A DNA stretch of 63,924 nt, counting the filler, from Lenisia limosa (lineage: Eukaryota; Protista; Breviatea): assembly GCA_001655205.1 (NCBI GenBank). It is 13 parts of 13 records of this genome, joined end to end, with 100 filler letters (N's around TTAATTAATTAA, not from the genome) between each part and the next. Parts side by side here need not be neighbours in the genome. Positions count along the whole stretch, not along the records: positions 42,004 to 48,751 come from LPNZ01008601.1; 12 more parts are not named here. The stretch is one strand, 5' to 3'. A model generated the notes under the pieces. The model worked only from the letters and a program-made list of their open reading frames with translations. It searched no databases and was not told the origin of the DNA. The translations under genes were made by a program, and so were the position numbers. Within the stretch, counting starts at the first letter, position 1. Each line of letters starts with the position of its first letter. Shown one piece after another: positions 1 through 63,924 of this stretch.

Positions 1-3000
1 GTTCCTGCATTCTTGGTGACGACGGAGTGCCTTTCTGTGACTGTGTTGAGGCGAACATGGGGGCCACCTGTACCACTCGTGGGGGGGTCTCAAGCTTTTC
101 CAGGTTCTTTTGACCGTATCAATAGTACTGTTGACCTATTTGAGTTTCTTTACACCCAGTTCTCACTCTGCAGAATGCGGAGAAGTGGGCCTGTACGGGC
201 AATGCACGGGTCACGGTAACTGTGTACAAGTGGGTGGAGGGAATAATCTTAACTGACGCGGCATGGGAGTAACTTCTTGTGCGTTTGAATGCACCATAAC
301 TACCTTTACGCCTATCGAAATTTCCTTCGTTTTACCCCCCCTCCCAGGCTGGAGGAGAAGGGGAAGGCACATTTGCGTGTCAGTGTTTCAGAGGTTATGG
401 AGGCGCTCTATGTGACAGGGTCGAATTCGAAATGTCCAGCACTGTTGCCGAGATCTTGGCGGGTGTGTGGGGTTGCTTTTATCACTTTTGTCTTTGTTTT
501 GTTTATATTGTAGAGGGCACCGCGGGAATGGAGTTCCCTTGGCCTGAATCCTGGCAGAATGCAGCTAAACTACTCATTCATGGGTAAGCAAACATTAGGC
601 GAATGCTAGCTATAACATCAGAGCAGGTGCACAAAATGAGTTAATACTTTTTTTTAGACTGAAGTACCCCATACCGGTACCAATTTTTAGACCAATGCTG
701 ACAATGTAGACTCATTCGTCTGGAATCCACGGGCCAATCCCTGGCCACCATCTTCGACTCCCCCAAGATGCATTTGTTCTTCGATGATGGTGTTCTCAAA
801 GTGGGCTGGTTGAACTTCCTGTCTCATAACTGAATTTGTGCACCAGTGTATTTCGGGCTGAAGTGAATCCCTGGTTGCTGCTATTGCTGACGGTTTAGCT
901 CTTTGACAAGGCATTGAACAAGGTCTTGACCTGCGATACTGAGTTGGCCGAAAACGAATGGTGAGTGACTGAAGAAAGATGCACCAGGTGGAATATTGTC
1001 TCTGACGGCACTTCAGGTTTACCTTCGCCGTCAACTCAGTTGGTGACTCCTTGCGCGAAGTGTACATCAATGAAAAGGCGGTGGGTGGTGACTTACTGGG
1101 CCTGTTGTATGTGTTTGTAGATGTCAATAATGACTCCCCCAGGTGCTTGTCAATACGGAGAAAGCCCTGGCCGGACAGGAGGTTGAGCCAGATTCAGTGC
1201 TGCAGTGGGGCAAGAACTTTGCTGGCGCACTCGACGACATCGCAGTCTTCACGGGTGGGGCCAGCCCAAGCGCTTCTCGTTTGGCTATTGATTGTATTTC
1301 CTTTTTTTTGCTTTGCTTCCAGGTTATTAGGAATTTCTATCATCAAATCCATTTACGCTGCTAGGAGAGATATCCGATATTGTTGACCATATTCGCGCCT
1401 TCAAGGATGGAGTGGCAGACCCGAATGTCAGTTATTGCACAATCATCTCTATTCCATTCTAACCAGTTTTTAATGGTATAGATGCCTGGTCTCGAGGCTT
1501 ATTGGATCTTTGAAGAAATTGAAGGAACTGCAATTTACGACCTTGTGAGGGGGAATTAAAGCTTGTTGGTTCACTTGGCAATATGGAGTTGTAACCGGTG
1601 AATTAGAATTACAGGTGGTGGGGCACTGAAAGTCTACACATTTTGTTTAACCATTTTAGACAAAGAATCACATCAACGGTCTTCTTGGGGACGGGGCTAC
1701 TCGTGCCATTACAGGCTTGGTTAAGGTTCGCAGTCACTTTCGATCGCCTTGACCTGTTATTTCTGGGTTGACACTTCAGACCATGCTTACTCACTCAACA
1801 TCAAAGATCGATTACGATATTGAAATTGGTGAAGACTTTTCAACGGTTTGGGGGGTAAGAGTTATTTTGTCTTAGGTTGAAGAAGACTGATCGCTTAGAT
1901 CAGTTTGACAGCTTCAATGCCGGCTGGAGGCGAGGCTGTTGGCGCCACGCTAACGTTCGACTTGGACGCTGTGGGGGAGAAGGCACTTTCGTTTGAGTTC
2001 TTGACTACAGACGACAAGCAGCGCCGAGACCTGGAAACTTTCCAAAGTGGGTATTCGACTATCTTTGCTCAGTCATATGGGTTGGACTGACATTTCAGCC
2101 TCGGCAGTTGTGAACGGGAAGAAGGCTCGTGCTGACAACGATGGGCAGACGTTCACTTTGAGAAGTGAGAGGGGAACCTGGGGTTTCGATCGCAATGGTG
2201 ACTAACTGTCTAGATCTGAAAGGAAGGTCACAAGGCTACTTAGCCATTCCAACGTCGTTATTAGTGGAGGGCGAGAACATCATTAAGGTTTGTGTGGCGA
2301 AATACCCAGTCTTGCCAGAACTGTTTGAAAATGTGATAATAATTTTAGGTTTCATCGTCAGGGGAGGATAGACGGCTTCCTGGTGACTTGATGCTGAAAG
2401 AGGTGTGTCTCCTAAGAACTCTTAAGGTTGAAATGTTCTCTCTTAATACCTCCCAGGTTCTCTCTTAATACCCCCCCCAGGTTCACGTGGCTATGCAGTA
2501 CAAATCTGACACGGACCGCGGTGTTGCTCTGGCGCCGCCGTCACCACTCACCGAGTGTCCGGGTGCTATCGGTAGGTTGGGACTGCACGATTCATTGCGG
2601 TCAATATTTTTTAAATCGTTTCCCGGTCTTTTTTGGACATTGTTTTTGCTTTTCTCAGATGAGTTTTTCCAAGCCCAAGAGCAAAACCTCCCATCATTTA
2701 ACCCCTTTGTTGTTATCAACCTTTGTGTAGTCAGACAGCAGAGTTGATTTGGGATTTTTGTTTCATACATTTTCCGATTTTACTCCCCAGGCGACCCCTT
2801 GGAAGGCGTATGCAACAACGTTGTGCCTATCAGGGGCTATGTCGTGAGGCGAGGTGCATGCCACTTCAATGAAACAACTACCACCGTAAAAGGGTCTTGT
2901 ATTTGAGCAGTCCCCCCCCCCCCCCNNNNNNNNNNNNNNNNNNNNNNNNNNNNNNNNNNNNNNNNNNNNNNNNNNNNNNNNNNNNNNNNNNNNNNNNNNN

Positions 3001-3663
3001 NNNNNNNNNNNNNNNNNNNNNNNNNNNNNNNNNNNNNNNNNNNNNNNNNNNNNNNNNGCGAAGTGCTCGTGTCATACTGGTTTCTATGGGGATGCGTGTG
3101 AACAATACTGCCCAGGACTGAACTTAGACGTAAGGCTGGGTTTGCTATCAGTAACTTCCTCGTTCTTGAATAACCATTTAGACGTTCGTGGAGTGTTCGG
3201 GACATGGGGTTTGTAACCCTGGTGGAAACTCCACGTGTGACTGCGATTCTGGTTTCACGGGGGAGGCTTGCGAAATGTCTTGCTACACATTATCTGACGA
3301 TAGTGAAAAGTTTTGCACGTATGTTTGCCGCCCATTATGCGTCATCAAATACCGCCCATTATGCGTAATTCCACTGCACTTGAAAGTTGACTATGACAGT
3401 GGTCGGGGGAGTTGCATCAGTCAAGAGGCGGTAAACGGCACGGATGTTGCCGCGTGTGCGTGTCATTTCGGATACTCTGGCGAACTGTGTCAGGTATGAA
3501 CCGGTGTTGGGAAGGCATCTATTGTCATAGGCAGACTAGTCATCATATTACGCTTTAGAACAATGACCGTCTTGCTTTTGGTCTGGCAGTTCTGGCGTCA
3601 GTGGGGATCGGCGCATCGGCGATCTTCTACACTACGCCAAAGAGAAGGTTCAAGACCGTCTAA
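1..3663 (+). CDS. Multi-exon type I membrane protein with EGF-like repeats and a LamG/ConA-like domain (5' partial)
   Basis: Spliced exons give EGF motifs (CTGHGNCVQ|AGGEGEGTFACQCFRGYGGALC across intron 230-347; ECSGHGVCNPGGNSTCDCDSGFTGEAC; CACHFGYSGELC) and a LamG-like WGKNFAGALDDIAVF. The last exon NNDRLAFGLAVLASVGIGASAIFYTTPKRRFKTV* has one TM helix and a short basic tail; stop at 3661-3663. Confidence 0.72.
2705..2790 (+). repeat. Family Y repeat at acceptor 2790
   Basis: TTTGTTGTTATCAACC...GAGTTGATTTGGG...TTTCATACATTTTCCGATTTTACTCCCCAG|GCGAC. Confidence 0.8.
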
Positions 3664-4034
3664 TGGGTTATATGGGTTGTTTTGGGTTATTTATATTTGG
3701 CATTTCTGAGGAGGACGGTTACCCTAGGAGGAGTATTATAGATATTTCATATGGGGAGCAACTTTTTTTCATATTCCTACTTTGGAGTGGTTGGGAACAG
3801 GGGGAAAGAAATGTTATTATTATTTTACTGGGAAGAGACAGTTCAGATCGGCTTCTCTGACCAATGTGAAAACTGGACTATATTGGGTGAATAAAAAACT
3901 TAGTCCCATCCTAATCTATACACCTCCTAGGTAACTCAATCACCCAAACACAAATTGAACTTAAATTCATAAAGTGAAACACATGCCTTGAGGTATCGCA
4001 TCAGCCATATTCCAACTAACCACACTCGGCCCCA

Positions 4035-7000
4035 TCAAAGCCGTAGAAAAATTGCATGTTGATAACACCAATTAGCAAGGAATGTTTTGAAGTTGGTTTT
4101 TTTTAGGAGACAGTGAGCAAGAGAAGCAAATTCAAATTTACCTATTGAAAGCGCTTTAGTGGCGTCGCCGTAAGCCTTGTGGCACTCACTAAGGGGAATA
4201 ATTAGTTTGTAAAACACAATTATAAAGATATCTGTAAGGTTTATCCGAATGAGGTAACTCAAGTTAGAAGACTTCCTGATATAAATGAGGGAAAACCTTC
4301 AGTCTATCTCGGCATTTCATTTCCACATACATATCGTATCTCAAATATTTCATGTCTTGTATCTGTAATCATATAATATTACAGGGGGAGTGGGGTAATA
4401 ATGAAAGCTTAGGGTACAAGAAATAAAGGCGAAGCCGAGGAGTTTGTTCAGAGTGCCCTTCGGAGTATGAAACAAAAGCTCATAATCAACTCTTCTGGGT
4501 CTTAAGAAAGAAATTACAGCCGAGAACAACTAATATACTATTCCCATCAAAGCAATAATAGTCCTCATAAACATTTCAGTATTATTTCCGATCGATTGAA
4601 GAATCTTATAGACCCCCACAAACCTGGGTGCAAGAAGTAGATGGAGTAGGAAGCGGCTGGGGCAAAATGGCTTGGGGTGTGAGAGGGAGCAAACTTGGTT
4701 CAAAACTCCTAGTTGGGAGTTGGGGTGAGTAAAATTAACGAAACCCCCAGAATCAACCCTGTAAAACATTGAAATACTTCANNNNNNNNNNNNNNNNNNN
4801 NNNNNNNNNNNNNNNNNNNNNNNNNNNNNNNNNNNNNNNNNNNNNNNNNNNNNNNNNNNNNNNNNNNNNNNNNNNNNNNNNNNNNNNNNNNTAAGTCACA
4901 AATCAAACACCAAAACGGTTAGAACGTCAGATGGTGTGGAGTTGAAATGGCAATGTTGGCACAGAGAGGTCCGATTGTCACATCAGGGTTGTAGTACTGC
5001 TTAAATGCACTATATTGTTAAAGGGAATCTGCTGCAGATCAGTAATATGTTGAAAATGAGCAGGTAATAGCAGGCTGGTCTTTCACACAAAAATTCCCAA
5101 ACAAACAGATGCAGGGGGGAGTAGAACTCAAAATCGTCAGTGCTGTGGCTTCTTTCATTAAAGGGTGTGGATAACTTCGTCTCTCCAGCAATCTACGGAA
5201 TAAAACCCTTCTCTAAGCGTAAAAAACCCATCTATCGGTATCCCTTACTATTATCTACTCTTCTATGCATATAATATCATAAAAGTGTTTACTAATTGCA
5301 TTCTGGTATTGCCCCTCCTGACGTTGAAAAATGCGACTTTGGTGTTACTAGTTCCAATATCCACCGCCGGACTCTTAATGGACGTTCGGCAGTTGAAAGC
5401 CGTGAAGTATGTCCGGCTGGTGTCCGTGGAGTTGAGGACGCCAGATTTTGTTGTTCCAGAAAAGGGGTTCATGAAGGGTACGTGGACCTGGGGAATTAAG
5501 GTAATCTATGGTTTTAATCCATAATTGAACCGTTTGGCTTAGCGAACCAAAGAGCCAAGGGATGTTGGTATGAAGAGCACAGCCGCACGCAAATTATGAA
5601 CAACCGCTCCTTTGTCCAAGCTGAAACAGTTAATTGCTGAGAGTGTTTGAATTTTCACGATTGTGGTTGGGTCATCTGAATATCCAAAAGAATGTCAAAG
5701 AAACAAGACCAGGGTTACACAATGCAGCATGATATTATCATTTATGTACTCAAACTAAAAACATAGTAAAAAGAAGAAGACAATAAAAAATATTTAAAGG
5801 AACTTCCTTCAGGTATCCACCTACTCGGTCATGGTTAGCGTATGGACTGTAGCTGGAGAAACAGTTGCAATATTGCTGAACGGGAAGTACTGTTTCGACG
5901 CAGTGTTCCTTCGGTGCCCTCCAGATGAGTCGTTGGACAGTCCGTCTAGGGAGGGGGGGGGGGGNNNNNNNNNNNNNNNNNNNNNNNNNNNCCTCCAGAT
6001 GAGTCGTTGGACAGTCCGTCTAGGGAGGGGGGGGGGGGTGAACCAGGAGGGTAAGGCATGTCCACAGTCCTAAAATAGAACGCTGTTTGGATAAATTATT
6101 CTTGTTTGGAATTAACAGGAAGTATAATAATGTCGTCATTTGAATCCATGTAGTATTTTGAGTTCAACTCAAGAGAACTTATAAGGAATTCAGTCCTTTG
6201 AATGCGTCCCTCTCCAACCCATTTTCACTGAGAAGAAGTCCCAGGTATATCCATCAAAGTAGGCAGAACCAACGGATAACGCAATGTACTCAACTTCCTT
6301 TGTTGACGTTGTGAATGGCGTTTCTAAATCGTGACACCACCCCACAGACAAAATCTCGCGCTAGTTTTATAGTAGCTATATCATATACATACAAATATAC
6401 AACATATAAATATCAATGATTGTCCCATTCAAACCGACACCCTTATACATCGTGCAGCATTTAAAATGATACAAGCACACAACTACAGAAAAGGTACAGC
6501 TATTACATACAACACCGCTTTAAGCACTTATATTCAAGATCGAAAGCAGCGAACAACGTAATGCTATGAACACAGAACGCCATATCTTCAGGCTTCCTAC
6601 CAGATCCAGCTGAAGTGTTGGGGAGCACGTCACTGAAATAGTTCGCAATGGCGCCTGAAGCTGTAGGTAGTCCATCTGAGGGATAAGGTCAGCCACTGAA
6701 CACCAAATAAAGATTTCATTCTCTGTCATATTATGCACAAAAAACAGAGATACAGTCAAACCTACAAAGTATGATACACATATCATATAACTTTATCATT
6801 TTCACACGTGTGAACTATCGTTTTACACGCAGTGATATCCCTCATATCCACCCGTATGATAATTAATCGACAATGATACTCTAATACACTCGGGATGAAC
6901 CCTCAATGTTATCTTCGTTCATTATGTCGACTTTCAACTCCCCATAACTCCCCAGCATACAAAGTGTGATATAATTCATGATGTCTTCACCATCCACAAT

Positions 7001-7360
7001 GCCGCCAGCAGTTCCGACTCCTTTCCCAGAGATCTAAACAATTACTAACAACCTGAGGTCGTCTTATACAACGCATTAATAAGAAATCAGTATAAAAACA
7101 CCCAAAAAACAACAAATGGCTTTGGCTTGGCTCAACTTCCCCTCATCACCCAGATCTCTAGTTTTACTTTTTCATGTTTCCAAAAAAAACAATACCAATA
7201 CGCTCATCTTTTTCGGATTTGAGTGAAACAGTTATCAGGTCCCTACATCCACAGAGCCTCAGTTCCATCCTCACCTTGAAGGTATGCAGTCCTTGGGAAA
7301 GGGTTCCACCCCAAACACAGCCTAAAGGTCGTACAATGGTGTATGCTTCCTAAAAGGTAA
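4035..7360 (-). CDS. Multi-exon gene of unknown function (boundaries approximate)
   Basis: Several minus-strand open segments bounded by AG/GT, e.g. VHVPFMNPF...AVDIGTSNTKVAFFNVRRG after ccccag at ~5490, DDPTTIVKIQTLSAINCF and EAYTIVRPLGCVWVEPF. No family confidently recognised. Confidence 0.35.
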
Positions 7361-7984
7361 AAAGGAAGGAACTTTAATACACGAGCGTCAGTAACATCAA
7401 ATTATTACACCAAATGCTACCAGTATTGTTCAATATACTAGAGTTCTCTAGTAATTTCATCAATCGGCCATCCACCCCCCAACCCCCAACCCCAAACACC
7501 ACTTTCATTAGCATTTTCACGAAAAATATGGTGTATTTGTTTCTATATTCTGGGTGTTTCTAAGGTCGCTCCAATTAAATATTACAACAAACTATTAAAA
7601 TTGATCATAATTACAGGAACGCACCCCCTTTGTTGCGTACCTTCATATATGCGTCTAACTGTATACTATCACAAATCAACAAAACAAGAAAAGCAATCAT
7701 TACTTATCTTTCCCCTACTGTCCATGCATTTTGTACCCTTGTGTAACATACATTGCATTTTGTACCCTTGTGTAACATACATTGATATCTTGCAGTTGCG
7801 AGCAGACTGCTACTCCGTCAATTTCCAACTCAATTTCAACCTGAAACATTACTATTTCAGGACATCATAATTGTTTGGTAATGTATATTTACGTTGATAA
7901 GTTGTTGGATCAAACTCCAATAATACACAGACCAGATTTGTAAGGCATGAATTACTGGTAGTGCGATGATTCGCTCTATTGAGT

Positions 7985-9270
7985 TTATAACCCTTCCTAG
8001 AATGCGGTATACTGATCAGGTGTACCTGCTGCCGGGATGCAACTTTGTAAGACATAAGCGCATCAATGACAGCAGCAGACTCATGGGGCACCATGAACTT
8101 CGTGAAAAGAACCTCGGTAAAGCCGCCTTTGAAGATAAGAGGAGTGAATTAATAACCCAAAAACCCGGAAAACTATTTATCAAGGGTGATTCAGAAAACA
8201 ACTGCAGGAAAGCAGATATTTTTAAAGGATTTTTTCTTTCACAATTCCAACTTCTTAGTGTGTGAAATTGTATATCATATCCACTGATGTCTTCCAAATG
8301 AATCTATCATATCAGCTTTTTCATCCCACCGGCGAAGAGGGTGACTTCAACCGAGGAGGACTCCAGCATTGCTAAGGTGGTGTGTGGTGTTGCTGACAGC
8401 GAGTTGATAATATGTCCGTTCTTCTCATAGTGCAACTCTCCCACCTACAAGCGGTGAAATAAGGAATTGAGAAATGTCCAAGAGCTGGTAACATATTTAA
8501 GGTTCCAGTAGTACTACAGCTGAAGATTATTTATTAAAGATGTTCTTTTGTTTGAACCTCATATCCTAAAGTGAGGGACCAACCTGAGCCGATTGCGTAG
8601 TGAGTGAGAGGGTATTGACAGCGTCAGCCTGGAGGGAGGGGGCTTCAATTGCTACGTCACTGACGAGAGCCAAGGGGGTGAGTCTACTCCAGAATAATCG
8701 AAGAAGAAATGCTGTGTCAATTTATGATGATAATGACTACAAAGAAAATGTCCGAACATCCTGCATTCTCTCTCCTCCACCCACTTAAATGACGTTACCA
8801 ATGAAGCGAAAGTGAGAAGGGCCGCTAGGAGGATAAGTATACTACTTCGAGAGTAGTCTTCCATACCCAATGCTCAACTGTATTATTTGTTATATCTCTG
8901 TTATCCCACAACCAAATAGCTGTTTATTATTACTCACTCTGGATTTGACTATAGATCCCCCAAAATCTCCCCTGAGGAGTGTCACCGCAAGCGTCACTCA
9001 GAGCCCCTGGAGGGTACAGGGTGATTTACTAATTTACTAATTTATTGAAAATTTATCACCCGATCCACCTGATCTGATACCCCCCCCCTAGTTTTGGTTG
9101 TTGGAATTGTGGTTCGGACGCCACGCCACCATCATGGGAAAACCGTCCGCTTCCGCTTGGCTTCCTCTCGGGTTTTGCAGTTTGCAGCAGGTTTGCAGTC
9201 TCACTCTTGTGGGTTGAAGCAAGCTTGCCACAAGTAACGCCAAACATATCAACCCACAGTTGCCAAAAAC
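7985..9270 (-). CDS. Small multi-exon gene of unknown function (5' end uncertain)
   Basis: Exons RLTPLALVSDVAIEAPSLQ..., VGELHYEKNGHIINSLS...VEVTLFA, GGFTEVLFTKFMVPHESAAVIDALMSYKVASRQQ and EGL*, with GT/AG boundaries. Confidence 0.35.
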
Positions 9271-9451
9271 CAAGATGTATGTATAATCACAATTGAATCA
9301 TAGTATTGTCAACTTGGTACTGAATATAGCAAAGCTGTATATTCATTTTCTACTCTTTATTTGATTATTAGTTACATATTTGGACTGAACTTGGATGGTC
9401 CCCTCGTTCCCTAAAATTACAGTTTAATAGTACAGTACCTAAATGAAACAG

Positions 9452-11346
9452 TTACTGAATTGCTTTCATTACCTCATCAGTCATTTTTACGAGGCTCTTA
9501 ACTCGTGATATCATACCTACAAAGTTAAGATACAGGTGGGCATAAACAGAAATATACCGCTGAGAAACATTCCAAAATCGATTCAATTCACCAAACAAAA
9601 AACAAAGATCCACATTCTGACGAATGACAATAGTTAACTTACTTGGGACTATTTCAAGGTAGATGTTTGGTTCATATTTCTGTAATTTCATGGTTTCTTT
9701 CAAATCTAAAACGTAAACGGAAGGTCAAATTTTCAAGATACTATTTCCATCCAGACCATAAGGATTGGTGTCAGCTTTAAAAAATATGGCGCGGCGGCAT
9801 GGAAATTTGATTTTATTAGTTTGCCAAGATTTTTTATCAACCATAAATACAAAGCATGATTCCAGAATTGTCTCCCTCAAACCCAGATTTACGAGTTCAA
9901 CCTCAAGCTCAAAACTCTCAAATTGCTTCTGGAAAGTTAGTGGACAAAATACAATAAGAGAAGCAGCAATAAACGAAGGGTGAAAACAACAAGGCCAGTT
10001 AGGCTACCTTCTTGTCGTCATGCTGTCTGGGCTCCAGAGATGAGATAGCAGTCAGATCAAAAGACCAGCCGTCAACAATATAGGAGGTTCGTTCTTTGTA
10101 TCGCGACATCGAAATGTTCTTGGCCCAGTCTTTCGTGAGCTCTGGTTTCGTGACGGACACGTAAACTCAGATTGAATAACCCGTAATGATCTGTTTACCG
10201 ACTGATACATTATGACTTTAACAGTGGTTATTTCAATAAGATTGCAAAATGGAATCATATATAGACAGTAATCAGTTCTGAAGGAAACCTTTGAGACCAC
10301 CAAATGGAATCACAGAATAAACAGGATAGGATATATATTCAAACCAATTCTGCCATTGCCAAAAATGTGTACTTCACCCCCACCCCCACCAAAAGGTTCT
10401 TCTCGTTTGACGCAGGCCTTGGCACCAATCTTTGACCCGGGAATGCGGAACCACAATTCCGGAGCCAGGTCTTTTTTTTCAATGGTCAACAGCTGCAAAT
10501 ATAGATTAAAACATCTATGGAGGTGAATAGTAATCAAATTGAGCTTCAGGATCCCTCATACCTCCCCTTCCACTTTAGTCACACGACGATAGCGGAATTT
10601 CTGTGATGGAAGACTGTAGAAGTAATCCGTGGAAACAGTCGTTTTAATTTCCACCTGGAATAAGAGTGAGAAAAAAGAGAATTATTTATGTATGTTCTCT
10701 AAAATGATATTAAATATGGGCTTGTGCCTAATTTCATGCTTCCAGAACCTGTAACAAACTAAAAAAGAGTATCTTGGTTGATGATAGCCTTTTTAACCCC
10801 TCCAACTCCATCCATTTTACTGAGAATTTCCCCAATGGCCAAGAATCTGTCATACTCCACACCGTTGAGGTAAGTTGGGTCCCTTTTCTGAAGTGGTCAT
10901 TTGTGTAAACCAACTAGCTCTACGCCAAAGAAAGTAAATGGTTACTCACTCTCAATTTATCACAGAAAATGCTCAAGCTCAAACCTCTTGTATTGTGAAC
11001 GCTGTTGTATCAGGAATGTGTCCATTGAAGATACCAAATCGAAGCTCAAACTATACCTGGTTAGACGGTACTTGTATGATGAGTATTTCATCTGATGTAA
11101 CCTTTAATGTATGTAGGGTAGGACACAAAGACCAGCCTACCTCATCCTTGGTCTCCTGGATGTGAGAAATCATCTGAGGTGTAAGGATTGTGAAAAGCAA
11201 TGAAATAGGAAGAGTATTAAGAAGAATTGTGAAGCTTGTCAGGTAATGTGTTGTAAAGATGAACCTCCCCTCCTTGCCCCTCCTCAATCCACCACACATA
11301 CTTTTAAAATCCCATCTCGCAGCGCTTCTTCTTTAGTATTCTCCAT
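9452..11346 (-). CDS. CET1: CYTH/triphosphate-tunnel mRNA 5'-triphosphatase (Cet1-type capping enzyme beta chain)
   Basis: In-phase exons 11346-11302, 11173-11141 and 11050-10985 give MENTKEEALRDGILK-MISHIQETKDE-FELRFG (motif A, ExExxFG). Later exons give RYKERTSYIVDGWSFDLTAI and FELEVEL, matching the RxKxRxSY...DxT and ExExE motifs of Cet1-family enzymes. Confidence 0.8.
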
Positions 11347-12022
11347 CTTTCGTTGCCAAGTGAAACAAATATGAGAAGAGCAGGTAAGTTGGTTGTGACT
11401 GTTGGGGTAAGTGTGATGTTGTGTGTGCCACAGGGGTGTGGGTGAGAGGGGAAGGAGGAGCAGAGGAGAAGAGAAGAAATGGAGCAATGGAGACCTGCAA
11501 TGGACAAACGAAAAGAAGAAAAGAAGAGAGGGAGCAGTTTGGGAGCAGTGGGGGATGAGTTGAAGGGGCAATGAACGGAGGGGCGGAGGTAGTAAGACGC
11601 AGGCGGGTTCAGANNNNNNNNNNNNNNNNNNNNNNNNNNNNNNNNNNNNNNNNNNNNNNNNNNNNNNNNNNNNNNNNNNNNNNNNNNNNNNNNNNNNNNN
11701 NNNNNNNNNNNNNNNNNNNAATCCTTCCCCGGTATGGGTCAAGTCCAAGTCTTTGGACTGGTCCTTCAATGAAGGGCCCGGCTCGGGGAAAGTAAAAACA
11801 TGATTTGTTTGAATTGCATTGAAAAATCTCTTGTTTTTTTTTTGTATAGTTTTATATAACCCCAAGGAGGGTTTGTGTGTGGTTTGCAGGTGGTTTGTTT
11901 CTTTACGAGCAAATCGGAGACTTCTGTTTCCTGGGTTGTATACACCCCCAGATTATTGATGCATTAAAGTTCAAAGTTCAAAGTTCCTGTTGACTAACAT
12001 ACAACAAGCAACATATATACCA

Positions 12023-15000
12023 ATGTTATTATTATACCGAGCAGCGTTGCTCCTTAGCCTTGCAGTGGTAGGGGCGGCTTGAGTGTAGAAGACCTTTGTG
12101 GCCTCACTTGTTGTTTGCTATGCTGTTATTCTATTTTTGCTTTATTTTTTGAGTTCATGCGTTTCACGAATGTAATTCTGAGCTTTTTTTTGCGTGTTTC
12201 ATTATATAGGCTGTTTTAGCCGCCGATCCACAGCTGCTGTCTAAGAATATCTCTTTCCAGAAGACCAAGGTTTGCTTGAAAGCTAAAATTCAATTTCGAT
12301 TCTGTTAGAATTGTTAGCTCTTCTATCCGTATCCAAGGCATTTCTATAACTTTTAATGGCTGTATGAGAGTGTGACCGTATGAGACCGTATGAGACTGTA
12401 TGAGAGATTTGCCGACACTTCAGATCCACATCCCGATTTGTAGTCCCATTGATCTCTTCAGATTCGTCTTGATGGCAAACAGTCCTACGGAGATGACGTC
12501 ATTGCTCTCATGGAGTTGGAGTTTGACCAAGGTTTGGGGCACGTTTTCCCCCTGACCAGAGTGATTGGAGCGGGGAGGAATATATTCCTCCAATATTGGC
12601 GGCTGAATCAATGGTACATCAAGGAACATCCGTCTTGCTTTACCCCTCCCCCCACCCCGTAGATGTTCGTCTTGCTGGAAGCGCTCTTGACCAGTCCGAA
12701 GCCGAGTTCACTGCTCTTGGTGGGTATGGCCAATGTTATGCTCAATGGGAGACATCTTGCTTTTTCTAACTTGTCAGGGCTTGGCAAGTCTCTCTTGAAG
12801 TCTCAAATCGGATCTCTCAAAGTAGGATTTATGGAAGGCGTGAGGTTGCTTAACTTTCGTACGCTGGAGTGATGGGATGTGGTACTGCAGAAGCGTCTGG
12901 CCTGGGCTGTGTTTGTTTTGTTGTTATCAACCCTCGTGTGTTGAGAGTTGATTTGGGTTTTTTTATTTCATAAATTTTCCAACTTTACTCCCCCTCCCCC
13001 CCGCGTCAAAATGCTGATTTTACTTCTTCAGTGCGGTTCAGCCTTCATCGATTCGACCCCTGATGCTTTTAATGACAACCCAAAAAGCCTCTTTGTCCTC
13101 CCCACCACGGACAACTCTTTTGTAGACGCCATGAACGTCTTAAGCGGTGAGGGGAGGGGAGGGGGGATTCCTGCTACCCGTTTGTGCAACTAAAGTGTTA
13201 AAGCAATGTGATTTGAAAAGATTTGAGGAAAATATACTAAAATTCTTACCATCAGGTGTACCAAGTGGCCCTCTTCTTGTCAAGAACAACAAGGTGACCA
13301 TCGCCTTCTTTACGGAATCGCCCCTTTCAATCAGCAATGACAACAGCAACGACAGGGGCTTTGACGTCCGTGGTGGGCTGGGCTTTTGAGGGCTTCGGTA
13401 TTAAAACAACCCCCGAATCAAATATCAATTTCAGTATTAAGACCAAGTTTGGACTCTTTTAGAGGTCTTTATGGTCAAAAACGATTGATGTCGATATTTA
13501 ACAACTCTTCTGATCTTCGCTTTACCTAACCGTGTCAGACATTGTCTCCGACTCTGCCGGTTCTGGTGACGGTTCTGATTCAGGTATTTCCGGCTCCGGC
13601 TCGGACGAGACCAACACCGGTTCTCTGTTCACCTGCTTGGACTCAGGATCTCTGGAACTCACTATTGCGAGCAACTACATTAAAAATGGTGGGTCAAGGG
13701 TTCAAATCTCAACATCTGATCATTTCAGTGTGCTCTGCCCTAAAAAAGTAAAAAAAAAAATCCTCAATATATCTACCCTTTTATCCTTGTTTAACTGCTT
13801 TCAGCCCTTTTATCCTTGTTTTACTGCTTTCAGACCTTTTGTCCTTGTTTAACAGCTTTCAGTCCTTTATCCTTGTTTAACAGCTTTCAGCCCGTTATCC
13901 TTGTTTAACACATAACACTTTTAGTCCTTTATCCTTGTTTAACAGCTTTCAGTTTTCTCCTTTAACAGCTTTCAGCCGCAGGTGAGCAGTATAGCGGAGT
14001 TCTCAACTTCAAGACTTCCGAGCTTATCCAGAACATCTGCCACTCTCGCCCCGTACAGAAGTCCCTGACGGTGAGGGAAGACTTGAGCGGCACAGAGTTG
14101 TAAGGCAAATGTTTGGTGAATTATTACTATACCCTATAGTACTAAAAGTGTTAACTTCTACAAGCGTATGGTGAGGACGGCTTCGACCATAAACCACCTG
14201 TTTTTCTCTCATACACCCGTTCCATTCACGGCTCTGTAGAGGATCGAGGATTTGAAGTTCCGCCTTCTTTCCACCGAAACTGCTGCTGAATGGAGACGTC
14301 TCAACACAGCCATCCTCATCGAATACAGTGCCAAGCACTTCTCTGACTGCCAAGACGTTTTCGAGTCGTTCTTTGTGACTGTCACCGAAACTGATATGGT
14401 AGGCATCTTTACTCAGTAATTTGTCGATATTTGACTGCCGTTACAAATTAGCTTCATGGATGCGGAGGGAAGCCCTGGAAAATACACGCACTAAATATCA
14501 TATTCACAATATTAGATATATATTACTACAATATAATACATACTAACATGATATCCTATCAAATATAACTCTGTAGTACCTTGGACATAGATGCACCCAA
14601 GAATACGGTACAACATCGTACAACCAGGATCCCTGCTGTAACAAGCAACTCATGGTGCGATGGTCAAGGTTTCTTCAGCGAAACTCTTAGTGTTTCCTTC
14701 TTCAGCTATTAACCACATAAGGTTGAGCAATGCTGTGAGCCTATTTTGCTTGACAGTGAAAGTGGAGCTACCACGAAGCTCACTCTTAGCCAAGTATGCG
14801 GGGTTCAGTTCAGGTGGAAGAGCTGTGGGGTGGGGGGTATTGAGGCCTGAGCTCATTCTCCAGAATAAGGTCCACGACTCCTGCATTGACCACGCGGCCA
14901 TTTACCCAGCTATTTCTGACGCATCCCTCAATATGGAAGATAGTGATCACTGCTCCAACTTCACGGAGTATGAGGCTGCTCAGCTGGTATTTTACATTCA

Positions 15001-18000
15001 TGGTATAACTCTGATACTATCACAATTCAATGCTTTAACGAAGATTTATCATTTGCTTCGAGAGTCTACTTGCATTTCGTGAAACCTTATGTTTGCAGGA
15101 ACAACGAGGCGCTTCTTGAAGCACGTGACTGCTCGCGTGTGATCCACTCTGGTAATCATTACTGCAGCGGCGATAACCCCTGTCAATACGGCCATTGCAT
15201 CGACAACAAATGCGTTGTGCCCGAGGATGAGGTCAGGGAGGGGTCGGTATTGTCAAGTACATCGTAACAGGGACTTCCCCCCCCCCCTTTTTTTTTGTTT
15301 TATCTGACATATTTTTCACCCTCTAGATTGGCTCAGCCCTTCTGACCTGCTTGACCAAGAACATGCCCACTGACCTCCTCCAAGTCCTCGCANNNNNNNN
15401 NNNNNNNNNNNNNNNNNNNNNNNNNNNNNNNNNNNNNGCCGCCACTGCCAACGGCATCCCTGCTGCTCTGACCGCCATGTCGCATTGCTCCATCCCCAAT
15501 GATGTTGTGTAGGCTGGGGATAGTTTGGGCTTCAATTCACAAAATTGTTCAAATTTGGTATCTTTTGTCGGTCTTTTATAGATCTGGTCGTTGTACTTTC
15601 ATTCGTAGTGTTAGCCTTTTCTCATGACACAGGCCATGTGAGATTCCAGCCCATTCCGCTGCTGACTGTGACAGTGTAAGTTCCATACTATGAGTCAGTT
15701 ACCCAGGGTTAAAAGGGGTGGGGGGTCATTGGCAGCGTTTACGTTGTGAAGCCTGCAGCTATTCCTTCACCCCAGACTTTTTTTCATTCATTTACGATTC
15801 GATTATGAATAAGTAATTATTCAGAATATTGGTGGCATCTGGACCGAGTTCGACTCAGTTGATCGCTGTATGGCCTTGTTGGCCGAGCCCCTTTGCTTTG
15901 CCGCCCACGGCACCCCCTTCTTCCCCAACGGAGGTGTGTCAACCACTCTTCTTCCCAACGGAACCTTTGTGTCCACTGTATGCTGGTTTATTGATATTAT
16001 AAACAAAATAAATTTCTGTCTCACATTTGTATGACTATCGGAGTAAGGTTTTTGTATGTTCCCCAAAAGGGCTTGTTTCTTGAAAGATACCAGATGATAT
16101 AATATACGTTATAGATAGTATATGGGTATTTGATATTTAGCCCTCAGCAAGTCATAATCAAACAAGAGTTAAGTTCCCTGATGCCCAGGAAATTCTCCCG
16201 AATGAAGCGTTGTGCAACGGTATTTACGGCTGCAACTGGAGTCCCTATGGTGACGATTTCGCTAACGATGGCACTTTCTTCTCCTCCACCAAGAACACTG
16301 TTGACTGTAGAAGTAGGCTATCCTTTTCAGCCGCAAAAGCAATCAGAAAACGTATTATAGTATATTTAGTATATGATGTAATATACAGTGTAATATTTTA
16401 TGTACGTGTACATGTACATGTACAGTATATCGATATATGCATATGGTATGTATTAAACTTTTGATACAATTTACGCGCATAATATACATGTTGTACATAC
16501 ATGCCTTATCATTGAGCCCTCCCTTATGCATCGCAGATGGTCCCACTCCCAACATCTGCCGTGAAGTGGCCGATGATCACTATCTGCAAAAGAAGGTTGT
16601 GAGTGTGGTATGTGGGGCATTGATGATTGTGGTGGCGTTGATGGTTGTGGGGAACCTTTCAGAATCGCATAAGCATAACGAAATAGGAAGCTGAGTGCAG
16701 CTCTTATTCCTACGGAACTGATTGTGCTGCTGATGGTGGCACCCTGATGGACGGAACCTGCCTTTACGATGCCACCACGATTGAAACCTGCTTGGCTTCT
16801 GTTGTATGAGGGGGGGGGGGGTCCCACTCTAAGCCCTGCCAAAGCTTCCCTGGTTTTTTTTTTTAAAGAAAAATGTATTTTAGTTTTTTTTTAGTTTTTT
16901 ATATAAAGCCATCTTTATTCAATCCTGTGAAGCCCCGTATCTCACTTTAATATCTAGGGCTTCCCTACGGTCCAAAAGAAGACGGATTTTTTTCGATAAA
17001 TCCTCGATAAATATCGATATTTTACCGGTCTTTTTTGGACCGTAATCGATATCTCGTATTCATCAGCTCTAGCCCTGTGACAGCCAATACAGCTACAACT
17101 GTGATTCCCCAATGTGCTTCAGTTCCATCACTATGACGGTTTGCTCCTGTGCGTTCATAAGTGGAATCATTGTTGGCATTGGTTGAGCTTATTGTTTAGC
17201 AAAACGAATGTTTGGGATTGAACGGGCAATTCATTCAAGGAACCACCAGCACTAGCTTCTGCAAGGTGGGTCCATTTGTACAGCACAACCATCATGGAAC
17301 CAAATATGTTCTTAATTTGATTTGTGGATGCCATGCAAGATCATTAATCTGCATTGCTTTTCCCTTCCTGTACCGAAACAGCTGAGACTCTCTTATTACT
17401 CAGTTCGACTACTATCCTAGCGATTGTTATTCTCGCGGATACACATGGACCCAAGGACGTAGATTCACTGAAGCTGAACGCGCCACCAAGGTGGGCAGGG
17501 GTACGGCACACGGTATCTAGTTCACTTGAGGTACATTGTTTATTCTGTCTATTTTTCTGTTTCATGACCGCTAGGAAACCTGCGAAGTCTCCGAGTGCTC
17601 CGTCTCCGGAACCGGTGTTTGTGAAGAGAGAGGCGAATGCTCCATCTCCTGCCAAACGTGGGTGGCTTTTTACGTGTTCATTTTTGAGTCTCTTCCATTT
17701 ACTTTTTCCCTCTGGTATCATCTCAAAATTTTGAGTTAAAATATATTTAGAATATTGAACAGCTTTACTCCTCATGCCCTACACGAATATATATGTATTT
17801 CTCATTTACCTTCTTCTAATATATCGTGATAATTCACTATTTTTCCCAGCACTCACTCTTTTAGATGCCAAATTGAAGACAATGATGCCCTCTGCTTGAC
17901 AATGGAGGTAGGCAATCATTGAAGAAATGACGGATTAACCTCTCAGTCCTCTTGCGACTACAGCAAGGAAACGGGTAATCCCGAGTACGTTGGAGGAACG

Positions 18001-18364
18001 GCTGCAAATTACAACTGTCTCTACACTAAGCTCAATGAAACCGTGGGTGACTGGGCCTGTTTTTATCACGTTAATTGCTGAGAAGAGGCCTTTTCCAGTA
18101 CCTTGTTGTATTATTTGAAATGAAACAACCTATGTGACTTTTGTAAAACTAGAGATAATTCTATTTGGTATAGGTTGTATTGAATTACGTTGCAATGTGA
18201 TAATATATATCATAGATAAAATACTATATGTATATATAATGTAATGTGATAATATATATGCTGCTCCGCAATGTGAACTTAACCCTTTTTCTTTGGCTTT
18301 TTTTGGCCTGGGGTGTATTTTGTGTCTTTCGTTTCAAATTATCCTTCAACTTTCTGATCCCGCC
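12023..18364 (+). CDS. Very large cysteine-rich secreted/surface protein, over 20 exons (3' partial at scaffold end)
   Basis: ATG at 12023 begins a signal-peptide-like MLLLYRAALLLSLAV. Many Cys-rich exons follow (YNQDPCCNKQL; CSGDNPCQYGHCIDNKCVVP; CNGIYGCNWSP; CYSRGYTWTQGRRFTE; CEVSECSVSGTGVCEERGEC), each with GT/AG boundaries. Confidence 0.65.
12859..13002 (+). repeat. Family Y repeat, full-length copy ending in a C run ~29 nt before the probable acceptor
   Basis: GTACGCTGGAGTGATGGGATGTGGTACTGCAGAAGCG...CAACCCTCGTGTG...GAGTTGATTTGGG...TTTCATAAATTTTCCAACTTTACTCCCC. Confidence 0.85.
13776..13975 (+). repeat. Intronic tandem minisatellite, ~7 units of ~28 bp, each ending in TTTCAG or TTAG
   Basis: Unit CCTTTTATCCTTGTTTAACAGCTTTCAG, directly upstream of the acceptor at 13981. 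Confidence 0.85.
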
Positions 18365-18464
18365 NNNNNNNNNNNNNNNNNNNNNNNNNNNNNNNNNNNN
18401 NNNNNNNNTTAATTAATTAANNNNNNNNNNNNNNNNNNNNNNNNNNNNNNNNNNNNNNNNNNNN
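18365..18464. other. Artificial scaffold spacer (44 N + TTAATTAATTAA + 44 N), first of 12
   Basis: Identical 100-bp spacers at 18365-18464, 29374-29473, 30723-30822, 33178-33277, 40618-40717, 41904-42003, 48752-48851, 51837-51936, 55463-55562, 57747-57846, 60160-60259 and 62779-62878. The 12-mer gives stops in all six frames. Confidence 0.95.
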
Positions 18465-18479
18465 GAAGAAGTGGAATCG

Positions 18480-21400
18480 AAACATTGTGCTTTCAGTAAC
18501 CCCAAAAAGATTTCAGCAGTCTTTTAGAAGTAGAAACACATAAAAACGTGAATGGTTCATTTTTATACCATGTAAGAAGTGAAGCCGTACCTACCATAAA
18601 TGTAATGTAGTGTTCGGATTCGGTGCATTGGGCATAGAGGTAGGGGTAGTGGAACTAAATAGTTAGCAAAGAAGCCCCATGATATCGGGTAGAAGGTGCC
18701 CAATGGTGTTCTGAAGAAATGAATTTTGATAAGTAAATAGGGCTTCACTTCGGTTCGAAAGAAGACTGAATTTCAAGATAAATCCTCGAAAATTATTGAT
18801 ATTTTCCCGGCATTTTTCGAACCGAAGTGAAACCCTATTAATAACTCCTGAGTTCTCAGAACAACTGAAGCGTAATAAAGAACCGAGAAGGTTAGCAGTA
18901 GTCTCTGAAAAGGTAGACATCCACCACTCCACATACGCCTTCGTGTGGATGGTAGGTGAAGACGTCTTTTCTCTCGCAGAGTGACTCAAAGTTCAATTCT
19001 ACACGGTATAAATAAAAACAGAAGAGGTGAATAAATGAGAAAACCCCAAAGCAATCAGCATATACAAGAATCCAAGAAGAAAGGAAGCTGCGATTCATGC
19101 CAAGACCCCCTACGAACGGTTGTAGCTGAGCTGAGCTGGGACAATTGAGGCGGATCGGGGAAGTTGGGAGCACGTTGAATCTTCGTTAAGCTAAAAGGTA
19201 GTGAAATAAGCTGATAAAAAAAAAAATTATGAGGAGTAAACGCAGATAATCAACTCCTGGTTGTTTTACGAAATTTTTCGATATTCTTCGATTATTGTTA
19301 CGAAATCGAGTATTTCAGAAAAAGATTTTGAAAAAAGCAAAAGCATACCACTACTCTCAAGTACTTCCTTGTTGTTACGGAAGGGTTGAAGACCCCTGTG
19401 TTGAGCCAGACTTTGTTGTAGATGTTGGTGGTCAGCTGGAAGGTTATTCACAAGAAGGTGTGTTGGAAAGTATTGCGGAATCGCAAAAAAAAACTGCCAT
19501 TTTATATACGACACCATCATTTATCATTTATATACCATTTTTAATACGTTATTAAAAACAAAGAATATTCTATCAAAGAACACTATCATCAAAGTATCTG
19601 CGATGCTAACGCCGATACCCCGCCTAACCTCTTTAATGAAATGATGCTTGCCTGTTTGGGCGATATGTTGGGCTTCGATCAACTTACGGCCAATCTTCTC
19701 TAGCCACGCCTGGACCTGATAAGACAAGGGAGACCATAATGTTGAAACGACCGGAGGTGTTGAGCACCAAACCATCTTATAAGAAATAAAATTGGAAAGC
19801 CTGTATTGTAGGGCTAGAAAATTTGATTTTCAGGGGAAGGATCTCAGAACGGTTTTGGGACTACATGAAAAGACCCAATATAGTGGGAATACCATGACTG
19901 CAAAACTCCACTATGAATAGCAATGAGAAATAAAAAAAATAAGGTTGTATCTGACCGAAGCCGTCCACACCATNNNNNNNNNNNNNNNNNNNNNNNNNNN
20001 NNNNNNNNNNNNNNNNNNNNNNNNNNNNNNNNNNNNNNNNNNNNNNNNNNNNNNNNNNNNNNNNNNNNNNNNNNNNNNNNNNNNNNNNNNGTGTTTTTCT
20101 TCCTCCCACGTGACATGGCCTGGAAATGCCTTCGGTGCTCTCATGTAACTGCAGGCTTCGGGACTGGAAGTAGAGAATTCCACCTCTTTTGACATGACTT
20201 GCCAGCAGCTCGTCGGGGGATCCAAGGAGGTTGCTTTGGTTCTGAAGAGTGATGATGGTGATGAGAAGGATCACAACGATTATGGTTATTGATCACGGTG
20301 ACTATACCGAAAATGAGATGAATTAGAACAGTCTTCGAAAACAAGCAAAGTACTATACAAGATATGGAAAAAGTGCCCACTTTGGATGTGCTCTGTGACG
20401 TCAACTTGAATTGCTGAAGAGTGGCAAGGTTCTTTTGTTGGTTTTGCTAAACACGGTTATAATCAAGTTCAAGAAGAGGAGGATAAAAAAAATATACTAC
20501 TATATACTATGTACTTTTTCATATGGATGTAAAATATATCACATCAACTCTATTTGAGAAATATATGTATGAGGATTGAAAACAACAAAACCTTCAGTAA
20601 AAAAAATAAACATCCAAAAATAGAGCTGCTTTCATGGAAACAATCCAATCCTGATTCAGTGAAGGTTGATTATTGGTTCATCATATTGCCAACACTTTTT
20701 GCCATACATACAATGTACAAAGCCTTCACCCCTTACTTTTTCAAAGTGCTTCATAAGAGTCTCTTCTGTTGCAGTCTAAAATGTTACTTTCAACAGTTGT
20801 ACGGATAATGATATAGTAATTATATACTTTACTACTGCTATAAAATATAGTATACTATATTTTCTTTGTAATATAGTAAATGATATACTACTATGATATT
20901 AACTGATTAAAAGCTTCTCACTCCACCACATTTAAAAAGAAATACAAAAATTACAACAGAGCCCCTCATACCACATTCACAAGCTCCTCGGCGGTTGGTC
21001 TGAAGGAATAAAAAAAGGAAATGTATATGGGTGATAAAGGGGCTGCTACGTCCCATTAAATACTTAAGACAAAATGTCTTCAGACAGTTGGCAGGTAAAT
21101 GAATCCGTAGAGATGATAATGATGCTAGAAGGAAGGTGGAAAGAAGCGGGCATCCAGTAGCTCACTGGTGGGCTTCGAATCGTTGGTGTTCAATCGTAGC
21201 GTTTTCGCAAAGTTGCAACTAGAAGACTGTGAGATGGAGTCTCAAGACCGAAGAGACTATTGTCATCTTACACTAATGCAAGTTCTTGTAACCAAAATCG
21301 ACAGGTTGAACTCGTAATAAACAAAAGTCTGAATTCCCTGTTTAAACCGAGGGAATTATGTAATCATTAAGGACCCTACCCAGTATATGTATTACTGTAT

Positions 21401-21545
21401 ATCCCTAGATTGCATTATTGCTGTCAAAAAACAAAAAAAAACGAATTTTTCAGCCAATGTTCAGCCAACCTCTAGAGGGTCAGTGGGAGGGTAGGGAAGC
21501 GCGTTCTCAGGAGGGTCGGGAACTACAAGGGCTCGGATCTTACTG
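18480..21545 (-). CDS. Minus-strand exon series downstream of the kinase domain (long kinase C-terminal extension or a separate gene)
   Basis: Exons such as IRALVVPDPPENALPYPPTDPLE, VQAWLEKIGRKLIEAQHIAQTGKHHFIKE, LTTNIYNKVWLNTGVFNP and FHYPYLYAQCTESEHYITFM. No family recognised; connection to the kinase is unresolved. Confidence 0.35.
18740..18835. mobile_element. ~95-bp MITE with ~21-bp TIRs and TA flanks (Tc1/mariner-type non-autonomous element), family M
   Basis: TA|GGGCTTCACTTCGGTTCGAAA...TTTCGAACCGAAGTGAAACCC|TA. Other copies at ~16957-17044, 21761-21856, 22888-22983, 23921-24004, 33428-33512, 37562-37634, 38170-38257, 51244-51332, 54340-54436, 54877-54952, 58641-58688, 60693-60783 and 62731-62778. 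Confidence 0.85.
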
Positions 21546-21864
21546 ACGTTCTGAATACATAAAAAATAAAATCCAAAGAGATAAAAATAAAAAAAAGACA
21601 GCAGGGGGGGGGGGGGNNNNNNNNNNNNNNNNNNNNNNNNNNNNNNNNNNNNNNNNNNNNNNNNNNNNNNNNNNNNNNNNNNNNNNNNNNNNNNNNNNNN
21701 NNNNNNNNNNATAAAAAATGTTAATGCACTGAGTCAAACCCCTGCTAATCATCACATCCAGGGCTTTCACGCTGGTTCCAAAAAGACTCAATATCTCGAT
21801 AAATCTTCCAAAATTATCGACATTTCACCAGTCTTTTTCGAACTGAAGTGAAGCCCTAGTCACA

Positions 21865-24800
21865 GCCCAATCAACCTTTTGGGCTGCCCAACAGTAGTTG
21901 CCTTTAGGGATGTTGGCAAACATTCCGCGGATTTTCCTAAGCAGTCAGAAATGACTCTATCTGACATGGAAATTATTCGCTCATAATGGCATAAATTTGA
22001 CGAAAACAGCATCCATCCCACGCGTAGTCGACAATCGCGCCGTAGTTGAGAGACCGGATGTATGTGTACGCGTCAGCAAGAGGTGTTCCTTCAATCTACT
22101 TCGTGAGAGTGTTCAAAAAGAAGTATTGCTTAAGAGGTTTCAGTGTGATGAAGTCTCTTTTTTTTTGAAAAAAAAAAACCCTAAATTGAGAGAAGAACAC
22201 TATTTACGTTAGATAATGAACTTATCCATGCGACCAATCCCACTCCCACCCCGAGAGTTTTAGGGTTTGCTCTGAGTTTCCGACAGCGGATGGTGTCGCG
22301 TTTGTGGGCGGATTGGCTGAGGTGGATACCTTGCCATGGAAGAGAGCCCTGAAGGAGTGATACGTGTCAAATTGGAAAAAAAAAAGAGAAAAAAAAGAAC
22401 TGGTTTGGTAACAAAGATTTTGACATGATGTATGACATATAACACTATAACAATGAGGGAAAAAAAAAAGTTGTATCTGGCCAAAACCGTCCACCCCATC
22501 ACGCTTATAAGAGATATTACTATAGTGTCATATTTATTCACCCAATCATTTGCCTTGCAACTCAGTGCACACAACTTTCTGCCTGCCTCCCCAAATAATA
22601 TGGCTCTGTATGCTAGTTATTAACACAGAATCATATTGAGAAATGTCACAAGGTGGTTGTCATATCCTTCACAGACCATAATCCCTGAATGTGTCTAAGC
22701 CCCCAATACCTCCAGGAAATAAGCACATATGTACAGTAGACTCTCAACATCATCTCTTGGGCCTTGCACAGATCCAAAATGCGAGGCTAGCGGGGCATAT
22801 CGCATTGCTAGGAAATTAGACCCTTCTTCAAAAACAGTGGAAATAGAGCAAGGGAAAATCAAGATCCCTTTTTTTTGGATAAGTATTGAGCTTCACTTCG
22901 GTTCAAAAAATTACTGAATTTCTCGATAAATCTTCGAAAAATATCGATATTTTATCAGTCAATTTCGAACCGAAGTGAAGCCCTGGTCAAGAACGTGAAC
23001 CCATCAAAGCTTCAACCCCGAAAGAGTATGCGATTATGTAGAAATGAGAAAAAAAATAAGGGAATATCACGTTGACGTAATTTACGAATATTCTGTCACA
23101 ACCCTCAATCGTATAACAGCCCCCACACACACTGGTCCTACTATACCCCCCCCACCTCCTAAGAAGCCCTGTCCGGTCTTGAACTCGGCCTGGGCATTGA
23201 ACCGAGCCGCAGAGCCGAAGTCGATAAGTACGGGACTCATGTCCGTATCCTTCAGCCCAATACAGATATTGTCTGGAGTAACTGCGGGGGGGTAAAACGA
23301 AGGAAATTTTGATGAAGACTATTGCCGTAAAGGTACTAATCACTTACCTTTGGGGGGGGGGGGGGGNNNNNNNNNNNNNNNNNNNNNNNNNNNNNNNNNN
23401 NNNNNNNNNNNNNNNNNNNNNNNNNNNNNNNNNNNNNNNNNNNNNNNNNNNNNNNNNNNNNNNNNNNNNNNNNNNNNNNNNNNNNNNNNNNNNNNNNNNN
23501 NNNNNNNNNNNNNNNNNNAAATGTCAATCATCTGAGAGATTAATACAAGCCACGGGAGTGCCATGAATCGAGCTAATAATGGTAACAGTGTTGCTTTCTA
23601 TCTAGTATATAGCTACCTTATGGTAATAAGTATCGGTGTTAGAAAACTCCAACTCAGCGGAAATAGCACTGCAGGCAGCCCAGCCCACCTTTCTGAAGAT
23701 CTCATACACTGTGATTCGAGGTAACTTGCTGCCAAACATTCTGAAAATAGTGAAATAATAATAGTATATATAGCTATATATATATATATGTAATATATAT
23801 AGCAATGAGAAATAAAAAATAAAATAATACAAAACATTCCGAAAGTAGTGAAAAAATGCTACACACTGTCGGGAGGGAGAAGATTGTCGGGACAATGAAG
23901 CAAAAGGTAGAGTGAAGATGAGGACTTAGGTTCGAAAAAAAGACTAAATTTGTCGACGTCTGTCGATATTTTACCGGGGTTTTTTTTTTAACTGAAGTGA
24001 AGCCCAAGTGATGATTCAAAAATCAATAAACCTCCACAAACCTGTTCAAACTCTCAAGACTAGGACCGAGAAGGGCCAAAACAATCAAGTTGTGCTTATG
24101 GAAAGATGCCGAGTAGATAGTTGAGCAAATGCCTTTCACCCCCTCCAGGTGCTCATGCCATGCTGGTTCCTTGAGGGAGTAAAATTGGAAAATTTATGAA
24201 ACAAAAAAGCCCAAACCAACTCGGCTGACAACAGTCAAGGGTTGATAACAACAAAACANNNNNNNNNNNNNNNNNNNNNNNNNNNNNNNNACGTTAACCA
24301 GACTTTCGATACTTGCTGAAGGTTTATCAAGAAATACACTCATTTAGTGAACACGGAAGGAAGCCTTGATCTGATTTTTACAACTAACCGAAGGATCGAT
24401 AAATACATACCTCACAAAAAAAAGTATCATGAAGTAATATGTTAATAAAAAGGACAAAAGAAATAAAATGAAAGAAGATGATTATTAAAACTAACCACAA
24501 CCCACTCTAAGCACGGACTTGGGACAGTACATGAATGCCGCCGGCTCAAATTTGATTGCAACAGGCTAGATAGGGTTATTGAGGCTTTGAAAGAGTATGA
24601 TTGAACAGGGGAGCATCCAGCACAATTGTAAATATATCGCAATGAGAAATAGAAAAAATAAGTATCTGTCAATATGAACAAGAAACAACATGATGACGAC
24701 ACCAACAAAGATTGAGGGTTAATAATAAGTGAGATCTTTAAACAAAAAAAAAAAATCTGGAGTGATTGGGCACAAGGTCATTACGTTCGATATCGTAGGT

Positions 24801-25186
24801 TCTGGACTATGAGAGGAAATACCTGCCCAGGGGAGGGAAACTGAGAGATCGATATGGTGAAACAAGAGGAATCAAAATAAACTTGAAAATGATAACATTC
24901 AATCATCAGTATTGCATTTTGAACAACAGGTAGTGTTCTGCTCAGACCTTTTGACATTGGCAGTCATAGCCTAGGTATACCTCGGAACAAGGGCCACTAT
25001 GGGTTAATCTTGAATCAAATGTGCAATAACAAGAATATAACCAATAATTCAGGGATGGAAGAAGGTGGAAGGCCTGAGAAAAACGAGATAGGGGTCTCCT
25101 GCCTACTGCTTTATACGATCCTGGACGATAAAGCGCCCATTCGGACCAACACGAGTACCATAGGCAATTGCACGGCCGGATAACAT
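21865..25186 (-). CDS. Divergent casein kinase 1 (CK1/TTBK/VRK group) protein kinase
   Basis: Exons give GRFIVQDRIKHGPCSEVYLGYD, PVAIKFE, LIVLALLGPSLESLNR, VTPDNICIG..LIDFGSAARF, MRYAPLASHFGSVQGPRDDVESLLY and YTYIRSLNYGAIVDY. These are CK1-group signatures (LLGPSLE, RY-x-S-x-x-x-H, R-x-DD-x-ES). Confidence 0.8.
23282..23347 (-). repeat. Family X repeat spanning an entire 66-nt GT-AG intron
   Basis: GTAAGTGATTAGTACCTTTACGGCAATAGTCTTCATCAAAATTTCCTTCGTTTTACCCCCCCGCAG; homologous copies at 296-347, 31360-31424 and 47205-47267. Confidence 0.75.
24170..24258 (-). repeat. Family Y repeat at an acceptor of the CK1-like gene
   Basis: Reverse complement ends TTTCATAAATTTTCCAATTTTACTCCCTCAAG|GAACCA. 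Confidence 0.85.
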
Positions 25187-25436
25187 TGTTTAATTGCACA
25201 GTTGACAGAAAATAGCTTAAACTCGCAACATAGTTTCCCGCTTGTGATACTACCTAATTAAATGGAATTTATTTACAAATATTACATTAACTAGCAAGGG
25301 ATAGCACACCGATTTCAGCTTTCGTCATGTTTTTGTAGATTCTATATACCCTCCAGCATTTCTTTTCACTGAAAAATCGAACAAAAACGGTCTTTGTAAG
25401 GTCCTCTGATTCTAACTCCTTGTGGAGGCACTGAAA

Positions 25437-27250
25437 ATGCACGAAGAAGTCGTAAGGTCCAAGCTGCAGCTCAAAGGGTCGACTCTAAAAGACGTTTCCA
25501 AGTAAGCACGTTGCTGAACTGTCACAGTAACTCGTTATCAGTATTAAATGGAAGGACAAAAACAGGCTATCTTTTGTCATATCTTTTTTTTTGTGTTGTT
25601 TGAATTTTCGTGGAATTGTCTGAATAACATTGCCATCACTCAACAGGTTCTTGTTGTTGTTACTTTATTTTGAATGTTGATGGTTTGTAATTGTTGAGGT
25701 NNNNNNNNNNNNNNNNNNNNNNNNNNNNNNNNNNNNNNNNNNNNNNNNNNNNNNNNNNNNNNNNNNNNNNNNNNNNNNNNNNNNNNNNNNNNNNNNNNNN
25801 NNNNNNNNNNNNNNNNNNNNNNNNNNNNNTGCAGCCGGAGATGAAGCCGTCAAGATTGAGGATGAAGTGTTAAAGGTTAGCAGTGAGGGAAAATTTTAGT
25901 GCCTGGAGTTGCAAAGCAGGAAATCATGAGAAATCGTTGAAATGGAGTGTTATATTTCTTACTCTGTAAAAAAAGGTTTAGTGTCAGATTGATCCAACAT
26001 AATTTACAATGATATGATAGTGATATACTATTGAGAAACAGTTACTCGTTTTAAAGTATGTTGTGTTTTTTTTTGTTTTGTTTTGCTGGTTGAATTATTG
26101 GGTTGATAAGTCTTGCTCATCTGAGTCCTTCTTTTTACCCCCCCCCNNNNNNNNNNNNNNNNNNNNNNNNNNNNNNNNNNNNNNNNNNNNNNNNNNNNNN
26201 NNNNNNNNNNNNNNNNNNNNNNNNNNNNNNNNNNNNNNNNNNNNNNNNNNNNNNNNNNNNNNNNNNNNNNNNAAGAAAGCCCAAACAGTAGGAGGTTTTC
26301 TCTGTACAGTTTTTATTGGGACAATATTGTACTGCTAAGAAGGAATGAAATTTGTATTGGCTGGGTTGTGTTTCTGTTTTTCTATTTCTCCTATTTGTAT
26401 TTAACTCTTAACTAAGTAAACTAAGGGGAGGAACGTGGATGACACATTGTGTGAAGAGCTTTTGCCAGATACAACCTTTTTTTAAATACCACTGCACTCA
26501 TTTCGATTCAAAAAACATATATTGATGCTTCTCTTCCCTTTTTTTTTTTACTATATTAATGCGCAAATGGAGAATTATGCAGACTAGGAGAATGAAAGCC
26601 TTATTTTCCGCTTATATACCCTGTAGTACTTTGTTCCTTGATTAGGAGTAATTTTGGATCTAGGTAGCCAAAAAGACTCTTTAATACATCCTCAATTGGG
26701 AATGTTTTTTTATTGGGCCATAGCTTGTTGTTTTTGTGGTATCTTGTGCCTAAAATTTCCCTTTTACACCTGTGTTACTGACTTAGGACCGGATTAACAT
26801 CGAGAAGCAAGCACAGATTTCTCATAAGGTGCGCTTATCTGTATATAGTGACCAAAATAAGTCTTGACCGATTTGCAATATGTTTTCCCAAGGACAACAC
26901 GCACGTACTTTGAGTTGAGGTTCACCTTTTAGGAGCGAGTTACCCAGTTCAATGAGCACCTCTCCAAACTGTCTGAGCATCATGATGTATTTGGGGATTC
27001 GTTTTTATCAACAGTTATACATTATATTATATTGCATTTGAGGTGTTTTTATACACTTGGGTGTTATAAACTTATCCTTGTCTTGTTGAAGGAAGGCTTG
27101 GAGAACTTTTACAGCTTGACGTTTACCCTGGAAAGCGTAGTTTTACACTGCGTTTCCCTGTTTTTTTTTTTGTCACCGACTTCCAGTTGAATGACCTTGT
27201 GTTTAGTAATACTGACCTTCCAGATCCCCAAAATCTCGTGGACAAAGTAA
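25437..27250 (+). CDS. FAM32A: FAM32A-like (DUF1754) splicing factor
   Basis: N-terminus MHEEVVRSKLQLKG. Exons 26787-26828, 26933-26986 and 27224-27250 give ...QAQISHK-ERVTQFNEHLSKLSEHHD-IPKISWTK*, matching the human C-terminus THKQRVEDFNRHLDTLTEHYDIPKVSWTK. Confidence 0.85.
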
Positions 27251-27862
27251 CCCTCCTGCTTCCTTCGAAAGACCCTGCCAAGTCGCAAGTTCTTACTTGG
27301 CGCAATATTGTTGTAGTGTAATGATGTACTGGTTTTTCCTGACGCTGCAATATGCCCCCTTGAGGAAATGTGTTGTTTTATTAGAAGTTCACTGATTTTG
27401 GGAGTTAGGAGAGGAGCAGGCTGGGTGCAGGAGGGAATGAAGGGGTACAGGATATTCCCCAGTAGCCAGTTCAGTTCATTTTTCTCCCCTGCTGCCCCTG
27501 CCCCCCCCCTTTTTTTTTTTTTTNNNNNNNNNNNNNNNNNNNNNNNNNNNNNNNNNNNNNNNNNNNNNNNNNNNNNNNNNNNNNNNNNNNNNNNNNNNNN
27601 NNNNNNNNNNNNNNNNNNNNNNNNNNNNNNNNATTTCTTAGCTAACAACACGAGTTCTTCGAGTCCTAGATACTACAGATTGCCTCAGTAACTTTTGTGA
27701 AACTCTGATCTTCGTCCAGTATCACCTTGTTTTCCCCTTGTCTGAGGCTCCCAATCTTGGCTTCTTTGCAAAAACTAGCATTAGATTATCCAGTTCAGCT
27801 TCATAGGCAAGCAAGACTCATTTCAGCCAGCTTTCCTGCTTTCCTGTTGCCCCTCTCTGACA

Positions 27863-29080
27863 ATGGAAGCCGAAAGCCCTCGCCAGTCTCCTTCCAAGGA
27901 TACTAAGGAGAGGTCAGAGTCTCCAGACCCATCTAAGCGCTTCATGCTTGACACTGTTCGCAAGGAACACTCCGACGACAACGTCGCCTCAGTCCCCGAA
28001 CTCTCTGAAGTCCCGTCCGAATCCCGTGAAATGGACGATAATGAGAAGATGTTCGATGGAGAGCCCGTTGTCATTGACCAGAACGCGGACTATGGAGCAA
28101 AAACCCTTGGGGAGATGAACAAAGGTGAGGAATCGAAATAGCGTTTTTCGTTGTAAAATTGGGAATTTTACCCAATGATGATTTGACAACAAAGATATAA
28201 ATGCCTCAGTTGAGATGGTGCCGTGAAATGAAGCGTCTTTTTTTCGTTTTGTTTTTCTTCATTAATGATATGCAAACAGCCTTCACAGAATATTTCAACC
28301 CCATTTTACACTTGCAGAAAAGGAAGAGATTGAAGAGGAGGAGAGGAAGGCAGACGACATAGAGAAGAAGAGCGCGGCCGAGAAGTCCGAACTCAGGACA
28401 CAGCTATTCAACACTAGAATGGAGGACTTGGCCAGAGAGGCGAAGATGATCAAAAGCGGTGAGGGGGGGGGGGGNNNNNNNNNNNNNNNNNNNNNNNNNN
28501 NNNNNNNNNNNNNNNNNNNNNNNNNNNNNNNNNNNNNNNNNNNNNNNNNNNNNNNNNNNNNNNNNNNNNNNNNNNNNNNNNNNNNNNNNNNCCGTTGAAG
28601 AGCGCTTGTCGTCCAATAGGCGATGGAGGGACCAGCACCATAGCGCCATTAACCATGCATTTGAATGCGAGAGAAAATGTCTTGAGCAGGAGAGAGAGGT
28701 AGGGAAGGGTGCAGTCCTGTAGAATCAACTGGTAAAGGATGTAGTATTTATTTTACAACTTTGGGTTCCCGTTTATTTTTACCTCTTTTGGGGGGTTGTT
28801 CCACATAGCGATTATCATCATGTTTACTTCGCCAACAGAATTGATTATGTTTCGTAAATTTTAAATTTTATCCCCCCNNNNNNNNNNNNNNNNNNNNNNN
28901 NNNNNNNNNNNNNNNNNNNNNNNNNNNNNNNNNNNNNNNNNNNNNNNNNNNNNNNNNNNNNNNNNNNNNNATGCTCAGCGCCGTGCTTGAAGAGAAGAAG
29001 AAGATGGAGCAGGAGACGGGCCTTGTGTGCCAGGTCGACTTTGAGACCCCGGATGCATCCGCTCTGGCAAGGAAAACTAG
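27863..29080 (+). CDS. Sds3/BRMS1-like coiled-coil protein (3' partial)
   Basis: Acidic N-terminal exon, then ELRTQLFNTRMEDLAREAKMIKSG and RRWRDQHHSAINHAFECERKCLEQE, resembling the Sds3-family coiled-coil core. Recognised by eye only. Confidence 0.5.
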
Positions 29081-30308
29081 GTAGGTGTACATTGGCGATG
29101 TTATGGAAAGTGGGAAAAGTGGGAAGACTCAGTGTATAATATTTAGGATGGCGTAATACAATTTCAACGGCGGAAAACTTGAAAATCTCTAATTGTATGA
29201 GTTCTATGGTTTAACTTGAAGAAAACTTGGAACATAATAGAAATATTACTTCAAAAACACCAATTCCTTTCATAATAGTTTATCTCAAGACGCGATTTTT
29301 AACCATCCAGGGGTAAAAGGCAGGCCGACTATCAAACGCTTGCCGCCTTCCCCGCTTCATCAAGAAAGAAAAANNNNNNNNNNNNNNNNNNNNNNNNNNN
29401 NNNNNNNNNNNNNNNNNTTAATTAATTAANNNNNNNNNNNNNNNNNNNNNNNNNNNNNNNNNNNNNNNNNNNNCCATATTTTTGAGACAAAGAAAGCAAG
29501 AAAAAAAGACGGAAAATGGGAATTTATAAAAAAAATCGGGTAAAATCGGGTTTAGTGTCGGTAGCATATATATAAAAAGTGTAATCACCAAGCACCCCTG
29601 GTTCTGAGGACATAATTATATTTATATCATTGCTATATTTTTGAACTACAAACAATCCGAAATGAAAAACTCTATCCCCCCCCCCNNNNNNNNNNNNNNN
29701 NNNNNNNNNNNNNNNNNNNNNNNNNNNNNNNNNNNNNNNNNNNNNNNNNNNNNNNNNNNNNNNNNNNNNNNNNGAGTTCCTTTGGAAATTATGAACAATA
29801 GAGGTAAGAATTAACATTTTATGGTGATAAATATACCCAAAAACACAACCACACTAACCTTGGTCCAGCGGCGCTGTAACTTCAAGAATAGCAAAATAAT
29901 GGAAGGGTGTTCAGTTAAAAATTGGTGCTTAGGGAAATGAACTGAACTTTTTTGAAACAATTAAATTCTCATTTCTTCGGAATTTTTATATTTCTGTAGT
30001 CAAAAGTAAGATCAACCGTGGTTAGAAGGCCTTGTGATAGGTCAAAAATCAAAAACGACACGATATCTCAAAACCGGCGCAGTTTTGGCGCCTCAACACA
30101 AAGAATATAATATAGTATATGACAAGATATACAATATATAGCTATAGGATATTATATCATATATTGTACATATTGTATGACATATGTATATAATCGAAAT
30201 CATAAGAATGCTAGTACCCCGGACCAAGACGATCCATCCTCATAAGGGACAAATATTCGACTTTGTAAAAAAAACCGAAATAACCAACTATGTATGTTCA
30301 ACAAATAC

Positions 30309-30410
30309 CTTATCTGCATGGAGAACATTGGCCCCATACTCAAGAAGGGTCGTAATAATAGGAATACAGCCATTTATACTTGCTCTGATTAGAGGGGTTT
30401 GACCACTGAT
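30309..30410 (-). CDS. Single ankyrin-repeat exon of a fragmented gene
   Basis: 102-nt AG/GT-bounded exon ISGQTPLIRASINGCIPIITTLLEYGANVLHADK fits the ankyrin consensus G-x-TPL-x-x-A-x-x-x-G...LL-x-x-GA. Confidence 0.75.
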
Positions 30411-30935
30411 CTAAGTAGATTAATCAAATAAGGCAGTACTAAATACGTGAATCTGTTATTACGATATAACAAATTCAATATAAGTTTGTTTTGGTTGGAT
30501 ATTCTGAGTGCACACACCTGTATTGAAATACAACTGTTGTTAAACACACTTCTGCATCAAACTATTTTTTATTTCACCACCCATGTATGCACTCCATGAA
30601 TACAATTCCAAACTGTTACCACAAGTGTTAATTTACAATGTGATAGATATAGTAGATGTAATATACATGTAGGTGAGTGCACACGACCGCGACCTGTAAC
30701 ATAACCGCGACCGCTTTTCAAANNNNNNNNNNNNNNNNNNNNNNNNNNNNNNNNNNNNNNNNNNNNTTAATTAATTAANNNNNNNNNNNNNNNNNNNNNN
30801 NNNNNNNNNNNNNNNNNNNNNNTCACCCCTGTTATCAGCACCATCAATCACTTTCATCATCCTCGGCATCTTAACCAGCATCATCCCGCATTCTCACTTT
30901 TGTTTCTTAAGTTTCCCAATTTTACTCCCCCCCAG

Positions 30936-32850
30936 ACGAGTGTACGCAACTGCGGGCGCGTGGCGTTCACATTCAACGTCGAAAACATTCAGCCGCCGTG
31001 GTTTTCAGAGCCTACAAGCGGATATCTCACCCCGGGCGAGGCAGCAACCCTAAAACTCTCTTTTAAGCCGGAAAAGCCCGGACGTCAGGTTGCTCGGATT
31101 CAAGTGGGTGGGAACTTGCCATATGTGGCATCTGAACCTGCTTTATATGGACCGGATTCAAGTGGGAGTGGAAAACTTGTCTTATTTGGGAAACGCAGTT
31201 TCCTTTATTGAAATATATTTCGGAGATCAGGCGGTGGTGGGACTCTTCAAAGGCTGGCTCGGGCTTTGTTTTTGTATTTTGTCATTTATGTTTTTGTCTC
31301 CTGTTTTATTGCTTGGTTTTATCATTATTTTTGTTTGTTTGTTTGGAGTAGAATATTCGGTAATCAATACCTTTGCGCTATTATTCTTCATCGAAATTTC
31401 CTTCGTTTTACTCCCCCCCCCCCCNNNNNNNNNNNNNNNNNNNNNNNNNNNNNNNNNNNNNNNNNNNNNNNNNNNNNNNNNNNNNNNNNNNNNNNNNNNN
31501 NNNNNNNNNNNNNNNNNNNNNNNNNNNNNNNNNNNGAGTTGATTTGGGCTTTTTTGTTTTATAAATTTTTCGTTTTCACTCACCCCCTTCCCCAGATAAC
31601 GACTAAAACGCGGACAAAGGATGTGAGACTTGTGGGCACTGCAAAACGTGCCAAACTCAGCCTCAGTGGTGGGGGGAGGGGTTAAGTGTGTATAACCCCA
31701 TGCCAGTGAAAATAATCCCCCATTATCAATTATATAAATAACTCACACTCACACACACACACAGACTCACATACATACTCACACACACACACACAGACTC
31801 ACAGACAGGCACAATCACCCACACATACAGACACCTTATTTCACCAACGGAATTTGTTTTGTTGTTACCAACCCTCGTGTGTTGTCAGCCAACAGAGTTG
31901 ATTTTGGGCTTTNNNNNNNNNNNNNNNNNNNNNNNNNNNNNNNNNNNNNNNNNNNNNNNNNNNNNNNNNNNNNNNNNNNNNNNNNNNNNNNNNNNNNNNN
32001 NNNNNNNNNNNNNNNNNNNNNNNNNNNNNNNNNNNNNNNNNNNNNNNNNNNNNNNNNNNNNNNNNNNNNNNNNNNNNNNNNNNNNNNNNNNNNNNNNNNN
32101 NNNNNNNNNNNNNNNNNNNNNNNNNNNNNNNNNNNNNNNNNNNNNNNNNGGCTTTGTTTTTCTCTGTTGCTTTGTTTTGTTTTGTTTTGTGATTTTTTGT
32201 TCTGGTTTTTTGGTTGTTATTTTTTCTGGTTTTTTGGTTGTTATTTTTTCTGCTTTTGTTCGGCCACTTATGGTACGGTTTGATTTGTTCCTGGAATAAT
32301 GGAAAATACATACCGAGCCAGAGTTTACCGCACTACATCCCTATCTCCAAGCCGCCTCCCCCCCCCCCTTATTATATTTTCCAATTTGTACGATGGAGTG
32401 ATGGGATGCGGTGACTGGTCTGGGTTTTGTTTGTTTTGTTGTTACCAACCCTNNNNNNNNNNNNNNNNNNNNNNNNNNNNNNNNNNNNNNNNNNNNNNNN
32501 NNNNNNNNNNNNNNNNNNNNNNNNNGCATCACGCGAGGTCCTAATGAGCCCGCAGCCGCAAGCACCGACTGTCACCGACTTGAAAAATGACCCTTATCGA
32601 CTTGTACAAGTAAGCGGCTGAGTGCGGGAAAGCAAAGGTTTTGACATCATCAAAATTTGTGTTTTTTTGTTGTTGTTTCCCTCCCACTTATTGGGAAATC
32701 CAACCCTCTTCCACTTACCATAAGGGCAAGTCGACCCTCTCCCTTCTCAGTGCCACGTCAGAATACGAGCTAAGCCACGATAAATTAGCCGCCATTCCCA
32801 CCTCTCCGAGCCTTGTTCAAACCTGGGTCAACACGCATCCCCTCCAAACT
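30936..32850 (+). CDS. Fragment of an ASH (ASPM-SPD2-Hydin)/PapD-like Ig-fold protein
   Basis: VRNCGRVAFTFNV...EPTSGYLTPGEAATLKLSFKPEKPGRQVARIQ|ITTKTRTKDVRLVGTAKRAKLSLS matches the N-x-G...P-x-SG-x-L-x-PG...F-x-P pattern of ASH domains. Confidence 0.55.
31740..31830 (+). repeat. (CA)-rich microsatellite
   Basis: ACTCACACACACACACAGACTCAC units. Confidence 0.8.
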
Positions 32851-33642
32851 GAAGTCAGTTTCGGAACCCTTAAATCCCCGGGTACCCCGCTCGCTAATGA
32901 GCTGGCTGTGCCCCAGAGTGAGGGGGTATAAGGGGGGAAGTATGAGGTATCATTGAAGGGGTATAATGGGGGTACAGTAAAGCCCCTATTGAAACTAGGA
33001 TAATTAGGATCAGACAGTATTGAAACTAGGACCATAAAGAGTAAAGTGTCTATGGAAACTAAGACCATTGCCCCCTCCCCCAGTTGATTTTGGGCACTCT
33101 CGTGTGTTCTCAGCCAAAGAATTCATTTTGGGCTTATTTTGTTTCATAATATTTACAATTTTACACCCCCCCCCCCCNNNNNNNNNNNNNNNNNNNNNNN
33201 NNNNNNNNNNNNNNNNNNNNNTTAATTAATTAANNNNNNNNNNNNNNNNNNNNNNNNNNNNNNNNNNNNNNNNNNNNAAATAATGGGTTGTTTAAAAAAA
33301 TAATGGTGTCTCTTTTTTTTTTATTGAATAAAAGGGTGTGTTGATGGAACGAGGTGAAATTATTGAGATCGTGAGGAGGGGTTATGATGTTATTGTAGAG
33401 GGAAGGGGGCTCCAAGTGTTATGAGTGGGGCTTCCCTACAGTCCACATTTCTCAAAAAATCTTCGATAAATATCGATATTTTGACGGTCTTTTTCGGACT
33501 GTAGGGAAGCCCACAATGGGTTAGATGTGATTTATGGAGGGGCCAAGAGGGTAGAAAAGAGTTACACCCTAATCCATAACTCTCACTCTCCATATGGGCT
33601 TTTTTGTTTCATAAATTTTCCTGCTTTACTCCCCTTCTCCAG

Positions 33643-34245
33643 ATCCACAATTTCCCGTGCCGTATTCCGAGCCACAAATCAGGCTCCCCCCACCAGACCA
33701 ATCCTTCCCCGCCAATCCGGCATTTGTCCCCTCGCCATCCGAGTTTCAAGCCGACCTTGGCAACCCTCCGAGTGACTTTTCTGGGGATCTTGAGGAAGAT
33801 GGTGTTTTCGACCTGGGCGGCACGGGTAGGGGAGGGGGGGCTGTGGCTTTTTGTTCTTTCTGATTTACTGTCTTACTATTTCTTTCTCTGTGATTTACTT
33901 TCTTTCTTTCTGTCTCTTTCTTTCTTTTGGTTTTTTTTTTTTCTTTCTTTCTCTAGCTTTCTCTATCATTCTTTCTTCTTTCTCTCGTATTTGTTTTTTT
34001 GTTTTGTTTTTGTTTTCTGCTTCTTTTTTTTTTTTTTNNNNNNNNNNNNNNNNNNNNNNNNNNNNNNNNNNNNNNNNNNNNNNNNNNNNNNNNNNNNNNN
34101 NNNNNNNNNNNNNNNNNNNNNNCCTATAAGGTTGAAAAGAAGTCTTGTCTGACAGTTGCTGTTTTCACGACTTGCAGGTTATAATGACGGAATAGACGAT
34201 TTCGATAACGAATACCTTTCTGAAGAGCCGCCTCTGCCTTTCTAG
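33643..34245 (+). CDS. Last two exons of a Pro/acidic-tailed protein (5' partial)
   Basis: DPQFPVPYSEPQIRLPPP...DLGGT|GYNDGIDDFDNEYLSEEPPLPF*, with canonical junctions. Confidence 0.4.
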
Positions 34246-34730
34246 ACCCTTATGTTTTCCCCCCTTGTTCTTCTAGTTTTTCTTGTTCCGCTTAATGAAT
34301 TAAGCTGTTTCCCCAATCAGAGATACTGGAGCATCATTAATCACCCCTTACATCTCTAGACAGTTTTTGCGATATACAATTTATACATGCTGACCTAGAC
34401 CTAGAACAAAAAAAGAACATTTACAACATAAGTGACATTAGTAGTCCACCCCTTCATCATCATCGGTTACCTAGATTTGGTAAATCAAGTGTACCATCAA
34501 GTATTTCAATTAGTTTTATGTCCCTGTACTTGATATATTTGCCCTACCCACANNNNNNNNNNNNNNNNNNNNNNNNNNNNNNNNNNNNNNNNNNNNNNNN
34601 NNNNNNNNNNNNNNNNNNNNNNNNNNNNNNNNNNNNNNNNNNNNNNNNNNNNNNNNNNNNNNNNNNNNNNNNNNNNNNNNNNNNNNNNNNNNNNNNNNNN
34701 NNNNNNNNNNNNNNNNNNNNNNNNNNNNNN

Positions 34731-37700
34731 GCAAATTATCTCCCGGGTCGGGTTCCGGAGAGTTACTCCGCGAGTTTGGCCTGCTATACCTTCGGAGTGA
34801 ATAGTTGATGCCGGCTGAAATATCGAGGGATTTCAAGAGCACTGATGATTACACTGTGTGTACATGGAATGTGCTTTGGATGAACTAGTACTAATTACAA
34901 GACGTCTGGTTCATAAGAAACGAAATGAACCCGTTAGCCCCATCCATCACCACATTTAGACAATACTAATATTAGGAAACTCATTCAAAATATTATTTCT
35001 CATAAAAAATATCTAGATTTATTCATACCTGGGGGTGCCAAGCCTTGAAGATGACTCACCATCGGCAGAATTTGGAACACTTAGTCTGTGGGGGGGGGGG
35101 GGGGNNNNNNNNNNNNNNNNNNNNNNNNNNNNNNNNNNNNNNNNNNNNNNNNNNNNNNNNNNNNNNNNNNNNNNNNNNNNNNNNNNNNNNNNNNNNNNNN
35201 NNNNNNNNNNNNNNNNNNNNNNNNNNNNNNNNNNNNNNNNNNNNNNNNNNNNNNNNNNNNNNNNTTGTATCCTTATTCAAAAAACAAATAATAAAACAAT
35301 AACATCCCAACCGAAGAACGCTCTCTCGTACCTGCTAACTTCTAGGCGATCAGCAAGGGATTCAGGAGTGAGGTGGGAGGGGGAAACTGGGAAGTAAGAG
35401 GGGCAACTAAATTGAAACAGTACATCAAGGAGTATTTGATATTGCGTAGTATGTTTGAGTCTACTCTGAGCAGTTTTGATATATAGATTTGCACACTTTG
35501 TATGTAATAATGAGGACCACCTGTAATTCATATTATGAAGAAAATTATTAAAACTGTCTAAAATGGAGTTCTTGTTACATTATGTCTCACTTCAAATCTA
35601 AATATTCCAAATGCACGGAACTTTAGCAACAAATCTTAGGGTACAGATTACACTGAGATATAGTGGACGGCTTCGGCCTGATACCACATACCTTTTGTTA
35701 TTTCTCACCTCAGCATATTTTATATCATATACGTCCTTGTGACCCAAAAGTGGTTGCTTTGAAAATGGAATCGTGTGATATGACCATAATATTGGGGTAA
35801 TATGTAAAGGTGAGAAATATAAATAAAGTGATTGTAGTTGTCCGAAGCTGTCCACCGCAACACGTGGCATACCTGGGGCAGGGCGGGGCGAGCGAGGGGG
35901 TAGGTTGCCTGATGACCGGCTGAGATCATCGTGAGACCTTGAGTTGATTTGGAGGGAGGGGGAAGCGGATCGGATGGGTGACCTGAGTGAGTCATACGGC
36001 GCAGCATAGGAGATTGATGAGGGTTATTCATCATGGTAAGCTTTGCGCATCAGAATCAATTTTCTCTTCAGGTGTGACCACAGTTAGTAGCTACATTTCG
36101 CTTTCCCTTTGGAAACATAGGACTGGGGTGAAGACGATTTGCAAGAGATATTCTCCTCTTGTAAAAAATAACAAAAAAAAACATTTTGATCTGATGTATT
36201 GTATAATATACACAAACCTTGATCTTGAACTTGACCAAGACCGTGATCTATATATGATATGTATAGGTAGGGGTCTATCTCAAAAATAAAAAGTCCCTCG
36301 TATAATAAAAGCACCCAAGCACTTACTCTCATCAAAACAAGATTTTTTTTGATAAAAATAATAATTAGATGGATATATATCACATATTATACATTAGTTT
36401 ATAATATCATATATCTACATGTATAATAAAAACAAACAATAAAAAACACCCAAACCTTGAGCGGGACCTTGAACGAGATCTAAATCGATCAAATTGCGTT
36501 TTTGAACTTACGATACTCACTAATATATTTGTATACATTGGTAACAAAAGAGTTCACTCCTCTCTAACTTGTAAGAATATTATCTATACTTTGTTCAGAA
36601 AAGGAATTAAAGAAATGGTAATAATATTCATATTATATTTTATATCATGTGTTTATGATCCGAAGCTTCGAAGCCAATGCACCAGCAAACCTTGAGCGAG
36701 ACCGAGACACTGATCTTGATCTTGATCTAGATCTATATTGGTGACATCATGGACAAAATGACTCCGAATTGTCCCAGAATAAGTGTTGTTTATAATTGTA
36801 TAGAGATACATGCATCCTGTTCCTATATATAGTATATGAAACTATCATTCGAAATGCAAGAAAGATCATAATTCCTCAACTTTAGTAGTATGCTGTATAA
36901 TAACACACAATCGTTTAAGAGATCCAAAAAAGCAATATCAATATCAACAGATTCATTAATACCTGATAACCTTTGAGTTGAGAGGAATACGAAATATAAA
37001 AAGAGAAGAATCTACCAAAGCCATCCACACTACTACAGTTGCAAGGGGTATTGGATTATTATAAAAAGCGGTCCACACAATAAGATATACAGATCATTGT
37101 ATCTATAGATGAAGCAATTCACACCTTCACAGTTATAATGATAGATCAGGACAAAGCCGTGTTATATTTACAAGATCTTGGCAAACCTGGAATAGCATGA
37201 CGATCTTGATGATCTTGAAGACGTTCGTGACCGTGACCGAGAACTTCCTGATCTTCTGAAGTCGTAAGATAGGCAATACATATCTAGTATGCCTTTGTAG
37301 CTATAATGTACATAATGATGTACATATCATAATAGTATCACATAGAGTGACCTTGATAATATATACATGTATCATATGCATACGACCTGTTTTCAGTAGC
37401 ATTTCCCCATTGACAAAGGGTTAGTATATCATTATCTGCCACTCAATATGGCCAATATTTGAGTATGTGTGTTGAACCCGGATTCTCTATTAAAGTATAA
37501 CATTAATTCACACAATCATTTGCTTTACGTATCTGTGACTAGAAAAAAAGTGACATGGGTAGGACTTCACTTCGGTATGATAAAAGACTGAATTTCTCGA
37601 TAAATCCTCAAAAACTGTCGATATTTTACCGGTATTTTTCGAACCGAAGTGAATATGAAAATATGGGGATGAAGAATGAGATTACTTTGCAGAAATCAGA

Positions 37701-39880
37701 ATACAAAGAACAATGAGAGCAAAACGAAATCACGCTACATAATGCACATACGCCAAAACTGTGTAAATGGATACGTTGATTAGAATCGTAACACCTGTCT
37801 TCCCCCCATCAAGTGTAGGATTTTCAAAGAGTATCTCAGATGATACTTGACCCGAAAGTTGAGGCGATTATGATTTGATGAACTCATTTTGGCGAAGTCC
37901 ATGATAGATAAACAACAAGAAAACAAATCAAGTGTGATTTTGTCATGTAAATTAAGTAAAACCCAAAGAAAATAAAATGACCTTTGCGCTGGAATGGAAG
38001 AAACCTCTCAACCTACTCGGAAGGCGAGTCACTTTCTCCGCCTAAAACAGGTGAAGAACGGATTTAACGGAATATAAAGTGGAAAAAGGGAACGCAATAA
38101 AAAAATATATATCAATCAGAAATACAAAATAAGTTAGTGTGGACGAAAAAAACAATAGATATGTACTTGTGTTATTTTGGAAGATTATGGAAAATCAACA
38201 TTTTTCAAGGATTTTGATATCGTGAAATGAAGCCATTTTGAGACCGAAGCGAAGCTCTATGTGCAAATATAATCTGATAAGAATTCATATTTCAAACGTA
38301 TATATATCCACATACAATTTTCGATGCTATGAGTTTAATATCAACATCATACAATACTAACCAGGGGTGTATAACGGCAAACTGCTGTCGTTATGATCTG
38401 CACCACAGAAGTCGCTTAGAAGACGAGCTTCCTCCACTACTTCCTAGGGAGTGTGGGTGAATGGGAACAAAACAAAAAACAAAACCCTGGTGGCTAAATA
38501 CTCTAAGTCATGTGAGCAAAGGAGGTGGTAACGGAATTCCTCACCCCATAGACATGCATGGAAGACAAGAAGAAAGTGCAACAGAGGGAGAAATATGATT
38601 TAATAGGCAATAACACAGTGAGATTATAACCATATGCAACACGTTAATTATGTCATTCCAAGATTGAAAGCGCCATATGATGGACAGATGCTANNNNNNN
38701 NNNNNNNNNNNNNNNNNNNNNNNNNNNNNNNNNNNNNNNNNNNNNNNNNNNNNNNNNNNNNNNNNNNNNNNNNNNNNNNNNNNNNNNNNNNNNNNNNNNN
38801 NNNNNNNNNNNNNNNNNNNNNNNNNNNNNNNNNNNNNNNNNNNNNNNNNNNNNNNNNNNNNNNNNNNNNNNNNNNNNNNNNNNNNNNNNNNNNNNNNNNN
38901 NNNNNNNNNNNNNNNNATAATCAAGGTATTTAGACTGGTAAAATGCAGAAGCACCATATCATTTAACCACATTGAACGCATTATTAAAACATTCCATTTC
39001 CCACATCAAGGGGATCAGACAGAACTTCCTCCAGCAAGGTCTGGTGCTCCTGGGTTAGCACCTGTAAAGCCTGTGAAAGGCGTATTTAAAGTATCAGCTA
39101 TAAATGAGACCTTCAGTCATACTATGTAATTAAATAAAGTATTTATTATGTAATTATGTACCCTCGCTTCAATCTTGTATATGTTACATCGATATGCTAT
39201 AGCAATGAAAAATAAAAACAACAAAACGCCGTCCACCTCATCACGCTTATAAGAGATACTAAACTACAGTATAATAATAGTAATTCACCCAATCTTTTCC
39301 TTTATAACTCTGTGCACTCAGCTTTCTGCGTTCCTCTTGTATATTACATAACCACCCACTAATTATGTATAAAACCTCTCCTCTCCAACATTCCAGACCC
39401 CCCCCCCCCCNNNNNNNNNNNNNNNNNNNNNNNNNNNNNNNNNNNNNNNNNNNNNNNNNNNNNNNNNNNNNNNNNNNNNNNNNNNNNNNNNNNNNNNNNN
39501 NNNNNNNNNNNNNNNNNNNNNNNNNNNNNNNNNNNNNNNNNNNNNNNNNNNNNNNNNNNNNNNNNNNNNNNNNNNNNNNNNNNNNNNNNNNNNNNNNNNN
39601 NNNNNNNNNNNNNNNNNNNNNNNNNNNNNNNNNNNNNNNNNNNNNNNNNNNNNNNNNNNNNNNNNNNNNNNNNNNNNNNNNNNNNNNNNNNNNNNNNNNN
39701 NNNNNNNNNNNNNNNNNNNNNNNNNTCTCTATTGCTATAGTCCCCTCGAAGGTCCTCGGGATGAATATAGTCGTCCACATAGTCATTGGCGTAGATTTCG
39801 CTGTACGGACTACTTGACATCGAGCTTGGTCTTTGAACTGGCTTCTTGTGTACACGGTCCACCACCCTGAATTTTGAAGT
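34731..39880 (-). CDS. Low-complexity Arg/Ser-repeat protein assembled from micro-exons (partial)
   Basis: RS micro-exons at 37255-37187, 36732-36691, 36479-36456 and 36247-36218, plus Ser/Pro-rich flanking exons. Linkage across N gaps is not proven. Confidence 0.55.
39200..39333 (-). repeat. Family Z intronic repeat, near full-length copy
   Basis: Reverse complement CAGAAAGCTGAGTGCACAGAG...GATTGGGTGAATTAC...TATCTCTTATAAGCGTGATGAGGTGGACGG...TTTTTCATTGCTAT. Other copies at ~19913-19973, 22445-22580, 35808-35865, 44655-44740, 59862-59935 and 63865-63924. Confidence 0.75.
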
Positions 39881-40299
39881 CAGGGGAGGGGGGGGGGGGN
39901 NNNNNNNNNNNNNNNNNNNNNNNNNAGTTATAAATGCTACACTAAACTGTTTGCGATCTGAGAATAAGGACTTCCCTGTGATCACAAAAGATCGATTTTT
40001 TTATCAAGAATTTAATACACAATTCATTCCCTTTTGTCCGCCTGAATGAATACTACAGTCTGCCCCCCCCCCCCCNNNNNNNNNNNNNNNNNNNNNNNNN
40101 NNNNNNNNNNNNNNNNNNNNNNNNNNNNNNNNNNNNNNNNNNNNNNNNNNNNNNNNNNNNNNNNNNNNNTGCTGAATAATTAATGAAAATAGACAAAAAA
40201 AGCAAAGCTTGATAAATAAACAATTTTCTATCTGATATGATATCTTGAAATTCACCTGCATTGAATATCTATAAATCCACTCAATGTCCAGGCTCTTAA

Positions 40300-40500
40300 A
40301 GCAGGGTGGTAATTCAGAAAATTGTCACGGATGATGTTAGAAAATTGTTCTAAGACAGCCTTCTTTGAAACGAATAAATAACTACCCGCTACTTTAGTTT
40401 GAAAGAATCCAAGCTTTGGTGTAAATCACGTTCAATATACGTCAATCTTAGAGAAAATTGAACGAAAATCCGAGCCAATTTTCTGAATTACCACTCTGCT
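40300..40500. mobile_element. 201-bp MITE with 25-bp TIRs and TTAA flanks (Kolobok- or piggyBac-type)
   Basis: TTAA|AGCAGGGTGGTAATTCAGAAAATTG ... CAATTTTCTGAATTACCACTCTGCT|TTAA, with one mismatch in the TIR. Confidence 0.75.
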
Positions 40501-40799
40501 TTAACACGCCTCACGGTTCAGCATTTTGTGACGTTGAAGTGGAGGAGTTCCATGGCATGCGTGTCTTTCTACACAATGTTAGATACGTAGAAATGAGAAA
40601 TAAAAGGTGGTAAAAAANNNNNNNNNNNNNNNNNNNNNNNNNNNNNNNNNNNNNNNNNNNNTTAATTAATTAANNNNNNNNNNNNNNNNNNNNNNNNNNN
40701 NNNNNNNNNNNNNNNNNAGGCCAGTCGCTTCTGCAAGTAAATTGGAAAATTTAAGAACTAAAAAACAAACAAAAAAAGGCAAATGGTATACTGACCTGA

Positions 40800-41903
40800 C
40801 CCCCCCACTCTAATTGCCTCTCTAAATTCCGAGTCCTGGCTGAAAAAAGCGTTCTGTGCACGAATGTCCTCCTTTTGCTGTTTGGCTTTGGTTGAAACCT
40901 AAAAGGGACTGTCAGAAAACATACTATGGGTGAGGCTTTAGGATTAAAGGAAAGAGTGTAGATAAAAGATAAATACGCTCATACATACCACTCACCTCTT
41001 TAAGCTTGTTTTTGATGACCTTCAGAGCATCGTTGTCATTTTGAAGGTCAACCTTCAAGGCTTTGATTTTGTCCAATTGATCCTTACATCTACCAAGTTT
41101 AATTGTTGATATAATTTGCTACTTTACATCTTCTGATAAACTATTCATAACACTATGTTGCATGATTGGCTCGCCAAATATGATACTAAAAATAGAACCT
41201 TATATGTAAACTGTGTCAAGTGATATCACAAGCACATTCGAAATAATCACAACATCAAAAAAGAATAAAGGAAGAAATATCCCATACACCACACCCCCCC
41301 ACTTTTTGTCCTTATCTGNNNNNNNNNNNNNNNNNNNNNNNNNNNNNNCTGTAATAGCCGTTTGAAGGTCGGCCTTGACGTCGTCAACCTTCTTCTTTTG
41401 GTCTGCATATTCCTGGGGGGGGGGTGAGGGGTATGCGTGGTGTATTAATTGAGTGGAATTCCTATGGGGGACCAGGACGAGGAGGGCCTACAGCCGCTGC
41501 CGCGAAGGAGTATGAAGAACGGCTTGCACGGGAGGAGGCCNNNNNNNNNNNNNNNNNNNNNNNNNNNNNNNNNNNNNNNNNNNNNNNNNNNNNNNNNNNN
41601 NNNNNNNNNNNNNNNNNNNNNNNNNNNNNNNNNNNNNNNNNNNNNNNNNNNNNNNNNNNNNNNNNNNNNNNNNNNCACACGAGGGTTGATAACAACAATA
41701 CAAACAAAGCCCGGCCAGTCACTTCTACAGTATAGAATAATATTAATTCACCCAATCATCTCCAGCTCTGTGCACACAGCTTTCTACGTGACTCCCTAAT
41801 TACTCTAAACATATTTGTACTTGCCCCACTAACCTGCATGTACTTGTCCTTGTCCTTCTGTAAGGCATTCATGGCACTCTTGAGCTCAGTGTTTTCGTGA
41901 CGA
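40800..41903 (-). CDS. Coiled-coil protein fragment
   Basis: Exons RHENTELKSAMNALQKDKDKYMQ, EYADQKKKVDDVKADLQTAIT, DVKDQLDKIKALKVDLQNDNDALKVIKNKLK and VSTKAKQQKEDIRAQN. Confidence 0.5.
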
Positions 41904-42011
41904 NNNNNNNNNNNNNNNNNNNNNNNNNNNNNNNNNNNNNNNNNNNNTTAATTAATTAANNNNNNNNNNNNNNNNNNNNNNNNNNNNNNNNNNNNNNNNN
42001 NNNCCCCCCCC

Positions 42012-44145
42012 AGGTTGTATTCTACAGCGAATCGGGCTGCTCACGCGCACCTGCTTTGGTGATTGGTTAGGGGGGACACGTGAACTTTTCCAAAATTGAA
42101 GAGCATAATGTGGGATTTTCTGATACAAAAGTGAACACTTCTGCTTTCAGTCCCTTTTAGTTTTCATATTTTTTTATTTCAATGAATATTATTATTAGTA
42201 CGATATCTATACATCTCATATACCGTTCTTCTTTTTTTTTCTGTTGTGGAATTGTCATCTACACCACACGAAGCGCTATTTCAAGAGAGTCGCACGGATA
42301 GTTGGTATATTGTTTTTTCCTTTTTTTAAAAACATGACTTGATATTGGAAAATTTGAAATTAAAGATACATTTCAGAGAGAGAGAGCGAGAGGTAGTACT
42401 CTACATCTAATAATATTCAAAATTTGTAATTTTTAAATTGCTCAAATGACGAAGAGGTTAATGTATTATCGATCTCTTTATTGATTATATTCGACGATAT
42501 ATCCTCCAAATAATTCCGGTTCCGGTCATTGTAAAAAAAAACGTTTCCCGGAGGAACCGGAACCGAGAGTAAACCTTTATTAAAAATAACTGATAATATC
42601 ATCGCAATAACAATGAATCCCAAGATAAGAAAAAAATGCCACCGTTCCAGTTGCGAAGACGTCGTTTAGGGGCCGTCAGTCTGGTGGAGTTGTGTAATGC
42701 AGCTTCGACAGCGTCAACCAAGAGACCACTCTTAAGATTTGCACTAACTGGTACATCAGCGCCACATCAAAATCATCGAACGGAAATATCATCTCCTAGA
42801 ATAGTACATTTACAATTTATTTGAAATCAAGTAAATTCACGATTCGCTTACACTCTTGAGCTGTGGTCATTAGCTCGGGGCTCTCTCCCTGTGCGGACAG
42901 TAGAACCTGATGATAATAAGGGACGACTCACAATTTGAAACGTGTGGGTTTGTTGATAAAATCGTGAATTACCGCAAAAGCCTACTCTTGAGAACAAGCT
43001 GCCAAACCATTTTTCAGTAGTCATAGTGAAACGAACCCTGTTCTCGATTACCTCTAGCGTATTTGATTGAGCTTTGGAATTTGCCAGTTGCCCCACAGCT
43101 CCTTTACCCCCTGTTGCTTTTCATCTTTTCCTTTGCTTTTCATCTTTTCCTTTGCTTTTCATCTTTTCCTTTGCTTTTCCTTTGCTTTTATATTTTGCTT
43201 TGCTTTTCCTTTGCTTTTCCTTTGTTTTTCCTTTGCTTTTCCTTTGTTCTTCTTTAGTTTTTTTATCTTATATCGCCTTTCATTTGATGTCCTGTTGGTT
43301 ACAAAAGCTCTCTTATTTTGGCTCAACCTAATCGTAGCATCTTTTTTGTTGCTTAAGAGTTCTGTTCTTTGATTAAAAACGTTACATATAATACTATGAA
43401 TCAACAGGTTTTTATTATTATTAATATTTTTGTTTTGCGTTACGTTTCAATATTTCACCTTCCTTTTTTTTTCGCTCCATACCATCTTTTTCATTCCCCC
43501 TCCCCCCAGCATACCTGATGAGTGTGTACGGTTTGCGGTTCTTCGAGTCTTTGGTGATGGTAACGGCCGTGCGTCCTATTGTCAGAATCCACCCGGCCCT
43601 CTCTGCCTTGCTCTCAGGTCTCGACAGAGAGGTACGCAGCCTTTTTGTCTTGTTATTGCGATTTGATCAAAGTAGCTCTTACCTTCCTCCACCCTTCTTA
43701 CATGGAGCCTTCCTCCACCCTTCTTACGTGGAACCTATTATTTTCTGTGTCACCACCCAGTTGTTTGCTATGCGGTCTTGGTGTCTTCCGCTTCAGCAGG
43801 TGAGCTCGATTGTGATGACAATAGCAATTCAATTCAGGCATTTTATATTACCTTTGTTCAGTTTTACCCATAACCCTATTTGCTGCCCTACCCCACACAT
43901 AATCAGCCTATTCCTTGCTTACCCGCAGTATCAATGTCCGTGCGGTTCTTGTAGTATATCCCTGGCGCCGGAGTCCTTTACAGCGTTCCACCGAACTCCT
44001 GCGGCAAATGCTGGTAGAAATCCGTTCCCATGTTGCTGTAACGTCAGGCCTGGAGACAACTGCCCTGCACCAAGCTGCAAAGTGGGCGGTGTTTCTCATC
44101 AATCACTATCTCTACACGAAAAACAGGCTGCACCGTATTTTGTGA
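42012..44145 (+). CDS. Probable spliced gene, exon frames unresolved
   Basis: C-run acceptors on + at ~42011 and ~43509, a pyrimidine-rich intron, and a terminal open segment INVRAVLVVYPWRRSPLQ...LHRIL*. Alternative frames and strands cannot be excluded. Confidence 0.25.
43113..43250 (+). repeat. Pyrimidine-rich minisatellite (TTTGCTTTTCC / TTTGCTTTTCATCTTTTCC units)
   Basis: Directly visible tandem units; they explain the spurious F/L/S-rich ORFs here. Confidence 0.85.
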
Positions 44146-44259
44146 AGATTTTTCACATCGAAAAGACTAAGTATAAAATGATGAGCTACTAAGACAATTC
44201 ACGTTTAGCTACATAGGCGGATGGTGACTAAGACAATTCACGTTTAGCTACATAGGCGG

Positions 44260-45760
44260 ATGGTGAGCTTACTGTTTCAGACTGGTTTGGACACAGTCAA
44301 AGCCCGTCATGGCATTGTTGACGACGCGATTTGGTGGGGCTATATGCTACCAAGGTTGGAGTGGAGAGGGGCGTGATTGATCACTAAACAATTCGATCTG
44401 AATTATTATCTGCATTGTTGGCCCATACGGATTAACACTATTATATGATATATATGAATTCCTTGACCACCCAGTGTGGTGTTTGGCCTCCCGTCGGCTG
44501 CAGAGAAAGTCCCAATGAATCACTCCGATATGGACCCGAACGGCAAGCCATCAGTGGGGGAGGGGGGCTTACACCAACTATATAATATAGATAGTATATG
44601 ATATATGATATCTACAGTGACCGGGATTAGTCTTATACTATCATACATATAGTATCATATATCATAGAGATGAGAAATAAAGCAAGGTTGTGTCTGGCCG
44701 AAGCCGTCCACACCATCTACATATATAATATTAATTCACCCATCAGCCCCTATTCAACGCGCCTTATCTAAAATAAAAAATCTCACACGGTTCAGAACTT
44801 ACGGCGCCGAATGTCCATCGTCGAAAAGAACTGGCAGGTTGGTCGTAGTGTTGGGATTTGGGTAGGACAGAATCAACAATTTACCATTTCACTATTGCGC
44901 AATTCATATAATTTTAGGTCTGGCGATGCTCCATATGTCAGGCGTGGACCCATGCCACGCGCACGCGAGGAGAGAAGGNNNNNNNNNNNNNNNNNNNNNN
45001 NNNNNNNNNNNNNNNNNNNNNNNNNNNNNNNNNNNNNNNNNNNNNNNNNNNNNNNNNNNNNNNNNNNNNNNNNNNNNNNNNNNNNNNNNNNNNNNNNNNN
45101 NNNNNNNNNNNNNNNNNNNNNNNNNTTAGGGTTTTCGGAATAAAACGTCCTCGTTATTTCCTGCTGATTCCCTACCCCCAGATGTTAGCCGTTGTTACAA
45201 ACTTCCCAGTGGGGTACGTAGCTTCTGCTTATGACAACGACAACAAATCATCAGCATCCGTGGGCATTTGTTAATTTCAGAGTTCATCCGTCACATTCCT
45301 CTTTTCATTTTGACCCCCCCCCCCTCACATTCTATGCAGAAGTGTGACTTTTTTTTTGTTTTAACCCCGTGTGTTTCGCTGCTTTTTAGCCAACTTTGTT
45401 GATTATGATGGGGGGTTCGCTTTAGCCAACTTTGTTGATTATGATGGGGGGTTTGCTTTATATTCTTTTTATGTACGCTGGAGTGATGGGATGCGGTGCT
45501 TCAGAAGAGACTGACCTGGGCTTTGTTTGTTGTTATTAACCCTTGTGTGTTTTCAGCCAACAGAGTTGATTTTGGGCTTTTTTTTTTTCATAATACCCTC
45601 CCTCCCCCAGGTGCCCCGGCCGCGGATGACAGGATACCACCCGACAGACGTGTTTGTGGACCCGTCGGAACTGATCGGAAGACATCGCTCATTCCAGGCG
45701 GCCGTGGCCCAGGCCGGGCTACCCGCTGATGGTGTTGAATTGTGGGTGTTGACCCCATAA
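44260..45760 (+). CDS. Small multi-exon protein with a CxxC motif (possibly Mss4/GFA-like zinc-binding fold)
   Basis: ATG|gtgag at 44260. Exons TGLDTVKARHGIVDDAI, VWRCSICQAWTHATRT and last exon VPRPRMTGYHPTDVFVDPSELIG...ELWVLTP* after the acceptor at 45610. Confidence 0.42.
45473..45610 (+). repeat. Family Y intron-end repeat, near full-length copy ending at the 3' splice site
   Basis: GTACGCTGGAGTGATGGGATGCGG...CTGGGCTTTGTTTGTTGTTATTAACCCTTGTGTGTTTTCAGCCAACAGAGTTGATTTTGGGCTTTT...CCCCCAG. Confidence 0.85.
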
Positions 45761-46416
45761 GGCCGTTATGTTGTCGATATTTATCGCAAATGAGGGCTTC
45801 GGATGTATTATACTGATTGATATCAACCTTTTGTTGTGTCTCACTCTTTTTAGATAAGCACCTCGCATTGTATTTATATTGTTTAGTTATGGTTGGCTGT
45901 ATTTAAGTTTTCTTGTTACTAAGTCTGTGTTTAGAAGATTGTTTCGATGTATCAGTGTATGTTGTTTGTAAATGAGGTGACTCTATTGTTTGTGCTGAAC
46001 TGTCATCTAGATAATCATACCATCATTATACCATCATACCCATATTTCTGCAGCAATATATCTGTAGCTTACTAGCTTACCGGCTTCCTGCAAGCTTCCC
46101 GCAACTTCCTTGCAACTTCCCGTCAGCTTTCTGTGAATTTTTTTGCCTAGATTGCAATTAAAAATGGAAAACCTAAGATCAGATTCTAATATTAATATTC
46201 CGCGACCGGACCTTGAAAAATAGATTTGTAGAAATTTGTAACAGATTTTTAACGACCATTTAAGACCTACTACTACTGATATAGTATTATATTGAGGTAA
46301 CCCAGAACACCATACCTCAGTTTGGACTTTTGAGTTTCACATATTTCACTAGACTGGACTCTGATACACCGTTTTCCACTCGTTATAGCATATCCTTCAT
46401 CTTTTAAGACTCAGAA

Positions 46417-48751
46417 ATGTCATTTGGTAGGAGCAAACGGCCAACAGTCATGATTGACCCTATAGGATATCAAACCAGTGGCGACTTCGATGCCGTTCTC
46501 GCCCAGGTCGGTCATTCTACGCATATATATTGTAAATACGGACTGAATTTGCTCTTCTTACATCTCCCCCGGTCTGTTAACACATTACAGAGCAGATCAA
46601 CCGTGTCACAATTGAACACGTTGGTTGGCAGCCTCAAGAAGAGTGTTGATGTTCTTGGAACGGAAAGAGACACACAAGACTTTAGACGGAAGCTGTAAGG
46701 GGGACACGTTCACAGATCTCATGGTGAGTGAACACACAACTGTGCCTTTTTCAGTTAAGGTGATTTTCACTGCCCCCCCCCTTTTTTTTTTTTGTTCTCA
46801 TTAATGTCTGTTTTTTTAATATATATTGTTGTTCTGTTATATCTCATTATATTATGGCTTTCAACATCCCGCACCCAACTGGATAAAAGGGTTTTATGAG
46901 TTCTGTTCATTGTCTTATTTTTCATATGATATATACTCCACATTACTTTCTTTTCCTCCTGAGGAAGACAGCAAACTAAACAGGGAATGGATATCTTTAG
47001 TTTTTCAAACCCTCACTTTTATCTTGCGTGTCTTATAAATGCCCATTCACCGCCTTTTGATGCTCTAGTTTTGTTTTGTTTTTGTTTTGATTTTTAATGT
47101 GGATTATTCACCTTTTTGTACATATTAATCATCGAAATTTCCTTCTCTTTACTCTCCCAATAATTCTCTTCGTTTTACATTGCACTTTCGTATTATTCGG
47201 TTCGTTATTAGTACCTTTACACCAATATTCTTCACCGAAATTCCCTTCGCTTTACCCCCCCCCCCAGTAATGCTCTGACGATGAAAGCGAAAGGCAAGGC
47301 CAAGGAGGCAGGGGAGGCAGTCAAGGCCGTTCAGAGCCATCCCTCCGGTCCGGATGAGAAGGTTTGAGGGACTGTTGTATACCACATAGAGAAAACTGTT
47401 GTATGCCGCATAGAGAAAGCTATTGTAAGCGGTCATTATGAGTAAATTGTTATTAAATAACTGTTAACATTTACCGCCACCCAAGGCATGAGATCTGTAT
47501 TGTATTTCTTTCAAGTGTTTCGTGTGTGTTGTATAGAGAGTATTTTTGTTTTATTAATAACACGTTTTCCTTTACGATGTTGTTTTTTCAGCAGCATTTG
47601 ACCCCGCAGCGCAACCATCGAATGCAAGGAGACAGGCTGCGGAAGGACTTCGAAACAGTCCTTCACCGCTTCCAAGAAATCACATCAACTAGCCAGGAGA
47701 AGATCCAGCAATAGTGCGTTGGGAATAGCAGCAACACTATGATAGATTTATCAAGAGAAGTGTGAGGCCTCGCATTACCCTTTGCGTCTGGATGATAGGG
47801 TTTACTTTGCCCAACGGAAGAAATACGACCAAATCCGATCTTTTAGGTATCAAAGTAGTATTACTTTATTTCTTTTTTTCATTTGTTCGCACAATAAATG
47901 GGGAAATGGACCTATTTAGTCTTGTCATTTCACGCCTTAGCCTCCCAAAAGCCTCCGCAAATGACCTTCAGCTTGATGATGATGATGGTGACGTCATGGA
48001 AGAGTGGGGGGGGGAGTAAAATAGGAAAATTTATGCAACAACAAAAAAACCAAATCAACTCTGCAATGGCGGTGCAAGAGGGGGGAGGGAGAATTTAAAC
48101 TCCCGAATATAATGATGTTTGTCGTCAAGTAGAGGTCTTAGTCCGGCCCGTTATTTACGACCTAGGGAGAGGAGGCGTAAGGAGCAGCGCCGTGCCGATC
48201 TCGACCGTAGACAGTGGGTTGAAGCTGTTACTGACCTATTGATCTGATGTTTCTGCTTTCCTTATGCCGACATTTTTTGCTTTATAATACGGCTTCCTCA
48301 CCATGCAGTCAGCAACAGTCCATGGTGGAGGCTGACCTCGAGCAGAACGAAGCGTTAATCGCCGGTAGGCCTCTCGATTGTTGCGGTTTTATGGGCTGCT
48401 GCTTTTTTGTTGTTTTTTTGGGGGGGTTTTTTTTTNNNNNNNNNNNNNNNNNNNNNNNNNNNNNNNNNNNNNNNNNNNNNNNNNNNNNNNNNNNNNNNNN
48501 NNNNNNNNNNNNNNNNNNNNNNNNNNNNNNNNNNNNNNNNNNNNNNNNNNNNNNNNNNNNNNNNNNNNCCGAAAAAACTGCCTGTTTTCTTCTTCTTGTT
48601 TATAATAAAATTCGGCTGCACCTTCATTGCCCCATTCGTTTGATTCAACACCTTCATTGCCCCCCCCCACCCAGAACGTGAGGAGGGCATTGCACAAATT
48701 GACACTACAATCCATGAGATCAATGACATCTTCAAGGACTTGGCTACTATG
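46417..48751 (+). CDS. STX7: Syntaxin-7/12 (Pep12/Vam3-like) endosomal Qa-SNARE (3' partial)
   Basis: Exons join in phase: SLKKSVDVLGTERDTQDFRRKL, LRKDFETVLHRFQEI, and the SNARE motif EREEGIAQIDTTIHEINDIFKDLATM. Confidence 0.85.
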
Positions 48752-48999
48752 NNNNNNNNNNNNNNNNNNNNNNNNNNNNNNNNNNNNNNNNNNNNTTAAT
48801 TAATTAANNNNNNNNNNNNNNNNNNNNNNNNNNNNNNNNNNNNNNNNNNNNTTTACCAAATCCAGACGTGACATTCATGTGACATTTTTTGGGCTCCGTG
48901 CAATTAATTTTGTGAAGAAAATAATTGACAAAATTTGAAATTAATGTCTGAAATTGAGTACAGTAATGTGTATCATTCCAAATTTTGAAATTATTTTTT

Positions 49000-51500
49000 G
49001 CAAGGAGCCCTCCTCCTTCCAATATCATTTCACTCCTCCCACCATCATCACGAGCTTTCATTCCTCCTCCCACCATCATCACGAGCTTTCATTTCACGGA
49101 TAAGTCGCTGGACTGTCTTATACTTCAGACCAAGAAACTACAAGGAAATTAATATGTTACAGGAGAGAGTACCGCTGTGATTATTTTTGAAGTAAAGTCT
49201 CTATTACAACTAGGAACATATATATTGGGAATTATCTTGTAAGAAAACATGGGGGAGGCACATGGAAGAGTTCAAAGGCAGTTCATATTACCTGCAATAA
49301 TCCCAGCATTTCAAACAATTTTAATCACAGCCTCCCCACCTCAAAGACGCGGAGAATCCTGACCTTCAACTGGCTTAATATGAAGTACAGTGCGACTGCA
49401 GCTAAATTCGTCGCAGTTGTATGGTTTTCTGGAGGGGGGGGGGGTGGNNNNNNNNNNNNNNNNNNNNNNNNNNNNNNNNNNNNNNNNNNNNNNNNNNNNN
49501 NNNNNNNNNNNNNNNNNNNNNNNNNNNNNNNNNNNNNNNNNNNNNNNNNNNNNNNNNNNNNNNNNNNNNNNNNNNNNNNNNNNNNNNNNNNNNNNNNNNN
49601 NNNNNNNNNNNNNNNNNNNNNNNNNNNNNNNNNNCAGTATATACAAGGACTCCGGCAATTAATTGAAATATTAATACCAAAATTTGAGGGGGACACGAGA
49701 GCAATGGAAACTCCATTTCAGGAACTTCAATTTGAAATTTGTCAAATATTTTCTCAAAAAAACTGATTGCACGGAGTCGTACACAACCGTTAATATATCG
49801 AGTTAATCACCAGGATAGTTTTGAGATCGTAATGAGCCCCAATAAAGACCCAGCCATCCCCACCCAGCACAGGGAGAAGAATCTTGAGGTAGCTTTCAGA
49901 GAATCGGCGAAACTGAACTGTAAAGAGAAACGAATGTGAATAATATGAAAGAAGGAAACACCAAAAACTGAATTGAAAGAGAAAATTAAAAGAGGAGAAA
50001 ACTGAGATCTTTCAAAAGAAAAGGGAAAGAGAAAAGTGAACGAAAAGAGAAACAGGAAAGAAGAGCGATTAATCTAAGGTTGACTACACACCTCCAGAAC
50101 AGACGGAAGTCCTTGGAGATGTCCCAATGAAACAGGCAANNNNNNNNNNNNNNNNNNNNNNNNNNNNNNNNNNNNNNNNNNNNNNNNNNNNNNNNNNNNN
50201 NNNNNNNNNNNNNTAGGCGGCTGCGGGGGGGGGGGTTATCGTATAGTAATATTATTATACAATAAAATGTGAAACATAATATGTATGATATGCTTCATAT
50301 AATATAAAGTCAAACAGCTGAAGACATTATCAAGCAAAAGAGAGAATAGATAGAGATGATAAATACAACAAGTGTCCACATCATTACTCTTATAAGAGAT
50401 CGAATGATAGTAAAAATTTAACCAATCATTTACATACTCAGTAAACACAGCTTTCTGCTTGGGTATTTCTCGAAAATTTTCGATAAAAATCAGTATTATA
50501 TTTAGGACTTCACTTCGGTTCGAAAAAGACCGGTAAAATATCGATAGTTTTCGAGGATATCGAAAAATTCGGTCGTTTTTCGAACCGAAGTGAAACCCTA
50601 AATATTGATGTGCGCCCAACTTACTGGGGAGGGCGACATCACACCACTCGAGCACTTTGGTGAGGGCGACGGAGGGGGTATGGAGGAACGACGTTGGGAT
50701 GGTAGTGGGAGGGATGGTAGTTTGGACGGAATCGGCTGGAGGATTGGGGGGAGGGCTTGGAGTGGAGGGGCCTGGGGCTGAAGACTCGGGGATGATGTTG
50801 GGGACTTTTGGAACATGTTTTTGGAGATCTTCAAAGTGAGAGAACTTCAAAGAATACCAATAAATATTAGGGTTCAACATAATCATATGTGATTGCTAAC
50901 AAAGACAGTGAGTAATGGTGATGGAATAGTAACTGTGGGAGAGGGGGAGTAAAATGGACAATTTATGAAACAAATAAGCCCAAAACAACTATGCTGGCAT
51001 GGAACACACTAAAATTGAAAACAGCAAACAAAGCCCAGCCCAGGCCGGGGGGTCAATGAATAGACCAAAATAGAAACAGAATCTGAAAGTTATTGAACTT
51101 GCTTGACTCCCTTCCCCTCTCATATATTGAGAAATATACCCCCTCACATATTTTGAAATGTCTGGAGTGGGAAGCTGCAGAGCCACCCTACAAAGCAGTG
51201 GGCATATGGGTAGAAAAGGGAAGCCATGAGGTTTTATTTATTTAGGACTTTACTCCAGACAGAAAAGGATCGGAAATATGATTCGAAGATTTTTCAGAAA
51301 ATAGTCTTTTTTTCGAATCGGGGTGAAGCTCTAGGTGTATTTCAACAATAAGCATACGCTGGAGCGGGTTTCAGCTCTTTTGCGGGAACTGGGGCAGAAT
51401 GTTGTACCTGCCGACAGTCAGTTTCAAGACCAGAACAACTGTTGAAGAAAGCCACCACCAGGTTGTTTGGGACATTCAAATGCCTTGTATTTATGTAGTT
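49000..51500 (-). CDS. Fragmentary multi-exon gene of unknown function
   Basis: Pro-rich exon (HVPKVPNIIPESSAPGPSTPSPPPNPP...VLEW) plus other AG/GT-bounded open segments; a family Y acceptor lies at 50933 on the minus strand. Confidence 0.3.
50505..50598. mobile_element. Family M MITE, intact copy in the opposite orientation
   Basis: TA|GGACTTCACTTCGGTTCGAAAA...TTTTCGAACCGAAGTGAAACCC|TA. Confidence 0.85.
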
Positions 51501-52056
51501 CAGTTGACAATCTTCCGCCCACTATTTACAAAAACCAGCCTTGCACAAACCACCACTCCAAGATTGAACACAAGCTATATTGTACAGCAACTTTTTCAAC
51601 CTTTACATCTACAGATATAATACAAACCTCTATGTCCAATATAAAACATGAACCACTCCAATATACTCATTACTTGAATCACTACATATTTATGATAGTA
51701 TCTATGATATGTAAAAAGAAAAATATAATACATAATAAATCACTCCACGGGCCTATTCTTCGATAATTAATCTGATATCCCAGACAACTTTCCCATTTGA
51801 AACCCTGCCTAAAACCTCAACACCCAATATCAACACNNNNNNNNNNNNNNNNNNNNNNNNNNNNNNNNNNNNNNNNNNNNTTAATTAATTAANNNNNNNN
51901 NNNNNNNNNNNNNNNNNNNNNNNNNNNNNNNNNNNNCCCCCCCCCCCCCCCAATATATCCTATTTCGATAGTTGCATGAGTTTAAGATTATTAGGGGAGG
52001 GCAGGGGTCTTGTCCAACTTTAAAAATACGGAGTAGAAATGACCCCTATAGCCTAC

Positions 52057-53040
52057 CATATTGATGTCGGCAGGGTTAATGGGTGCGGCAAGCATTTTGA
52101 TCTTGATCTGCATTGTCAGCATTTTGAAATGTTAACTTTTTTCTTTGTTGCCTTATTTGTGCTGATTCGGGTTTTTCTTTTGTGGTGTTGTTTATATATC
52201 ATATATACATACATGTTACAAGATCTAACAATATCATGATATATACCTGGTGTTGAAGCTGTGATCTGAATGGGTCATATCTAAATAAAACTTGTCTATG
52301 GGCCACCCCCACAGATGGGATTTTTGGGAGTCTGGGTTTTGTCTTCCGACAGGTTTAAGGAATATAAAAATTCGAGTAACAATTCACAAGAGAATTGGAG
52401 AATATAGATTCAATTTTTTAAAAAAATTCAAATCTTGCTAACCGAACCCAAAATATAGCAAAATTTGAAAAAACCCTTTCTGTGGGTGGCCTATTCTCAT
52501 CAATTGAGATTATCAAATTAAATATTGAAGGGAGACAAATTGTAATCAGAACTCCATTTCAGACTAGTTAAATTCAAATATTATCATTTCATTTCTTCAA
52601 AAAATTATATGCAAGGTGAAAAGGTGGAATTCTCTGGCACATTGACTTGTAATATAGTAGCGAAATAACGAACTAAATAACGTGGGAAAGAGGCAACACC
52701 CCAAAACCAACCTTGTCTCCTGAAATCTCCTCTAATTTGTCTGTTTCAATTCTAAAACCGAGTCAGAGGAGCGAGAGGGGGGTTGATGACCAACTTAAGG
52801 ACTTCTGAAGGCTCCCCGAATTCTCTGTAGCGCAGAACTTGCGCTTCGTTGAGCGTAGAAAACAACCTGCCTGTTAGCGAGGAATCCGAAGAATGATAAC
52901 GATTCACTATGAAACTAAGTACCTGCGTTTCGAAAAAATAATACTTTATTATTATGCTTAGCATCATGGGCGGTTCTAATGGCCGTTAATCGTAATCGAG
53001 TTCCTTTAAGTACCTTAATGACGCCTGCAGCCGTGGCCAT
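52057..53040 (-). CDS. MECR: Mitochondrial trans-2-enoyl-ACP/CoA reductase, N-terminal exons (3' partial)
   Basis: RLFSTLNEAQVLRYREFGEPSEVLK|IETDKLEEISGDK|IKIKMLAAPINPADINM (last exon 52107-52057) matches MECR/Etr1 (Y-x-x-x-G-x-P-x-x-V; MLAAPINPSDINM). Confidence 0.88.
52301..52491. mobile_element. ~190-bp imperfect TIR element in a MECR intron
   Basis: GGCCACCCCCACAGATGGGATTTTT ... AAAACCCTTTCTGTGGGTGGCC. Target-site duplication unclear; single copy in the window. Confidence 0.5.
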
Positions 53041-53919
53041 ATTGACGTATTTGCACCTCTCATTATTAAACTTGTCATCATTTTAGCGATTAAGCAATTA
53101 AGAAAGCCACTGGTGGATGATTTGTTTCTTTGTTTGCCATGGATTGAGCGATTATTTCAATACCATCTCACCGCATCCCCATTATTTATTTTCTTTCCCT
53201 GCAGTTTACTTTTTTTCTGATCTTCAAGGTGCGCCCCATGAAATAAGAAAGGGACTAATTTTCCGAGAATATACCCGCCGGCGTTCAGGGAATTCTGATC
53301 AGAAAGGTTCCAATGCTCCACCGACCACCCGAACCGGCCCCACCTATCACCATTAAAGTTGCCATATATAACAACAAACCGGAAGTGTACAACACCTTCA
53401 GTGGACGTGCTATAAAGCGAATTGTCAAAAGACAATTGCATTCCCCAAAAATTATGATATTTACATTTCGGTTCCGACTTCATTTTCAAAACACTTGCGA
53501 GTTCAGTATCACCTAAGACTTTTCACCGATTGGGGTTCAGACCAGATGCAATCAATATTACCCCATTCAGTTGAATGATGGAAAGTTTTAAGATTCTCGG
53601 GACTCCAAACAGACCCAGTCCTGAAGGGTTGTACAAATAGTAAGTTACAAATGAATTCTCTAATTAAATCAGGAAGGACGATTTTAGCTGTAAATGCGCT
53701 GACAAGCAAGTTCAATCTAAATGTCTTGTTACTAAATACGGCAACAGAGATTGGCAGCAGAGTGTCCTGAGAGTTTCTTTGATTTTTTTATATTACCACA
53801 ACCTTCTAGCTTCATATTTGCGGAAATTCAAATTCATTCAGTCTTCAATCATACCTTCCTATTTGATTAAAATTAGCCCCCATCTTCGTCATCTTCAATC
53901 AAGATTTAATAAAAAGAGT

Positions 53920-54175
53920 CTAATCATCATCATCGTCCCATGATTCAGGTACCACGCGACTTGCGATATTCTCCGGGGTTGGCGGCTGAAGTGTTAATAT
54001 CAAACAAATAAAAGAATAAGAAGATAATAAGCAAAAGTGAAATACAAACTTAGATCCTCAAAGTACCCACCACCCCCATGTACCTTCATAACCGGCTGTC
54101 TACCCCAGTTTGATGAAGGGCTTGGCGAGGCACCCAGGGCGACAAATCGATTTGCTGACGTCACTGACGGAGACT
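53920..54175 (-). CDS. Possible terminal exons of a gene ending in WDDDDD*
   Basis: LQPPTPENIASRVVPESWDDDDD*, stop at 53920-53922; upstream exon SANRFVALGASP. Confidence 0.3.
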
Positions 54176-54599
54176 GCTCCAGGTTAACAAGAATAAAAAT
54201 GTATTACATTTAATGAATTTGTGTTAACAAGAATACTGAAGAAAATTTGATACACAATTTTTTTAAAGTTTTCACAAAAATACTGTATTAATGCGGTGCA
54301 AGCAATACTACTAAAGTGTTAACAATAAAATTGTATTTAGGGCTTCACTTTGGTATCAAAAAGACTGGGCCAGCTAAACCTCATAGTTTTTGAGGATTTA
54401 TCGGGAAATTCAGTTTTTCGAACCGAAGTGAAGCCCTTTACTCCTTTTTTTGTACAAGAAAATATGAAATAAATCTAAGTAAACATAAGATTACATAATA
54501 TACCATAAGCAAATCACCATAAGTATTGTGGGCGCCTACTACTCCCTTACTAATCAGGTCCCGTCTCCACCCCTCCTCTTCCCACTTTTTCCTGTGCAG

Positions 54600-55462
54600 G
54601 TGAGGGTGAGGCTCGTGAAGTGATCCACGAGTTGTTTGTGGGGTTGGAAGGCCGCATTGTGAGGACAGTTCTAATAGGTTAGTATGCTAGCATTGTGATG
54701 AACGTTCTCATAGGTTAGTATACTAGCATTATACATTGGTGAGTAGCGTTGTGAGAATCCCTTGCTTAGTATCACATCTTGTCATGAGTATCGTCCCACT
54801 TTCCTCCGCCTATAACCCACTATCACCGCACATCCGGTCACACCCCCTCTAACGCCCCATTATCCTGCTAGGACACTACGGTTCGGTAAAATATCGATAC
54901 TTTTTAAGGATTATCGAGAAATTCAGTCTTTTTCGAGACCGTAGGGAAGCCCTAAAAATACTATAACTCCTCTATACCCCCACCTTGTCGGTGCTGACGG
55001 CGATTTAGAATCGAAGTCACTCGCACAGACCCTGATAGTAAGTGAGGGGGATTACTAAGTCTTTTTATTAAGTGAGGGGGATTACAGCACGAGGGTTGAT
55101 TGCAACAGAATAAACAAAGCCCAGGCTAGTTGCTTCTGCAGTACCGAATCCCATCACCACTTTGATAAGTATGTAAGGGGGAGGGATTACTCCCCCCACC
55201 AGATACTCCCTCCCCCACCAGATACTCCCTCCCCCCTATATGCATGCCTCTGCGGTTGTGTAATTGTTGCTCTTCTTGATATTATTTTCCTCACACATCC
55301 TTCCTACCCAGTCACATAATCCCCACCCTACTAAAATCACCCCGCCCCCCCTTCCGTTGTACCCCGCACCGTTTAGCCGAAACGCCGGCGATTCTGTCGA
55401 GATTGGCCGCACAGTCCGCCACCAGACTCAGGTTCTTGAAGACCGCAAGGAAGTGCGTGGAG
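54600..55462 (+). CDS. Possible spliced gene fragment of unknown function
   Basis: Exons GEGEAREVIHELFVGLEGRIVRTVLIG, ESKSLAQTLI and RNAGDSVEIGRTVRHQTQVLEDRKEVRG, with AG/GT boundaries; truncated by the scaffold spacer. Confidence 0.3.
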
Positions 55463-55604
55463 NNNNNNNNNNNNNNNNNNNNNNNNNNNNNNNNNNNNNN
55501 NNNNNNTTAATTAATTAANNNNNNNNNNNNNNNNNNNNNNNNNNNNNNNNNNNNNNNNNNNNCCCTTCCCCCCCCCCCCTGCCCCCCTTGTGTTCACAGT
55601 TTAG

Positions 55605-55856
55605 CACAATGATGCGAATGTTATCGCAATTGGTGGACGTGTGACAGGTCCCGAAGTAGCCAAGGTAAGGAAAAACTCTGTATATTTTTTGTCTCACCTA
55701 ATCAACGGGAGGGGGTTATGCTTTTGTTTTGCTTTTAGATATATATAGTATGCATTGACCACTCAGGAAATGATTGATACCTATCTTGAAGCCGAGTTTG
55801 AGGGTGGCCGTCATGCCACGAGAGTCGGACTCCTTTCCGCACTCGAGTCCAACTAA
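55605..55856 (+). CDS. rpiB: Ribose-5-phosphate isomerase B (RpiB/LacAB family), last two exons
   Basis: Exons 55605-55664 and 55767-55856 give HNDANVIAIGGRVTGPEVAK|EMIDTYLEAEFEGGRHATRVGLLSALESN*, with the hallmark HN-x-ANV...GGR and FEGGRH-x-x-R motifs. Confidence 0.9.
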
Positions 55857-56271
55857 AAATAGTCCTAGTTCTTTACATTTTCGATGTGTGATGTAGATCA
55901 ATAGTGCATTTTCAGGAAACGGCTTTTGAAACAGTTTTTACCATATAATTATCATATGAAGTATTGAAATACGTTCATTGAGAGGGGTATGAATATCATT
56001 ATATTATTATAGGCTTTATATATAACCAGGCAAAACAAAAAAACACCACTCCCGCCCGCACCGCACCCGGCTGTTAAAACATGGATAAAATTAGCCAGTG
56101 TTAGCAGAGAGCAGAGAGATAAAATATATATTAATTTAACACTGGTGGTAAGTAAACGATTAAAAAGCTGCACAAGAAGGAAAGCCTCCCCCCCCCCCTA
56201 TCACACTCACTCTGGCGCAACCATCGCAACTCTCTTCTCTCTCGTTGAACCTGGTGATAGACTTCAAAAAG

Positions 56272-57650
56272 ATGCCAGGGGCTATATCTACTTTAAACCT
56301 TGATGTCCTCAAGAAGACAGACCAAAGTGTATGTCGTCTCCTCTTCGTCTCGCCCCAAGCTGCTCTGTATAAGTTCGATTCCACTGAATGGGTGAGCACT
56401 GGAAGACTCTTCTCCTCCATTTCCCTATTTGGAACCACTTTTCATTTTCATTTTTTTTATAGGTAAAAAGAAACATTGCTGGACCAATCTTCCTTGTTGA
56501 AAGGTATCTTATTTGCATGTTGTCCCTGCTTTTTATTCTCCTTTTCCGTATAACGTTTTCAGGACTGCTACACCCCAATTTGAGATAATCCTTTTAAATC
56601 GCGAAGGAGAGACAGACTTTGTTTTAGGACTCACACACCTTATCAAATTCCAGCATTCCCATCCATACATTATTTTCATGGAGTAGGTTTTATCATCTAT
56701 TTGAGGGAATCACGTGTTTATCTCCAACAATCGCTTCACAAAGTAACTTGTGTTAGGAACAATGAAACTCATGGGCTTTGGCTTTTTGATGAGAAGGACG
56801 CTAAGACTTTCGCAAACATTGTTCCGAGGTAAGTCCTGAAGGAAATCTTGTTCTGGTCACACCAGTGATTTAATCTTATCAGTAACAGTTCATTAGAGGA
56901 ACTCATTATTCCAGATTGTCCGGAGGAGACATGACTGCGCTAGCTGAAGTGTGAGTTGCGTTTTTTTGTTTTTGTTTTTGACCCCCATTAGCCCCAGCTA
57001 CCTTTTTCTCCTCCCCTCCACCTCTTTATTCAATGAAGCTATTAAGGATATAATATATATGTATGATATACCAATAGCAATATTGATAATGGGTTACTTT
57101 AGCTGTTTACCACCTGGACAAAAGATCTTATATTTTTGCAGTCACTGTTATTAAAAGCACAAGCTGTGATTTTCATTTGTAGACCCGCTCTGAAAGAACC
57201 TGTTCTCCCAAGCCCTCTCTCCCCTATTTCCACTAAGACTAAGGAATCTAGATCAGCATCCCAGGTATGACAAAGCCAATCCTCTCTTTTTGATAATGAT
57301 CAAATGAATATCAACGGATATGGTGAGGAATGACTCACCTTGTTAGCCTCGGTCTCGTCCAGCTTCACAGTCTGCCAACCCAACATCTACCAAGAAGTAC
57401 TCAAAGCAAAAGTAGGAAAGATGCTGGGGGTTGTTTTTTGCAAGTGTTGAAACATTTATTTATTTATAGAAGAAGGGTAAACGAACTATACAACAATACA
57501 AGGATTAGAGCTGGATTTGAAAGACGGAGNNNNNNNNNNNNNNNNNNNNNNNNNNNNNNNNNNNNNNNNNNNNNNNNNNNNNNNNAAAGAAACATGGCTA
57601 GTGCAGACAAAGACGGAACTCCTGCTGCTTGCCCTTTGACAGGCTAGGCT
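56272..57650 (+). CDS. DCP1: mRNA-decapping activator Dcp1 (EVH1 domain)
   Basis: In-phase exons 56272-56391, 56463-56503, 56563-56682, 56757-56828, 56915-56950, 57183-57264 and 57347-57411 give LNLDVLKKTD...ALYKFDSTEW-VKRNIAGPIFLVER...IILLNRE...HPYIIF...GLWLFDEKD. Confidence 0.85.
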
Positions 57651-57992
57651 CTCTTTGAAAAAAAGGTGCCTGAGTTATGAAGAGCTAGGAGACCAGTCCT
57701 TGGATGGAGCATTATGAAAAAGACATCTCCAATATTTTCCTGCATCNNNNNNNNNNNNNNNNNNNNNNNNNNNNNNNNNNNNNNNNNNNNTTAATTAATT
57801 AANNNNNNNNNNNNNNNNNNNNNNNNNNNNNNNNNNNNNNNNNNNNATTTCTCATAACTAAACTATATATAGCTAGTGACATGTATTACACCGTCGCTCT
57901 ACCTTCCTTATAGGACAATATATTATGCATCTGCCTTCCTTATGGCAATGTCCTCTCATCATCCTGCACCTTTACACTCCCTCCCACCCCAG

Positions 57993-58464
57993 AGTACAGA
58001 AGACTTCCACAGCGCTTCAGATGCCCTCGCCCTTAAGTCCTCTAAAATGCCATCAATGACGTCATCAATGGCGTCGACAGGCTCGTCGGTGTATAGTACC
58101 CAGGACCAGGATATCGACTCAATTGAATCGGATGTGAGGGGGGGGGNNNNNNNNNNNNNNNNNNNNNNNNNNNNNNNNNNNNNNNNNNNNNNNNNNNNNN
58201 NNNNNNNNNNNNNNNNNNNNNAATAACTGATTTTCATCCCTGATGGGATACGGTGCAGCAGAAGCGACTGGCCTGGAGCTTTTTTTGCTGTTTGTTTTGT
58301 TGTTTTCATATTTTCCAATTTTACCCTGCCCCCCCCCCCAGGCTATCGTGGATATGGACTCGGATGTGGGGTTGCTCCCCCAGGATTCCAATTTAAATAC
58401 CGAGGTAACTCAAGAACCTTTGGAGGAAGACGATCTAGATCTAGAACGGGATATTGTATTATAG
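57993..58464 (+). CDS. Last exons of a Ser/acidic-tailed protein (5' partial)
   Basis: STEDFHSASDALALK...DIDSIESD|AIVDMDSDVGLLPQ...DLERDIVL*. Confidence 0.4.
58238..58341 (+). repeat. Family Y repeat at acceptor 58341
   Basis: TGATGGGATACGGTGCAGCAGAAGCGACTGGCCTGG...TTTCATATTTTCCAATTTTACCCTGCCCCCCCCCCCAG. Confidence 0.8.
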
Positions 58465-59329
58465 TGGCGGGGATGTTTCAGGGTTTTATTATTATTGTTG
58501 TTGTTGGTATGAGTTAGTTCTATTGTTGTTTTCTCAAAATGGTGACTATTTATTTTCATTGTGTGGAAGAAGGAGGAAGTGGAGTTTCAATTTCTCTTTT
58601 TTGAGTGTATTTCTCACACCTTTCTGCACCTTTGATTAGACAAAAAGACTGAATATCCCTCGATAAAAATCGATATTTCGTCGGTCTTGTTAGGAATTAG
58701 GACTAAAGAAGCCTAACGTGTGAAACATTTCAATTTTGACAACGTCAGAAATACGAAAGTGAACCATTGCCATGTTGTGACTTTTAAACATTGTTAATTC
58801 AAAGTTGGGTAAAATTACATCGTGTGATAAAAGTCCAATTACTAACTGCATGGATTGATGTGGCTTCAATTCAATTCAACGGAAAATGAAACCTGAAATT
58901 GTTTTTGTTTTTTACCCGACCGTTCATAAGTGAGTTCCCTTCTCCCCAGAACAGCGTCTAACTAATCGTCGAACATTTCCAAGCGTCCAAATTTTGGAAA
59001 TAACGAGGCAACTTCTCGATTTTCCTATGTCCCAAGTTGTCCTTCATTTGAGGTAAAACGTAGTTCGAGGATCGAAATTCAGTCTTTTTTGAACACTGAT
59101 TAGTATCTGACCGTAGTTTTGATTTTCAAGGACCCGCTTGAGATATATTGGATTATAGTACAACATTATTTCACCCTACCATTTACCGCAGCGAATTATT
59201 AGACTAGAAAATCAACCAGTGAGTAGAAAAACAATTAGTATATATTACACATATAACAGTCCACACACACTAGAAAGATCGAACAACAAAGCCAATCTTA
59301 ACAAACAAACAAAACGATAAGTACACAAG

Positions 59330-60069
59330 ACCTGACTAGACGTTGGAATAAGGATTCTGGGGGGCTGTAGGTTGAAGCTGAGTGTCCCCTCCGGCAGCGG
59401 GGGGAGCCTGGTAGTTCTGCGAGGGTCAAGGTTGATTCTGCATTCAGCCCTCAAATAAGCACAAAAGAATATTGAGCCTATCCATTTGAATAGGTAATGT
59501 GGTATGGAGTGATCGGGATAAGTCTTGACCTATTTTCCTTGGAAAATCAGATAACAAATCAGTCAAGACTTATCCTGGTCACTGTATATGCATAATGTGA
59601 AAATAATAATAATAATCATCATAATAATAAAGATAATAAAAAGTAGTCCCGGAGTTTACTAAGTGCTTTCGTACCTGAACAGGCTGAACGTTCTCGTATC
59701 TACGGCAAAGCGTACTGGAGCGGTCGAATACAGGAACTACCATATAGAAACCCTCGGGGACCGGGGTGCTGACGGGGAGAATCTGGGTGGTTATCAACTC
59801 TCTCACAACTAATGTGTAGAAATGCAAAACAAAGATTGAATAACTGTCTATATATTATATCGCAATGAGAAATAGAAAAACAAGTTTGTATCTGACCGAA
59901 ACCGACCACACTGCACACCATCACGCTGATAAGCGAAAAATAATGTTAAAATAATAAATATATCACACCACACATTCCTGCCGCATACCAAAGAGTCGTA
60001 GAAGTAATGGGGACGAATGAACTTGTGTTCGGGGTAGTCGAGGAGAGCATCTCCAAACACGCAAGAGGC
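59330..60069 (-). CDS. Terminal exons of an unidentified gene (5' partial)
   Basis: ASCVFGDALLDYPEHKFIRPHYFYDSL|ILPVSTPVPEGFYMVVPVFDRSSTLCRRYENVQPVQ. Separated from HAS1 by a scaffold spacer, so not part of it. Confidence 0.4.
59508..59584. mobile_element. Short Tc1-like MITE, family T (TA|CAGTGACC-x-GGATAAGTCTTGAC ends)
   Basis: AGTGATCGGGATAAGTCTTGAC ... GTCAAGACTTATCCTGGTCACTG|TA. Related ends at 26847-26868, 44615-44634 and 60885-60969. Confidence 0.6.
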
Positions 60070-60159
60070 CTGGAGTGTGAGGTGGAGTAAAATTGGAAAA
60101 TTTATGAGACAAAAAAACCCAAAATCAACTCTGTTGGCTGACAGCACACGAGGGTTGAT
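60070..60159 (-). repeat. Family Y repeat at an acceptor
   Basis: Reverse complement ATCAACCCTCGTGTGCTGTCAGCCAACAGAGTTGATTTTGGG...CATAAATTTTCCAATTTTACTCCACCTCACACTCCAG. Confidence 0.85.
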
Positions 60160-60282
60160 NNNNNNNNNNNNNNNNNNNNNNNNNNNNNNNNNNNNNNNNN
60201 NNNTTAATTAATTAANNNNNNNNNNNNNNNNNNNNNNNNNNNNNNNNNNNNNNNNNNNNCCGGGTACCCCTCCCCTCATTAC

Positions 60283-61953
60283 CTGGGTGCCATCAGCCAT
60301 GAGGTCACGAGCGACACCGAAGATCTGGAGAGCAAGTTCGCGGGTCGGAGTGATGATAATTACGCCGGTTCCGTTTCTAGGCTTGTATTGGGCCTGGCGG
60401 AGTAAAATTGGAAATTGTATGAAACAAAAAAAGCCCAAATCAACTATATTGGCTGACAACACGCGAAGATGATAACAACAAAACAAACATCGCGTGGGGA
60501 GGAATAATCTGAAACTCCAAACAAACAAACAAAACAAAACAAGCAAACCCGTGCCCACCTGGATAAGAAGTTCAATAGCCGGAATGAGGAAGGCAAGGGT
60601 CTTTCCGGATCCCGTGCGCGCAGCGCCTGTTGCGTGATTTAAGAACGTGTGGTAATTAGGTGAGAAATAAAAGGCGACTGTTCGTTAAAAGTGGGGTTTC
60701 ACTTCGGTTCGAACAAGACAGGTAAAATGTCGATAGTTTCTCGAGGATTTATCGAGAAATTCAGTCTTTTTTCGAACTGAAGCCAAAATGGGTTCAAAAA
60801 CCGCGAAAAAAATTGGCGTATTTGTTTTATTGGAGTGGAGTAAAAGGGCAGTCAATGACTATCGAAGATAGTGTTCATTATGTACAGTGACCGCGATAAG
60901 TCCAGGCACAATTGACTAATGATAAAGCTCAATATCCGTGTAATCACTTTTCGCGGTCATCATACACTGTGTGGAAATGAGAACTATTCGGGTTACAAGA
61001 CGGGGAGAGCTGTCGATGTAAAGATTGGGTTCCTATGGCAATGTGAACCTGTTCAAACCAACACCCTCTCCCCCTTTAAAGCCAGATCTCCAACAAACCA
61101 AGGACATCTTGTCCATCAAGGGTGTGTTTGATTGTCTTAGCTTGGATCTCAGTCATGAATTCGAAGTTAGCTGTGGTGGGGAGAGTGAGGTCGCTTTAGC
61201 CACGTTTATAGTGTTTAACATTGTTAAAAGTGTGAATAAACGAAGCCTACAAGATGCGAGGGTGCTTTTGAGTGAATCGCAGATGTCAAGGTCAGCAAAC
61301 TTCTCCTTGGTCAGGATTGATCTCGTTGCTAGAATAAAATAAGTATTTGTCTTAATTAAAGGAGTTTGAAGCCCACCAGTCCTCTTGGCTTCCTCCTTAG
61401 TAGGCTCAGCAGCAACCTTCTCTTCCTTCTCAGCGGTCTAAAGAGGTTACCAAGGTCTGTATTGACAGCTTTCTTCCTCAATTAACCTCCAAACCTCTTC
61501 CTTGGCATCGTCACCCTTCTTGGCCTTCTTCTTCTTCTTCTTCTTTTCCTTCTTCTCCTTCTTCTCAACCTTCTCTTCCTCAATCTTGACTGGCTCAGCA
61601 ATAAGAGGCTCCTCCTCGACCTTAAACGTGGTCTCCTCGTCATCGTCCTGGAAGACAAAGTCCTCTCCCTCACTGATCATCTCCTCCTCCTCGTCACCAA
61701 GGGCCATTGTAGGCTCCAGGTCGGAATCTGAGCCGCTATCAGCGGAGTACTCACCATCGTTAGTAAGACCAAGGGATCCGAGATCAACAGGAAGCTCAAC
61801 CTCAGGCTTCTCTTCAACAACAACCATCTTTTCCTCAAGCCCAAGCTCCTTCTTCAGCTTAGCTTGGAGCTTCTTGGCCTTCTTCATGCCCTTGACGGGG
61901 AGAGATGGCTCCTCTTTTTTAACTTTAGTGGTCTTCTTTGACTTTCTTGCCAT
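60283..61953 (-). CDS. DDX18: DEAD-box RNA helicase HAS1/DDX18 (3' partial)
   Basis: Lys/Glu-rich exon 1, Q motif (FADLDI...[12 protein letters not shown]), Walker [20 protein letters not shown], and the Has1-specific [30 protein letters not shown]. Confidence 0.9.
60394..60490 (-). repeat. Family Y repeat at an acceptor inside HAS1/DDX18
   Basis: Reverse complement ends TTTCATACAATTTCCAATTTTACTCCGCCAG|GCCCAATAC; the exon encodes AQYKPRNG. Confidence 0.85.
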
Positions 61954-62084
61954 ATTGAAAAGGAATTTGAAAACCGAAAAATTAATTTATATTTAATAAC
62001 ACGTGGGGGTACCGTGAAGAAATAGGGGTGGTGTAAAATCGTACCTTCGTCATCAGGTTTTACGCGGCCCGGCCGGACGTCTCA

Positions 62085-62180
62085 CTTTTAAACGGCGTTA
62101 CCCGCCCTTAGGACCGACTCACCCGTGTCCAACTGCTGTTCACACGGAACCTTTCTGCACTTCAGACTTCAAAGTTTCAT
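62085..62180 (-). rRNA. Isolated ~100-bp 28S (LSU) rRNA fragment, not a full rRNA gene
   Basis: Reverse complement reads AACTTTGAAGTCTGAAGTGCAGAAAGGTTCCGTGTGAACAGCAGTTGGACACGGGTGAGTCGGTCCTAAG, matching the conserved eukaryotic LSU core AACTTTGAAGACTGAAGTGG-x-GAAAGGTTCC...AACAGCAGTTG...GTCG-x-TCCTAAG. Flanks do not continue as rRNA. Confidence 0.8.
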
Positions 62181-63095
62181 CAATGGATCGGATTTAGAGA
62201 ACCAAGAAAAAACACGTCAACAATCCTTATCCTCTTTCATACTATAACACTTTTTTTGTTTGTTTGCATCTGTCCATCTGTCCATTTGCTGTCCAATTAA
62301 ATTGACAGAATGATCCATATTATACCTTGGGATGGAAAATAAAACAAGGTTACATCTGACCGAAGACATTCACAAGAAATACAAATTTACAATGCAGATC
62401 ATCCATTCACCAAATCATATTATCATACAATAGAAATACATTAAAAGTAACAGAAAAAGACCTTTTACAAAACCAACATCATAACAACAGCACACATAGA
62501 AAAGATCACTTTTACCATCTTTTATTCGTACTCAACTCGAGTGTTGAAGAGGCGATATGATCAAGTGATCAGCTATATTCCTGGACCTTGGCCATTAAAT
62601 TCCTAGATTGTGAGTGGGGGGGTGAAAAATATAATATAAATGTGTTATGATAAATAGTATATTATATGTATAATACTATAAAAATCAGTACTCCTTACAG
62701 CTGCCTTGCAATTAGGGATTGACTTAAATAGCGATAGTTTTTGAGGATTTATCGAGAAACCCAGAACCGAAGTGAAGCNNNNNNNNNNNNNNNNNNNNNN
62801 NNNNNNNNNNNNNNNNNNNNNNTTAATTAATTAANNNNNNNNNNNNNNNNNNNNNNNNNNNNNNNNNNNNNNNNNNNNCCATCTTTGCCATCCTTGTGTG
62901 CATCTTGGTGTAATTAAAGTTCAAATAGTTCAAAGTTCAATCTCCCCTCAAGTGGCCCCTCAGTCTCACCTGTCATCCTGCAGCTCACATACCTTTACCA
63001 ACACTTTACTCAGACTTTACTACTACTTACTACTACTTACTACTACTGAGTGATCATGAGCATACAATTTTTTAACTGACACAACAAACACAAGT

Positions 63096-63831
63096 ATGGA
63101 ACTAGAAGACCCCCTTCCTGTCACCCAAATGGCCTTCTCCTTTCCTTCTACACCACAACAACCTCACACATCTGCATTAGATGATTCAGCATGCTGGTCT
63201 GAAGCTGAAACTCCTGGAACAGGTGGGTATGGTTTCAAACAGGTATTTGGTAGGTGTGGATGGTGTGTTTTAATTCTTGGGTCTGTACCTCAACGTATTA
63301 CGTATTACAAACGTTTTAAAATTTTAAATTCTCTGGTTTGTCAACTTTTTTTTTTGTTTGTGACCTTCACTATGACTCTTTTTCAGTACAACACTATCCT
63401 GATAGTGATGTTGAAACCCCTGCTTCTTCTCTAAACACCACACCTTGCAAATCTCCACCAATGGCGCCGGTTTTGGTGTGTTGGGTGTATCACCTTTCAT
63501 AAAGTTTTGAATGCTCTTCTGATGGATGTAGATATGAGATACCTAATTATATATTTTATTTATAAATTCACGATTGTGGGCTTTATATGACGGAGAACTC
63601 TGGCAAATAATTCTTTGCATTGTTTTAACTGAAATTTAGATTTCCAGATTACTTTCTCACTTATTTCTCAATTCTATATCTTCCAAGTTCAGCTGTCTGA
63701 CTTTTAACGCCCAGACGTTTCCTGGCTCATGGGATACCTTAAAATCACAAGTTTCTGTTCCGCTTTTTGACACTGCCTTAAATATCCCTAATCGTTCGGA
63801 AACCTTACAAGATGAGCTTGAAAATGACAAG
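63096..63831 (+). CDS. 5' exons of a Ser/Thr-Pro-rich protein (3' partial)
   Basis: MELEDPLPVTQMAFSFPSTPQQ...ETPGT|...DVETPASSLNTTPCKSPPMAP|...TLQDELENDK, with GT/AG junctions. Confidence 0.45.
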
Positions 63832-63924
63832 GTTTGGTAGGACAGAGTTGTCAGGCAATTAATAGGGTGAATTAATAGTACGCTATAATCCAATATTTCT
63901 TATAAGCGTGGTGTGGACGGCTTC

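Follow-up and report, generated by a model that had tools for sequence, protein, structure and literature searches.

A dispersed, high-copy repeat that supplies intron acceptors in Lenisia limosa

Introduction

What kind of DNA recurs in the introns of unrelated genes and stops exactly where the next exon begins? The question is raised by positions 45473–45610 of the window (the whole 63,924-nt stretch of Lenisia limosa DNA that was analysed). The initial annotation had assigned this segment to a dispersed repeat, family Y, that provides the 3′ splice site of many introns, and had suggested that it is an acceptor module only, which either targets C-tracts at intron ends or is the surviving half of an old introner. 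The origin and spread of new introns are still debated; the documented introners are mostly cut-and-paste transposons, which produce an entire intron in a single step.

Sequences and searches

Splicing was read from contigs of RNA run X2 and from an independent cDNA contig (L001), and copy depth from a DNA run of the same study as X2. The piece analysed (42004–48751) does not contain the other Y copies listed in the initial annotation. The profile search that had been proposed for family Y was run, with a profile built from a 16-copy alignment, on 8 contigs (L002–L009, 54 kb) of an independent ENA assembly of this genome. These contigs were entered via ORFs that read through Y, so the density and strand figures below are biased upward. 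RNA evidence covers four Y copies, and exon contact of the remaining copies was judged by GC content (yardsticks: verified exons 0.54, introns 0.40, background 0.41). ORF length after the AG failed to separate exons from background, since exons in this genome are short.

The focal copy ends at an acceptor used in RNA

The piece that holds the focal copy (42004–48751) is eukaryotic nuclear DNA with a GC content of ~40 % and carries two genes on the + strand (Table 1); the relatives found for the second, a syntaxin, were transcriptome-derived only. The RNA contigs and L001 delimit 17 introns in the piece, all GT-AG; two others lie shortly outside it. Of the 17 RNA-verified introns, 15 carry a YTNAY motif whose A is 7–20 nt from the 3′ end, and the organism seems to need a branch site close to the AG.

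The focal copy reads GTACGCTGGAGTGATGGG...CAGCCAACAGAGTTGATTTTGGGC...CATAATAC CCCTCCCTCCCCC AG, its last letters being given as CATAATACCCTCCCTCCCCCAG, and matches the consensus of the initial annotation. An X2 contig joins 45259 to 45611 and thereby skips a 351-nt GT..AG intron; because of this joint, the AG that closes Y is the acceptor in use, which bears out the claim that Y supplies the 3′ splice site. The copy's own GTACGC is unused as a donor because the donor GTGGGC lies at 45260, 213 nt upstream of Y, again as had been supposed. C-runs ahead of an AG are common genome-wide.

Summed DNA contig depth was ~95,000 over 45459–45569 vs ~37 in flanking single-copy DNA (~2,600×), and fell from ~95,000 to ~50 right at the 5′ edge of Y. 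This depth therefore indicates thousands of Y copies at ≥95 % identity in this intron-rich protist genome, with a sharp 5′ boundary.

Table 1. Coordinates and layout of the repeats, splicing signals and host genes. Numbers without a contig label are window positions; a slash marks a junction, and Y followed by a number gives the profile position at which Y starts.
Feature	Position	Strand	Details
Gene 1, C-terminal part, dual-specificity-phosphatase-like protein	exons 42014 to ~45968	+	
Gene 2, syntaxin-7-like t-SNARE	starts 46417	+	
Upstream exon, dual-specificity-phosphatase-like host gene	45182–45259	+	RNA contig, translation
Composite 351-nt intron	45260–45610	+	donor GTGGGC; two decayed Y fragments, then full Y
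Weak Y fragment, profile positions 106–150	45262–45323	+	nhmmer E=0.6 in 11 kb; collinear with the other pieces
Weak Y fragment, profile positions 59–106	45352–45460	+	nhmmer E=0.03; also delimited as 45352–45406; includes 36-nt tandem duplication 45385–45460
Full family Y copy	45473–45610	+	starts GTACGC; small tail deletion; profile match E=1e-35
Candidate branch-site-like motif CATAATAC	45589–45596	+	A at 45595, 15 nt from intron end; by sequence reading
C-rich tract CCCTCCCTCCCCC	45596–45608	+	by sequence reading
Acceptor AG used in RNA	45609–45610	+	RNA contig joint 45259 to 45611
Downstream exon	45611–45741	+	begins right after the AG of Y; RNA contigs
Family W copy	47186–47267	+	tail CACCGAAATTCCCTTCGCTTTAC + C11 + AG; ends at RNA-verified acceptor 47267
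Antisense Y fragment, profile positions 93–152	48004–48064	-	RNA-verified; splicing confirmed by cDNA L001
GT+G-run donor sites	42066, 44554, 44978, 46695, 48004; L002 5557		~55 sites in 54 kb (L002–L009)
L010 intron			G14/Y7...C14 CGCAG
L009 intron			G12/Y17...W...C12 AG
L008 intron			G9/Y94..branch/Y4...C12 AG
L011 intron			G12/Y70...C14 GCAG
Tandem duplications	44188–44265, 45385–45460, 43681–43736, 47371–47427; L010 1–214; L003 2–187		
MITE-like repeats	44560–44720; L002 5600–5790; L004 840–960, 2090–2250, 2400–2650		

Family Y is widespread, 3′-anchored and variably truncated at its 5′ end

The 16-copy alignment reproduced the earlier consensus and the profile search returned 43 copies or fragments in the 54 kb, confirming that the dispersed repeat is real; at least 8 more were present in another 12 kb. 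The density was ~0.65 per kb after dropping the copy that led to each locus, a figure still biased upward, and 40 of the 43 copies lay on the strand of the ORF that oriented each of these ORF-chosen loci. An exhaustive protein search found a translation of Y in 517 ORF cluster representatives, which are false ORF calls, yet evidence of wide spread. Identity to the consensus averaged 0.89, with some copies at 0.96–0.98.

The consensus of ~150 nt runs (G)TACGCTGGAGTGATGGGATGCGGTGCTGCAGAAGCGACTGGCCTGGGC, a T/G-rich spacer, ATCAACCCTCGTGTGTTGTCAGCCAACAGAGTTGATTTTGGGC, a T-run, GTTTCATAAATTTTCCAATTTTAC, a C-run of 5–15 and AG. Judged from these motifs, Y looks like a whole mini-intron, with GTACGC at its start, the conserved core CAGCCAACAGAGTTGATTTTGGGC, a TTTTAC branch-like motif, a C-run and AG. 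The opening GTACGC is a consensus-like donor, identical as a hexamer to the real donor at 43632. This donor, together with several introns that consist wholly of GT+G-run, Y and C-run+AG (below), does not fit the proposal of an acceptor module only.

The 3′ end was retained in 35 of 41 copies (profile position ≥135), whereas the 5′ end was reached in only 21 of 43. Starts in the profile ranged from 2 to 105 (≤13 in 21 copies, 14–60 in 10 and 72–105 in 12), the last cluster representing a short form of Y that comprises its final ~55 nt; full-length 5′ ends are common to at least seven copies. As a side observation, the first ~52 nt of Y (GTTGGAGTGAYGGGATGCGG...GGGCTTTGTTT) also occur as a mini-array repeated 2–4 times, which is one form of intronic tandem duplication.

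Neither the 16-copy alignment nor the fold revealed terminal inverted repeats within or between the ends of Y beyond homopolymer runs, and a candidate pairing of CTGGAGTGA at the 5′ end with CTGGGGGAGTAA (reverse complement of the 3′ end) was weighed and found no support in the alignment. ARAGORN detected no tRNA head in Y, Rfam returned no match better than E=6, the consensus fold contained no conserved structure, and a 21-mer taken from the consensus had no match among the JGI metagenome contigs scanned. The initial annotation had pointed to target-site duplications and an autonomous partner as features to look for. No direct repeats or target-site duplications were seen at the Y flanks, and no reverse-transcriptase ORF, autonomous partner or empty site was noted in the fetched loci.

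A second family, W, shares the tail design of Y and its behaviour, including W-W and Y-W stacking. Eight copies were present in the 54 kb, and the tail of the family, CATCGAAATTTCCTTCGYTTTAC + C-run + AG, is related to that of Y. The copy at 47186–47267 ends an intron whose RNA joint runs from 46694 to 47268, and its DNA depth was 10,858. The same intron also holds, at 47104–47185, one or two incomplete tail modules stacked ahead of this copy.

Y is strongly, but not always, the last item before an exon

An AG lay ≤25 nt from the profile end in 30 of 34 Y tails, and 23 of those 30 were followed by DNA of exon-like GC content (≥0.47). For a first set of 30 copies, GC was 0.50 in the 45 nt after the AG vs 0.41 in the 45 nt before the 5′ end of Y. 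Among the RNA-verified copies, the focal one provides the acceptor at 45610 directly, a second (L002 5815–5969) has its acceptor 20 nt past the C-run, and a third (L002 6174–6323) is internal, 105 nt from the AG. The verified antisense fragment sits at the opposite end of its intron: its C-run end abuts the upstream syntaxin exon, so that the + strand reads exon, then GT G9 AGTAAAATAGG, and the fragment is the donor of intron 48004–48165. A leftover G-rich stretch (48081–48092) lies beyond it. Y is strongly, but not always, the last item before an exon.

Stranded 3′ modules and stacked units lie upstream of Y

The 5′ halves of Y-ended introns had been described as unrelated. This stands in so far as they contain unrelated palindromic MITEs, but they are often older Y-type units. 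The first 213 nt of the focal intron hold two weak, collinear, same-strand Y fragments, and the 5′ halves are therefore not simply unrelated. The first of these fragments ends in TTTTGAC + C10 without an AG, a stranded 3′ module that is also apparent by eye.

At the junctions, the DNA just upstream of Y is in many cases the stranded 3′ module of an earlier unit or a decayed Y copy. Ahead of a full-length 5′ end there is usually the tail of another unit, which breaks off at the branch-like motif or just past it (CCCATTTTAC/GTACGC, GATTTTTTAC/GTATGC, CCAATTTT/GTACGC, TTTTAC/ATGCTGG and TTTTAC/GTACGC). Truncated and near-full copies often follow a branch-like motif and a variable C-run (0–15 C) without an AG, as in CATTAC CCCTCCCCCACCCCC/GCTG and CTTAC TCCTTCCCTCC/G, in the junctions C11A/GCTGGAG and TTTAC C8/GTGATGG from ORF translations, and at L011 8862, where an old branch-like TTTCAC stands immediately ahead of a near-full Y. 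In a strict automated test, a stranded 3′ module lay directly upstream of 11 of 28 copies (39 %) vs 15.6 % of random positions (p=0.002), and the fraction was higher by eye. The suggested targeting of C-tracts at intron ends is likely on this evidence.

A proposed element that lands in the 3′ end of resident introns

Acceptor use at 45610, the copy number, the 3′-anchoring with variable 5′ truncation and the stranded modules upstream are direct observations. To explain them we lean, on balance, towards reading Y as a non-autonomous mobile element, anchored at its 3′ end, whose insertions fall between branch site and C-run in introns already in place and so replace the 3′ module of those introns. 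A new copy would insert in the sense direction, downstream of the branch site and upstream of the C-run/AG of an existing intron; such introns would often already end in a Y or W unit. The inserted Y would bring its own branch site near the AG, leaving the old branch site and part of the C-run, without an AG, stranded upstream, and the spliceosome would then join the upstream donor to the last unit's AG, using that unit's branch site. Copying may be primed at the homopolymer run, either as reverse transcription of an intron-derived RNA with a C-run at its 3′ end or as repair synthesis templated by another intron end; such priming would also account for G-runs at 5′ junctions.

Insertion of this kind accounts for the exact contact with the acceptor, the AG-less stranded modules and their variable leftover C's, and likewise for the stacking of units and the 5′ truncation. 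It also accounts for the antisense copy inside a donor G-run, with its leftover G-rich stretch at 48081–48092.

Whole introns of G-run, Y and C-run

Several introns in L008–L011 appear, in their DNA, to consist entirely of GT+G-run, Y and C-run+AG (Table 1), with paired G-run/C-run lengths that are alike (14/14, 12/14, 12/12, 9/12 and 13/14). Y may therefore also create introns: going by these layouts, either the family itself or a carrier element that ends in homopolymers seems able to make whole ones. Invasion and creation of introns are not mutually exclusive.

Taken further, Y could be the interior of a classical intron-creating transposon with true ends GT G(n) ... C(n) AG. Insertion of that transposon into an exon would yield an entire new intron, Y copies with different 5′ starts would have arisen by internal deletion, and composite introns would be the product of later stacking and local duplication. 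We regard this as unlikely, though it is the main rival. Whole introns in which a G-run adjoins Y at start 7, 17, 70 or 94 and a C-run of similar length precedes the AG fit intron creation at least as well as they fit the invasion of old introns, and GT+G-run donors abound (~55 sites in 54 kb). In L008, moreover, an exon end with its GTACNTGGGG donor is triplicated and a full Y begins ≤10 nt away; another layout in that contig has a full Y on the 5′ side of the intron and older pieces on its 3′ side. A MITE origin has been proposed for the inverted G-/C-rich intron ends of some diplonemids (PMC12621601), which we count in favour of a transposon here. However, no sequence is conserved past the G-run, the exon flanks carry no visible target-site duplication, and G-runs also open many introns that are free of Y. 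Full-length 5′ ends of Y usually follow a stranded tail rather than a G-run, and the young focal copy has no adjoining G-run.

Independently of Y, GT followed by a run of 5–14 G opens many introns of this genome, and a run of 5–15 C followed by AG closes many; the architecture is a general feature of the genome and is not tied to Y. Where both runs occur in one intron they are of similar length and therefore could pair, bringing the splice sites together.

Could Y and W be copies of intron RNA?

Tandem units are joined at branch motif/GTACGC (L005 8649/8651, L004 6522/6524, L004 1712 and L008 1233/1235), with a C-run and AG present only past the last unit, and a W-W junction in L009 is built likewise. 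It strikes us as improbable that Y and W arose by copying of excised intron RNA and reached the 3′ ends of further introns by RNA-mediated insertion, with C/G-run priming or with the spliceosome as catalyst; if true, the genome would hold thousands of fossils of RNA-level intron transposition, and the 5′ G-runs would be untemplated cDNA tailing.

A more specific version, to which we give little credence, treats them as retro-copies whose unit extends from the consensus 5′ splice site to the branch site, like the circular part of a lariat, and which spread either through reverse splicing linked to the spliceosome or through reverse transcription with priming at the 3′ ends of introns, and then recombination beside resident introns. 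The tandem junctions, the placement of C-run and AG only after the last unit, the donor-like GTACGC opening (as in the real donor at 43632) and the 5′ truncation with an intact 3′ end all agree with it. Read-through of a lariat should, however, exclude the C after the branch A that the junctions retain, often with several further C's; an antisense Y copy at a donor is likewise unexpected, and the frequent local tandem duplications could make the arrays. The lariat-like reading is attractive but weak. Origin of the branch/GTACGC junction from trimmed intron circles was also considered and set aside, as it conflicts with the published tails: trimmed circles in yeast retain 15–20 nt of tail (PMC10996645).

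The two remaining readings are very improbable. If Y were not itself mobile, and the similarity at intron 3′ ends reflected strong splicing signals plus ectopic gene conversion of intron interiors seeded at G/C homopolymers, the generality of branch motif and C-run in this genome's introns and the repeat boundaries at C-run/AG would be explained. Against this, thousands of copies in unrelated genes share ~100 nt of conserved sequence that is no splicing signal, and gene conversion cannot seed new sites because it requires pre-existing homology. The earlier suggestion that Y is what survives, at the 3′ side, of a longer and older introner with a decayed 5′ half fits the absence of the 5′ part in many copies, but hardly the full-length 5′ ends shared by several copies, the drop in depth from ~95,000 to ~50 (single-copy depth upstream of the focal GTACGC) or a young focal copy that is ≥95 % identical to many short DNA contigs of other copies and has a sharp boundary at GTACGC.

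Comparison with known systems

It is already established that some introners bring one splice site and recruit the second (10.1101/2020.10.14.339549), which makes the statement in the initial annotation that introners usually supply both sites too simple; an element that supplies one site is therefore no novelty as such. The introners of Aureococcus, Symbiodinium and Polarella have the 3′ splice site at their end, and a target-site duplication provides the recruited 5′ site (10.1101/2020.10.14.339549). Like these elements, Y is short, non-coding, high-copy, intronic and mostly in one orientation, and ends exactly at the 3′ splice site. It occurs as many similar copies in introns of unrelated genes, and carries at least one splice site (AG 45609–45610). 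In the known introners, however, the element and the duplicated target form the whole intron, with inverted repeats and target-site duplications of 3–8 nt, whereas the focal Y is only the last 138 nt of a 351-nt intron, Y lacks inverted repeats and target-site duplications, and 5′-truncated copies are stacked behind stranded 3′ modules. The boundaries of Y are not both boundaries of the focal intron; in the G-run/Y/C-run introns of L008–L011 they possibly are, as far as the DNA alone indicates. Nor does Y show the terminal inverted repeats or the target-site duplication that mark TIR DNA transposons and MITEs.

Intact 3′ ends with variable 5′ truncation, together with non-coding sequence, very high copy number and the lack of inverted repeats, are shared with SINE-like non-LTR retroposons. 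Unlike SINEs, Y has no tRNA, 7SL or 5S head, its tail is a C-run rather than A-rich, and neither a partner LINE nor a clear target-site duplication was seen. Introns of diplonemids and euglenids, with a C-rich pyrimidine tract and inverted G/C-rich ends (PMC12621601), resemble the GT+G-run ... C-run+AG introns described here, but that report concerns splice-site logos rather than a dispersed 150-bp family, and all 17 verified introns here are GT-AG.

Fungal stwintrons (PMC12403724) likewise involve an intron-like unit nested in the splicing signals of another intron, with similar copies at many sites. They are removed in two consecutive splicing steps, whereas the focal intron leaves in a single excision from the outer donor to the AG of Y. 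Y is not a stwintron, because RNA shows one excision (45260–45610) and removal of Y alone would leave the outer intron without an AG.

The general kind, an introner-like element, is already known. What looks different here is that Y typically makes up no more than the last part of a longer intron, has neither inverted repeats nor target-site duplications, is truncated at the 5′ end and appears to target the interval between branch site and C-run, so that stranded 3′ modules are left behind. In the introner literature we found no description of an element that targets this interval of resident introns; a catalogue of 1,093 introner families in 201 species, which includes non-LTR-/retroelement-derived and unknown-mechanism categories (PMC12130899), might include this genome.

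Repeated replacement of the branch site and acceptor in existing introns would be a second way for selfish DNA to inhabit introns, and would explain turnover of intron 3′ ends with the intron position unchanged. With thousands of copies, some 96–98 % identical to the consensus, Y offers a concrete system in which to distinguish RNA- from DNA-mediated intron mobility. In genome annotation, Y predicts acceptors and also causes false read-through ORF calls.

Other features of the piece

Perfect or near-perfect tandem duplications of 24–52 nt are frequent in introns (Table 1). Several palindromic MITE-like families with clear inverted ends, distinct from Y, also occur inside introns (e.g. GGCTTCACTTCGGTTCGAAAAA... 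and GGCGCATCGACTTGGGATTCCC...). The 1,444-nt intron 42066–43509, delimited by an RNA joint, contains an 11/19-nt microsatellite-like array at 43114–43252 and AT-rich DNA.

The N-runs at 44979–45125 and 48437–48568 are assembly gaps that the independent contig L002 fills. Behind the first lie the 5′ end of an intron (GTGGGGGTGG...) and a branch-plus-C-run module in antisense, and the second is a T/G-rich low-complexity stretch.

Just past the start codon of the syntaxin gene lies a 39-nt GT-AG intron (46427–46465) that is removed in both the RNA contig and the cDNA. Its length is a multiple of three and it is stop-free, so that retention would add 13 residues. In the other host gene, the phosphatase signature (42014–42065, 43510–43631) reads FYSESGCSRA vs the HCxxGxxR of dual-specificity phosphatases; the catalytic cysteine is apparently replaced, and the product may therefore be a pseudophosphatase.
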